In this document: piece after piece, positions 1-64,000 of the stretch
How the letters are laid out: every line of letters begins with the position of its first letter
Numbering within the stretch: the first letter of the stretch is position 1
Source of the DNA: Spirosomataceae bacterium
GTDB lineage: Bacteria; Bacteroidota; Bacteroidia; Cytophagales; Spirosomataceae
Length of the DNA stretch: 64,000 bases
Assembly: GCA_041689775.1 (NCBI GenBank)
Contig: JBDNFP010000193.1
Coordinates: 744-64,743, forward strand
Direction: 5' to 3'
The notes under the pieces: model-generated
Told to the model about the DNA's origin: nothing
The model's database searches: none
The model's input: only the letters and a program-made list of their open reading frames with translations
Program-made: the position numbers and the translations under genes

Positions 1-8410: not shown

Positions 8411-9001
8411 TCATTCCGACATTAAAAGAAACACCGTCATCGTCCGGGAGCCGTGGGCGCCTAACACGAGCGATTGCTCAATATCGGCGGTTTTGGACGG
8501 TCCGGCCAGAAACATACCGAAGGGGTAGTCGGTCTGCCCGATGCGCTCGTATGCGTGGTGCATAGTGGGTACCAGTTCGGAGTGGTTCAGGACCACGGCC
8601 AGATTTTGGGTAATAAACGGCGCGGCCCTTTGGCCCATATACTCCTGGGTTACCCATAAAGCCCCGTTTTCAGCTACCCCAAAATCGGCTCTCATGACGA
8701 ATAAATCAACATTTTCCAGCGTATGCGGGTCATCCGATAACCAGTTTATTTCGGCCACCGGGGCGAGTTCTTCAAGCGTGGATATCACGCGCTCCGTCTG
8801 GGCGAATTCAGTTGTTATGTAGGCTTTCACCTCTTCCAGCGTGCTAATTTCAACTACCCGTCCGCCAATTCCTTCGAGGGTAGCGATAAACTTCTCCCTC
8901 GGATCGTAATCCACAACAGCAAGGGTAGATATATCCGGCAACGGCTGATGCTCGGGTTGATTCTGGGCTATTGCCTGTAAAATTCTAGCTCGACTCTCCA
9001 T
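8411..9001 (-). CDS. lutC: Lactate utilization protein C (LUD domain).
   Basis: 196 aa. Overlaps the lutB 3' end by 17 nt. Gene order is lutA-lutB-lutC. Confidence 0.75.
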   Translation of the reverse strand: MESRARILQAIAQNQPEHQPLPDISTLAVVDYDPREKFIATLEGIGGRVVEISTLEEVKAYITTEFAQTERVISTLEELAPVAEINWLSDDPHTLENVDLFVMRADFGVAENGALWVTQEYMGQRAAPFITQNLAVVLNHSELVPTMHHAYERIGQTDYPFGMFLAGPSKTADIEQSLVLGAHGSRTMTVFLLMSE

Positions 9002-10355
9002 TTCTGTTTTTTGAATACCATTCTCTGAAACTTTCCTCCGGTGGAGCGGGCATTTCGCGCTGCTTATACCAGGGATTCAGGCCATTACTTACCATGAAAG
9101 GCGCTACATTCATCACCATTCGCCCCACTTTTCCCGCAAAACCAAATACTCCCGGGTGCGACAACGTAAAGGTCATGGCGCGCATCGCAACGGTTTTTGC
9201 AAAAGGTACATGGCCTCCTTGCACAAGTACCTGCCGCCATTTATACAGTTGATCGTGTATGTCGATTTTTACCGGACAAACATTTGTGCAGGAGCCACAA
9301 AGGGTTGACGCAAAGGGCAAATCTGCGTTCTTGGTCATGTCCAGATTTGGGGCCAGAATAGACCCGATCGGCCCCGCTACGGCGCTATGGTAGCTGTGCC
9401 CACCACTCCGCCGGTACACGGGACAGGTGTTCATACACGCGCCGCACCGGATACATTTCAGGGAACTCCTGAATTCGGGACGTCCCAACTGCCGTGACCG
9501 ACCGTTGTCCACAATCACAATGTGCATTTGCTGACCGGGCCGTGGGCTTTTAAAATGGCTCGAATAGGTCGTAATGGGTTGTCCCGTGGCGGAACGAGCC
9601 AGCAAACGCAGAAATACTCCGAGGTGCTTCCGTTCCGGAATAATTTTTTCAAAACCCATACTCGCAATATGGATATCGGCCAGGTGCGCGCCCATATCAG
9701 CGTTACCCTCGTTGGTGCAGACCACAAACTCGCCCGTTTCGGCAATGGCAAAGTTCACCCCGGTTAGAGCCGCCTTCCGGGTCACAAACTTCTCACGTAA
9801 GTGCTGTCGCGCTGCTTCGGTCAAGTATTGCGGGTCTTTGTTTCCTTTCTCCGTTCCCAAATATTTATGGAAAGTTTCACCTACGTCTTCTTTTTTTAAA
9901 TGGATGGCCGGTAGTACAATATGACTGGGCATTTCGTGCCGAAGTTGAACGATCCGCTCGCCCAAATCAGTGTCCACTACGTCAATTCCGTTTTTTTCCA
10001 GGTAGTCATTTAGATGACATTCCTCGGTCAGCATGGACTTACTCTTGATCATGGCGGTTATACCCGCATCCTTCATGATTCCTAGTACTATTTGGTTGTG
10101 CTCCTCTGCATCAGCGGCCCAATGTATCTTAAAACCGTTCTGAGTAGCTTTGGCCTCAAAGGCTACCAGATAGTCGTGCATATTGGATAGTACATTATTT
10201 TTTATGCTGGAAGCCGCCTCCCGTAGTGCCTCCCATTCAGGAATCTGAAAGGCTGCCTTATCGCGTTTCTGGCGTACCCACCAAAGTGTTTCGTCGTGCC
10301 AAGTAGTACGGTCAGCGTCTTTAATAAATTCTTCGGCTAATTCTGAGTGGTTCAT
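8985..10355 (-). CDS. lutB: Lactate utilization protein B (4Fe-4S iron-sulfur protein).
   Basis: Two ferredoxin-type Cys clusters (CIRCGACMNTCPVY and CGSCTNVCPV). 456 aa. Confidence 0.85.
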   Translation of the reverse strand: MNHSELAEEFIKDADRTTWHDETLWWVRQKRDKAAFQIPEWEALREAASSIKNNVLSNMHDYLVAFEAKATQNGFKIHWAADAEEHNQIVLGIMKDAGITAMIKSKSMLTEECHLNDYLEKNGIDVVDTDLGERIVQLRHEMPSHIVLPAIHLKKEDVGETFHKYLGTEKGNKDPQYLTEAARQHLREKFVTRKAALTGVNFAIAETGEFVVCTNEGNADMGAHLADIHIASMGFEKIIPERKHLGVFLRLLARSATGQPITTYSSHFKSPRPGQQMHIVIVDNGRSRQLGRPEFRSSLKCIRCGACMNTCPVYRRSGGHSYHSAVAGPIGSILAPNLDMTKNADLPFASTLCGSCTNVCPVKIDIHDQLYKWRQVLVQGGHVPFAKTVAMRAMTFTLSHPGVFGFAGKVGRMVMNVAPFMVSNGLNPWYKQREMPAPPEESFREWYSKNRNGESS

Positions 10356-10437
10356 TGATATTATATCATTTACGCCATGACGGCTAGCGATTGGATCCTA
10401 CTTTCTACACGCACTCCCATGCCTGACTTTCGATAGT

Positions 10438-11178
10438 TTATACCTGGGACTGCAACTCTTCTACCTCAACTCCGTTCAATATTTCCGCCAGATGCATCAC
10501 TCGGATAGGTAACTTCTGGCGGCGAATGATACCTTCCAAGTGCATCAAGCACGACATATCGGCGGCCGTAAGTACCTGGGTACCATTTTTAACGTGATCC
10601 AGCACCCGATCCTGCCCCATCCGGGCCGAAAGAGCTTCTTCCGCCACGCAGAATGTTCCCCCAAAGCCACAGCATTCGTCCTTCCGGTCAAGGTTTACCA
10701 GCTCAATTCCTTCTACTTGATGGAGGAGTTGTTCTATTTTCGAGAAGGCGGGGGCATTCAGTTCGCTCATCTGAGCTATTTTGAGTCCCCGCTGTCCGTG
10801 GCAGCTTTGATGTAATCCCACCTTGTAGGGAAACTTTACCTTTATAGTATCTACTTTTAATATATCCGTCAGGAACTCCGTGAGCTCGTAGCAACGCGTG
10901 GTGATTTCGGGTACTCCCAGGTGCTCTTTGATGTGCAACGTGCAACTACCCGAAGGACACACGATATAATCAAAACCCTGAAAATTCTCAGCAAACAGAT
11001 CATTACACCCCTGCGTCATGTGTTCAAAACCCGAGTTAGCCATGGGTTGACCGCAACAGGTTTGGTTAGCCGGAAAGTCAACCTCGCAACCGAATTTTTC
11101 AAGTAGTTCAAGCGTAGCTATCGCTACCTTAGGATAAAACTGATCAACGTAACATGGAATGAATAATCCTACTTTCAT
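10438..11178 (-). CDS. lutA: Lactate utilization protein A ((Fe-S)-binding CCG-domain oxidoreductase).
   Basis: Repeated CCG motifs (QTCCGQP and DECCGFGG). 246 aa. Confidence 0.85.
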   Translation of the reverse strand: MKVGLFIPCYVDQFYPKVAIATLELLEKFGCEVDFPANQTCCGQPMANSGFEHMTQGCNDLFAENFQGFDYIVCPSGSCTLHIKEHLGVPEITTRCYELTEFLTDILKVDTIKVKFPYKVGLHQSCHGQRGLKIAQMSELNAPAFSKIEQLLHQVEGIELVNLDRKDECCGFGGTFCVAEEALSARMGQDRVLDHVKNGTQVLTAADMSCLMHLEGIIRRQKLPIRVMHLAEILNGVEVEELQSQV

Positions 11179-11330
11179 GGCAATTTTAAATGAGTGATTG
11201 AATGTTTCAAGTTTATGAGTTAAAAATGGACTTGTGACTTTGCTCTTTAACGATTTACTCCTTCATTCAATTTTTTAACCCCAGAGCAAAACATTCTATC
11301 AATCAGTCATTCCAACATTCACTCATTAAT

Positions 11331-12614
11331 TTACAGTCCCGTAGCGATGGTTTTTAGCCCTCTTTCTTTGATTAATTGTTCGCGAACCTGTACATTTCGA
11401 TACGCAGCAATTGGGCTCAAAGCAGCGTTGCGACGTAGACGAGCCTCCCGAATCAACGGGCGCACGTCGGTGCGGTAGGCATCCTGCAATAGCTCCTGCC
11501 CCATCACGACATCATTGTGGGCCTGAGCTTCGCCAAGCGTTGGCGTATCTACCAGTAATGCCTGGGCATAGGCTAGTTGTATGGCTTCCAATGACTGAAT
11601 CAGATCTTCCAGCGGGTCTTTAATGTTATGACTGGCGTCGATCATCCAGGCAAGGGGTGGGTTTTGGGCTTCGTTATGACTCATACCGTACACCAACTCA
11701 TTAAAGATTAAGAACAACTGGTAGGGTTTTATACTACCCACCGTCAGGTCGTCGTCGCCGTATTTACTATCGTTGAAGTGGAACCCACCGAGTTTTCCCT
11801 TCATCATTAAGGTAGCAACGATTTGTTCAATATTCGTGTTTGGCAGGTGATGACCCAAATCCACGAGACAAAAGGCTTTTTCACCACAGCCTTCGGCTAA
11901 TAGCAACGAAGTACCCCAATCTTGAATAACGGTAGAATAGAAGTTGGGCTCGTAGGGCTTGTACTCAATAAACATCCGCCAATCGTCGGGCAATTCTCCA
12001 TAGATATCTTGGAGGGAGCATTGGGTATTTTGTAAAGCTTTCCGGAAGTTGTTCTGTCCCGGAAAGCTGGCACCGTCGGCCAGCCAAACCGTCAACGATT
12101 TTGAGCCTAATTCTTTACCGTAGCGAATAACCTCCACGTTGTGGGCCACCGCTTGTTCACGAACCACCTGCTGCCGGTCGGCCAGGGAGCCGTACTTGTA
12201 GGATTGCTCCTGCACGACCTGATCCTGAAAAGTATTAGAATTCACCGCATCAAACACGATGCCGTGGCTATCGGCTAATGCTTTGATAGCCGCAGCGTCG
12301 CCGGGAATATCCCAGGGAATATGGAGCGACACCGCCCCGGCAGTTTGGGTTAGGGCATGGATCAGTCCGATGTCCTCAATCTTTTGTTCCAGGGTAGTAG
12401 GTTCACCACCAATCGAGAACCGTCCGAAGCGGGTACCACCTGAGCCTAAGGCCCAACTAGGGATGGCTACCTGAAAATCGGCTAACTTATCTACAATAGC
12501 ATCAGCATCAATACCCTTTTTATCCAACGAGAGTTTCATAAAACTGAACGCCTCGGTATGATCAGCCAGCTCTTTTTTATTAAAATTCTGTATTTGATCC
12601 TGTGTAATTTTCAT
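11331..12614 (-). CDS. rhaI: L-rhamnose isomerase (about 430 aa, xylose-isomerase-like TIM-barrel type).
   Basis: 427 aa. Context is directly downstream of the rhamnulose-1-P aldolase fusion gene. The length and sequence feel like the Pseudomonas stutzeri/actinobacterial RhaI type. Confidence 0.7.
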   Translation of the reverse strand: MKITQDQIQNFNKKELADHTEAFSFMKLSLDKKGIDADAIVDKLADFQVAIPSWALGSGGTRFGRFSIGGEPTTLEQKIEDIGLIHALTQTAGAVSLHIPWDIPGDAAAIKALADSHGIVFDAVNSNTFQDQVVQEQSYKYGSLADRQQVVREQAVAHNVEVIRYGKELGSKSLTVWLADGASFPGQNNFRKALQNTQCSLQDIYGELPDDWRMFIEYKPYEPNFYSTVIQDWGTSLLLAEGCGEKAFCLVDLGHHLPNTNIEQIVATLMMKGKLGGFHFNDSKYGDDDLTVGSIKPYQLFLIFNELVYGMSHNEAQNPPLAWMIDASHNIKDPLEDLIQSLEAIQLAYAQALLVDTPTLGEAQAHNDVVMGQELLQDAYRTDVRPLIREARLRRNAALSPIAAYRNVQVREQLIKERGLKTIATGL

Positions 12615-12633
12615 GATTTTTGTGAGGGTAACA

Positions 12634-12666
12634 TACCTGACAGGTTTTAAAAACCTGTCAGGTATC
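12634..12666. repeat. Perfect 33-nt palindrome (16-bp arms around one central A) in the rhaEW-rhaI spacer.
   Basis: Sequence ATACCTGACAGGTTTT-A-AAAACCTGTCAGGTAT, with every position pairing. A degenerate copy lies at 51587-51622. Confidence 0.9.
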
Positions 12667-12713
12667 TTTCAACTTTAAACCGCAGGGGCGGACCCCTCAT
12701 CTACTCCTTCACC

Positions 12714-14816
12714 CTAACGTACAAAAGCATTGGCCATACCGCCGTCAACGTTTATAATATTTCCGGTACTCTTATCCAGAATCGCTACCAGGGCAAACAC
12801 TCCGTTGGCAATATCTTCGGGGTAAATAATCTCATTCATCAGGTTACGTTTGGCATAAAAAGCCGGGAGTTCTTCTACCGTGATGCCGTACGCTTTGGCG
12901 CGCCCTTCTGCCCAGGCACCTTCCCAGATTTTACTACCCACAATCACTCCGTCAGGATTAACCGTGTTCACCCGAATTTTCTCCGGACCTAGCTCGGCGG
13001 CTAACAAGCGAGCCATGTGCTGCTGAGCCGCTTTGGCGGTCCCGTAAGCAACATTATTGGGGCCGGCAACGAGTCCATTTTTAGAGGCAATACTCACGAT
13101 ATCACCCCCAAAACCTTGCTTCCGCATCACCTTTACGCCCGACTGAGCCATGTGGAATTGCCCTTTCACGAGTACATCCTGCAAAATATTCCAGTCTTTT
13201 TCCGTGGTATCCGCCAAGGGTTTAGAAATTGCTAATCCGGCGCAGTGTACTATAATATCTACCCCACCAAATTCCAGACAGGCTTTTTCGAAGGTACCTT
13301 CTACCGCCGCTGCGTCGGTGACATCACCGGCCGCGTAGGCTGAAACATCACGCTTGTAAGTAGCATTTGCTTCTATGAGGCGATCTTCGGCAATATCAGT
13401 AAGGACCACATTGGCACCTTCGGCGGCTAGTTTGTCCGCAATAGCTTTACCAATACCACCACCACCACCGGTCACGATTGCTACCCGGCGTGACAAAGGC
13501 TGCTCCTTCGGCATGCGTTGTAGTTTTGCTTCTTCGAGTAGCCAGTACTCAATATCAAAGGCCTCCTGACGAGGCAGAGCGGTATATTCAGAAATTGCCT
13601 CCGCGCCCCGCATTACATTGATGGCATTGATATAAAACTCCGCCGCCACCCGTGCCGTTTGTTTATTTTTGGCAAACGTAAACATACCTACCCCGCGGTA
13701 CAGAATCACGACCGGGTTAGGGTCACGAATAGCCGGACTATTATCGCGTTTGCAAGTATTGTAGTAGTCGTGGTACTGCTGACGGTACTCCTCGAAAGAA
13801 GAAACCATGCTGTTCTTGATCGTTTCTACATCCGTCAGATCGGCATCGGGAGCGAGCGAAAGTACCAGTGGTTGTATTTTAGTACGCAGGAAGTGGTCGG
13901 GACAGGACGTGCCCAACGGAGCCAGTTTATCCAGATCGTGACTGCCCACAAAATCGAGTACACGGTCATCATCGGTAAAATGTCCGATCATTCGTTTCTC
14001 GCTGGAACAAAGTCCGCGCAGAATAGGCGCCAGCAAAGAAGCTTGCTTCTTACGGTCGACTTCGGGCAAGGCATCCAGCTTTTTACCCCCAAACACCGGA
14101 CGATCTTTGTCCAGACGATCTTCGATGAATTGGGAAGCTTGTTCAATTACTTCGAGACTATTCATGTAACACTCGTAGGAAGTATCGCCCCAAGTAAATA
14201 GCCCGTGGCTACCCAATACAATACCCCGGATACCCGGATTATCGTTCAGGCACTTTTCCAGTTGTAGCCCCAGGTCAAAGCCGGGACGCTGCCAAGCTAC
14301 CCATCCCATGGTATCACCCCAGATTTCCTTCGTGATGGCTTCGCTGTCTTTGGCGGCCGCTATGGCAATGAGCGCGTCAGGATGCAGGTGGTCAATATGC
14401 TTAAAAGGAAGCATACCGTGGAGCGGGGTATCGATTGACGGTGCCGCACTATCCAGGTCATACAATGTATGATAGAATAAGCCAACCATTTCGTCCTCGT
14501 GCTCGAGCCCCCGATAAATAGATTTCAGCGAACGTAAACGTTCTGTATATAGCCCGGCGATCCCCTTTCTGGTCAGGGTGCCAATATCGCCTCCCGAGCC
14601 TTTGATCCACATTACTTCGGCATCAGCTCCCGTCAGAACATCTTTTTCGATGGTTTTACAACTGGTGTTACCACCTCCGTAATTGGTAATACGAAGATCG
14701 GCACCTAAAATATTAGAGCGATATAAAAACAAAGCTAGTTCATCGCCGGCAAGCTCGGCAGCTTTCGCTTCATCCCACAAGTAACTAACGTGTTGAAAGG
14801 TTTGGGTTGGTTCCAT
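12714..14816 (-). CDS. rhaEW: Bifunctional rhamnulose-1-phosphate aldolase / short-chain dehydrogenase (lactaldehyde dehydrogenase).
   Basis: 700 aa. N-terminal class II aldolase/adducin-like region fused to a C-terminal SDR with VTGGGGGIGKA and a YGTAKAA catalytic motif. Confidence 0.85.
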   Translation of the reverse strand: MEPTQTFQHVSYLWDEAKAAELAGDELALFLYRSNILGADLRITNYGGGNTSCKTIEKDVLTGADAEVMWIKGSGGDIGTLTRKGIAGLYTERLRSLKSIYRGLEHEDEMVGLFYHTLYDLDSAAPSIDTPLHGMLPFKHIDHLHPDALIAIAAAKDSEAITKEIWGDTMGWVAWQRPGFDLGLQLEKCLNDNPGIRGIVLGSHGLFTWGDTSYECYMNSLEVIEQASQFIEDRLDKDRPVFGGKKLDALPEVDRKKQASLLAPILRGLCSSEKRMIGHFTDDDRVLDFVGSHDLDKLAPLGTSCPDHFLRTKIQPLVLSLAPDADLTDVETIKNSMVSSFEEYRQQYHDYYNTCKRDNSPAIRDPNPVVILYRGVGMFTFAKNKQTARVAAEFYINAINVMRGAEAISEYTALPRQEAFDIEYWLLEEAKLQRMPKEQPLSRRVAIVTGGGGGIGKAIADKLAAEGANVVLTDIAEDRLIEANATYKRDVSAYAAGDVTDAAAVEGTFEKACLEFGGVDIIVHCAGLAISKPLADTTEKDWNILQDVLVKGQFHMAQSGVKVMRKQGFGGDIVSIASKNGLVAGPNNVAYGTAKAAQQHMARLLAAELGPEKIRVNTVNPDGVIVGSKIWEGAWAEGRAKAYGITVEELPAFYAKRNLMNEIIYPEDIANGVFALVAILDKSTGNIINVDGGMANAFVR

Positions 14817-14871
14817 CGGTCAAATGATTTTATGTAGAGGAATAGTAATACTCAATTTGATAGTTAATACA

Positions 14872-14879
14872 CAAATGTA
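14872..14879 (-). promoter_or_regulatory. Candidate -7 box (TACATTTG) for the rhaEW operon.
   Basis: Matches TAnnTTTG on the - strand, about 55 nt upstream of the ATG at 14816. A TTG lies 16-19 nt further upstream. Confidence 0.3.
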
Positions 14880-15089
14880 TTCGGTAAGAACAGTTCAACT
14901 GTCCTGCACTATACCATAGGTGCAACCTTCAAAAGTAACAGAAAGGCAGCTTTCGAAATTATTAAATTCTCATTTTCAAGTAATTATACGTAGGCGTATA
15001 CTACCTGATTCAAAAAAATATTGAAAACAGGATTCAAAAAAGATATTATTTTATCTATCAAATAGTGACGATAATTTCTCTCATCTTCC

Positions 15090-16124
15090 CTACAAAGAGG
15101 CTCTGAGTGTCAGGTAAAAGGGGTTTTCTTGGTGCTCTTTAGAGTTTTTTAAAATCAATTCCGCGGCAGTACGACCCATGGCCGTAAAATCAGTGGATAT
15201 GGTTGTTATCCCATTTAAAATCAGTCTTTTAAGAGGTGTTTCGTTATAAGAAATCACCCCAACTTCACGCCCAAGTACCAGAGATTGTGCAATAATTCTA
15301 TCGATAAGAATCACCAGATCATCCTCCATAATATTGATGTAAGCGTTTCCTTTTGAAATAGTTTCGTCGCGAATGGAAGAGATAATACGATAGTCAAAGG
15401 CATAGTCACGGCAAAAGTTAATGAACCCCTCGGTAATTTCCCGGGGGGCGTAGCTATTCTCCGGAAAGATCATATTGAGTCTATTGTACTTCGCAAGAGC
15501 ATCTCCGGCTTTTTCGAGAGTGGTGTAAATATCGCGCTCAAAGTTTTGGTACACGGAGCCAAATTCACCACCAATGTTGGGAATAATCTTATCCAGAATA
15601 ATTAACTGATCCTTGGGTAGCGTATTAATTATTTCGTAAGCTTTTTCTTCTCCCTCGATAAAATAAGGAATGATTACGAAGTGGGTATACTCTTCTTTTC
15701 TTTGCTCGATGAGTCGTTTGAATAAACCAAAGTCGTTGTTGTAGATGTAAAAATCAATGGTAGCCTGAGTACCCAAGGTTTCTACAAAGGAGTCATAGAT
15801 GATTTTTTTGTGCGGACTCAGCTTGTTAAACAACAGGAATACTTTGAGGTGTTGAGTATAATCGGTACTCTTGATGAAGTATCCTTTGCCCGGAACCGAG
15901 CTAAGTACTCCAATACTTTTCAGATGATTGTATCCTTTCTCGGCCGTAACCCTCGAAATATCAAATTCAAAGCTTATCTCATTGATGGAGGGCATAACAT
16001 CTCCTTTTCCAATCACCCCGGCCTGTATTCCCCGAAGAATAGAGTTGCTAAGTTGCAGGTACTTTGGAGTTGCTGAATACTCATCTATTTTTATGGTGTT
16101 GAGTACTTTCTGGGTTGGATCCAT
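15090..16124 (-). CDS. GntR-family transcriptional regulator with a sugar-binding (periplasmic-binding-protein-like) effector domain.
   Basis: N-terminal winged HTH (PSINEISFEFDISRVTAEKGYNHLKSIGVLSSVPGKGYF). The real start is probably the ATG at 16124 (MDPTQK). The track ORF extends to 16196 across a terminator hairpin. Confidence 0.75.
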   Translation of the reverse strand: MDPTQKVLNTIKIDEYSATPKYLQLSNSILRGIQAGVIGKGDVMPSINEISFEFDISRVTAEKGYNHLKSIGVLSSVPGKGYFIKSTDYTQHLKVFLLFNKLSPHKKIIYDSFVETLGTQATIDFYIYNNDFGLFKRLIEQRKEEYTHFVIIPYFIEGEEKAYEIINTLPKDQLIILDKIIPNIGGEFGSVYQNFERDIYTTLEKAGDALAKYNRLNMIFPENSYAPREITEGFINFCRDYAFDYRIISSIRDETISKGNAYINIMEDDLVILIDRIIAQSLVLGREVGVISYNETPLKRLILNGITTISTDFTAMGRTAAELILKNSKEHQENPFYLTLRASL

Positions 16125-16153
16125 AGGTATGAGTTTAGGAGTAAAAGGTTGAT

Positions 16154-16199
16154 GAGTTGAAAGTAGGAGATCGCTATCCCAAACTACTACTTTCAACTC
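16154..16199 (-). terminator. Hairpin after the peptidase gene.
   Basis: 13-bp perfect inverted repeat GAGTTGAAAGTAG / CTACTTTCAACTC with a 20-nt loop, lying 10 nt downstream of the stop at 16209. Confidence 0.5.
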
Positions 16200-16208
16200 A
16201 TTTACTAA

Positions 16209-17681
16209 TTATTTTCGGTAGTCAAGAGCCGGCGGACGATTGCCCAACAGCGCTTTGTACTCAAATTCTGCGCCTCTTTTCTGTTTAAATTCTGCCTTTG
16301 CATCGCTCAGCGTTTTGGGGTTCTGAAACAGATCTACGGCGGTGAGAGCGATGGTCTTGGCCGCAACCATCATACCCTTACGTCCGATACTCGTACCGCC
16401 CGTCGCTACCGCTTGCCAGCTGTGGGCGGCCGTACCAGGCACCCAAGTGGCCGTGCGCAGGCCAACCGTCGGAACGGTCCAACTTACATCACCGACATCG
16501 GTAGAGCCCATTCCTGTACGCTCGTATTCAAACGGCAATATTGTACTGGCGCTTTCCGGAGCGGGCGTACCACCCACGGTTCCAAACGTGGTGCCTATCT
16601 GCTTTGCAAACTGCATTTCACCGGCATCATAGGCAACCCCGCCTACTTCGGCTAGATTTTTATACATTACTTTGGCCAAAGCATCCAAGGGTAGTAACTC
16701 ATACACGCCACCGATAATCTCGTGCTCCACGGTAGTACCTGTACCCAAAGCGGCACCCTCGGACGCTTTCACGATGCGAGCCCACATATCTTGAACTACA
16801 TCCCGACGGGGATGGCGTACGTAGTAGTATACCTCCGAAAAGTCAGGTACTACATTGGGGGCTTTGCCACCTTGCGTAATGATGTAGTGGATACGGGCGT
16901 CCGAAGGCACGTGCTCCCGCATCATGTTTACCATGTAATTCATGGCTTCTACTCCATCCAGAGCCGACCGGCCCCGCTCGGGCGCCGCCGCCGCGTGAGC
17001 TGCTATACCTTTAAACCGAAATTTGGCCGATATATTCGCCAAAGAAGAACCTGAACTTGCGCTATTGGAATCGGCAGGATGCCAGTGCAGTACGGCATCT
17101 ACGTCGTTGAATAGCCCGGCCCTTACCATGTATACTTTACCCGAACCACCTTCTTCGGCCGGAGTACCGTAAAAACGAATCGTTCCTTTTTGCTTACTCG
17201 CTACCATCCAGTTTTTCACCGCGATAACCGCTGCGGCCGAGCCCACCCCAAACAAATGGTGCCCGCAAGCGTGGCCGGCTCCATTTTCCTGCACGACATG
17301 CCGGCTGGGCAGAGAATCTTGCGACAAACCCGGTAAGGCATCAAACTCCCCGAGGACGCCAATAACCGGCTGACCCGACCCGTAGGTAGCCACAAATGCG
17401 GTGGGTATGTCGGCTACCCCCACCTGAATGGTAAACCCTTCTTTACTCAATAACTCCTGCAATAAGGCCGAGCTTTTTTCTTCCTGGTAGCCTACCTCGG
17501 CATAATTCCAAATAGTTTTGGCCTTTTGACCGTACATCATTTCTTTCTGATTCAGCTCCTTCATAATTCGCTCATGCGGTGTTTGGGCCCAAAGCCCTCC
17601 GCTCAGCAATATGGCCGCGGCAAGCAACAATCCTTTTCTTTTTTGCGTATACATTCGTACAGTCCGTTTAGGTTTTATCAT
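16209..17681 (-). CDS. M20-family metallopeptidase / amidohydrolase (AbgB-like), secreted.
   Basis: Signal peptide LLLAAAILLSGGLWAQ, plus M20 motifs (GEFDALPG, GHACGHH, GTPAEEGG). The start may instead be the ATG at 17654. Confidence 0.75.
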   Translation of the reverse strand: MIKPKRTVRMYTQKRKGLLLAAAILLSGGLWAQTPHERIMKELNQKEMMYGQKAKTIWNYAEVGYQEEKSSALLQELLSKEGFTIQVGVADIPTAFVATYGSGQPVIGVLGEFDALPGLSQDSLPSRHVVQENGAGHACGHHLFGVGSAAAVIAVKNWMVASKQKGTIRFYGTPAEEGGSGKVYMVRAGLFNDVDAVLHWHPADSNSASSGSSLANISAKFRFKGIAAHAAAAPERGRSALDGVEAMNYMVNMMREHVPSDARIHYIITQGGKAPNVVPDFSEVYYYVRHPRRDVVQDMWARIVKASEGAALGTGTTVEHEIIGGVYELLPLDALAKVMYKNLAEVGGVAYDAGEMQFAKQIGTTFGTVGGTPAPESASTILPFEYERTGMGSTDVGDVSWTVPTVGLRTATWVPGTAAHSWQAVATGGTSIGRKGMMVAAKTIALTAVDLFQNPKTLSDAKAEFKQKRGAEFEYKALLGNRPPALDYRK

Positions 17682-17784
17682 TCAATAATAAGGAATCTGT
17701 GTAAATTCAGGCGTTTTTTTGATGGATCATTTTTTATTTTGATCAATTCCAACGCTCTCCATACATTTTGAATCAAGGACATAG

Positions 17785-18402
17785 GTGCAAATAGCAGTAA
17801 AAGAAGTAGGAAAGAAATTTATATCGGAATGGATATTCCGAAAGGTTAATCTTGATTTGAAAGCGGGTGAAAGCTACACCTTGGTGGGACCGAACGGTAG
17901 TGGTAAGTCAACTTTACTGCAACTGCTCATGGGTACCGTGCCGCCCACCGAAGGTACTATACAGTACTCGTTGGGCGGAAAAGAGCTGGATATTGATGAA
18001 TGGTACAAGCATATGGTTTTGGCTGCTCCCTACCTTGAATTAATTGAAGAATTCACGCTTCGTGAGTTAGTGGAGTTTCATCAAAAGTTCAAGCCCTTGA
18101 AAAATGGTTTTTCGGCCCCTGATTTTGAAGACTTCGTCCAACTTTCTCACGCCCGGAACAAAGTCATCCGCCATTTTTCATCCGGGATGAAGCAACGGGT
18201 GAAGCTCGGGCTTGCTTTTCTTTCGGACGTAGCCGTGGTACTACTCGATGAGCCTACTTCTAACCTCGACGCCAAAGGTATTCAATGGTATCTTGACCAC
18301 GTAACCGGTATTTCGGCTAATCAACTGATCATATTAGGTTCTAACCAGGAACAAGAATATGAATTTTGTAAAAATATCATATCGGTTTCCTCGTTCAAAT
18401 AA
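17785..18402 (+). CDS. ABC transporter ATP-binding protein.
   Basis: Walker A GPNGSGKST, signature SSGMKQRV and Walker B VVLLDEP. GTG start. Confidence 0.8.
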   Translation: MQIAVKEVGKKFISEWIFRKVNLDLKAGESYTLVGPNGSGKSTLLQLLMGTVPPTEGTIQYSLGGKELDIDEWYKHMVLAAPYLELIEEFTLRELVEFHQKFKPLKNGFSAPDFEDFVQLSHARNKVIRHFSSGMKQRVKLGLAFLSDVAVVLLDEPTSNLDAKGIQWYLDHVTGISANQLIILGSNQEQEYEFCKNIISVSSFK

Positions 18403-18476
18403 CGGAGTGCATTTTTGCTTTTAGTATAGCTAATCTGACTTTTTTTATAATTTGAAAGATATTTTACTTCGTCAGT

Positions 18477-21400
18477 ATGAATCAATTTTTACGACGTCTG
18501 AGTCTGCTCGTTTTGGTGTGGGTAGGGTATGGAGAGGCAGGAGCAGCCGACGGTCTGCGTTTTATACAAAATAAAGGACAGTGGCAACAGGATGTTCTGT
18601 TCCGCGCGGAGTTGCCCGGAGGGTTCCTTTTTTTGAAAAAACAATCGATGGTATACGTGCTGTACGATGCCCGGGAGGTATCGGCCCAGCACGCCAGTAA
18701 GCCTCTGCAAGAAGAAAGTAGCAGGGTAGTTCCACAAGTCATCAAAGCGCACGGAGTAGAGGTGCAGTTTGCCGGAAGTAGCCCCGAAGTAAAGTTATCC
18801 CAGAGTAGTCCCGATGGTAGTTCTTACAACTACTTTATTGGCAATGACTCCAATCGATGGGGTAGCCAGGCCGGTGGGTTTGGGGAGGTGCTTTACAAAG
18901 ATCTTTACCCCGGAATTGATTTCCGGATTTACGCCTACAAGTTTACCATCAAGTATGAGTTTATTGTGCATCCCGGTGCGGATGCCTCCCGTATCCGACT
19001 CAACTACGAAGGAGCGGCGGGCCTACAACTCAACAAATCGGGGCAAGTAGTAATTGAAACTAGCGTGGGACCTTTCAAGGAAGCCAAACCCTACTCTTTC
19101 CAAGAAATAGAGCAACGAACCCGCGAGATTGCCTCCAATTTTGTTCTGAAAGATAATCAGATCGAATTCGCCCTCCCCAACGACTATGACCATACCCAAT
19201 CGCTGACCATTGATCCGGAGCTAATTTTCTCTACCTTTTCCGGGGCGCAGTCAGACAACTGGGGCCACACGGCTACCTACGATAACCAGGGGAATCTCTA
19301 CTCGGGAGGAACGGTCTTCGGGGCTAATTTCCCCGTTTCGATTGGGGCTTTTCAGGTAAATTTTGGCGGTTTTGTTGATACCGCTCTTATGAAATTCAGT
19401 CCCGATGGGGCACGACTACTCTACGCTACCTTCGTAGGAGGAAGCGCCACCGATATTCCCAATAGTTTGGTCACCAACAGCAAAGGTGAGCTGTTTGTGT
19501 ACGGTACCACGGCATCAACCAACTTTGCTACGACGGGCAATGCTTTCCAGACCACGTTTGGTGGTGGGGCCAGTATTACTCCCATTGATGGGCTGGGTTT
19601 GGCCAACGGAAGTGATATTTTTGTACTTCGTATTAGCCCCAATGGGCAGCAATTATTGGGGTCGACGTACCTGGGAGGAAGTGGCAACGATGGGCTAAGC
19701 AGTGTTTCGAACATTCAGATTCGAAACTACGGCGATACCTTCCGTGGGGAAATCGTGTTGGATAAGAACGAAAATGTACTGATTGTTTCTTCAACCAACT
19801 CCACCAATTTTCCCTTAAAGAATGCTTTTCAAACAACCTTGTCTGGAAGACAGGATGCGGTTATTTCCCGGTTTTCTTCTGATTTATCAACGCTCCAATG
19901 GAGTACCTACTTTGGGGGTGGAGATTTTGACGCTGCTTTTTCCATCAAGCCTTCTACCAATGGAGAGGATGTTTATATTACCGGACTAACCAAAAGTAAT
20001 AACCTGCCGATCAAAGGAGGTACTTTCAAAGACCGACTAGGGGGTGCCGAAGATGCTTACGTGGCCCGTTTTAAGAACGATCAGTTTGTGCAGGTGAGCT
20101 ACCTGGGTACCGACGCCGCCGATGGTGCTTACCTTCTCGACCTGGATCCATCCGGCAACGTGCACGTATTTGGGGTAACCCGCGGAGCCTATCCCGTTTC
20201 GCAGGGAGTGTACAGCGACGCCAACAGCGGGCAGTTTATTCATGCCCTGGACCCTACACTATCCCGAACCATTTTCTCTACCGTCATTGGCTCCAAGCGC
20301 GGAGTACCTGACATCTCCCCTACGGCCTTGCTGGTCAATGAGTGCGGTAATATTTACATCGCTGGTTGGGGTGGAACAGTCAATGAACGTACTGCCTACA
20401 ACACCCAAAGTAGTACGAACGGCATGACCGTTACCGACGATGCCATCAGACGTACTACCAACGGAAATAATTTCTACCTCGCGATCCTGGAAGCCGGAGC
20501 CAAGTCCATGCTGTACGCTACTTACTTTGGTAGCGTAAGCCCCGCCAACCCGCTCGAAGACCGCGGTGACCACGTGGACGGAGGTACCAGTCGCTTTGAT
20601 AAAAACGGCGTAGTATATCACGCCACCTGCGCCTGCGGCGGCACGCGCTTTCCCACTAGCCCCACGGCCTGGTCGCGAACTAACAACAGCGATAACTGTA
20701 ACAATGCCGCCTTCAAACTTGATATTGACCGCCTTAGAGCCGATTTTGATGTGTACGATGGAACAGTAAAAGGAGTAGTGCAGGGTTGCGCTCCGTTGAA
20801 TCTAACTTTTGTAAATACCAGTGAAGGTGGGGTCGATTATATTTGGGAGATAGACGGCGGCGGGTTTTCGCGGGAGGCTAACCAAAGCAATTATAACTTC
20901 ACCAAGGCCGGAAACTATACCGTTACCCTGCGAGCATTTAACCGCCTCACCTGCAAGAAAGTCGATATCGCTACGAAACAGATTAAGGTGACGAACCTTA
21001 ATGTCGTGGCGGCCGGAGATACTACCGTTTGCCACGGAGTGCCCGTTCCGCTGCTGGTGCAAGGAGGAAAAGAGCATACCTGGTCCCCCGCCGAGGGACT
21101 GGATAACCCTAAAAGCACGAATCCAATTGCCCGGATTGATAAAACTACCGAGTATAAAGTTGAGGTAAAAGATGAGGCAGGCTGCGTAGTGACCAAAACC
21201 GTAAAGGTTACCGTGGATGATAGCAAACCGGATTTCCTAGCCAGTAAGGATACCACTATTTGTCCCGGACAAACCGTAGTACTCACTAGTGCCGGTTCGG
21301 CGGTAAGCTACATCTGGACCGCCGACCCCAGCCTCAGCGATACCACCGGAACGAGGGTATCAGCAACGCCAACCCAAACGACTACCTACACCGTAAAAGG

Positions 21401-22172
21401 GCAATACGACGATGGTTGTACGCCTACCGAAACGATGACCATCACCGTTGATAACAACAAACCCGACTTTACCGTCAGCCCCGGGCTACTGGTCTGCGCG
21501 GGTCAAAAAGTAGACATGCAGGCATTCGGAAGTGCTGCCCAATTTATCTGGAAGGGAGATAGCTCCCTGAATGCAACGATTGGAACCGTGATAACGGCCT
21601 TCCCCAGCCAAACTACCACCTATACCGTGCAGGCCAAATATGCCGATGGTTGTAAACCCGAAAAGCAGATTATCGTGCAGGTAGACCGGACCTACGAGCC
21701 TCTGTTTGAGATTATCCAGTCGGGAGAGGCCTGTAACGAACCTGTAAAGTATGAGTTTCAGAACCTGACCAAAAATGCGGCCCGCTACGAATGGAATGTA
21801 GGGAATGGAGCTAGGCTTACCAGTAATAATGTAAGCGATAAAGTTTACGATACCCCGGGAGAATACGCTGTTACATTGACCGCCTACAATCAGGCGGGCT
21901 GTGCACTATCGGTATCCCGGTTACTCAGCGCCGCGCCGCCGTTGGTACTTCCTAATGTTATTACCCCCAACGGCGACGGTAAGAATGATACCTTCGTGGT
22001 GCCGGTACAAAACTCCTCGCTACAAATTTATAATCGCTGGGGTAAAGAAGTACTTAACTCCCCTGACTACCAGAACAACTGGGGTAAGGGCGTCGGTAAT
22101 GGTACTTATTTCTATGAAATAGCAACCCGGCGGGGCAATCGCTGCAAAGGGTGGGTACAAGTATTGGAGTAA
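18477..22172 (+). CDS. Large secreted surface protein with beta-propeller-type repeats, PKD/Ig-like repeats and a T9SS type B (gliding-motility-associated) C-terminal sorting domain.
   Basis: Signal peptide, and repeated Y.T..GG...D motifs. Three tandem modules of about 75 aa lie at roughly 21000-21700 (..TTYTV....DGC...). The C-terminus reads VITPNGDGKNDTF...IYNRWGKEV. Confidence 0.8.
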   Translation: MNQFLRRLSLLVLVWVGYGEAGAADGLRFIQNKGQWQQDVLFRAELPGGFLFLKKQSMVYVLYDAREVSAQHASKPLQEESSRVVPQVIKAHGVEVQFAGSSPEVKLSQSSPDGSSYNYFIGNDSNRWGSQAGGFGEVLYKDLYPGIDFRIYAYKFTIKYEFIVHPGADASRIRLNYEGAAGLQLNKSGQVVIETSVGPFKEAKPYSFQEIEQRTREIASNFVLKDNQIEFALPNDYDHTQSLTIDPELIFSTFSGAQSDNWGHTATYDNQGNLYSGGTVFGANFPVSIGAFQVNFGGFVDTALMKFSPDGARLLYATFVGGSATDIPNSLVTNSKGELFVYGTTASTNFATTGNAFQTTFGGGASITPIDGLGLANGSDIFVLRISPNGQQLLGSTYLGGSGNDGLSSVSNIQIRNYGDTFRGEIVLDKNENVLIVSSTNSTNFPLKNAFQTTLSGRQDAVISRFSSDLSTLQWSTYFGGGDFDAAFSIKPSTNGEDVYITGLTKSNNLPIKGGTFKDRLGGAEDAYVARFKNDQFVQVSYLGTDAADGAYLLDLDPSGNVHVFGVTRGAYPVSQGVYSDANSGQFIHALDPTLSRTIFSTVIGSKRGVPDISPTALLVNECGNIYIAGWGGTVNERTAYNTQSSTNGMTVTDDAIRRTTNGNNFYLAILEAGAKSMLYATYFGSVSPANPLEDRGDHVDGGTSRFDKNGVVYHATCACGGTRFPTSPTAWSRTNNSDNCNNAAFKLDIDRLRADFDVYDGTVKGVVQGCAPLNLTFVNTSEGGVDYIWEIDGGGFSREANQSNYNFTKAGNYTVTLRAFNRLTCKKVDIATKQIKVTNLNVVAAGDTTVCHGVPVPLLVQGGKEHTWSPAEGLDNPKSTNPIARIDKTTEYKVEVKDEAGCVVTKTVKVTVDDSKPDFLASKDTTICPGQTVVLTSAGSAVSYIWTADPSLSDTTGTRVSATPTQTTTYTVKGQYDDGCTPTETMTITVDNNKPDFTVSPGLLVCAGQKVDMQAFGSAAQFIWKGDSSLNATIGTVITAFPSQTTTYTVQAKYADGCKPEKQIIVQVDRTYEPLFEIIQSGEACNEPVKYEFQNLTKNAARYEWNVGNGARLTSNNVSDKVYDTPGEYAVTLTAYNQAGCALSVSRLLSAAPPLVLPNVITPNGDGKNDTFVVPVQNSSLQIYNRWGKEVLNSPDYQNNWGKGVGNGTYFYEIATRRGNRCKGWVQVLE

Positions 22173-22177
22173 AAAAT

Positions 22178-22837
22178 CTAAATGGCCAGGTATGCTTTCC
22201 AATCGTCGAGCCTAAGTACCTCGGTTCGGGGATAGGCTTTGCCGTTTTTCAAAAAGTACAGATCATCGCTCATTTCCCATACTTCCTCCCATCGCTGGTC
22301 GGAAATAAGAAACCCTTTGCGAGGTAGTTGTCCCCGGATCAATTCCTTTATTTTTTCGATACTTCTCGGGTCAAGCGCGGCGAATGGCTCATCCATGAAG
22401 GTAAATCTAGAAGCACTCATTACCCCCAAATACACTTCTATCAGTCTTTTTTTACCCGTAGATGATTCATGTAGTTTCTGATTTATGATGGGAGAGCAGT
22501 CGGGAAAATGATGGACAAATTCATCCCAAAGCACCCCATGCAGTTGAAATAACCAATCAACCCGAAAGTGGTTGGGTAAAAATTGGCGTTGCGGTACCAT
22601 GAAAATAAGTCCATGTACCTTATAGGGGCTGGCGCAATACTTTCCATTGAGTCGAACCGATTTACAATCGGCTGTTTGCGCTCCGAAAATAACTTTCAAA
22701 AGGCTGGATTTACCAGAACCATTGCGGCCAAGTAAACCCACAATTCTACCTACTTCGCATTTGAGGTATACGTCACCGAGAATGCGTCGGTTTTCGTAGG
22801 ATAGCTGAATGCTATCGGCTTCCAAGGTGTATCCCAT
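22178..22837 (-). CDS. ABC transporter ATP-binding protein.
   Basis: Walker A GRNGSGKSS, signature-like SSTGKKRL and Walker B FTFMDEP. Confidence 0.75.
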   Translation of the reverse strand: MGYTLEADSIQLSYENRRILGDVYLKCEVGRIVGLLGRNGSGKSSLLKVIFGAQTADCKSVRLNGKYCASPYKVHGLIFMVPQRQFLPNHFRVDWLFQLHGVLWDEFVHHFPDCSPIINQKLHESSTGKKRLIEVYLGVMSASRFTFMDEPFAALDPRSIEKIKELIRGQLPRKGFLISDQRWEEVWEMSDDLYFLKNGKAYPRTEVLRLDDWKAYLAI

Positions 22838-23144
22838 AGACGATCAAAAACCAGACAAAAAGATCAATAATGAGTAGAGTTATGCTCAAAAACCGGACAC
22901 TTAGGCCAAAATTTTGATAGAAAACCATTTCATGCCTGTAATAAACCGTAAGCCAATAGATGTAGCCGATTGAGGTGAGCACTTTATACCAGATTAGTCC
23001 TGCCGCAAAGCCTCCTTCGGTCACCTGAAAATAAAATACCGGGCATCCTACCAAAAAGGTGGTCAAGCCATGCGAACGAACATATCGTACCGTCAACCGC
23101 AACTTCTGTTGCTTCGCTTTCGTTATGCTACCGAGAGAATTCAA
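22812..23144 (-). CDS. Small hydrophobic protein with an uncertain start, overlapping the ABC ATPase start by 26 nt.
   Basis: Has 3 predicted TM stretches. There is no ATG until codon 73, so only TTG/GTG starts are available upstream. Confidence 0.35.
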   Translation of the reverse strand: MNSLGSITKAKQQKLRLTVRYVRSHGLTTFLVGCPVFYFQVTEGGFAAGLIWYKVLTSIGYIYWLTVYYRHEMVFYQNFGLSVRFLSITLLIIDLFVWFLIVYGIHLGSR

Positions 23145-23362
23145 ATGTATTTAAGTAGGGTTGGAGAATTGACTAACTCGCTTATAGCTAACATGATTAA
23201 GTAAATCTATCTAAATCGGACTGAGATCCCTCAAAGTGCTTTTGTATTTAACTTAATTTAACAAATTGCTTTCTCTTAGGTCGGGGCACTCCTGGGAGCT
23301 GTTACTTTTTTACAACTGTATTTATCATTCACCTTTATGTTTCCAAACAAAACTTTAAAACT

Positions 23363-23806
23363 ATGAAAAATCTACTCACCTTGCTTTTCTGCTTGACGTT
23401 AGTATTCCAGGCAAACGCTCAGGATAATTTTGGAAAAAAGATCACCGATAAGTCGACCATCTCGGTCGCCAAATTATCTAACGAAATGGGAACAAAGCCA
23501 AGCATGAGCGCCAAAGTAAGTGCTACCGTAGCAGAAGTATGCCAGGCCAAAGGTTGCTGGATGACCGTGAAGCTTGACAACGGCGAAACCATGCGCGTAA
23601 CTTTTAAGGATTATGGCTTTTTTGTACCGAAGGATATTGCCGGTAAGACGGTAGTTTTCGAAGGCCTTGCCCAAAAGAAGGTAACTCCCGTTTCGGAGCT
23701 TCGTCACTACGCCGAAGACGCCGGTCAGAGTAAGGAAGAAGTTGCCAAAATTACGGATCCTAAGAACGAACTTGCTTTTGTAGCCGAGGGAGTTATTGTA
23801 AAATAA
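23363..23806 (+). CDS. Secreted DUF4920-like protein.
   Basis: Signal peptide, and a CQAKGCWMTVKL motif that I recall as typical of DUF4920. Confidence 0.55.
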   Translation: MKNLLTLLFCLTLVFQANAQDNFGKKITDKSTISVAKLSNEMGTKPSMSAKVSATVAEVCQAKGCWMTVKLDNGETMRVTFKDYGFFVPKDIAGKTVVFEGLAQKKVTPVSELRHYAEDAGQSKEEVAKITDPKNELAFVAEGVIVK

Positions 23807-23829
23807 CTTTCGGTAATGCATTCACAAAC

Positions 23830-23862
23830 AAAGAGCCCGGCTTATCGAAAGCCGGGCTCTTT
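23830..23862. terminator. Bidirectional terminator between convergent genes.
   Basis: Hairpin AAAGAGCCCGGCTT-atcg-AAGCCGGGCTCTTT followed by GTTTT. Confidence 0.7.
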
Positions 23863-23886
23863 GTTTTAGTAGGTTAAGAAACGTAA

Positions 23887-24753
23887 TTAGCCCGCCAAAC
23901 CATTTAGTATTTCTACGTCGTCATCGTGAAGATTGATCTTGGATGCGGCCACGTTTTCTTCCAGGTGTGCCAATGACGAAGTACCCGGTATGGGTAGCAT
24001 CACGGGTGAATGTTGCAACAACCACGCCAGCGCAATCTGATATTCTGAGGCTTCGTAACGTTCTGCTACTTCGCTAAGTTTCTCCTGAGATTTTAGATTA
24101 CCCGCCGAAAGTGGGTACCAAGGTATGAAGCCGACCCCGTTACTCTCGCACCAATTTAAGGTATCTTCCCAGCGGCGCTCGGCCAGATTATACATGTTCT
24201 GAACCGTGGTAATTTTAACAATCTTAGCGGCTTTTTCGAGTTGACTTACGTTTACCTCCGATAGGCCAATGTGGCGAATCAGGCCTTCGTCCTGCGCGTC
24301 TTTCAGTACTCCAAGGCTGTCCTCCATCGGTACTCCCGGATCAAAACGGTGAAGCTGGTATAGGTCAATGCAATCTACTTTCAGTCGTTTGAGGCTACCT
24401 TCCAGGGCTGACCTCAGGTAGGCCGGATCTGCTTTGGGCTTCCACTGATTTGGTCCCGAGCGGGTAAGTCCTCCTTTGGTAGCAATCAATAGCCCTTCCT
24501 GGTAGGGATGTAGTGCCTCGGCGATTAACTCTTCCGAAACATTAGGTCCGTAGCTATCGGCCGTATCAATGAAATTGACCCCCAAACCGAGTAAGGCACG
24601 AAGTACTCTGAGCACCTCTTCCTTGTTCTCGGGAGGTCCCCATATACCACTACCAGTGATGCGCATAGCACCAAACCCGAGCCGATTAATTTCTATATCA
24701 TTTCCAATTCGAAAAGTATCCGAATTGGTTACGTTAATTTCCTTATTCTTCAT
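23887..24753 (-). CDS. Aldo/keto reductase.
   Basis: AKR motifs (LGFGAMR, IDTADSYG, QNMYN). The start is probably the ATG at 24753 (MKNKEI). Confidence 0.8.
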   Translation of the reverse strand: MKNKEINVTNSDTFRIGNDIEINRLGFGAMRITGSGIWGPPENKEEVLRVLRALLGLGVNFIDTADSYGPNVSEELIAEALHPYQEGLLIATKGGLTRSGPNQWKPKADPAYLRSALEGSLKRLKVDCIDLYQLHRFDPGVPMEDSLGVLKDAQDEGLIRHIGLSEVNVSQLEKAAKIVKITTVQNMYNLAERRWEDTLNWCESNGVGFIPWYPLSAGNLKSQEKLSEVAERYEASEYQIALAWLLQHSPVMLPIPGTSSLAHLEENVAASKINLHDDDVEILNGLAG

Positions 24754-25149
24754 AACGTCGGTTTTAAAATTTAAGCAAGGTCCCAAAAACCCAGACTCTG
24801 ACTACCACCTACTAGCAATCTACGTTGCATAGCTCTTTTTCTCATCCGTATGGTCGTTGAGCTTTTTGCTATATACTGATTATATTCTATCCAAAAGCGA
24901 TAGAAAACTAACTTAAACTTACTTTTTCTCTTATTTTCCATGCTTTTAGATATTTATGAGTGATGGTGTTTGAAACTAACGAGTTAAATGATCGTGCCAA
25001 GGTTGGAATAGGAATAGCCTATTTTTAAATATTTTCTCCCAACACCCGGTTTTAGACAATTACAAATACGAATTTCCTTCTAAAATGGTTTAGCTATTCC
25101 GTTTAAACTTCTGTGCTTACCTATTGTTTCTTATTATCTGGGTAAAACG

Positions 25150-26232
25150 CTACCGCCACCACTCGTTGTTGGGGTAATCTTTCCCTATTTCTACAGGTTG
25201 TCCAATTATGGGAGTTACCAAAGGCAGATTCAAGATTTGGGCGTGCTTTACCACACGTTCAATCGGCTCGTACCAGGCATGTAGGGAAAGCGTGAATTTT
25301 GCCCAGTGTACCGGCATGAGCTTTTTCGCTTGTAAATCAAGGGCCGCCTGTGCGGTTTGTTCCGGCATCATGTGGATGTACTTCCAGAATTCATTGTATT
25401 GACCACATTCCAGGATAGCCAGGTCGAAAGGACCGTATGCGGCCCCAATTTCCTTGAAGTGAGAATCGTAGCCGGAATCTCCGCCCACGTATATTTTATG
25501 GGTAGCCGACTGAAACACAAAGGAAGACCAGAGAGTCTGATTGCGCTTGAACCCACGACCAGAAAAGTGCCTCGCAGGTACTGCGGTCAGGCTGATCGAG
25601 TCGGGTAGTTCGGTTTTTTGTCCCCAGTCTAATTCCTGAATCCGGGAAGCCTCAAAGCCCCAGCGTTCGAGGTGCGCCCCTACCCCGAGCGAGGTAACTA
25701 CCTGTCCTACCCGTGGTACCAGCTGCTTGATCGTTTTGTAATCCATATGATCATAATGGTCATGAGTAATAATCAGGATGTCAATTTCCGGCAAGCTATC
25801 TACCCCATACTCATTAGTACCCGCATAGTTTTTTCCAAAAAAAGAAACCGGTGAGGCAGTGCCGCTGAACACCGGGTCAATGAGCAGGGTTTTTCCTCCG
25901 ATCTTGATCAGATAGGACGAATGCCCAAACCACACAACCACGGGGTTTTCCGTGGGGAGTGCATTCAAATTGGTCTTCACTGAGGGCATCAGGTTAGCTG
26001 GCTTCCGGTCTTTCGGAGGATTGATGTATGATTTAAGAATATCCACTGGTGATACTCCCTCGGCCAAGGCTGGAGTATGGTTAAGGTTCTGGAAGGCACC
26101 ATTGGCGTAGTTCGGAGACTCCTGAATACGTTTCAGGCGATTACCTTTCGCCTTTCTACCAAACTGAGGTTGTTGCATAAACAGCCAGATACTGAGGGCA
26201 ACGATGATACTAAGAGCAAGGAAGTAAACCAT
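25150..26232 (-). CDS. MBL-fold metallo-hydrolase (NAPE-PLD-like) with an N-terminal TM anchor.
   Basis: ITHDHYDHMD metal-binding motif. 360 aa. Confidence 0.75.
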   Translation of the reverse strand: MVYFLALSIIVALSIWLFMQQPQFGRKAKGNRLKRIQESPNYANGAFQNLNHTPALAEGVSPVDILKSYINPPKDRKPANLMPSVKTNLNALPTENPVVVWFGHSSYLIKIGGKTLLIDPVFSGTASPVSFFGKNYAGTNEYGVDSLPEIDILIITHDHYDHMDYKTIKQLVPRVGQVVTSLGVGAHLERWGFEASRIQELDWGQKTELPDSISLTAVPARHFSGRGFKRNQTLWSSFVFQSATHKIYVGGDSGYDSHFKEIGAAYGPFDLAILECGQYNEFWKYIHMMPEQTAQAALDLQAKKLMPVHWAKFTLSLHAWYEPIERVVKHAQILNLPLVTPIIGQPVEIGKDYPNNEWWR

Positions 26233-26257
26233 GTAGAATACGTGTTATTTGTGATTG

Positions 26258-26791
26258 TCAGTACTTGGATTTGATAAATTCGAGGGAGCTTTCGATCGAA
26301 GTAGGATCAGAGGTTTTAATCATCATGGTGCCAAATCCTTCCATCAATAGGCTCAGCAACGCCAGCTCTTTCTCAGGTTCATAGTATTTCAATTCGCGGA
26401 ATGAATCTACCCCAATCTTCATTAGCTTCTGGTAGTAGGGGGCATTCTTTTTATGATCTTGCTTATAGCTGCTTTGCCACTTGATGGTAAACTGTAATTG
26501 CCAGAACTCACGCTCCTCCTGATAGAGCGTGTAAGTAAGGTCAATTATCTTCTGAATCCTTTTTCGTGGGTCGATCTCCTCCGCAATAGCCTCAATATGA
26601 GGGTTCATCCGAACTTCGCATAAGTCGAGAACCGCATCCATCAAGCCTTCCTTATTCAAAAAGTGACGAAAAATGAGTCCTTCGGATACCCCGGCCTCCC
26701 GGGCTATTTTGCTCGTTGAAGTCGTATCAAAACCCTCATCCGCAAAGAGACGAAGCGCAGTTTCGAGGATTAATTCTTTCTTTTCGGTCAT
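26258..26791 (-). CDS. TetR/AcrR-family regulator, the last gene of the efflux operon.
   Basis: HTH FDTTSTSKIAREAGVSEGLIFRHF. The real start is the ATG at 26791 (MTEKKE); the track ORF starts at 26917. Confidence 0.8.
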   Translation of the reverse strand: MTEKKELILETALRLFADEGFDTTSTSKIAREAGVSEGLIFRHFLNKEGLMDAVLDLCEVRMNPHIEAIAEEIDPRKRIQKIIDLTYTLYQEEREFWQLQFTIKWQSSYKQDHKKNAPYYQKLMKIGVDSFRELKYYEPEKELALLSLLMEGFGTMMIKTSDPTSIESSLEFIKSKY

Positions 26792-26794
26792 GAT

Positions 26795-26810
26795 AAGTGA
26801 GTGATCACTT
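26795..26810. promoter_or_regulatory. Palindromic candidate operator directly upstream of the TetR start.
   Basis: AAGTGA-gtga-TCACTT, overlapping the perfect 10-mer AGTGATCACT (26800-26809). It lies 4-19 nt from the ATG. Confidence 0.35.
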
Positions 26811-26883
26811 ACACAACTAGGATCGTAGTAGAATAGTTCGAAGAGTAGGTGTCCGAAAGTTAAAACAGCGAGGGAATAGATTC

Positions 26884-28005
26884 TTAATTCACCTTCCGGT
26901 AATTGAGAATAGCCCAAGCGTTGAAAAGAAAAGCGAAACCAACCATGACGATGAAGTGCATCTGAATGTCAGCGAAGCGACTCCCTTTGAGCACGATCAT
27001 CCGCATGACCTGAATGAAATAGGTGACGGGGTTGGAGTAGGCAATGACTTTGGCCCACTCGGGCATACTATCGATTGGGGTAAACAGCCCGCTCATCAAC
27101 AGGAAGATCATCATAAAAAAGAAGGCAACCGACATGGCCTGCTGTTGGGTATCGGCGTAGGTAGAAAGCAATAGCCCAAACCCCAACATAGCCACCAGAA
27201 ACAGCGCCAGATAGGAGTACAGGAGCGGAATACTACCCATGGGAATAATACCGTAGACTAGCCTACCCACCCCGAAAAGTCCGATGGTGAATACCACTAC
27301 GCCGATGACCCAGAACGGAATAAGCTTGCCCAGAATAAAGTGGTGCTTTTTAATGGGTGTTACGTTGATTTGCTCAATGGTACCGATCTCTTTTTCCTTC
27401 ACGATATTGAGCGAGCACATATACGTGCACACCATTGTTACGAGGATAGCCAGAATACCCGGCACCATAAAGAAGCTATAATTCAGGTTGGGGTTGTACC
27501 AATTGGAAGACGCTACCTCAATAACGGGCTGGGGATTGAACCGCTGGGGTTGTATCCATTCGAGACGAATATCGCCGTTAAAATTCGCAATAATCCGGCT
27601 CAGATAAGCGCCTCCCAAATTAGCTTTGGTGCCGTTGATTGCATTGACGGCGATGAAGAGTTGCTGGCTGTTTTCGCGCACCAGATTCTTTTCAAAACCT
27701 TTCGGTATTTCCAGGATCAGATCAGACTTATCGCTCTCAATTTGTTCTAATGCTTTTTTGAACGAATCATCAAAACTTGCCAAACGAAAGTAGCCCGAAG
27801 CCGTAATCCGAGAAACCAGGTTTTGGGAATAGGCCGAGTGGTCGTGGTCGACAATCGAGATATTGATATTTTTGATCTCATAATCAGCCGCCATCGGCAT
27901 TACCAGTAGCTGAATAATGGGCAGCGCAAAAATCATCGGCAGCAATGACTTGTTCCGAAATATTTGCCGAAATTCCTTTCGTAGTAAAAATAGGATAGTT
28001 CTCAT
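26884..28005 (-). CDS. ABC-2 type transporter permease (YbhR/YbhS-like).
   Basis: 373 aa with an N-terminal TM, a large loop and a C-terminal 5-TM block. Confidence 0.8.
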   Translation of the reverse strand: MRTILFLLRKEFRQIFRNKSLLPMIFALPIIQLLVMPMAADYEIKNINISIVDHDHSAYSQNLVSRITASGYFRLASFDDSFKKALEQIESDKSDLILEIPKGFEKNLVRENSQQLFIAVNAINGTKANLGGAYLSRIIANFNGDIRLEWIQPQRFNPQPVIEVASSNWYNPNLNYSFFMVPGILAILVTMVCTYMCSLNIVKEKEIGTIEQINVTPIKKHHFILGKLIPFWVIGVVVFTIGLFGVGRLVYGIIPMGSIPLLYSYLALFLVAMLGFGLLLSTYADTQQQAMSVAFFFMMIFLLMSGLFTPIDSMPEWAKVIAYSNPVTYFIQVMRMIVLKGSRFADIQMHFIVMVGFAFLFNAWAILNYRKVN

Positions 28006-28037
28006 GAGTTGATTTTTTAGGGCTACCTGCTCTTCCT

Positions 28038-29144
28038 TTATTGAAGCCGGATTTTGAATTTCTTGAAGCTAACCGTTAGTAGAAAGACGGTCATAGCGGC
28101 CAGAATCAGCGTCTCTTTCCAGATAGCAGCAAATCCCCGGCCTTTGATCATGATTGATTTGGCGATGATGTAGTACCACTTCGCCGGAATAATGTTAGAC
28201 ACTATCTGCAAAGGCAGGGGCATATTTTCGAGCGGAAACATAAAGCCGGTAAAGAGCATGGTAGGTATAAGCATACCCATGAGGCAGATCAACATGGCGG
28301 TTTGCTGAGAGTCGGTAACGTTGGAGATGAGCAAACCCAGCGATAGCGACGTCAGGATCAGTAGGCCACTCTCGGCAAACAGCAGCACCAAGCTACCATG
28401 AATCGGCATATCGAGTAAGAATACACTTAATACTAGAATAATGGCCAGGTTCAATAGGGACAGCAAAAAGTACGGTACTGCCTTCGAGATAATCACCAGA
28501 AAAGGGTTGAAGGGCGACACCAGCAAAATCTCCATAGTACCCATTTCTTTCTCTCGTACTATCGATACAGAAGTCATGAGTACGCACACCAGCATCAGCA
28601 CGAGGGCCATCACGCCAGGCACAAAGTTGGTAGCCCCTTTTAGTTCGGGATTATACAACATTCGGGTTTCGGGTATGATCTGATAGGGCATAGTCCCGGT
28701 CTGACCTATCTCTTTCTGATAGTCGGCCGCTATATTGGTGATGTAGTTGGTAAGAGTAGTCGCCGTATTAGGGTCGGAGGCATCCGCAATGACCTGTATC
28801 TGTGCTTTATTCTGCCGCATTAGGTCATTCTTAAACTGCCCTGGGAATACCACCACGAGTTTGACGGTACCTTTCCGGAAAGCAGCCTCAATTTCGCGCT
28901 GACTCAGCAGGTTCTTTTCGATCAAGAAGCTGCTGTTAGCCTCAATCTTGGTAATGATCCGTTGCGAAGCTTCGTCTTTGGCGTAGTCGCAGATCACGAT
29001 CTTCGAGTCCTTGATCTCATTGGTAAGTGCAAAACCAAACAAGATAATCTGAGCAATAGGAAGTCCAAAGAGCATCAGCAACGTTTTCCGATCCCGGAAT
29101 ACATGGTAAAACTCTTTTCGGACGAAGGTGAAGAATTGTTTCAT
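28038..29144 (-). CDS. ABC-2 type transporter permease (YbhS/YbhR-like).
   Basis: 368 aa, a paralogue of the adjacent permease. Confidence 0.8.
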   Translation of the reverse strand: MKQFFTFVRKEFYHVFRDRKTLLMLFGLPIAQIILFGFALTNEIKDSKIVICDYAKDEASQRIITKIEANSSFLIEKNLLSQREIEAAFRKGTVKLVVVFPGQFKNDLMRQNKAQIQVIADASDPNTATTLTNYITNIAADYQKEIGQTGTMPYQIIPETRMLYNPELKGATNFVPGVMALVLMLVCVLMTSVSIVREKEMGTMEILLVSPFNPFLVIISKAVPYFLLSLLNLAIILVLSVFLLDMPIHGSLVLLFAESGLLILTSLSLGLLISNVTDSQQTAMLICLMGMLIPTMLFTGFMFPLENMPLPLQIVSNIIPAKWYYIIAKSIMIKGRGFAAIWKETLILAAMTVFLLTVSFKKFKIRLQ

Positions 29145-29176
29145 TGTTGGTTACTAATAAATTGTCAACAAGGTTG

Positions 29177-29285
29177 CCCCGGCGGGGTAATATCTCAGTA
29201 GAAAATAGACGACATTCCAGCGTAGCCCCAGCGGGGTGACACATTACGGACTCAGGTGCTACTGAGGTGACGCCCCGCTGGGGCT
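29177..29285 (-). repeat. Cluster of GC-rich hairpins (REP-like) in the 166-nt spacer between the ATPase and permease genes.
   Basis: The CCCC-N3-GGGG unit occurs three times (29177-29187, 29226-29236, 29273-29283). A 13-bp inverted repeat AGCCCCAGCGGGG/CCCCGCTGGGGCT (29224-29236 / 29273-29285) encloses the hairpin CTCAG-N6-CTGAG (29251-29266). Confidence 0.7.
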
Positions 29286-29310
29286 TTGTACTAATTAGCT
29301 CAAAAAACAC

Positions 29311-30051
29311 CTACTCCCCCCGCACGGCCCCACGGGCCAATTCAAAAAACACCTCGTCCATCGACTGGGCATTGAATTGCTTTTTCAGGTTCGTGGGACT
29401 ATCCAGCGCTTTGATCACTCCATCAACCATCATCGAGATGCGGTTGCAGTACTCAGCCTCATCCATGTAGTGGGTTGTCACGAAAATGGTAATACCCCGG
29501 TTAGAGGCAGCGTAGATCAGATCCCAGAATTGTCGCCTCGTCACGGGATCAACGCCACCAGTGGGCTCGTCCAGAAAAACGATCTTAGGCTCGTGTAGTA
29601 CCGCTACCGAAAAAGCCAGCTTCTGTTTCCAGCCTAATGGCAGCGACCCTACCAGTTTGTTTGCTTCCTTTTGTAGCCCAAGCTGCCCGATCAATTCCTG
29701 ACTTTTCTCCTTGATCTGCTTGTTAGATAACCCATAAATCCCCCCAAAAAAACGGATATTCTCCTGCACCGTGAGGTCTTCGTAGAGCGAGAATTTTTGG
29801 CTCATATAGCCGATATTCCTCTTGATACTTTCGGTTTGCTCGTACACATCAAAGCCCGCAATGGTAGCACTACCCGAAGAAGGCGCCAGCAAACCACACA
29901 GCATCCGCATGGCGGTAGTTTTGCCCGCTCCGTTGGCCCCCAGAAACCCGAATATCTCCCCGGCGTATACCTTGAAGGTGATTTCGTTCGTGGCGATAAA
30001 GTCCCCGAAGCGCTTCGTGAGTTTGTCTGTTTCTATTACTACTTCTTTCAT
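29311..30051 (-). CDS. ABC transporter ATP-binding protein (YbhF half).
   Basis: Walker A GANGAGKTT, signature-like LPLGWKQKL and Walker B VFLDEPT. Confidence 0.85.
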   Translation of the reverse strand: MKEVVIETDKLTKRFGDFIATNEITFKVYAGEIFGFLGANGAGKTTAMRMLCGLLAPSSGSATIAGFDVYEQTESIKRNIGYMSQKFSLYEDLTVQENIRFFGGIYGLSNKQIKEKSQELIGQLGLQKEANKLVGSLPLGWKQKLAFSVAVLHEPKIVFLDEPTGGVDPVTRRQFWDLIYAASNRGITIFVTTHYMDEAEYCNRISMMVDGVIKALDSPTNLKKQFNAQSMDEVFFELARGAVRGE

Positions 30052-30064
30052 TGCATGGGGGATG

Positions 30065-30985
30065 TTAGTTTTGGGCGGTCTTCATCAGGTCAATAAAACA
30101 GTCTTCAATGGTAGGCTTCGTCAATTTTAGTTCGGTAGTAAGATGGCCTTTTCCGTGAAGGTAGGTCAGTAGCTCCTCCCGGATCACTGCGCTATCTTCG
30201 TGGAACGATATATGGTGGTATTCGCCAAATGAATTACAACTTTTAATGGGCTCGTGCATCCGTAAATCATGGAGTAAGGCGCTCATGCTTTCGGCCTTGA
30301 TCGCATAGAGAGGATCGGGATACTTCTCTACAATGGAGGTTGGGGTATCAATCGACATGATTTTCCCTCCCTGAATGAGCGCAATGCGCTCGCAGAGGGT
30401 AGCCTCGTCCATGTAAGGAGTCGATACCAGAATGGTGATGCCTTGCTGTTTGAGACGTTTCAGCATCTCCCAAAACTCCTTGCGCGACACCGTGTCAACC
30501 CCGGTGGTGGGTTCGTCCAGAAACAACACCGTGGGTCGGTGGATCAAGGCGCAGCAAAGCGCCAGTTTTTGTTTCATGCCCCCCGACAGCTTTCCGGCGC
30601 GGCGAGTTTTGAAGGGTTCTATTTGAACGTAAATGTCTTTGATCAGGTCGTAGTTTTCGGCTACGGTAGTACCAAAAACCGTCGCAAAAAAATTGAGGTT
30701 TTCCTCAACCGTCAGGTCCTGATACAACGAAAACCGACCCGGCATATACCCTACCTGACTACGAATGATTTTGTAGTCCTTGACGATGTCCAGGCCATTC
30801 ACGCGGGCGGAGCCGCCATCCGGCAAGAGCAGGGTGGTCAGCAGACGAAAAATACTCGTTTTGCCCGCCCCATCCGGACCGATCAGTCCGAAGAGTTCGC
30901 CTTTTTCCACCGAAAAGGAAACCTTATCTACCGCTACGGTCTGCCCTTTATTGTAGGTTTTTGTAATTTCTTTTAGCTCAACCAT
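30065..30985 (-). CDS. ABC transporter ATP-binding protein (YbhF half).
   Basis: Walker A GPDGAGKTS, signature LSGGMKQKL and Walker B LFLDEPT. Confidence 0.85.
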   Translation of the reverse strand: MVELKEITKTYNKGQTVAVDKVSFSVEKGELFGLIGPDGAGKTSIFRLLTTLLLPDGGSARVNGLDIVKDYKIIRSQVGYMPGRFSLYQDLTVEENLNFFATVFGTTVAENYDLIKDIYVQIEPFKTRRAGKLSGGMKQKLALCCALIHRPTVLFLDEPTTGVDTVSRKEFWEMLKRLKQQGITILVSTPYMDEATLCERIALIQGGKIMSIDTPTSIVEKYPDPLYAIKAESMSALLHDLRMHEPIKSCNSFGEYHHISFHEDSAVIREELLTYLHGKGHLTTELKLTKPTIEDCFIDLMKTAQN

Positions 30986-31029
30986 GACTTAGGTGTTGAT
31001 AAAAAATGTGCTACTAGGGTACTTTACCA

Positions 31030-32067
31030 CTAGTTGCTTTCGGTTGGGGCTGCGCTTTGTCCCGGAGCCGCAAAAAGAATTTCACCGTACATTCCGATCT
31101 TATAAGTACCATCATTCTTTACCTTGATTTTGGTAGCGTATACCTTATTGGCCCGCTCGTCCTTGGTCTGAATAGTCTTGGGGGTAAACTCTGCCTTGTC
31201 GTTGATCCAGGTAATCACACCCTCCGTTTCGGTAAAACCATCCTTTCCGTCATCGGTCAAGACGGTCACTTTCTGGTTAAGCTTCACGAGTGGGAGCTGG
31301 TCGCCGGTGAGGTAGGCCCGCAAAATGATCGTGGAGAGGTCGGCTATTTTATAAAGTGGTTTGCCGGGAGCGGTCATTTCGTTGGCTTCGGCGTATTGCG
31401 TCAATACTGTACCGTTGATCGGGTTCACAATTTTACATTTTGACAATTGATCGTTGATCTGATCAATCTGTGCTTGTACCGGCAACAAATCACTACTCAG
31501 CGACGACGACTGGGTTTGAAGCGCCGAAACCTGCGCCTCCTTCTGCCGCTTGATCACGACAAGTTGTTTTTGAGCTTCTTCGACCTGAGCATTGATGTCG
31601 TCGAGTTGCTTGGGCGTGGCCGCACTAGCCTTTACCAAATTCTGCACCCTCTTTTGCTCATTCAGTAGGGTACTCAGGCGGGTTTGGGCTACGGAAGTCT
31701 GCTCAGCAAAGTAGCCGGTTTGGGCGGCTATGTTGGGTTGGCGGGTTCTTACCGATCCCAATTGCGCCTCCAATTGCTTCTTTTTAAGGTATAGCTGAGT
31801 GCTGTCGATGTAGCCAATTACCTGCCCCGCCTCAATGGCAGTTCCTTCTTCAATATCCAGTTTCAGAATAGTGCCGGTGGCCTCCGCTGATATGATGGTT
31901 TCTACGGCTTCAAAAGAACCCGAAGCATCGAAGCGATCTTCGCCCTTAGTGCAGGAAAACAAAAAGAAGGATACGGCCCATAGGGTACAACCCGTGGCTA
32001 TCGCTCTGGCCGACTTTGATCTTTGCTTACGTACGATCATGGTATAGGTTTGCTTAAAATTGTGCAT
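31030..32067 (-). CDS. HlyD-family periplasmic adaptor (YbhG-like).
   Basis: Lipoprotein-like N-terminus, a coiled-coil hairpin and a beta-barrel C-terminus. An alternative start is at 32040. Confidence 0.8.
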   Translation of the reverse strand: MHNFKQTYTMIVRKQRSKSARAIATGCTLWAVSFFLFSCTKGEDRFDASGSFEAVETIISAEATGTILKLDIEEGTAIEAGQVIGYIDSTQLYLKKKQLEAQLGSVRTRQPNIAAQTGYFAEQTSVAQTRLSTLLNEQKRVQNLVKASAATPKQLDDINAQVEEAQKQLVVIKRQKEAQVSALQTQSSSLSSDLLPVQAQIDQINDQLSKCKIVNPINGTVLTQYAEANEMTAPGKPLYKIADLSTIILRAYLTGDQLPLVKLNQKVTVLTDDGKDGFTETEGVITWINDKAEFTPKTIQTKDERANKVYATKIKVKNDGTYKIGMYGEILFAAPGQSAAPTESN

Positions 32068-32086
32068 TGTGTATCAGTCAGAAGTT

Positions 32087-33384
32087 TTAATTACCGGTAG
32101 TAGTTTTATAGGAATAAAGCGCCATCAGCAACTGAATCTGATGGAGGGATAGATTCTGCCGGGCGGCATCCTCCGCGTTGATATAGGTGAGGTAGTCATT
32201 GGATGTCAGGGTTCCGAATTCCAGCTGGGCACTAGCACTGGTTTTGATTTCTTCCCGAAGCGCGATGATCTGATTGTCAGAGTCAATCAGCGACCGGTAT
32301 TTTTCTACTTCGCTGTTTTGCTGCTGCATTGCTACCCTGGTATTAAACATAAACACCTCTCGTTGAATATCGACGGCATTTTGGCTGATAGCAAGTAGTT
32401 GCCGGTCGTTATCCTCGGTATAAAAGCCCGACAGGTTCCAGTTAAAACGAAGACCACCGAGGTAGTACAAATCAAACTTGTTGCTCAGGGCATTGAGGGC
32501 CGGATTACCATAGCCCCCTTGTAAAAACAGGCTAAGCCGGGGGTTCCTTTTGGCTGACGTCATGTTTTTCTGAATCTCAAAGCTCTTTTTTTGCAAGTCA
32601 AAGAGACTCAGCTCAGGTCGGCTTATTTCCGACGAAAGTACCTGGGCGATGGGTGTTTGTAATTGGGTGTTTTCATCTACCAGCTGACTGATCAGCAGGC
32701 TTAGCATAGCGGCAAACCCCTGCCGGTTGGCTTTCAATTCAATCGTACGCTGATCGGCACGGAGCAACTCGGCCCGCAGAATATCCGCGTTGCTTTTCAA
32801 CGCTACCCCATTGGCGATGGAGGCTTCTACTTTGGTCAGTCCTACCTGAATATCTTTCTTCATCAGCGTGACTTGCTGCTGCTGAGCATCCATCAACAGC
32901 ATACCAAAAAACAGCTGATTAATACGCTCATGCAGTTTATACAACTCGACTTCAAGCTTCTGCTTTTCGGCCACCGTAGTGGCTTCCAGCAACTCTTTCT
33001 GCTGCCTAATTACTTTCCGTCGGTCAGTGACTGATTCACCTCCCCAAAAATCCGATATTGGTCCTTATTGGGCGACGGGATAGTACGGTCGGGGAATGAG
33101 ATAGGCACGGTAGTCACCGCCGACTGCAAGGTAGCCTGCCCACCCATGCTAAACTGTGGGAGATTACCCTTGGAGGCATTTTCAAGCGAGTACTCCTTGG
33201 ACTTTTCAAGCAGCGCCATTTGTTTAATCAAGGGGTAATTGTCCCTGGCCAAGTCGTAGCAGGCTTCAATCGTAAGGGCATCTGCCGTTTGACCCATCGA
33301 ATCGGTATAGACTAGTAGGCTCACCAACAGCAACCAATAGTACCTTCGCCGCAAGGGTACGGGGGGAAGTTTAACGTTGTTCAT
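32087..33384 (-). pseudogene. TolC-family outer-membrane efflux protein, frameshifted into two ORFs (33010-33384 and 32087-32992).
   Basis: The N-terminal ORF carries the signal peptide and the first TolC repeat. The C-terminal ORF continues in another frame. Both frames are open only across about 33010-33057, which contains T5/G4 runs. Confidence 0.7.
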
Positions 33385-33437
33385 CTATTTTAAATAATTG
33401 TATTAAACAATTGATTAACTAATAAGTCAAAAAAATA

Positions 33438-34070
33438 TCAGCCCGTGGCCAACATGCTTTTTACCCACTGCGGTATCAGCTTTTTACGCTGCTGCATGAG
33501 AGCATTGAAGTTTTCCTCTTGCATATCGCCTACGGCCGTCAGCATAGGTTTGGCGATGAAAGGAAAAACCGTCATTCCCAGTATATTCATAATAAAGTGC
33601 AGCGGGTGAACCTGCGCAATCCGCTTTTCCTGCATCGCTTCCTGCATCTGCTGAAAAAAGTATGAGCCCATCAAAAACTCTTTCATTTTCATCTTGGAGA
33701 CCACCTCTTCCGGGTTATTCCGCAATTCACTCAAAATGAATATAGGTATGTTGGGGTGTTCGGTCAGTAAATCAATATAGTTGCTCACAAGATGCTCCAC
33801 CTTGGTTTCAAGGGTCGTATCTTTTTGATTGAAAACATCCGTCATAGACTTCAAAAAGCCCTGCACGGTTTCCATCATGATCAGGCCAAACAGCTTCTCC
33901 TTACTACGGAAGTAATAGTTCAGTAGGGCCAGGTTTATCCCGGCCTCTTCGGCTATATCCCGAGTACGGGTTCCGGCAAACCCCTTTTTATGAAAAATAG
34001 TCCGCGCCGCGTTTTTAATTTTCTCCTCCGTAGATGGATCTGTTTCTACCTTCCCAGTCTTTTCTTTCAT
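33438..34070 (-). CDS. TetR/AcrR-family regulator, the first gene of the efflux operon.
   Basis: HTH FAGTRTRDIAEEAGINLALLNYYF. Confidence 0.85.
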   Translation of the reverse strand: MKEKTGKVETDPSTEEKIKNAARTIFHKKGFAGTRTRDIAEEAGINLALLNYYFRSKEKLFGLIMMETVQGFLKSMTDVFNQKDTTLETKVEHLVSNYIDLLTEHPNIPIFILSELRNNPEEVVSKMKMKEFLMGSYFFQQMQEAMQEKRIAQVHPLHFIMNILGMTVFPFIAKPMLTAVGDMQEENFNALMQQRKKLIPQWVKSMLATG

Positions 34071-34114
34071 GACACTCGTTCGTTAACACTACAAATGTAA
34101 GACAATCTATCTTT

Positions 34115-34155
34115 TTAATCAAATGATTAACATCATTTTTTAATCATTTGATTAA
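34115..34155. promoter_or_regulatory. Two tandem palindromic operator-like sites upstream of the TetR-efflux operon.
   Basis: TTAATCAAATGATTAA (34115-34130) and TTAATCATTTGATTAA (34140-34155). Each is TTAATCA-N2-TGATTAA. Centres are 25 bp apart, 45-85 nt upstream of the ATG at 34070. Confidence 0.6.
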
Positions 34156-34195
34156 AAACAACTCACAACGATTAGCCGATACATTGGCTTATACT

Positions 34196-35041
34196 TTACC
34201 CCTTCACCAGCTCAAAAACTGTAATCTCCGGCCGCACATTAAACCTCACCTGAATCAAATGCCCCAGGGCACGGTTAATGTAGAGTGTACGGCCATCGGC
34301 CAGGTCCACCTGCCCAGCCACGTAGCGGCGGTTTTGCACGGGCAGCATCGGTGGAGGCAGAAAAGGCGGCTTACATTGGCCGCCATGCGTATGCCCCGAC
34401 AAGATCCAGCCCCGGTACCCATTCCAAAGAGGGAGGTCAGCTACGTCGGGATTGTGGCAGAGTACAAGCTGGGGGGCGCTGGCATCTACCTTATCCATCA
34501 CCAACTCGGGTTTGAAGTTAGTTCCCCACAAGTCGTCGAGGCCAATGACATGGAGGCCGTGAAGATCCTGTTGCTGATTTCGCAATATCTGAATCCCTTT
34601 CTGGGTAAGTATGTCAATGACTCGCTTCGCTACCTCCGGTTCCTGCCAGTCCTTACCGTAATCGTGATTACCCAAAACGCCCACTGTACCCAGCGTTCCT
34701 TTTACGACATGATCAAAAACCTCATCGAGTTGGTCAAACTGCTCAGTAGATTCATAGTTGACAAAATCACCGGTATAGACCACTAAATCTGGGTTCAGAA
34801 GCTGGGCTTTCTGGAAGGAATCGATTAGATAGTGTCGGTCAAACATATTGCCTACGTGCACATCACTAATCTGCATGAGTGTCTTACCTACTAGCTGATC
34901 CGACAAGTTTTTGATGGGCATCCTGACCCGGACAAATTCGAGCCAGAAAGGTTCTACTTGCCAAGTGTAGAGGCCGGTCAATACGCCTATTCCGCCCAAA
35001 AAAGCGGTACTTTTGAGGAAATTTCTTCGGGAAATGGACAT
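34196..35041 (-). CDS. Metallophosphoesterase with a Tat signal.
   Basis: SRRNFLKSTAFLGG twin-arginine signal. Motifs ISDVHVG, TGDFV, GNHD and GHTHGG. Confidence 0.85.
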   Translation of the reverse strand: MSISRRNFLKSTAFLGGIGVLTGLYTWQVEPFWLEFVRVRMPIKNLSDQLVGKTLMQISDVHVGNMFDRHYLIDSFQKAQLLNPDLVVYTGDFVNYESTEQFDQLDEVFDHVVKGTLGTVGVLGNHDYGKDWQEPEVAKRVIDILTQKGIQILRNQQQDLHGLHVIGLDDLWGTNFKPELVMDKVDASAPQLVLCHNPDVADLPLWNGYRGWILSGHTHGGQCKPPFLPPPMLPVQNRRYVAGQVDLADGRTLYINRALGHLIQVRFNVRPEITVFELVKG

Positions 35042-35119
35042 ATGGAAAGGTATCTATTTTACATCAAACCAGGTTGCAAGATAGTCATCCGAATTTAAAA
35101 TTTGCCCCTCGTAAACAGT

Positions 35120-35680
35120 TTAGCTATCAATTCGGAAAAGCAACTCCAACCCTTCGGGCCACGCTCCATGTCCGGATAGGGAGTTGATGTGGCCTTGCTC
35201 GCCTACATCGACTAGCTCACTACCCCAGTCATAAGCAAACTGGGTGGCTCGTTCAAATGAGCAATAGGGGTCGTTGGTACTGGCAACGACCGTACTTGGA
35301 AAAGCAAAAGGCACTTTCGAAATAGGACTAAAACCTTCCACGAAGTTGAGGCGACTACATTCTTCGGCGTCAGCCGGAGCTACCAGAAATGCTCCCTTTA
35401 CCATGGGAGAAGTATACCGCGCCGCCCAGTGAGCTACCATAATACAGCCCAAACTATGCGCCACTACTACCACCTCCGTATCTAGTTTACTAATTCGATC
35501 CTGTAACTTTTCCACCCACTCTGTACAATCAGGCAGATCCCAGTTAAGTTGCTCTACCCGTTTAAACCGATGAGGGTAATTCTTTTCCCACAACGTTTGC
35601 CAGTGCTCAGCTCCTGAGCTACCCAGGCCGGGAGTAGTAAGGTATTGGTTTGTTAAATAGTTGGAGGTAGAATCGGTCAT
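35120..35680 (-). CDS. Alpha/beta hydrolase, RBBP9/YdeN family.
   Basis: 186 aa with nucleophile-elbow-like VVVAHSLGC. Confidence 0.65.
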   Translation of the reverse strand: MTDSTSNYLTNQYLTTPGLGSSGAEHWQTLWEKNYPHRFKRVEQLNWDLPDCTEWVEKLQDRISKLDTEVVVVAHSLGCIMVAHWAARYTSPMVKGAFLVAPADAEECSRLNFVEGFSPISKVPFAFPSTVVASTNDPYCSFERATQFAYDWGSELVDVGEQGHINSLSGHGAWPEGLELLFRIDS

Positions 35681-35692
35681 TGCAAAACGTTA

Positions 35693-36430
35693 TTAAATGT
35701 TAGCGCCACGTAATACAAACAGTCTACTCTTTGGGAAAGAAGGTAGGGGTTTACGTTTAAACACGAAATTAAATCCATCCCGAAAAGCGGCCGGGTAGAC
35801 AATAATGCGTATCCGGTAAAACAAGCCCTGCAAATCGTTGATCTCTGCGGACGATTTCAAGTTAAGACGATATCCACTTTGCAGGCCAAATCCAACCCAA
35901 CGGGTGGCTTTCCATTCGGCATAGCCACCGATGTGCACCGGAACAATAGTGAATTTTACTGGTTCCAAGGAAGAAAGCGGCACATCCATTAGTGTGTAGG
36001 GTTGAGTTTTAGCTCTACCCAAGCCTACTTCCACTGGTACCCCCATTTTCCACCTTTTTGAGTTGTGAATAATGTGCCAGTAGCCCACATTGACAAAACT
36101 AACCTCCGACCGTGAGTAAGTAGCCAGTTCAAGTGTCCGGGAATTTAACTTCCCAATATGACTCAATTGCCGGGAGCCCAGTGTACCAAGCCAGTAGTAC
36201 CCTACCGCTACTTCGCGCTGAAACCGCCCCCAGGTATAGCCAATGCTACCTCCCCGAACCGTTAGCAGCTGCCCTTGGACCAACGAATAGCGGGTATCGA
36301 TGTGTAGTTTCCAACGCAATAGTTTTGACATAGCCGTAGCCGTCGAATCATCGCTCGCCATTGCTACACGGGAAGAAACGATCAAAAAAAGTATAATCAA
36401 GAAAGGAGAGGTAGAGAAGCCGACTCTCAT
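35693..36430 (-). CDS. Hypothetical secreted protein, possibly an outer-membrane beta-barrel.
   Basis: Signal peptide, then alternating hydrophobic pattern with aromatic-rich strands. No named family recognised. Confidence 0.5.
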   Translation of the reverse strand: MRVGFSTSPFLIILFLIVSSRVAMASDDSTATAMSKLLRWKLHIDTRYSLVQGQLLTVRGGSIGYTWGRFQREVAVGYYWLGTLGSRQLSHIGKLNSRTLELATYSRSEVSFVNVGYWHIIHNSKRWKMGVPVEVGLGRAKTQPYTLMDVPLSSLEPVKFTIVPVHIGGYAEWKATRWVGFGLQSGYRLNLKSSAEINDLQGLFYRIRIIVYPAAFRDGFNFVFKRKPLPSFPKSRLFVLRGANI

Positions 36431-36802
36431 AGTCTAACGATTGGTTCAAAATGGATTCCGAACCGTAACTTACCTACGGTTCATTCTGATATAATGCGGC
36501 GAATATCCACATTATTAGTCACAGTATATTTAAAAACACCATACCAATAGTACAATCGTTGCTCATACAATTTGGTCCTTTTGCGGACTATTACAAATGA
36601 AGTATCCAGGTATAGTACAAAAAAAACAGTAAACTTGTTATGTATTTTTGATCAATTGGCTGCACCATTGGGCTTGATTTATTCAACAACTACCCTTCCC
36701 CAGCCGTTTAAGAAATAACCAATTTTTTCACCATAGTCCTACCATTTATTAACGAGCTTGCGGTGAGCAACACGAAGGGTGTGAATCCATACGAGAACAG
36801 CT

Positions 36803-38818
36803 ATGTGTACCAAAACAAGACTTTCCCTACTCCTTTCTTTTCTTATTCCCTCTACCATTTGGGGGGGAATCATGGTTGAATTCCCCGGTAAACACACCGT
36901 TTTTCAGCGAAATCAGGCGAATGAGGGTCAAATTCCGGTGGGTGGAATCTGTACTTTCCCTTACCAGAAAATAGAGGCACGGCTGGTATCCATACCTCAA
37001 AACGAAGGTAATTCCGGCCCCTGGACTTCCCTAAACGTACCTGCCAGGAAAGGTGTTTTCTATGGGGTACTGACCGCCAAAGGGGGTTGGTACCAGCTGC
37101 AACTCCGGGGTATCAAGGAGGGCGAAGAAGCTGATACAACCTCCGTTTTTCCGATAGGGGTTGGAGAAGTATTTTTGGTAGCCGGGCATTCTAACGCGAT
37201 GGGACTACCCGATTTGGGAGCAAAAGGAGGATCAAATCAGGTTGTCTCGTTTAACGCGCTTAATAAGATACTCAACGTCGAAAATATTACCGTGGCACCA
37301 AACGCACCCATGCCTTCCCCTACTTTCTCTCCGTTTGATGCCAAAAATTTCGCCTTTCCTTCCGGAGAATCTGCCTGGTACTGGAGCGAGCTTGGTCAAC
37401 TAATTTCGGATCGATTAAAAGTACCCGTCCTATTTATGAATGCCGGATGGGCGGCGGCTAATTCAGTTAACTGGCGGGAGGCTGCTCAGGGTAGTAATAC
37501 ACTCAATATCTACGTAGGAAAAAACTGGCCGAACCGCCAGCCCTACTCCAATCTGATTAATACGCTACGGTATTATCATTCCTGGCTCGGTATAAGAGGT
37601 GTACTTTGGTTTCACGGAGAAAATGACGCCGGACACCTGAAAATAGCTCAGCAGGATTACTACGCTAATATTCGGTACGTCATCGAAAAATCTATGGCTG
37701 ATTTTGGGCACCCATTGACCTGGATCATCGGACAATGTACCTATAACAATAGTAACCCAGAACCGTACCTTCCAGTTTTGAACGCCCAGGCACAACTGAT
37801 CACTACTCCCGGACTGATGGCCTGGGGAGGGCCCTACACCGATACCATACAAGTACCACGTCCGTCCCACGGTCATTTTGAAAATATTCCGGGGGGTATT
37901 CCGGGGCTTTCCCAGATGGCCCAAGCCTGGAACCGATCACTTCCGGATGCCTTCTTTGCCCAACGCCCCGCCCACACATCCGGCTCTTCCATTATGAGTG
38001 GTGTAGTACCGCGGGAAGCTTCGCCCGGCCACCAATTCCTGCTTCCCTATCGAGTCATAGGCTCTCTGCCCGCTACCAGCAAAATGGAGGCTCACTTACT
38101 GGATCAGCAGGGACAATTTATAGCGATCGTCGGGAACGGTTCCCAAAACCCACTGCGCGTTAGCTTACCTCCTACGCTCGTCGAAGGAAATTATTCGGTC
38201 CGGGTGATAGCCCAAGATCCGGTTTTGGTGGGTAGTGTATCTTCATCTTTCGTGGTAAGAAAAGGCCTTTCGGCACCACAGCCTATCCGCTCGCTGGAAA
38301 TGCAGGTACTGGAAAATCAAACCTTGCTCCATACCTTGCTGGCGGCTGACCCGGAAAATCTGCGTATTACCTTGGAGCGAAGTGACGATTTAATAGAGTT
38401 ACAGGCCGTTGAAACCGTACAAATAGCCAGTAGTAGTCAGTCAGGCCTGTTTACACTGACTGATACACAGCCGTCCGACCAAAGTACTTATTACCGAATC
38501 AGACTAGATCAACGATCCGGAGGAACTCAGTATTCCCAATGGATTGCTACTTTCAGAGGGAATGCACCGCTGGTATTTTCTACCTTCCCCAATCCTGTAT
38601 CGGTTGGTCAGCCAATCTATATCCGAACTGACCCAGCCCAACTGCTAAATTTTCAGCTGTTCAATGCCACTGGACAACCCATTCAAGCAAGCTTATCGGA
38701 GAGTGATATTATTGGTCTTTCGGCGATTTATCCCTTCCAACCACTGGAACCCGGCGTGTACCTATTACAGATCACAACTCCCTCGGGTGGCAGTAGCCAA
38801 CGAATCATGGTGCGGTAG
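36803..38818 (+). CDS. Secreted sialate-O-acetylesterase-like (SGNH/DUF303) protein with a T9SS type A C-terminal sorting domain.
   Basis: Motifs GHSNAMG and WFHGENDA. The C-terminal ~80 aa read FPNPVS...LFNATGQPI...GVYLLQI.... Confidence 0.7.
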   Translation: MCTKTRLSLLLSFLIPSTIWGGIMVEFPGKHTVFQRNQANEGQIPVGGICTFPYQKIEARLVSIPQNEGNSGPWTSLNVPARKGVFYGVLTAKGGWYQLQLRGIKEGEEADTTSVFPIGVGEVFLVAGHSNAMGLPDLGAKGGSNQVVSFNALNKILNVENITVAPNAPMPSPTFSPFDAKNFAFPSGESAWYWSELGQLISDRLKVPVLFMNAGWAAANSVNWREAAQGSNTLNIYVGKNWPNRQPYSNLINTLRYYHSWLGIRGVLWFHGENDAGHLKIAQQDYYANIRYVIEKSMADFGHPLTWIIGQCTYNNSNPEPYLPVLNAQAQLITTPGLMAWGGPYTDTIQVPRPSHGHFENIPGGIPGLSQMAQAWNRSLPDAFFAQRPAHTSGSSIMSGVVPREASPGHQFLLPYRVIGSLPATSKMEAHLLDQQGQFIAIVGNGSQNPLRVSLPPTLVEGNYSVRVIAQDPVLVGSVSSSFVVRKGLSAPQPIRSLEMQVLENQTLLHTLLAADPENLRITLERSDDLIELQAVETVQIASSSQSGLFTLTDTQPSDQSTYYRIRLDQRSGGTQYSQWIATFRGNAPLVFSTFPNPVSVGQPIYIRTDPAQLLNFQLFNATGQPIQASLSESDIIGLSAIYPFQPLEPGVYLLQITTPSGGSSQRIMVR

Positions 38819-39007
38819 CGGGGGGCATACCACAAAAAAGAGCCGACAATCGCCGACTCTTAGCATTATTTTAATATAATAGGACTTGTAAGTTTCAGGA
38901 ATTAGGTCATTATGTATTAGGATTCATTCAGCTGTAAATCAGAGCTTTATGTTGTATGGATAATATAAGACCTGATGGCTAACAATCTAACACCTACTTA
39001 CCTAAGA

Positions 39008-39832
39008 TTATACCTTTCCCAGCACGTACATTTCTTCCATGGTCGGGGTTGGACTTCCACCCTCTTTTTCCAGCGTAATGGCAAAAGCTACTGAATTCGG
39101 GTTAGTAGCCTTCATGCGAAGTACCTTACCGGCGAAGTCCTGATCAAGCATCCCCATATCAACGGGGGCACCCTCTACGATACTCCACAGCTGATACTGT
39201 TTACCGGTAGGAGCAGCCGGAAGGCTTTGTACATCCAATAATACCTCATTGGTTTGCTGATTCCAAAGTGCAACCACCGAGCTTTCCGCTGATTTTTCGA
39301 GCCCCGGCATCCTGATCACCTTAAAGTTAGGGTCACGATACATGGAGGCCAAAGTTTCGGAATATTTCGCGGTTTCTTGGAGATTACTCATTTCAATAGC
39401 CAACTGTTCATTCTTTTGCCGAGTTTCGGATAGCTGCAAAGCTGCCCAACCACCAAAAATAGCAAGTAGTATGGAGGCAGCCACGGCTATTCTACTCCAC
39501 AAAGGACGCACTACCGAGACAGTTTGACCAAACGGAATCTGTGCTCCGCCCTGTGCAGTTTCATCCTCAACCTGTTCTTCCAAGTCCTGCGATTCGGCAA
39601 CGGGTTCGTCAAAGTTCATTTGGGCAAAAATATCCGCTTTTAGTCGGGCGGGGGGAGTCCGTTGGTGCTCCATGGCATAACTTTCCAAAGAGGCCTCGAC
39701 ACGGCTCAATTCCGCCTTTATTTCTGGATATATTTTGGACAGGCGTTCCACTTCCTGTTTCTCTTGAGGAGAAACTACGCCCAGAACGTATTCATCTAAT
39801 ATGCCTGACTCTATGTAGGCTTGGGTATTCAT
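39008..39832 (-). CDS. Anti-sigma factor (RskA-like; zinc-finger-less N-terminus, one TM, periplasmic domain).
   Basis: Its ATG overlaps the sigma-factor TGA as ATGA (39829-39832). Single central TM segment IAVAASILLAIFGGWAAL. Confidence 0.7.
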   Translation of the reverse strand: MNTQAYIESGILDEYVLGVVSPQEKQEVERLSKIYPEIKAELSRVEASLESYAMEHQRTPPARLKADIFAQMNFDEPVAESQDLEEQVEDETAQGGAQIPFGQTVSVVRPLWSRIAVAASILLAIFGGWAALQLSETRQKNEQLAIEMSNLQETAKYSETLASMYRDPNFKVIRMPGLEKSAESSVVALWNQQTNEVLLDVQSLPAAPTGKQYQLWSIVEGAPVDMGMLDQDFAGKVLRMKATNPNSVAFAITLEKEGGSPTPTMEEMYVLGKV

Positions 39833-40374
39833 ATATTATAGTAAAGTTTAAGATCCTGCAACGCGGTCCGAATGCGTGATTTAACTGTCCCTAGAGGAAT
39901 GTCAAGTTTTTTGGATACTTCTTCCTGCGTGTAGCCTTGGAAGTAAACCATATCAACGAGTACTTTCCTCTCAGGCCTTAGTGTGTCCACTAAGGCCTTC
40001 AGATCTAACGTAGAGGTGGAGGGTTGGTACGAAGCATTTATCTCAGTGCGGTCGAGATTCTCCGAGATATCATCCATTCCAGGCTTTCTGCCTTCCGATC
40101 TCACTGCATCAATCGCACTGTTTCGTGCGATGTTGAGCATCCAGGTAAACAGTCGGCCCTTGGCCGGGTCATAGGATTTTATACTCTTCCATATTTTCAG
40201 GAAAGCGTCTTGCATAACGTCTTCCGCTTTCTCATCGTCTCGTAAGACCTTACAGATTACACTGAACAGAGCTCCGGAATAACGATCATACAGGTATTCA
40301 AACGCTGCACGATCATTCTGTTTCAGCGATTCTACCAGGTCTTCTTCCGAATAGTTAGGTTTTTGGGTCGCCAA
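39829..40374 (-). CDS. ECF-type RNA polymerase sigma-70 factor.
   Basis: Region 2 (DVMQDAFLKIW) and region 4 (QEEVSKKLDIPLGTVKSRI). TTG start. Confidence 0.85.
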   Translation of the reverse strand: MATQKPNYSEEDLVESLKQNDRAAFEYLYDRYSGALFSVICKVLRDDEKAEDVMQDAFLKIWKSIKSYDPAKGRLFTWMLNIARNSAIDAVRSEGRKPGMDDISENLDRTEINASYQPSTSTLDLKALVDTLRPERKVLVDMVYFQGYTQEEVSKKLDIPLGTVKSRIRTALQDLKLYYNI

Positions 40375-40913
40375 GGGGTATAAATGTTTTTTTCAAGAGG
40401 GGGGCAATCTAATCATTTTTTTGGGAGGATTTATCCTTCCAAAAGCATTTTCTCCTGATCGGTTTATGCATGATTCAGAATAAATATACCTACACCAGAT
40501 CAGTAAAGCGGCAAGCTATGCCCGTAGAACACTAACCTTGATTTCTGCTTCGTACAGATAATAATTTATGTAAATGATTATCAGGTATGGTTCTTTTCAC
40601 GGAATTTTACAGAAAGCCAATTTCGGGACCTGATAATACTTTTCCTTTTTTCTTACCACCTGAGTGGGCATATCGTTTATTCGTTGGCTCTGAGTGGACT
40701 GCGCTTCACATTCTACCCTGTTTCTATGATTACATACGTAATACAAACATCTTTAGATTATACAATCTTACATAATTTTTCAAACCCTGGTAGTATTTAT
40801 TGGCGCGGGCTACTACTTCCCATTGATACGGCTATTGTAAATTTGGACATGTAACTAGCTTTATCCAAAAAAGAGTTTACCTTGTATTCCGAATAATTAC
40901 CTAAACTAATCCT

Positions 40914-42203
40914 ATGAAAAAATATTCTTTGGCACTTAGTCTATTGCTCGCACTTTCCTGTCTGAGCGAGGCTATTGCGCAACGTACTATCATTTATTGT
41001 GGTAATCTCCTCGACGTAAAAAAAGGCGAGATGCAGCAACAAATGACCGTCATCGTCGCAAAAAACAAGATTACCGCCGTCGAAAAAGGTTACGCCAGCG
41101 CCACGAGTAACGACAAGGTAGTTGACCTCAAAAACAGCTACGTACTGCCCGGCCTCATCGATATGCACGTACACATCGAAAACGAAACCCGCCGGGGTGG
41201 TTCTTATGATCGTTTTGTGCAAAACCCGCCCGACGTCGCTTTTCAGGCGGCCCACTACGCCAAAATAACGCTAATGGCTGGTTTCACTACCGTTCGTGAC
41301 TTAGGTGGCACGGGAGTGAACATAGCCCTGCGCAATGCCATCAATAAGGGTATTACAGATGGCCCCCGCATTTTTACGGCGGGCAAATCTATCGCCACCA
41401 CCGGTGGCCACGCCGACCCAACCAATGGCTACAGTAAAGACCTGATGGGCGATCCCGGTCCGTTAGAAGGAGTGATAAATGGTGTTGATGATGCGCGTAA
41501 GGCCGTTCGGCAGCGCTATAAGGATGGTTCTGACGTAATCAAGATTACCGCCACCGGAGGGGTACTGTCCAACGCCAAAGACGGGCAAGGACCTCAGTTT
41601 ACCGAAGAAGAAGTACGCGCAATTGTGGAGACAGCCAAAGATTATGGCTTCCATGTAGCTGCCCACGCGCACGGTGCCGAGGGCCTCAACCGCGCCATTC
41701 GGGGAGGAGTACAAACCATCGAACACGGCACCCTCATGGATGATGAATCCATCGAGCTTTTCAAAAAGTACGGTACTTACTACGTTCCAACGCTCATCGC
41801 CGGACGTACGGCCGCCGATTCGGCCCGCATTATGGGGTACTACCCCCCACTTGTCACTCCGAAAGCCTTAGCCATTGGCCCCAAGTTACAGGCCACCTTT
41901 GCCAAGGCCTACAAGGCCGGCGTAAATATTGCTTTTGGTACCGACGCCGGAGTATACCCACATGGCTATAATGCCAAGGAGTTTGAGTACATGGTAGAAG
42001 GTGGTATGCCAGCCATTGAAGCGATTCAGGCCGCTACCGTTACCAACGCGAAGCTTCTTGACATGAGTGATTCCATTGGTAGCATCGAGGTCAACAAGTT
42101 TGCTGATATTATTGCGGTAGACGCTAATCCTTTGCAGAATGTTAAAACGTTGCAGAACGTGACCTTTGTCATGAAAGACGGTACCGTATACAAGACTAAG
42201 TAG
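40914..42203 (+). CDS. Secreted amidohydrolase-family metallo-hydrolase.
   Basis: Signal peptide. Motifs GLIDMHVHI (HxH), AHAHG, IEHG and FGTDAG. Confidence 0.8.
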   Translation: MKKYSLALSLLLALSCLSEAIAQRTIIYCGNLLDVKKGEMQQQMTVIVAKNKITAVEKGYASATSNDKVVDLKNSYVLPGLIDMHVHIENETRRGGSYDRFVQNPPDVAFQAAHYAKITLMAGFTTVRDLGGTGVNIALRNAINKGITDGPRIFTAGKSIATTGGHADPTNGYSKDLMGDPGPLEGVINGVDDARKAVRQRYKDGSDVIKITATGGVLSNAKDGQGPQFTEEEVRAIVETAKDYGFHVAAHAHGAEGLNRAIRGGVQTIEHGTLMDDESIELFKKYGTYYVPTLIAGRTAADSARIMGYYPPLVTPKALAIGPKLQATFAKAYKAGVNIAFGTDAGVYPHGYNAKEFEYMVEGGMPAIEAIQAATVTNAKLLDMSDSIGSIEVNKFADIIAVDANPLQNVKTLQNVTFVMKDGTVYKTK

Positions 42204-42361
42204 GGCGTGTTTCCTCTTGAAGGGGGTTTGGGGTTCGTGGAATTACTTCTACGAACCCTTTTTTGGCTAATTACCTGAGACCGTTGCAACATTCCGGACC
42301 TAACTCTTTAATTTAGCGGAGCATATTCCTAAACAACGTCCCTTAATACCCCTACTAAGTT

Positions 42362-43681
42362 ATGGTCAAAGGCATCGGTAATTACCGTTGGCGGATCGTA
42401 ATGCTACTTCTTGTAGCCACGACCATCAATTATATTGATCGAAATGTGCTATCATTCTCGATGATAGACGAAGATTTTAAGCGTGAAATGATCGGATTGC
42501 CCCCCGGCGTTGCCATCACGGATGCTGATAATGCGCATTATAAAGAATGGATGGGCTACGTGGATTCTGCTTTCAAATGGGCCTATGCGTTAGGCTATAT
42601 TTTTACGGGCTGGCTCATTGATCGCATCGGTACTCGTCGCGGGTACGCTATTTCTATTTTCTTATGGAGTACCGCCGGAGTGCTCAACGCATTCGTTGGC
42701 TCGGTTCGTAGCCTCAGCCTGACCCGCTTTATGCTGGGTTTGGGAGAAGCTGGCAACTTTCCGGCCGCCGTTAAGACCGTAGCTGAATGGTTTCCAAAAC
42801 GAGAACGCTCCTTTGCGAATGGCATTTTCAACGCCGGGGCTAACATCGGAATCATCCTGACGGCCCTCACGATCCCCTACCTTACCCTGAACTATGGATG
42901 GCGGTTATCCTTCATCATTACCGGACTTCTCGGATTTCTGCTACTTATTTTATGGTGGTTTACCTACCAACGTCCCCATAACCACTCCAAAGTTTCCGCC
43001 TCTGAGCTTGCGTATATCCACAGTGATCAGGATGTAATCCGGGGGCAGGAGGTACCCTGGGAAAAACTCCTCACCTACCGCGAGACCTGGGCTTTTGCCA
43101 TAGGAAAATTCCTGACCGATCCGGTGTGGTGGTTTTATCTTACCTGGCTACCTGACTTTTTCAATAGTCATCAGGCCCTTAACCAAAAGTTAGACCTTAA
43201 AACCATTGGACTACCTTTTCTAATCATCTATCTGGTATCCGACGCCGGCAGCGTTTTCTTTGGCTGGTTGTCATCTCAATTGGTTAAAACCGGGTGGAGT
43301 ATCAACCGGGCGCGAAAATCGACCATGGCATTGTGTGCATTTTGTATCCTGCCTATTTTTCTAGCCTCAACCACCAATAGTCTCTACGTAGCCGTAGCCC
43401 TCATCGCCATTGCCACGGCGGGGCATCAGGGCTGGTCTGCTAATCTGTACACGTTTGCTTCTGACCTATTCCCCCGCAAGGCGGTAGCTTCCGTCACGGG
43501 TATCGGCGGTACGATGGGGGCCATTGGTGGAGCTATATTTGCGGCTTTTTCCGGACTGATTATTGGCCGGGTGGGGTACGTTCCCATTTTTATTTTCGCC
43601 AGTGTTGTCTACGCAGTAGCCCTTGTCCTTATTCATACGCTTACACCGGAAATGAAGCCGGTCGAAGTGCAGGAAATTTGA
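42362..43681 (+). CDS. MFS transporter (hexuronate/ACS-type).
   Basis: 12 TM segments. Motifs GWLIDRIGTRRG and FMLGLGEAGNFPA. Confidence 0.75.
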   Translation: MVKGIGNYRWRIVMLLLVATTINYIDRNVLSFSMIDEDFKREMIGLPPGVAITDADNAHYKEWMGYVDSAFKWAYALGYIFTGWLIDRIGTRRGYAISIFLWSTAGVLNAFVGSVRSLSLTRFMLGLGEAGNFPAAVKTVAEWFPKRERSFANGIFNAGANIGIILTALTIPYLTLNYGWRLSFIITGLLGFLLLILWWFTYQRPHNHSKVSASELAYIHSDQDVIRGQEVPWEKLLTYRETWAFAIGKFLTDPVWWFYLTWLPDFFNSHQALNQKLDLKTIGLPFLIIYLVSDAGSVFFGWLSSQLVKTGWSINRARKSTMALCAFCILPIFLASTTNSLYVAVALIAIATAGHQGWSANLYTFASDLFPRKAVASVTGIGGTMGAIGGAIFAAFSGLIIGRVGYVPIFIFASVVYAVALVLIHTLTPEMKPVEVQEI

Positions 43682-44280
43682 AGTCTGGCTGAAAGTTTTT
43701 CGGATTCATGGAAATAACCAGCTAACCCCAATTTGTAAATAGGACTTGATTCTCGCACGGCGAGAAAAATAACATCATCACCTTTCTATGAAAAAATATA
43801 TTCCGCAGATTTTCACAGTTTTATTGGGTTCTCCTCATTTGATTTTTACTTCAATAAATAATGGAGCAAGGGATTTAATTGAGGACTGGCCAATGACTAT
43901 TTTGGGCTTCTTAGTAGCGATTGGCCTCGGTTAAGTTCTAACGCAGAATTAGTTTGCACTATTAATTTGGCTAAATTCATCGCTAATGTTCTATTTATCA
44001 AATACTTAAAAAAAGCTGACGGCCGGGCGGTGTTCCGCTACAAACTAATAGCTGTTAGCTACTTACCTAGCTTTTAGAAGAGCGCTTTTTAAAATATTTT
44101 ATAAGAATGAATAAGAAACCGGTTTACCTCAATTCGTAATTGGAAGTTGATTCTGATTGCGTTTTAAGCGTAAAATCGAACCCGTCACCAATTACGAATC
44201 GGGACGAGCGTTGATAGTTCAAAAGAGTATTTTCTCCACCAAACGTTCTTTACTTACTACATAAATCATTTACTACCATC

Positions 44281-45399
44281 ATGAACACTCGTCGAGACTT
44301 TCTTCATAAACTGGGTTTGGGCATAGGTTTTTCTACCCTAAGTGCAAACCTATTAGCGGCCACTAATGGTCAAAATCAAGCCACTGCCCCACCCACCCGC
44401 AAACTCAGGGTGGCCATTATGGGTTTGGGGAGCTACGGCACCCGAGTGGCCGCAGCCATGGAAACCTGCCAAATGGCTGAGTTGGTAGGTATCGTCACGG
44501 GTACTCCATCCAAAATACCCATTTGGCAGAGTAAGTACAATATCCCCGACAAGAATGTCTATAACTACGAAACAGTCGGTCAAATCAAGGACAACCCGGA
44601 TATTGATGTAGTATACGTCATTACCCCTAACTCCCTACACCGGAAACACGTCCTGCAAGTGGCAGCCGCGGGGAAGCACGTCATAAGCGAAAAGCCCGTG
44701 GGTGATAACTCCAAGCAGGCCCGTGAAATGATTGCCGCCTGCAAGAAGGCCGGCGTAAAGTTTTATGTAGGTTACCGTATGCACTTTGAGCCCCATACGC
44801 GTGAGATCATCCGGATGCGGGAAGCAGGTGAGTTTGGGGATATAATGTTTGTCGAGAACTCTTCTGGTTTTAAGATAGGTGATCCTACCCAATGGCGCCT
44901 CAAACACGCCTTGTCGGGTGGTGGTGCTCTGATGGACGTCGGGATTTACTGCATCAATGGCGCCCGGTACGCCACGGGCGAAGAACCGCTATGGGTAACG
45001 GCCCAAGAAGTAAAGACTGATCCGATTAAGTTTAAAGAGGTGGACGAAACCATGACGTTCCAGCTTGGTTTCCCAAGTGGGGCCATTGCCACCTGCTCTA
45101 CGACCTACAATTTCAACGGAAAAGGCAGCCTGCACCTGATTGGCAGTAAAGGCTTTGCCAAGCTAGACCCCGCCTTTGGCTACGGTCCGATTAAAGGAAG
45201 TACCCACATAGGACCGCTCGATCAGCCCGTGGTGACGCACCAAACCTACCAAATGGACGGTTTGGCAGATTGTATCCTGAATAATGTCCCGGATCCTAAT
45301 ATGACCGGTGTAGAGGCATTGAAAGACATGCTGGTCATTGATGCTATTTACGAATCAGTACGAAAAGGCGGGAAGAAAATTACCATCGGCAAGGTTTAA
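44281..45399 (+). CDS. Gfo/Idh/MocA-family oxidoreductase with a Tat signal.
   Basis: TRRDFLHKLGLG signal, Rossmann motif VAIMGLGSYG and EKP motif. Confidence 0.8.
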   Translation: MNTRRDFLHKLGLGIGFSTLSANLLAATNGQNQATAPPTRKLRVAIMGLGSYGTRVAAAMETCQMAELVGIVTGTPSKIPIWQSKYNIPDKNVYNYETVGQIKDNPDIDVVYVITPNSLHRKHVLQVAAAGKHVISEKPVGDNSKQAREMIAACKKAGVKFYVGYRMHFEPHTREIIRMREAGEFGDIMFVENSSGFKIGDPTQWRLKHALSGGGALMDVGIYCINGARYATGEEPLWVTAQEVKTDPIKFKEVDETMTFQLGFPSGAIATCSTTYNFNGKGSLHLIGSKGFAKLDPAFGYGPIKGSTHIGPLDQPVVTHQTYQMDGLADCILNNVPDPNMTGVEALKDMLVIDAIYESVRKGGKKITIGKV

Positions 45400-46128
45400 C
45401 TACCGTCGCAACTGTCCCACGCGCCAGTAGGTAAGTACCAGAAAAAAGGCCATTAGGCTGAGGAGATAGATGACGTTACGGATATCTACCAAACCTCGGC
45501 CTAATGCCTGATACTGCTGATCGAGGGCGGCGGCGGAGAAAAACAGCGCCAAATCTCCTGATCCTAGCAACTGTGAAAGTGCTCCGAAACCGCTGTACCA
45601 CGCAAAGCCCAGAAAAACTCCGATCACAAAGGCCACAATTTGATTTTCGTTGAGCGAAGACGCCCATAGGCCCATCGCGGTGAGGGCCCCGCTCAGTAAA
45701 AGCAGACCAATATACGAGCCAAAAACGGCGGCGGAGTCTACGTTTCCCGGAGGGTTTCCTAACCAGTATACGCTGACGTAATACAACAACGTTGGCGAAA
45801 GCATCAGGGCTACCAACAGCCAGTTGGCCAGAAATTTGCCTACCACCAGTGCACCGTCACTCAGGGGCTTCGTCAGTAGAAGTTCGAGGGTACCCGTCCG
45901 GATTTCTTCCGCCAGCGAGCGCATCGTAATGGCCGGAATCAAAAACACCAACACAAAGGGAGTCAGGCTAAAAAAAGCACTCAGGTCGGCGTATCCATAA
46001 TCCAGTACATTGGAATCAGGAAATACCCACACAATAAGACCCACCGCCAACAAAAAAGCGGCAATGACGATGTAGGCGATTAAGGAATTAAAAAAACTAC
46101 TGACTTCTTTCTGGAAGATAGTAAACAC
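45400..46128 (-). CDS. gldF: Gliding-motility ABC transporter permease GldF.
   Basis: Close resemblance to my recollection of F. johnsoniae GldF (FFNSLIAYIVIAAFLL..., RSLAEEIRTGTLELLLTKP, NQIVAF). GTG start. Confidence 0.8.
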   Translation of the reverse strand: MFTIFQKEVSSFFNSLIAYIVIAAFLLAVGLIVWVFPDSNVLDYGYADLSAFFSLTPFVLVFLIPAITMRSLAEEIRTGTLELLLTKPLSDGALVVGKFLANWLLVALMLSPTLLYYVSVYWLGNPPGNVDSAAVFGSYIGLLLLSGALTAMGLWASSLNENQIVAFVIGVFLGFAWYSGFGALSQLLGSGDLALFFSAAALDQQYQALGRGLVDIRNVIYLLSLMAFFLVLTYWRVGQLRR

Positions 46129-46159
46129 AACCTACGGGAATAAGGTAAGGGAAAACGAA

Positions 46160-46675
46160 CTATTCGAACACGGGTTTATCCTTGCGCATGATAGCTGCTA
46201 TGATCAACGAAATGATGAAGCCGATAATTACATACGAAAGAACACCCATCGCAAACATAATGCCCGGCGTCATAAATTTTTCGGTCATTGACATCGCTTG
46301 GTCTATCTGCGCATCGTCCATACCTCGGGTTTCCATATCTTCCCGCGCTTTATCCATCGATTGCTTAATAATCGTATTATCAATGAATTCCAGGTAGAAC
46401 ATCGAGAACATTGAGCCGATAAGCCCCACTATCGCCGATATCAGCGAGCCAATACCCAGCCCTTGTCCGTACGACATAAAGGTATTATTCTGAGCACGGT
46501 AATCTTTCATGCCCAGCACTATGCCGACGATCAGAATAACGAAAGCCAGGGAAGTCAAGGCCCGGTTTTGGGTCATGCCGGTCACGTTAATTAATGTAGA
46601 ATAAACTATAACAGCAACAGCCGTAATAATTCCGTATTTGAGGGCAACGCGGGTGGTAGATACTTGTTCTTGCAT
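46160..46675 (-). CDS. DUF4199-like membrane protein.
   Basis: 171 aa with 4 TM segments, including KYGIITAVAVIVYS. Confidence 0.55.
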   Translation of the reverse strand: MQEQVSTTRVALKYGIITAVAVIVYSTLINVTGMTQNRALTSLAFVILIVGIVLGMKDYRAQNNTFMSYGQGLGIGSLISAIVGLIGSMFSMFYLEFIDNTIIKQSMDKAREDMETRGMDDAQIDQAMSMTEKFMTPGIMFAMGVLSYVIIGFIISLIIAAIMRKDKPVFE

Positions 46676-46760
46676 AATCAGATCGGGTTTATGGGAAAGT
46701 AGTTATTACTGTACAAAGTAAAAATAAACCTATAAGTACTTGATTGCAAAAGGAATAAAA

Positions 46761-47321
46761 TCAGGGTCTCAGCTGAGACTCGCTCGGGTTTTGCCTCCGT
46801 AAGATAAGCGAAATGATCAGAATAGGTAGCACCGCCATCACTGTTTTTTTACTTAACTCATCGGTTATTAATTCTTCCGGTTTGGTTTCCCCTATACTTT
46901 TGAGCATGACCTGATATTCAGCTTCACCGATATTTTTCACTAATTCGCCTTTACCCTGCACCAGTAATTGTTTCATTTCCACAAGATAAGCCGAAAAAAC
47001 AGTAGGGTCAACAAAAGTAATGAACAGGTAAATAAGCCAACCCGTGATGAAGGCAGCTACCGTATTAACTACGTAGCAGACCGTTAGCGCTTCCCAAAAG
47101 TGCATGTACCCATCGCCGATTTTCTTGCGGTAGTACCAGCAGGATGCCGCCATCATGATAATGAATATTCCGAGGTCCATCGACCGTTTGTTGCCCAAAG
47201 GCATCACATCCATTGAATACAATCCCAGAAAGAACAAAAAAGCCACGATACCCGTGGCGGCCCCGAATTGCATGGGGATTTTTAAGAGTGGTTTATTAAA
47301 ATATTCTATTAATTTATTCAT
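46761..47321 (-). CDS. DUF4199-like membrane protein (paralogue).
   Basis: Same topology as its neighbour. Start at the ATG at 47321 (MNKLIEYF). Confidence 0.5.
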   Translation of the reverse strand: MNKLIEYFNKPLLKIPMQFGAATGIVAFLFFLGLYSMDVMPLGNKRSMDLGIFIIMMAASCWYYRKKIGDGYMHFWEALTVCYVVNTVAAFITGWLIYLFITFVDPTVFSAYLVEMKQLLVQGKGELVKNIGEAEYQVMLKSIGETKPEELITDELSKKTVMAVLPILIISLILRRQNPSESQLRP

Positions 47322-47381
47322 GAAGAGTTCTACTGATTTAAAATATGAATGGGTCACGCATCGGTGAACCCTTACTACTAA

Positions 47382-48668
47382 CTAGCTAAACCAGCGATCG
47401 TTTTTCTGATTAATGACACCAACCGCCCGCCCTTTGAGAGTTTGCCCCAGAAATGGGCTGTTGCGTGATTTTGAGTAGCTCTTGTTATACGTCCATTCCT
47501 CATCCGCAGAAAAAACCGTCAGGTTTGCGGGCTGTCCTTCGGCAACTCTTACCGAGGGCAGGCGCAGAATAGCGCGCGGACGACTCGTTAGTTTTTCTAT
47601 GAGCTCTTCCAGGGGTAATCCGCTGTGCATGACACCCAACGAAAAGGCCGTTTCCAACCCCAGTATCCCGAAATCAGCGTGGTCAAATTCAAGGTTTTTG
47701 CATTCGTCGTCATGCGGGCTGTGATCTGACACCAAACAGTCAATAGTACCATCGGCTAGTCCTGCCCGGAGGGCGATAATATCGGCCAGAGCGCGGAACG
47801 GTGGATTTACTTTCAGATTGGTATCAAACCCAAGTAATGCGGTATCGTTAAAAGCCAACTGATGGGCCGCTATATCGCAGGTTACGGGGAGTCCTTCCTT
47901 CTTCGCCTCGCGGATCAACTCCACCGCACCGGCCGTCGAGACCAGTGATACGTGCAATAACGGCGCTCCTTTAATGGGTAATGTTTCCTGACTGAGTACA
48001 TAGGCCAACAATTTCAGGTCCCGCATCAGCATCATTTCTTCGGCTAAAGATGGCATACCCTTCATCCCGAGTATCGTACTCGTAATCCCCTCGTTCATTT
48101 GCCCAAATAGGGTCAGTTGCCGGTCTTCGGGCCGGTTAATCAGCAGTGAATTCAATGGGCGCAGATACAGCAGTGCCTTTACCAGAATATCAGCATTCTG
48201 AATGGGATGTTCCCCGTCGGTGAAAGCTACGGCACCGGCGGTATGCAGGTCGATCATGTCCGTAAAGTCCTTACCTTCGGCATCTTTGGTAACGGCCGCC
48301 GCTACGTGGATTTGCACTACTCCACCCCGCCGCTCCTGCCGGACGTAGTTGAGGGTATCTTTGGCATCAACCACCGGGCGGGAATTTGGCAGCAACACAA
48401 TTTCCGTAAAACCACCGCGCATGGCTACTTCCCGGACTGTGTCCAGATCTTCCTTTTGCTCCCGACCGGGGTCGCTCGATCCCACCCGCATGTCGAGCCA
48501 GCCCGGAGATACACACCACTGCCTGCCTTCTATTTCACGGGCTCCCTCCGCAGATAAAGACTCCCCGATCTGCACGATAATTCCGTCCTCCACCAGTATG
48601 TCTAGTACCTGCCCGTTGTGGGGGGAGTTTTTTTCAATGATCCGAACCGCGCGCAAGAGTAATTTCAT
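47382..48668 (-). CDS. Dihydroorotase-like protein lacking the HxH metal motif (PyrC'-type).
   Basis: Amidohydrolase fold with SDHSPH conserved, but the position of DxHxH reads LDMRVG. Confidence 0.7.
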   Translation of the reverse strand: MKLLLRAVRIIEKNSPHNGQVLDILVEDGIIVQIGESLSAEGAREIEGRQWCVSPGWLDMRVGSSDPGREQKEDLDTVREVAMRGGFTEIVLLPNSRPVVDAKDTLNYVRQERRGGVVQIHVAAAVTKDAEGKDFTDMIDLHTAGAVAFTDGEHPIQNADILVKALLYLRPLNSLLINRPEDRQLTLFGQMNEGITSTILGMKGMPSLAEEMMLMRDLKLLAYVLSQETLPIKGAPLLHVSLVSTAGAVELIREAKKEGLPVTCDIAAHQLAFNDTALLGFDTNLKVNPPFRALADIIALRAGLADGTIDCLVSDHSPHDDECKNLEFDHADFGILGLETAFSLGVMHSGLPLEELIEKLTSRPRAILRLPSVRVAEGQPANLTVFSADEEWTYNKSYSKSRNSPFLGQTLKGRAVGVINQKNDRWFS

Positions 48669-48692
48669 TCAATTCTATGCTTAGGAGTACCA

Positions 48693-48716
48693 TAAAAAAA
48701 GCTCCTTTCGGAGCTT
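48693..48716 (-). terminator. gcvH terminator.
   Basis: On the - strand, AAGCTCC-GAAA-GGAGCTT followed by T7. Confidence 0.7.
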
Positions 48717-48728
48717 CGGGACACCTGA

Positions 48729-49109
48729 TCAGGCACCCACGAGTTCTTTGTACGCATCGACTGTCATCAAATCGTCTGCCTCGCCGGGATTCGTAACCTT
48801 AAAACGGATCATCCAGCCTTCGCCGTAAGGATCATTATTGACCAATTCGGGAGCGCCATCCAGAGCAGGGTTTATTTCAAGAATCTCACCACTAATGGGT
48901 AAGAAAAGATCCGAAACCGTCTTCACTGCTTCCACTGATCCGAAAATCTCCCCTTTTTCCAGAGCATCGCCTACGGTGTTTACGTCCACGTACACAATAT
49001 CGCCCAACTCACCCTGCGCATAATCGGTAATTCCTACGGTAGCTACATCGCCGTCGAAGCGAATCCACTCGTGATCTTCGGTATATTTCAATTCTTCTGG
49101 ATATTGCAT
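48729..49109 (-). CDS. gcvH: Glycine cleavage system protein H.
   Basis: 126 aa with lipoyl-lysine motif SVEAVKTVSD. Confidence 0.9.
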   Translation of the reverse strand: MQYPEELKYTEDHEWIRFDGDVATVGITDYAQGELGDIVYVDVNTVGDALEKGEIFGSVEAVKTVSDLFLPISGEILEINPALDGAPELVNNDPYGEGWMIRFKVTNPGEADDLMTVDAYKELVGA

Positions 49110-49502
49110 ATCGGCTCTGATCTGTCAGTTTGTGAAGTAATATTAAATTTGCACCGCAAATTACAGGATGTCAGGTATATTTTCCAAATAAGTTTTTGGC
49201 CGCTTATCAATTACTTCTGGTGTGCTTAGACGATATAATTCCATTATCAGTGACGTATAAAAATAACGGTTACCGCCTCTGAATTTTATAGTTTCTGCTG
49301 CGCCCTAGTTTTAATCTAATTTGTAAATTTATAAATGCTCATAGCTGATGTACCCAAATAACTACCCTAAGTCATAGAATTACTATGTTTTTACCTTGTT
49401 TTTTATCCGGCCGAAACAGCGTACAAACAGATGATCCGTGAACATTTCTCTAATCATTTGTTATAGTATCGTACTATTTCTTCCAGCCTTACCCCACTTC
49501 TA

Positions 49503-50399
49503 ATGCAAAGACGACAATTCCTCCAAGCCTCGGCCCTAACAGGCTTAACCATATTGAATAGTAAATCTCTCCTCGCCCAGCTGTTGGCCGAAGATCCTTA
49601 CAAAATGCAGGACCTCCGTGGTGGAGTAGGTATATTTACCGAACGTGGGGGTACGATTGCCTACCTGATCAACAAGGACGGAATAGCCGTGGTGGATACG
49701 CAGTTCCCGGAGCAGTCTACGCATCTGATCGAAGCCTTGAAGAAGAAAGGAGAACAACCCATACAGTACCTTATTAACACCCACCACCACGGCGACCACT
49801 CGGGTGGAAATATTTCCTTTAAAGGCATAGCCCAAAACGTGGTAGCGCACGTAAACTCGGCCGCTAACCAGCGCAGCGTGGCCGAAAAACAAAACGCGGT
49901 GGATAAGAATCTATTTCCTGATACGATCTACACTAAAAAATGGAAACAAAAAGTTGGCAATGAGAGTATCCGGATGCACTACTTCGGAGCGGGCCATACG
50001 GACGGAGACAGCATCGTCCACTTCGAGAATACCAATATCGCCCACATGGGTGACCTACTTTTTAACGGACGCTATCCTTTCATAGATGCCACCGCCGGAG
50101 CCAGCGTAACCAGTTGGGTGAAGGTACTCGATAAGACCCTCAAAACGTTTGACAAGGATACTCTTTTTGTGTTTGGTCACGCTTTTGATCCCGAAAAGAT
50201 CACCGGTGGTCAAGAAGAGATAAAGCTCTTTAAGGATTATCTGGAAAAGCTATTGGTTTACGTTGGTAAGGAAATCAAAGCTGGGAAAACCAAAGAAGAG
50301 ATTTTACTAACCAAGAATATTCCGGGCGTAACCTACATGCAGGGAGCCGGCATTGAACGCAGCCTAAGCCCTACCTACGATGAATTGGTAAAAGGCTAG
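49503..50399 (+). CDS. MBL-fold metallo-hydrolase with a Tat signal.
   Basis: QRRQFLQASAL signal and THHHGDHSGG motif. Confidence 0.8.
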   Translation: MQRRQFLQASALTGLTILNSKSLLAQLLAEDPYKMQDLRGGVGIFTERGGTIAYLINKDGIAVVDTQFPEQSTHLIEALKKKGEQPIQYLINTHHHGDHSGGNISFKGIAQNVVAHVNSAANQRSVAEKQNAVDKNLFPDTIYTKKWKQKVGNESIRMHYFGAGHTDGDSIVHFENTNIAHMGDLLFNGRYPFIDATAGASVTSWVKVLDKTLKTFDKDTLFVFGHAFDPEKITGGQEEIKLFKDYLEKLLVYVGKEIKAGKTKEEILLTKNIPGVTYMQGAGIERSLSPTYDELVKG

Positions 50400-50507
50400 A
50401 GGAAACCTGCGAAACCTACTACATGTTGTAGATGGGAGTAATCTGAGAGATATCTCTGACATGCTCCCATTTCTTGTTTTTGAACCACCATAATAATCAC
50501 AAACTTC

Positions 50508-51577
50508 ATGGAAAATATCCTATTTTCTCCTTTACAGATTCGAGGGGTAGAGTTTAGAAACCGCATTGGGGTATCGCCCATGTGTATGTACAGCAGCATC
50601 GACGGGTTTGCCAACGACTGGCACTTAGTACATTTAGGTAGCCGGGCCGTGGGTGGTGCGGGGTTGGTATTCACCGAAGCTACCGCCATTACTCCCGAAG
50701 GTAGAATCACCCCCAATGACCTCGGTATCTGGAAAGATGAACACATCAGCTTTTTGAAAAGAATCACGGCATTTATTCAAGAACACGGGGCCGTGGCGGG
50801 CATTCAGTTAGCTCACGCCGGCCGGAAGGCCAGCACCCAACGGCCCTGGGAAGGAGGACAGCCTTTACCTGCCGATCACCCGGATGCCTGGAAAACCGTT
50901 GGCCCGAGCGCGCTCCCTTTTTCTGAGACATCACCTACCCCGAAAGAACTAACTACGGACGACATAAAGACCATCGTTCACAAATTCCAGGGCGCTGCCA
51001 CAAGGGCTTTAAAAGCCGGATTTAAGGTCGTGGAAATTCATGCCGCTCACGGCTATCTACTGCACGAATTCTTATCGCCCATCAGTAATAAGCGCACCGA
51101 TCAGTACGGTGGCAATTTTGAGAACCGAATCAGGATTGTGGTAGAAATAACCGAGGCTATCCGACAGGTATGGCCGCAGGAGCTTCCTTTATTCATGCGC
51201 ATTTCGGCCACGGACTGGACCGAAGGCGGCTGGAACGCCGATGACTCCGTTGCTTTGGCCAAAGAACTCATACCACACGGCATAGATTTGATCGACTGCT
51301 CAACGGGAGGAAATATAGCGCAGGCGCAAATTCCGGTGGGGCCCGGCTACCAGTACCTTTCGCAGAAAAAGTAAAGAAAGAAGCGGGTATTAAAACAGCA
51401 GCCGTCGGAATTATCGTGGAAGCAGACCAAGCTAATGCAATCATTACCGAGGGTAGAGCTGATATGGTATTCATGGCCCGGGAGTTTTTGCGTGATCCCT
51501 ACTTCCCACTGTACGCCGCTAAACAATTAGATGAGGATATAGCCTGGCCGTTGCAGTACGTTCGTGCTAAGAGGTAG
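50508..51577 (+). pseudogene. NADH:flavin oxidoreductase (Old Yellow Enzyme, NamA/YqjM-like) with a 1-nt deletion frameshift near 51351-51354.
   Basis: Frame 0 ends ...GPGYQYLSQKK*. Frame -1 continues VPFAEKVKKEAGIKTAAVGII...GRADMVFMAREFLRDPYFP...* (TAG at 51575-51577). The conserved string PGYQVPFAE is restored by one extra G after CAG. Confidence 0.8.
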
Positions 51578-51586
51578 TAATTCAAT

Positions 51587-51622
51587 CCCAATCTGACAAG
51601 TTTTAAAACCTGTTAGGTTGGG
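51587..51622. terminator. Bidirectional hairpin between the convergent OYE and sprA genes. It is a degenerate member of the 12634-type palindrome.
   Basis: 18-position stem with 2 G-U pairs and 1 mismatch. The core is CTGACAAGTTTTAAAACCTGTTAGG. Confidence 0.55.
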
Positions 51623-51629
51623 CATTTTC

Positions 51630-54600
51630 CTACTCCGCCAAATTGAATTTCACCTGCACCCCGCCCGCGGTGGTAGAACGATAGAACGAATTGGACACCA
51701 AAGGATCATTGAAGGTACGATCGAAATAGAATTGCAGACTGAGGCGATTACTCACGACGTAGTTGACCGTGGGCCGAAGCTGGAAGTTGATATTACCCGC
51801 AATCGGGATATTCTGCCCGTCAAACTTCCGCTGAATTGAACGGGTATCACGGAAAGACAATCCGACCTGCACCGTCAAATCATTTTTCAGTTTCTTTTTG
51901 ACTCCATTCACCTTAAACGGTATGGGCACATTGTTCTTCGTGAAGCCAATACTGATCGTCAAATCCTGATTGAATAACTCCGCTACCTGCGAGTTGGATA
52001 AGTTTAACGCCACCGTGCGATCACGGTTGTAGTCGATACGGCCCGTGATCCTGCTTTGGGTACGGAAATTAATTCCAATCAGTGGGGAGAACTTCTCGGA
52101 CATCGTGATAGTGCTCATCACGAATACCGGTACGTACTGCCCCAGGTAGTTACTACGCCCCGAGAGCGGATAGCCCGTCACGGCCAGATTCACGTAGAGC
52201 GATTCGTAGTCCAGCGAAGAAGTAAAATTGCCCACGCTATAATTGGAAATATAATTGTGCGTCAGCGTAAAAGAACTGAATATCTTCTTGAAAGGGGCCA
52301 ACTGCGATAAGCCATTGTAGTCAACCCGCCAGTTAGGCATCGGGAAACCGAGGAAGGGCGATACCTTCACCGTCTCGGGGTCCTTGCCGGTATAGGCAGC
52401 AAAGAAGGCCGGAATCAGTACGTCCTGCGAGTTTTCGTTGTATTCTCCGCCGCTACCATTCTCGGAATTGAGTCGTTGACGAAGAATCTCGCGGTAGCTC
52501 CGAAAACGATCATAAACGGGGGAGCTATTGTCCCGGTTCACTTTGGCAAAGGCCGTCCGGAACGACATGAACGACATACTGAACTGACCGTTCCGCACCG
52601 GACTCTGACTAATGAAGTTTCCACCGGGTTCTTCCGGTCGGTAGAACTCCTGATAGGCATCCTGCCGGGTCAGTCGCCCTTCAATCTGCATTCTAAAATC
52701 CTTGAAGGGTTCCAGGGTCGTTCGAAAATTGAAATTTTTCTGAATGGTCTGCTGAAACGGCTGATTCTGTACCGTACTGGACGTAATCCAGCCGTTATTG
52801 GCTGCCTTCACGTGAATCAGCCTATCCTGACTACCCAACACAAAGGGCAGACCGGGGGCGTTGGCATCATCGAGACCAAAGTACCTAGGCGTGCGGAGAT
52901 AACCCGGCAAGGCCGTTGTTTCTAAAACGGTATAGCTTACATTGATGCCACGAACGGTCATCAGTACCCGGGCGATGTTTTTAAGTACTTTACTCGGTGG
53001 TGGTGGTAACTCTTCTATATCTCCGGGGCTACGGGCAAAATTCTTTTTCCGCTGCGAAGGCGAGTTAGCAAAGCGCAGGTATTTCAGCTTATTGTACAGA
53101 GCAACGAAGTCTACGCGGCCACTAATGCCTCGCTCGCGGCTGTTCCGGATAATATTACCAAACGGTATTCCCAGCGAATCTTTGATCCCGAGTGCATTAG
53201 CCTGAAAATTATACGCTATGGTATGGTTATAATCGGCGGTCATCCAGTCGGTAAGCGGAAGTTTATCCAACGGTAATCGGTACGTAAACCGAATCCGCTG
53301 ATCAAAATTCTTGATCCGGCCTAGTTTCTTAAAATTACTCCACAAGGAATCCTGTTTTACCTCCGTATTGATATCCCCCATGGGCTCATCGATAATAGCA
53401 TTGGCTACGGTATTATAGCTCAGTACGATATTCTTTGTCAGGTTCCAGGTAAGGTCATAATACCGATTAAACCAGAAATACTTTTCGTAGAACGGTTCCA
53501 TACCCGACGTCGTCAGATCTGAGTTACGCAGTTGGGTCTTGGTAAAGCTGCGATCTACGTCCGTTCTTAGCGATACGGAAGAAGGCAGTAACGTCAGGTT
53601 GAAATCTTTCACAAAACCCAGATAACGGCTTTCGGTCTGCCATTTACGGAACGGTTCAAAGGCCTTCGGCTGGGAGGTATAGGTATAGGCTACGCCCCCG
53701 CGGTACATTCTCTGGGAGTACTCGTCCGTCAGAATATTCGTTCTTTTTAAGTCACTGAAAGCGTAGGTAAACGATAAATTTTCAAAGTCATAAAAATGGT
53801 TCTTTGCTCCTTGCTTTGTTTTTACCTTCCGGACGTTGGACAAGTTGATACCCCGCCGCACGGAGTTGTCCTCCACCAGCCTGCGGTATCGATCTCGTTC
53901 TTCGGCGTTGTCCAAATTTTCTAGTGAAGTAGTCAGGGGCATGTCCGGATCCAGTGGATTAAAGTGCGGACTTATTCGGCGGTTGTCGTAGTTGATGTAC
54001 AGTGGTATACTGAACCCCCACTGCTGCGGCAGTAGTTTATCCACCGCAATGTTGGATGAAATACCAAACTCGGTGGTGGTAGAGCGGGCCCGCTCCCCAA
54101 TCCGCATCTGCACACCACCAAAGCCAAATGTCTCCACCCTACCCGATGCCGTCACGGTGGCAAAATCAGCCAACTTAGCGTTCAGCTGAGCAATAGCCGC
54201 CTCGCCCGAGGTTTCATCAAAGCCTTCCACGTGCATTTCGTTTACCCACACGCAAAAACTCTTCGAGCGTTCATCCGGTGTCTTTGGATTTCGTACCCCA
54301 ATCATCAGTACGCGCACCGCACTCAGGTCAGGGTTTCCGACCACCGTCACCTTGTAGCGGCCATCAGCCGTCATGATGGAATAGGGTAAACTGATCGCGC
54401 TGTTCTCACTACGGTTTCGCTGTGACTTAGCCCTGATCAATTCATCAAAAGCAACATTAAGCTCATTTTCCAGGGGCCATACCTCTTCGGATTGGCTTAT
54501 ATTTTCTGGCGTTGCCCGTAAGTTGGCCACTTCTATTTCGTAATAGTTTTGGGTAAGGTCGGTACCAAGGCGTAAAAAGCCCCCTACCTGCCCACTCTCG

Positions 54601-57600
54601 TTGTCGTCGTTGTGCATGTGGATATACATGCGTAGTCTTTTCCGGAATTGCAGATCAAGATTTACGTTCTTGAATACCGCTCTCGAATCGCCGTCGCGAA
54701 GGTTCGTCACGCACAAGCTCATGGATTGCTCATTGAGCTGGAAATTACCCGCCGGCTGAGTAAAGTCTTGGTCCCGTTTCCAACCCGGAGGTACGGCGTA
54801 TACGTATTTCTTGTTAGAATTATTGGCCTGGCTATTTTCTTCGATACTTACGGTACCAACCGTAAACTGCGCATCGTACGGCTCAGGTACTTCCTGCAAA
54901 CCAGGCGAGTCCAAGTCAGACAAGTACTTGCGGTACTGCTGCCCCACCATCTGTAGTTGCGCAAAACGAAGAACAACGGGCTGCTCAAAGTCGGTCAGGT
55001 ATACCCGGATAAAACGGATGGATTTAAAGCCATTGATCTGCCCTACCTTACGGGTAAACTCCCGCACCGGCATCCGGAATAAGTACCAGTTAGCTCCGTT
55101 TGCTACCGTTTTATCAACGATATGCCCCTGGCCTATTTCCAGTCGATTGGGTTTCAGGTTAATTTCGTATTCGTAGTAAGCTTCATTGTCGTTGATGGTA
55201 TTATCTACGTTTAAATCTTCCGCATCCGGGATATTGGTTGCCGCAGGAGTAACGGTGTTATTGCTATTGGTGGCGGTGCTTTCGGGGGAGTTACCTTCCA
55301 TTCCAAGGTAATCCTTATAACGTTCCAGAATCTTCTTATCTGCTGCGTCCAGTTCAGCACCCAGATAAAACTGAAAATCATCTCCGGAGGGGTCAGCCAG
55401 AATTCGTTCTCTTGCCGCAGCTGTGAGGATAGCCGGAAGGCGGTCCAGAAATCTTTCCTTAAAGTAACGACGCTCGTCATCGTTGACCAAACCGTCAAGG
55501 CCGATATCTTGCTTCGCGCGCGCGCCCGGCTCATTGCTGAACGCATTGATCAGGAACTGCTGCTTCGAAACCCGTCCCCAGGCTGTGCTGTCAACATTCA
55601 CGCCCGGTTTTATCGGACCTACCGGTAATCCGTTTTCAAAATTGTACCGACCATCTTTTATTACGTCTTCTGATATATCACCGAGGTTAAATACCAGCTT
55701 ACCGCCCGTTGTATTATTTTTATTTTCGATACCGTCGCGCACGACTCCGTTTACCCCTCCAATGAACGGGTCCATCATCCAGAACTCGATGTTTTCAATG
55801 TTGGCGTTATCAAAGTCAATATCGGAAGTTACCGCCCGGGTAATAGCCCCAAAGTTGCGGCGCGCGTCCTTCAAGCGCCCGTCCTGATCCAAGTCTACGT
55901 TGTAATTGTACATACCCCGTTCTCTGGGGTAGTAGGCTATATCCAAAATACTCTGGGGTAGGTTCTACGGTGGTACCGAGCGACCAGGAAACAAATCTCG
56001 AGGGTAGAAGAGTCGTTCGTAGTAATTTTGGAGTACTTCATCGGTAATGGTTGGAGGCCGCAGCGATCCGCCACCAACACCTAGCCCGGTAAAACCAAAA
56101 ATATTATCCACGGTATATGCGGCAATCTTAGCCCTTTTGAAACCAAATTCAAGCGGGTTATCGGGGGTGCCCTGTGGGTACTGCTGAGGCGTTGCGCCCA
56201 AACGCCAGCGGGTAGGCTGACGGGTAAGATCATAGATGGTACGGGTGGCTTCAAAGTCATCGACCAGCGAACGGTTATTGACTCGAGGAGCTACCCCAGG
56301 GAAAATTTTGGCAACCTCCCCCTTAAACTGAATACTAGATGGCTCTTTGGTCTGAATCAGCGGAAGCTTATCGAGCCACTTGGTCAGGAAGGGCGCATCT
56401 TTCCGAATGTTGGCGTCAAATCCCAGAATGGTATTATTGGTAGGCTCGTTACCAATGGCAACCCGGGTCAAAAAACCAGCGGGCGTCTCCCGGTGCCGCA
56501 TGGCGGTCATACCAATGCTGATATCATTATTCACCAGGTAGTCAAGACGAGTACCCACCAAAGTTCTGATCTGATTATTAAACATATCAGGCCGTTCAAA
56601 CTCTATGATGATTTCTCTTCCGGAGTTCAGAACGCTTGGATTGATCAACCGTACTCTACCAATCTGCGCTTCTACGATAAAGTCCTGACCCGCCGCCAAC
56701 GACACCCCGCCGGCCGTTACGGTGACCGATTGCTCCGAAACACCAAAAGGTAGCTGCACGTCGGTACCACCAGCCGACTGATAGGCTCCTTTGAGATAAA
56801 ACTTATTGCGTTCCGATACCTGTTGAGCATCGATCAGCGTGGTGCGGTACAGCTCGTTAAATACGTACTTATTTTTCAGTATATCCTCATCCGCATCAAA
56901 ATACTTGGCGAGGTTGGAGCCAAAAGGTTCCAGTACCGGGAAGAACACCCGACCCGTACGCGGATCAATAGTAATCCCTTCCACAAAGTCGAAGTTACCA
57001 TCCGGTTGGAGATCATTGACGGGGTTAAGTCGGTCAAGTCCTACAACCCGGAGCAATGGTTTATTTTGCAGATTTCGGCCTTCCTGCAAATTGGGATTAT
57101 CAATACCCGTCAGGTCATCTTTGTATATTACCCGTAGCTGAAAACCATGTTTATCAATTTGGTTAGTGCCTAATGAATACACGTTTTTCATCATCAGGTT
57201 CCACATCGGAAGCTGCGTGTTATTCCGGATCGTAGATGACTTCAATAGTTTAAGCGCAATAACTTCGTCATCGCGGCGGTTCTGATAATCTTCGGTAAGC
57301 TCCCCTACTTTGTACGCCCGCCCGTTGAGGCTATACTCATAGGCGACGGCCAAGACCTCGTCATTACGAAGGGGTACTGTAAGTGAGATATATCCAAGCT
57401 GAGGGTTGTACTTATATTCGCGTTCTTCAATCAATCGTTTGGCTCCACGTAGCAATTCAAAATCTATGCTTTTCTGCAACCCAAGCTGAGAGCTAAGTTC
57501 AAAGTTGGTCCGGTCTACCTGCCGAAATCCATCATTATCTCTCAGGCTCTGGTACAGCCCGTTCGTTTCGTTTCCGGCGGGCTGCCTGGGGCTTATCGGT

Positions 57601-58811
57601 TGCAGGTTGGGATTAGCCGTGTTGTAAGGAGAGGGTTCTCCCAAGTCCGTGAAAGCCGCCAGGTTTCGGAGTGATTCAGTTGTTGTGGTACGGTTGGTTA
57701 CGTATACCTCCAAGCGGGTGATTGCAATACCTGACGTAATCATCGGCAGGTTTTTCAGCGCACTTTCGTACTGATTTCTAAAATACTGAGAGAGAAAGAA
57801 ATGACGATTTTCATCATAGTTATCAACCCGAATTTCAAAATCCTTGGTCTGAGCCCCGCCACGCAGTACAATTCTTTCTTTACGGGAGCGTTGCTGAGAG
57901 GCCACCACGGTAGCATTGAGCTTTCCGAACTGAAATTCCGTTTTCAATCCAAATAGATTCTGAACGCCCGGAATCAACTGACTGTTTAGGGCCCAGCTGA
58001 TATTTCCTGCTTCTATTTTCCGCACCAAGCTTTCCTCGGGTGCTTTGTAGTTAAGTTTTAAGGCGTTTTCAAAGTTAAAACTAGCCTTCGTATCAAAGTT
58101 GGTAAGGAAGCCCATCCGGTCGCCCAGATTTGCGTTGAAGTTGATGTTGATCTGTTCATTGAAGATAAAGTTAGTGTTCCGCCTTTGCCGAACGGGTACC
58201 GCCGGGTTATCGATAAACTGATGCAAGACTCCAAAGTCAAGTGCCACAAATCCATTGGGCTTAAAGTCCATGAAGCTATCCCCAAACAACTTATCCAGGG
58301 CTGGTGGCAGATCAAGCTTTGGTAGTAAACCCCTGCCCCCCATGGCGCTTTTACCGTCCAGCCGGGCCGAATACTCTCGCATCAATGATTCAAACGCCCG
58401 TTGACCCTGCACTTCGTTGTACTCCGACAGGCTCAAACTTTCGGTTGGCCTATACTCCAGACTTCCTTTGGGGGTGATAATATCTTCCGAAATCACCACC
58501 TTCCCCATGCTGTCCAGGCGGATCGTGGTGGTAATATTTTTAGGATCTTTCAGGTAGATTGAAGAGCGGGGCCGAGGCTCTGAGAAGCGATTACGGTAAT
58601 AATCCTGCCAGCGAATGATCGCACTTCTACCCGATTTTTTTAATGCTTCACCCGTGGTATCAGTACCGGTTGTATCCATTTCGTAGGTCACAAGAGGACC
58701 TGCATCTCCCGAAGGTGGAGGTGTGAAACCACCCGTAGCGCTGGCAAGGACATATGCCCCGGCTGTGATGGTAAGAGTACGAAAAAGAAATTGGTAAATA
58801 GTTCCTGACAA
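51630..58811 (-). pseudogene. sprA: T9SS translocon / cell-surface protein SprA. One continuous frame is interrupted by a single in-frame TAG at 55965-55967.
   Basis: The 948-aa and 1438-aa ORFs are in the same frame, 18 nt apart. The combined length is about 2393 codons, as expected for SprA. SprA-like strings include EAGNISWALNSQLIPGVQNLFGLKTEFQFGKLN. Confidence 0.8.
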
Positions 58812-58924
58812 AGCCTATGACACTTGGTTAAAGAGGGTCCGGTTAGTTAACCTGTCTTGTGCTATGCACAAAACGGCTAAAACCTTGCCAATATTCTATC
58901 GGGAAGGTAAAAATAAATCCAAAC

Positions 58925-59518
58925 TCAGCGAAGGGCAAACTTAATCAACTGCTCCACGGTAAGGTCATTGCCTTCCCGCTTGATGATCAAATCCAGACTT
59001 TTCTCGGCGGTGGGCTTGGGAATACCCAGGGTAATTAACGCAGCAAGTGCCTCGCTACGCACCTGATTACCCGAAACACTACCACCCAGAAAGGGCACCG
59101 GCGAGGTCAGAGATTCTTTGCGCATTTTATCTTTAAGTTCAAGAATAACCCGTTGTGCCGTCTTGGAGCCAATTCCTTTCATGGATTGTACTACTTTCAC
59201 ATCCTCGTTCATAATGGCGTGCCTGATCTCCGAGGAAGACAATGACGAGAGCATTACCAAGGCCGTGGCCGGTCCTACCCCCGATATTCCAACGAGGTCC
59301 AGAAATAGTGTTTTTTCATCGAGCTCGCCAAATCCAAACAAAACATGAGCATCTTCCCGGATGTTCAAAAATGTAAACAACTTGGCTTTCTGACCCGGCT
59401 CCGGTAAAGCCGAATAGGTTTGCAGTGATATACGAACTTCGTAACCAACTCCGTGCGCTTCAATGATGGCATAAGCCGGATCTTTGTATGCGAGTTTCCC
59501 TTCTACGTAAGCAATCAT
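58925..59518 (-). CDS. ruvA: Holliday junction branch-migration protein RuvA.
   Basis: N-terminus MIAYVEGKL...GVGYEV and HhH motifs GISGVGPATA and GIGSKTAQR. Confidence 0.9.
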   Translation of the reverse strand: MIAYVEGKLAYKDPAYAIIEAHGVGYEVRISLQTYSALPEPGQKAKLFTFLNIREDAHVLFGFGELDEKTLFLDLVGISGVGPATALVMLSSLSSSEIRHAIMNEDVKVVQSMKGIGSKTAQRVILELKDKMRKESLTSPVPFLGGSVSGNQVRSEALAALITLGIPKPTAEKSLDLIIKREGNDLTVEQLIKFALR

Positions 59519-59554
59519 TCAAGTACTGTTTTTTTGGTAAAATAGTCACAAAAA

Positions 59555-59582
59555 TACCACCCACAATACATTGCGGGTGGTA
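59555..59582 (-). terminator. Terminator after the mltD-like gene.
   Basis: 8-bp stem TACCACCC/GGGTGGTA with a 12-nt loop, followed by a T-run on the - strand. Confidence 0.5.
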
Positions 59583-59601
59583 ACTAAAATTTGTCGTACG
59601 A

Positions 59602-61335
59602 CTAGCCCGTAATCAAGAGCTTCATACCGGCTTTAATACTATTTCCTTTTATCTTATTAGCTGCCTTTATTTTGTCAATGGTCAGGCCATACCGTTGGGA
59701 AATTGTCCAGAGGGTATCGCCACGCTGCACCGTATGGTAGCGGGGCTTGGCAGCCGGAATTGACTTTTGGGAAGCTACCACTTCGGTGTTAGATTTAGCA
59801 GTTGTTGAAACTTTCAGCTTCTGTCCCAATAAAATCTTCCCGCTTGACAATCCATTAAGTTCTTTCATCTCACTTACACGAACACCATAACGTTGAGAAA
59901 TAGCCGTTAGGGTTTCACCACGACGTACCACGTGTACCATCGGCTTTGCCGCAATTGCTGTCTTAGTTACTTTGGGTTTTACTTCAATAGATTCTTCTTT
60001 ATCCTTAGCCTCGGCTACTATAACATCCGTAGTATCGGTAGTTGCTATAATCGTTGCAGCCTTCTTTTCTTCTTTATTGACATCGGTGGTAGCCTTAGCA
60101 AGTACTATTTTTGTCTCCACCGGACGTGGTGATGCTACTTTTACCTCCCGTACAATCGTCAGTCTTTGCCCGCGAAGCAACCTATTACTCTTCATACGGT
60201 TCCAGCTCTTAATTTCTGAGATACTTACTCCGTACTTACGGGACACCGAAGTAAGCGTTTCACCGGATCGAACCGTATGGCTCACACGCTTTTGAACGTA
60301 GTTATAGTCACTATTGTCACCCGAGGCAAGCAGAACCGTCGGGGCTGAATACTCCGAGGCTGAATCGAGAATAGCGAGTCGATTAGGACTCATAATCGCA
60401 AACTTCTGGGAAGGAACTTTCAAAACGAAGTTACGAGTATGATCTGGAAGTACAGTATTAATGATTTGGGGGTTGAGCTTTTGGATCTCCTCCATCGACA
60501 CACCACTCAAAGATGCAAACGTTGCCAAATCCAGAAAACCATTGATGTGAAGCGTATCGGATACCGTGGGATATTCGATGTTTTGGGGTACGATACCATG
60601 ATCTTCTCCGTAATGCATCATATACATGATAGCCACAAACTGTGGTACGTAGCTGCGAGTCTGCCTGGGGAGTGCATTGTAAATAGTCCAGAAGGTAGTG
60701 CCGCCACTACGCCGCATGGCACGCTTTACATTTCCAGGACCAGTGTTGTAAGCCGCAAGGGCCATTTCCCAGTCACCAAATATCGAATACAACTGACGAA
60801 AGTACTTACAAGCGGCTTCGGTAGATTTCTCCGGATCAAATCGCTCGTCGATGTAAGCATCTTGCCGCAATCCAAACTCCCGTCCCGTTGCCCGCATGAA
60901 CTGCCACAGTCCGCCAGCTCCGGCGTAGGAGATAATCCGGGGGTTCAGCCCCGACTCAATCATCGACAGGTATTTCAGTTCGTCGGGCATTTTGTTCCGG
61001 GCCAATGCCTTTTCGTAGATCGGGAAATAAAGATTTTTCTGCTCCATCATTCGCTGGGTAAACTCCGGCTTCTTATAGATGAAGTACTCCACAAATTGAT
61101 GAGAAACTTCGTGGTAGACGAGTGGGATATTTTTTTGCAATAATGCAAAACGTCCCTTAATTAATTCACTCGAAACCAGGTTGGTCGGGGATTCAATCTC
61201 GGGCATCGCATCTGCCATGTTCCCGAGTGTGTCTGTTTCATAGTCGACCTCCTGTTGGGCAATAGCCCCCATTAGACCAGCACACATACCTAAGGTGACT
61301 ACTACTAGACTCACAACTCGCTTTACTACTTTCAT
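59602..61335 (-). CDS. Lytic transglycosylase (MltD-like) with three C-terminal LysM domains.
   Basis: SLT motif ESGLNP...AGGLWQFM. Three LysM repeats (H.V..GETL..IS..YG). Confidence 0.85.
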   Translation of the reverse strand: MKVVKRVVSLVVVTLGMCAGLMGAIAQQEVDYETDTLGNMADAMPEIESPTNLVSSELIKGRFALLQKNIPLVYHEVSHQFVEYFIYKKPEFTQRMMEQKNLYFPIYEKALARNKMPDELKYLSMIESGLNPRIISYAGAGGLWQFMRATGREFGLRQDAYIDERFDPEKSTEAACKYFRQLYSIFGDWEMALAAYNTGPGNVKRAMRRSGGTTFWTIYNALPRQTRSYVPQFVAIMYMMHYGEDHGIVPQNIEYPTVSDTLHINGFLDLATFASLSGVSMEEIQKLNPQIINTVLPDHTRNFVLKVPSQKFAIMSPNRLAILDSASEYSAPTVLLASGDNSDYNYVQKRVSHTVRSGETLTSVSRKYGVSISEIKSWNRMKSNRLLRGQRLTIVREVKVASPRPVETKIVLAKATTDVNKEEKKAATIIATTDTTDVIVAEAKDKEESIEVKPKVTKTAIAAKPMVHVVRRGETLTAISQRYGVRVSEMKELNGLSSGKILLGQKLKVSTTAKSNTEVVASQKSIPAAKPRYHTVQRGDTLWTISQRYGLTIDKIKAANKIKGNSIKAGMKLLITG

Positions 61336-61412
61336 CAGTGTCAGGAAGAGGTTAATTTATACTTGTGTTTATTCAGCTTGTACGCTACAAAGCGCTAATT
61401 ATCAAACAAATA

Positions 61413-62873
61413 CTATTCCACTTTTGCTGGCACGGTGATAAGATCGGAAAGATATGAAGAGAAATCAAATATGTCTTTCTCTTTAAACGGGTGTCCCATA
61501 ATCTGTAATCCAATGGGTAGTCCACTGGTATCTAGTCCATTAGGTATCGAAATAGCGGGCGCCCCAACTACATTGGCTAGTACGGTAAATATGTCCGCTA
61601 AATACATCTGTAAAGGATCGTCCGTTTTCTCTCCGAGCTTGAAAGCCGTGGTGGGTGTAACGGGCGAAATCAGAAAATCATAATCCGTCATCAAGCGCCC
61701 TATTTCATCCCGGACTACCTTTCTAACGCGCTGTGCTTTGGTGTAGTATGCGTCATAATAACTTGCACTTAGCACAAAGGTTCCCAACAGGATCCGACGA
61801 CGTACTTCATCCCCAAAACCCTCCGTCCTCGATTTCTTGTACAAACTTTCCAGATTAACGGCTTTGTCGCTCCGGTAGCCGTATCTCACCCCGTCAAACC
61901 TCGATAGATTTGAACTAGCCTCCGCCGTAGTTAGAATATAGTACGTTGGCAGGCAATATTTTAATAGCGGCAGCTCAATGGGCTCTACAATGTGCCCTTG
62001 CTCCCGCAATTGATTCATTACTTCTAGGGTACGTTCACGAATCGCCGGTTCTACGGCTTCGCTTTCTACCGATTCGCGCAGATATCCAACCCGGGCCCGA
62101 CGAATATCCGTTCCCTTGTTCCACTGTACGTTATGGCTATACGTTGGCACCGGCCTCGCAGAGACAGTACTATCAAATTCATCCGGCCCCGCCATAATTT
62201 CAGTGAGCAGGGCGGCATCCTCCACGCTTTTTGTAATCGGGCCGATGCAATCAAATGAAGAAGCATAGGCCAGCAAGCCCCAGCGGGATATCCGGCCGTA
62301 GGAAGGTTTAAAGCCCACGACCCCGCAGAATGCCGCCGGTTGGCGGACCGAGCCACCGGTATCACTCCCAATGGAAGCGTGACAAAGACCAGCCTGCACC
62401 GCCACCGCCGAGCCACCGGAAGAACCTCCGGGTACCCGCGAGGTATCCGCAGCGTTGCGTACCGGGCCAAAGTAGGAACTTTCATTAGACGAACCCATCG
62501 CAAATTCATCGCAGTTTTGGCGACCAATAATAATGGCGTCTTCGTCGATTAATCGTTGTACAGCGGTAGCGGTAAACGGCGAGCGGTAGTCGTCCAGAAT
62601 TTTACTCCCAGCCTGCACGCCATACCCGGTGTGGCACAATACGTCTTTGATGCCAAGTACCATTCCGGCGAGTCGCCCGGCTTCTTTGCGGGCAAGACGG
62701 ACATCAATATCTTTTGCTTTTTGAAGGGCTTCTTCCGCGTAGACCTCTACGAAAGCCCCTAAATGAAGATTTTGGTCGATACGGATCAGATAGGACCCCA
62801 CCAACTCCACACAGGTTGTGTTTCCTGCACGCAGATCGTGCTGTATGTCAGCAAGCGTCAGGTACTCTTTCAA
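61413..62873 (-). CDS. gatA: Asp-tRNA(Asn)/Glu-tRNA(Gln) amidotransferase subunit A.
   Basis: Amidase signature GGSSGGSAVAV. 486 aa with a TTG start. Confidence 0.9.
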   Translation of the reverse strand: MKEYLTLADIQHDLRAGNTTCVELVGSYLIRIDQNLHLGAFVEVYAEEALQKAKDIDVRLARKEAGRLAGMVLGIKDVLCHTGYGVQAGSKILDDYRSPFTATAVQRLIDEDAIIIGRQNCDEFAMGSSNESSYFGPVRNAADTSRVPGGSSGGSAVAVQAGLCHASIGSDTGGSVRQPAAFCGVVGFKPSYGRISRWGLLAYASSFDCIGPITKSVEDAALLTEIMAGPDEFDSTVSARPVPTYSHNVQWNKGTDIRRARVGYLRESVESEAVEPAIRERTLEVMNQLREQGHIVEPIELPLLKYCLPTYYILTTAEASSNLSRFDGVRYGYRSDKAVNLESLYKKSRTEGFGDEVRRRILLGTFVLSASYYDAYYTKAQRVRKVVRDEIGRLMTDYDFLISPVTPTTAFKLGEKTDDPLQMYLADIFTVLANVVGAPAISIPNGLDTSGLPIGLQIMGHPFKEKDIFDFSSYLSDLITVPAKVE

Positions 62874-62910
62874 TGCGGGAAAATTTGAAATGATACAAAC
62901 AAGAAAACAA

Positions 62911-62956
62911 AGCCGTTTTGGTGTAGGTCTTTTGATAGTCTAAACCCAAAACGGCT
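62911..62956 (-). terminator. Hairpin after tatA.
   Basis: 11-bp perfect stem AGCCGTTTTGG/CCAAAACGGCT with a 24-nt loop, and T-rich tract downstream on the - strand. Confidence 0.5.
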
Positions 62957-62993
62957 CCTGAGGAGAAATGCAAAGTGAATACTAACCCAACAA

Positions 62994-63173
62994 TTACTGC
63001 TTAGGTGTATCTTCCATGCCTTTCTCTATATTTTCTTTTACGTCTTTGGTTGCGTTTTTAAATTCGTTGATACCCTGCCCAAGGCCGCGCATCAGTTCGG
63101 GAATTTTCTTAGCTCCGAAGAAAAGTAGTATAAACAGGGCCACCAGGAAAATTTCCTGTCCTCCTAATCCCAT
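62994..63173 (-). CDS. tatA: Twin-arginine translocase TatA/E.
   Basis: N-terminus MGLGGQEIFLVALFILLFFGAKKIPELMRGLGQGINEFK. Start at the ATG at 63173. Confidence 0.85.
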   Translation of the reverse strand: MGLGGQEIFLVALFILLFFGAKKIPELMRGLGQGINEFKNATKDVKENIEKGMEDTPKQ

Positions 63174-63265
63174 AAATGCGAAAATTGATCCGAATTCCAT
63201 CTTGTTATTGTTTTATTATGAACACAAATTTAATTAATCTTTGTTTTGAAACCAAAGGATTACCC

Positions 63266-63697
63266 TTATCCAATGTTAATCGTTTTTCTGTCTTTTTCCC
63301 ATTCGCTAAAATCACCGAGGTCGTCATTCAGAGTTTTAAACAGCCAAAATACCAGTGCCAAGTCGTCCGTCAGGCCAACTACCGGGAGAATATCCGGTAT
63401 AAAATCAATGGGAAAAACAAAATAAATCAACACTCCCACGATCGATAACAGGCTTTTCCAAGGCAACTTCCGGTACTCGCCCGAAGCGTAGGCCTTTACC
63501 AACCTGACTAAGAGTTGAATTTTACCCTGCGCACCGCTCAACTCTTCTTTAAATCCTCCTTCCTGCGTTTTTTTTAGCACCTTTCCGGCCAATTCAAATA
63601 GCAGGGAACCATTAGACGCGTATTGTCCGGCTTTACCAGTAGCTTTTTTAAAAAAAACAGAACGCAAAACCCGCGCTGTAAAAGAGTCTTTTGCCAT
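63266..63697 (-). CDS. YkvA / DUF1232-family membrane protein.
   Basis: Motif PIDFIPDILPVVGLTDDLAL. Start at the ATG at 63697. Confidence 0.65.
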   Translation of the reverse strand: MAKDSFTARVLRSVFFKKATGKAGQYASNGSLLFELAGKVLKKTQEGGFKEELSGAQGKIQLLVRLVKAYASGEYRKLPWKSLLSIVGVLIYFVFPIDFIPDILPVVGLTDDLALVFWLFKTLNDDLGDFSEWEKDRKTINIG

Positions 63698-63818
63698 AGC
63701 TAAGTATAAAGTAATTGACAATAACTATATAACCATTACTGACCCCAAAAGATTGCAGTTTTTTTCTGTAATCTAGGTTTCTCCAACCTATTTTAATAGA
63801 ACGCGGGCTGCTACTACC

Positions 63819-64000
63819 CTATAACCTACGATCGTGAGACTTGTTTGGTTTAGAGAGCGACGGAATAAATACCGGAAACACCACTAGTAGCATTGCTATA
63901 GACAGCAGCAGCCCCCCGCAAGTACCTACCGCCAATGCGGGCCAAAAGGGTTGCCCGGCACCTAACCACAGAAATGGAACTAAGCCGGTGATGGTAGTAA
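63819..64000 (-). CDS. C-terminal end of a membrane protein running off the right edge, possibly an RND-type efflux permease.
   Basis: The open frame reads ...ITGLVPFLWLGAGQPFWPALAVGTCGGLLLSIAMLLVVFPVFIPSLSKPNKSHDRRL*, with TAG at 63819-63821. The pattern resembles the last TM helices of AcrB-type proteins. Confidence 0.35.
   Translation of the reverse strand, partial: TTITGLVPFLWLGAGQPFWPALAVGTCGGLLLSIAMLLVVFPVFIPSLSKPNKSHDRRL

Follow-up and report, generated by a model that had tools for sequence, protein, structure and literature searches.

The window, by which we mean the whole stretch of DNA analysed here (64,000 nucleotides; positions 744 to 64,743 of contig JBDNFP010000193.1, assembly GCA_041689775.1, from a Spirosomataceae bacterium), carries on its minus strand a gene for the T9SS translocon that is interrupted by a single stop codon. 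The gene and the stop are as follows:

51630..58811, minus strand: sprA, encoding the T9SS outer-membrane translocon Sov/SprA; 2393 codons as one frame, with a TTG start and a signal-peptide-like N-terminus.
55965..55967, minus strand: in-frame TAG at sprA codon 949; TTG (Leu) in conspecific contigs, position 55966 being A here and T (gene strand) in 11/11 covering contigs.

The minus strand reads GGT ACC ACC G–TAG–AAC CTA CCC CAG AGT ATT TTG GAT, the three bases of the stop lying at 55967 (T), 55966 (A) and 55965 (G). Two ORFs lie in one frame on this strand, at 55965..58811 (948 aa) and 51630..55946 (1438 aa, with a TTG start), and the translation of 58811..51630 yielded 2393 codons, in which the only internal stop was that at codon 949, followed by the terminal stop, with no indel. 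The first-pass annotation had described a single in-frame TAG in a sprA of about 2393 codons, with both ORFs in the same frame and no indel, and this description was borne out by the sequence and its translation.

The identity of the gene was established from the read-through product, which matched the NCBIfam equivalog TIGR04189 with 2339.9 bits (cut-off 200) over profile positions 3–2318 of 2319, and the solved SprA of Flavobacterium johnsoniae (6H3I) with E = 0. Pfam SprA_N (PF14349) was matched by both fragments. The read-through protein was also 93.7% identical to a 2393-aa cluster representative (P0001), in an alignment covering residues 1–2393 of 2393. A paralogue or second copy of sprA, which could have indicated a chimeric assembly or compensation, was sought in the genome and none was found, the genome having one sprA only; nor was any composition anomaly found near the TAG site. 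As the first-pass annotation had recommended, SprA orthologues were aligned to find the codon expected at this position, and it is a sense codon for leucine (TTG in conspecifics). The aligned residue was Leu in the closest Spirosomaceae relatives (Arundinibacter, Persicitalea, Telluribacter and others) and Val, Leu or Ile in 112 of 120 homologues, and the codons used at the site in related genera were CTG, CTC, TTA or CTT.

Independent assemblies of the same population, at 99.9–100% DNA identity, exist in many JGI, ENA and Logan metagenomes. We aligned the window with 21 overlapping conspecific contigs, which were 99.8–99.99% identical to it. All 11 contigs covering codon 949 had TTG (Leu) there, and an uninterrupted sprA ORF was present in each of the 11. 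The protein data agreed: the 90%-identity cluster of P0001 contained six near-identical full-length proteins (P0123 and P0125–P0129; 2349–2393 aa), found on about 35 contigs, all of which read ...RSVPPLNLPQN... at the site, with Leu at codon 949. For the two fragments (P0121 and P0122; 948 aa and 1427 aa), the NCBI contig of this genome was the sole recorded source. A JGI protein of 1427 aa (P0124) was considered as a possible instance of the same truncation and was rejected, as its contig has TTG at the site and runs out 151 nt upstream of the ATG. A scan of metagenome contigs for the exact pattern gave no match for the TAG allele; the TTG control also gave none, though TTG-bearing JGI contigs exist.

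When the window was compared with all covering contigs, only ten differences were found over 62,670 covered positions. Three of these private differences were isolated transitions (10113, 19220 and 36857), and the other seven fell within 51353–56558. One JGI contig (L031) was identical to the window over 17.1 kb save for exactly these seven changes. The private changes in this interval are listed below:

55951..56035, minus strand: five private substitutions in 85 bp, the window differing from 11/11 covering contigs at each site.
56035 and 56034, minus strand: D926V, GAT to GTA, an adjacent AT-to-TA double change (AGATCT to AGTACT).
56006, minus strand: N936Y, AAC to TAC.
55966, minus strand: L949stop, TTG to TAG.
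55951, minus strand: N954S, AAT to AGT.
56558, minus strand: L752V, TTG to GTG, a private substitution in sprA 0.5 kb upstream of the cluster, differing from 10/10 covering contigs.
51353..51354, plus strand: private 1-bp deletion, CCAGGTACC to CCAGTACC (GG to G), 4.6 kb from the cluster; the extra base is present in 11/11 covering contigs.

The TAG is therefore private to this assembly, it is clustered with other private changes, and the cluster is odd in its mutational spectrum. The five substitutions alter four codons, each of them non-synonymously, and A/T transversions account for four of the five; the natural polymorphisms listed for the 21–42 kb part of the window were mostly transitions. 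Elsewhere, private substitutions occurred at about 1 per 10 kb in the roughly 163 kb compared (the window and contigs C114, C255, C317, C460, C358 and C200), and the probability of such a cluster arising by chance was about 1e-8, calculated as C(21,5) x 5 x (85/163,000)^4. Across the MAG, the private changes comprised about 10 non-synonymous and 4 synonymous ones, such that purifying selection was not apparent. The altered residues are variable in the family and do not discriminate, as V926 was found in 6, Y936 in 2, S954 in 13 and V752 in 13 of the 120 homologues. In a test for quasi-palindromes and templated mutation, only the change at 55951 lengthened a direct repeat (from 10 to 11 nt), a result compatible with chance.

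Variation of other kinds was also seen. A looser private cluster than that in sprA was seen on another contig of this genome (C255:16825–17179), where 354 bp hold three substitutions. They fall inside or next to a DUF7133/cytochrome c gene of 903 aa, and at least two change the protein. At window positions 1483–1774 there is dense natural polymorphism, with 7–10 sites in 300 bp relative to contigs L022 and L023.

A second assembly is irregular next to the sprA cluster. The JGI contig L013 stops at window position 56064 and has two private transversions in its final 22 nt (L013:1–22, corresponding to window 56064–56042), adjoining the cluster. The end of L013 is an erroneous assembly tip, and assemblies falter at this spot.

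The genome assembly consists of 514 contigs with an N50 of 17 kb; it contains 25 tRNAs and gave no match for a 16S rRNA gene. This profile looks like that of a short-read MAG, and the consensus therefore represents a community sample rather than a clone. To find broken genes, we compared the genome with 400 kb of a related one (G017) by means of 209 orthologue-like queries, and then checked the candidates against the conspecific contigs. Several broken genes were found, and the conspecific contigs divided them into those shared by the population and those private to the MAG. The private defects were the TAG in sprA, the deletion at 51353 and a further 1-bp deletion. The deletion at 51353 frameshifts the gene next to sprA (50508..51374, plus strand), encoding an OYE/NamA-type flavin oxidoreductase, which has 288 aa in the window and, from the same start codon, 356 aa in an ENA contig (L014). 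The other deletion (C358:14429) divides a GH3/beta-lactamase gene of 1024 aa; in 4/4 other contigs this gene is intact.

Among the shared defects, the in-frame TAA of a CBS-pair gene (C460:22361) and the in-frame TAG of a GDPD gene (C200:1648), both at positions of Gln in the relative, were common to all conspecific contigs, and, as judged from the contigs, the population really carries these genes as pseudogenes or split genes. A YceI-family gene (C317:1821–2360) has two in-frame stops, a TAA at 2306 and a TAG at 1904, where the relative has Gln and Trp, respectively; these stops were present in three of five conspecific contigs, and a co-occurring strain of about 99% identity has the gene intact, with 180 aa. 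A frameshift in a TolC-family gene of the window (32087–33384, minus strand) was considered as a possible sequencing error, and this was rejected because the frameshift is common to all conspecific contigs, where the gene calls are 95+301 aa or 95+39+237 aa; the frameshift is thus a real feature of the population.

Apart from sprA, the T9SS is intact, as the first-pass annotation had maintained from the window. The GldF encoded in the window matched TIGR03518 with 298.8 bits (cut-off 288.5), and of the two cargo genes to which a C-terminal domain had been assigned, that of type A (36803–38818) matched TIGR04183 with 37.6 bits (cut-off 23) and that of type B (18477–22172) matched TIGR04131 with 33 bits, just below the cut-off of 35, and also Pfam CHU_C. 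Outside the window, a porP/sprF-gldK-gldL-gldM-gldN operon is intact (C303:28057–34019). GldK, GldL and GldN scored above their own equivalog cut-offs, GldM, encoded by an open frame, matched Pfam PF12081 with 152.9 bits, and PorP/SprF was present. There were 31 matches to TIGR04183, the type A CTD profile, in the genome, and the frames of 30 had no internal stop.

In our view, the TAG is probably (at a probability of roughly 60%) a local assembly or consensus error of the MAG and does not belong to the sprA of the organism itself; the error is deduced from the comparison of contigs. The TAG is private, it lies in a cluster of five substitutions, and the MAG also has private 1-bp deletions, and weight therefore moves towards an artefact. 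On this explanation, the natural population would have TTG (Leu) at codon 949 and make a normal SprA translocon of 2393 residues, and about 85 bp of the MAG consensus would contain five wrong bases, one of which converts TTG to TAG. This stretch of about 85 bp would have been built from poorly supported sequence, and we infer a cause at the level of the assembler or of the reads, for which the candidates are a single low-quality read spanning a coverage dip, an erroneous contig tip kept where sequences were merged, or a local mis-assembly of another kind. Three observations count against such an error. The MAG is accurate outside this locus, with about one private difference per 10 kb, and an assembly that is generally error-ridden was rejected as an explanation on the same grounds. 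To our knowledge, neither A/T transversions nor a GG-to-G deletion are among the commonest Illumina error types. Finally, the lineage has several genuine pseudogenes common to different assemblies (the TolC frameshift and the CBS, GDPD and YceI stops), and real gene loss is therefore not rare in it.

This last point also favours the principal alternative, a real and very recent cluster of mutations in the dominant strain of the sample, in which a single patch of error-prone repair or translesion synthesis (TLS) would have left several A:T-to-T:A changes in a stretch of about 85 bp. SOS/TLS polymerases are known to generate transversions in clusters. We regard this alternative as a serious contender, at distinctly less than even odds. 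The bases stand in the deposited consensus, and the ratio of about 10 non-synonymous to 4 synonymous private changes would also fit brand-new mutations. The nonsense codon would have given rise to a non-gliding lineage null for sprA and the T9SS, which might perhaps be tolerated or even favoured for a while through phage resistance or by cheating on secreted enzymes; spr/gld mutants of F. johnsoniae are phage resistant. The five changes are nevertheless absent from all 11 other covering contigs and from the approximately 35 protein-encoding contigs, and a consensus such as that of this MAG shows an allele only when it is in the majority in that sample. With one copy of sprA, an intact gldKLMN-porP operon and 31 matches to type A CTD cargo, a null allele would moreover disable a heavily used pathway. 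From the architecture of 6H3I, we presume that the giant barrel could not form in a SprA cut at residue 948, and the downstream fragment presumably has no signal peptide. A cell in which the TAG was real would therefore be T9SS-null, and a null allele forming the majority in one sample is accordingly unlikely, though possible. The full scenario of a genuine single mutational event in wild Spirosomaceae, with a T9SS-dead, sprA-null lineage in the majority in one sample and the gene intact in every other community sampled, seems to us unlikely. Of the three readings proposed in the first-pass annotation, a base-call error and a recent nonsense mutation both stand and jointly take up nearly all of the probability, and read-through or suppression is effectively excluded.

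That third reading, in which UAG is decoded by a suppressor tRNA, by reassignment or by programmed read-through and full-length SprA is still made, is very improbable. The two halves of the gene share a frame and are perfectly preserved, as decoding would require, but the same is expected because the change is either recent and private or an artefact. Among the 25 tRNAs of the MAG, none was found with a CUA anticodon, for which a genome scan had been suggested; as this set is incomplete, the absence of a suppressor is unproven and the result is weak when taken alone. TAG terminates 668 of the 2373 ORFs of at least 300 codons (28%), and it is not enriched among 234 same-frame ORF pairs split by one stop (57 TAG, 144 TAA and 33 TGA); the other in-frame stops found in the genome are a mixture of TAA and TAG. 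Furthermore, the conspecific genomes, otherwise identical, use a plain TTG, and there is no conserved recoding site. With TAG a common terminator, no tRNA-CUA found and TTG in the conspecifics, genome-wide recoding was excluded.

Targeted hypermutation of the DGR type is likewise highly implausible, as is a patch recombined from a divergent allele of sprA. The substitutions are clustered in a surface protein, and AAY codons make up two of the four that changed. However, two of the five changes are at a coding-strand T rather than A, and the region has neither a second copy nor a template repeat in the genome, which excludes a DGR-type mechanism. The variant bases are absent from the 93%-identical sister alleles P0001 and P0131, and an imported allele would bring synonymous differences and no stop codon.

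The local error that we favour would have practical consequences. The record splits a translocon of 2393 residues into proteins of 948 and 1427 aa, both of which are already in public protein collections, and SprA would be wrongly scored as missing from the organism in an inventory of the pathway based on the MAG. Near-identical metagenome contigs can also be used, without reads, to sort population-wide pseudogenes (TolC, CBS, GDPD and YceI) from assembly-private defects (sprA, OYE and GH3). If the allele were true, it would be an ordinary loss-of-function mutation, and any added interest would be ecological only (phage escape or cheating).

Compared with known SprA/Sov proteins (F. johnsoniae SprA, PDB 6H3I/6H3J; TIGR04189), the read-through product is a full-length orthologue, 87% identical to the SprA of Arundinibacter roseus. 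The deposited gene differs from these in being split by a TAG at codon 949, such that this assembly lacks the single uninterrupted ORF of about 2300–2500 codons expected of SprA, and in having four private amino-acid changes (L752V, D926V, N936Y and N954S). If the TAG were real, the strain would be a natural counterpart of the spontaneous non-spreading spr/gld mutants of F. johnsoniae, with a single-gene loss of gliding and T9SS secretion. Those mutants are laboratory isolates with verified phenotypes, whereas the putative allele described here is read from a MAG consensus. The third comparison is with the local assembly errors of MAGs, which are consensus stretches without support from any read (Chen et al. 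2020, Genome Res, PMC7111523); 13 such errors were reported in one genome of 1.13 Mb, and wrong gene sequences spread from them into databases (PMC7111523). That class is defined by missing read support, whereas the present case was judged from assembled contigs. The frequency is of the same order, with one cluster and two 1-bp deletions here in about 163 kb, part of which was picked for frameshifts, as against 13 in 1.13 Mb. The likeness lies in the form of the defect: in both cases, a protein-coding gene of a public MAG is broken by a short stretch of consensus that all other assemblies of that population contradict.
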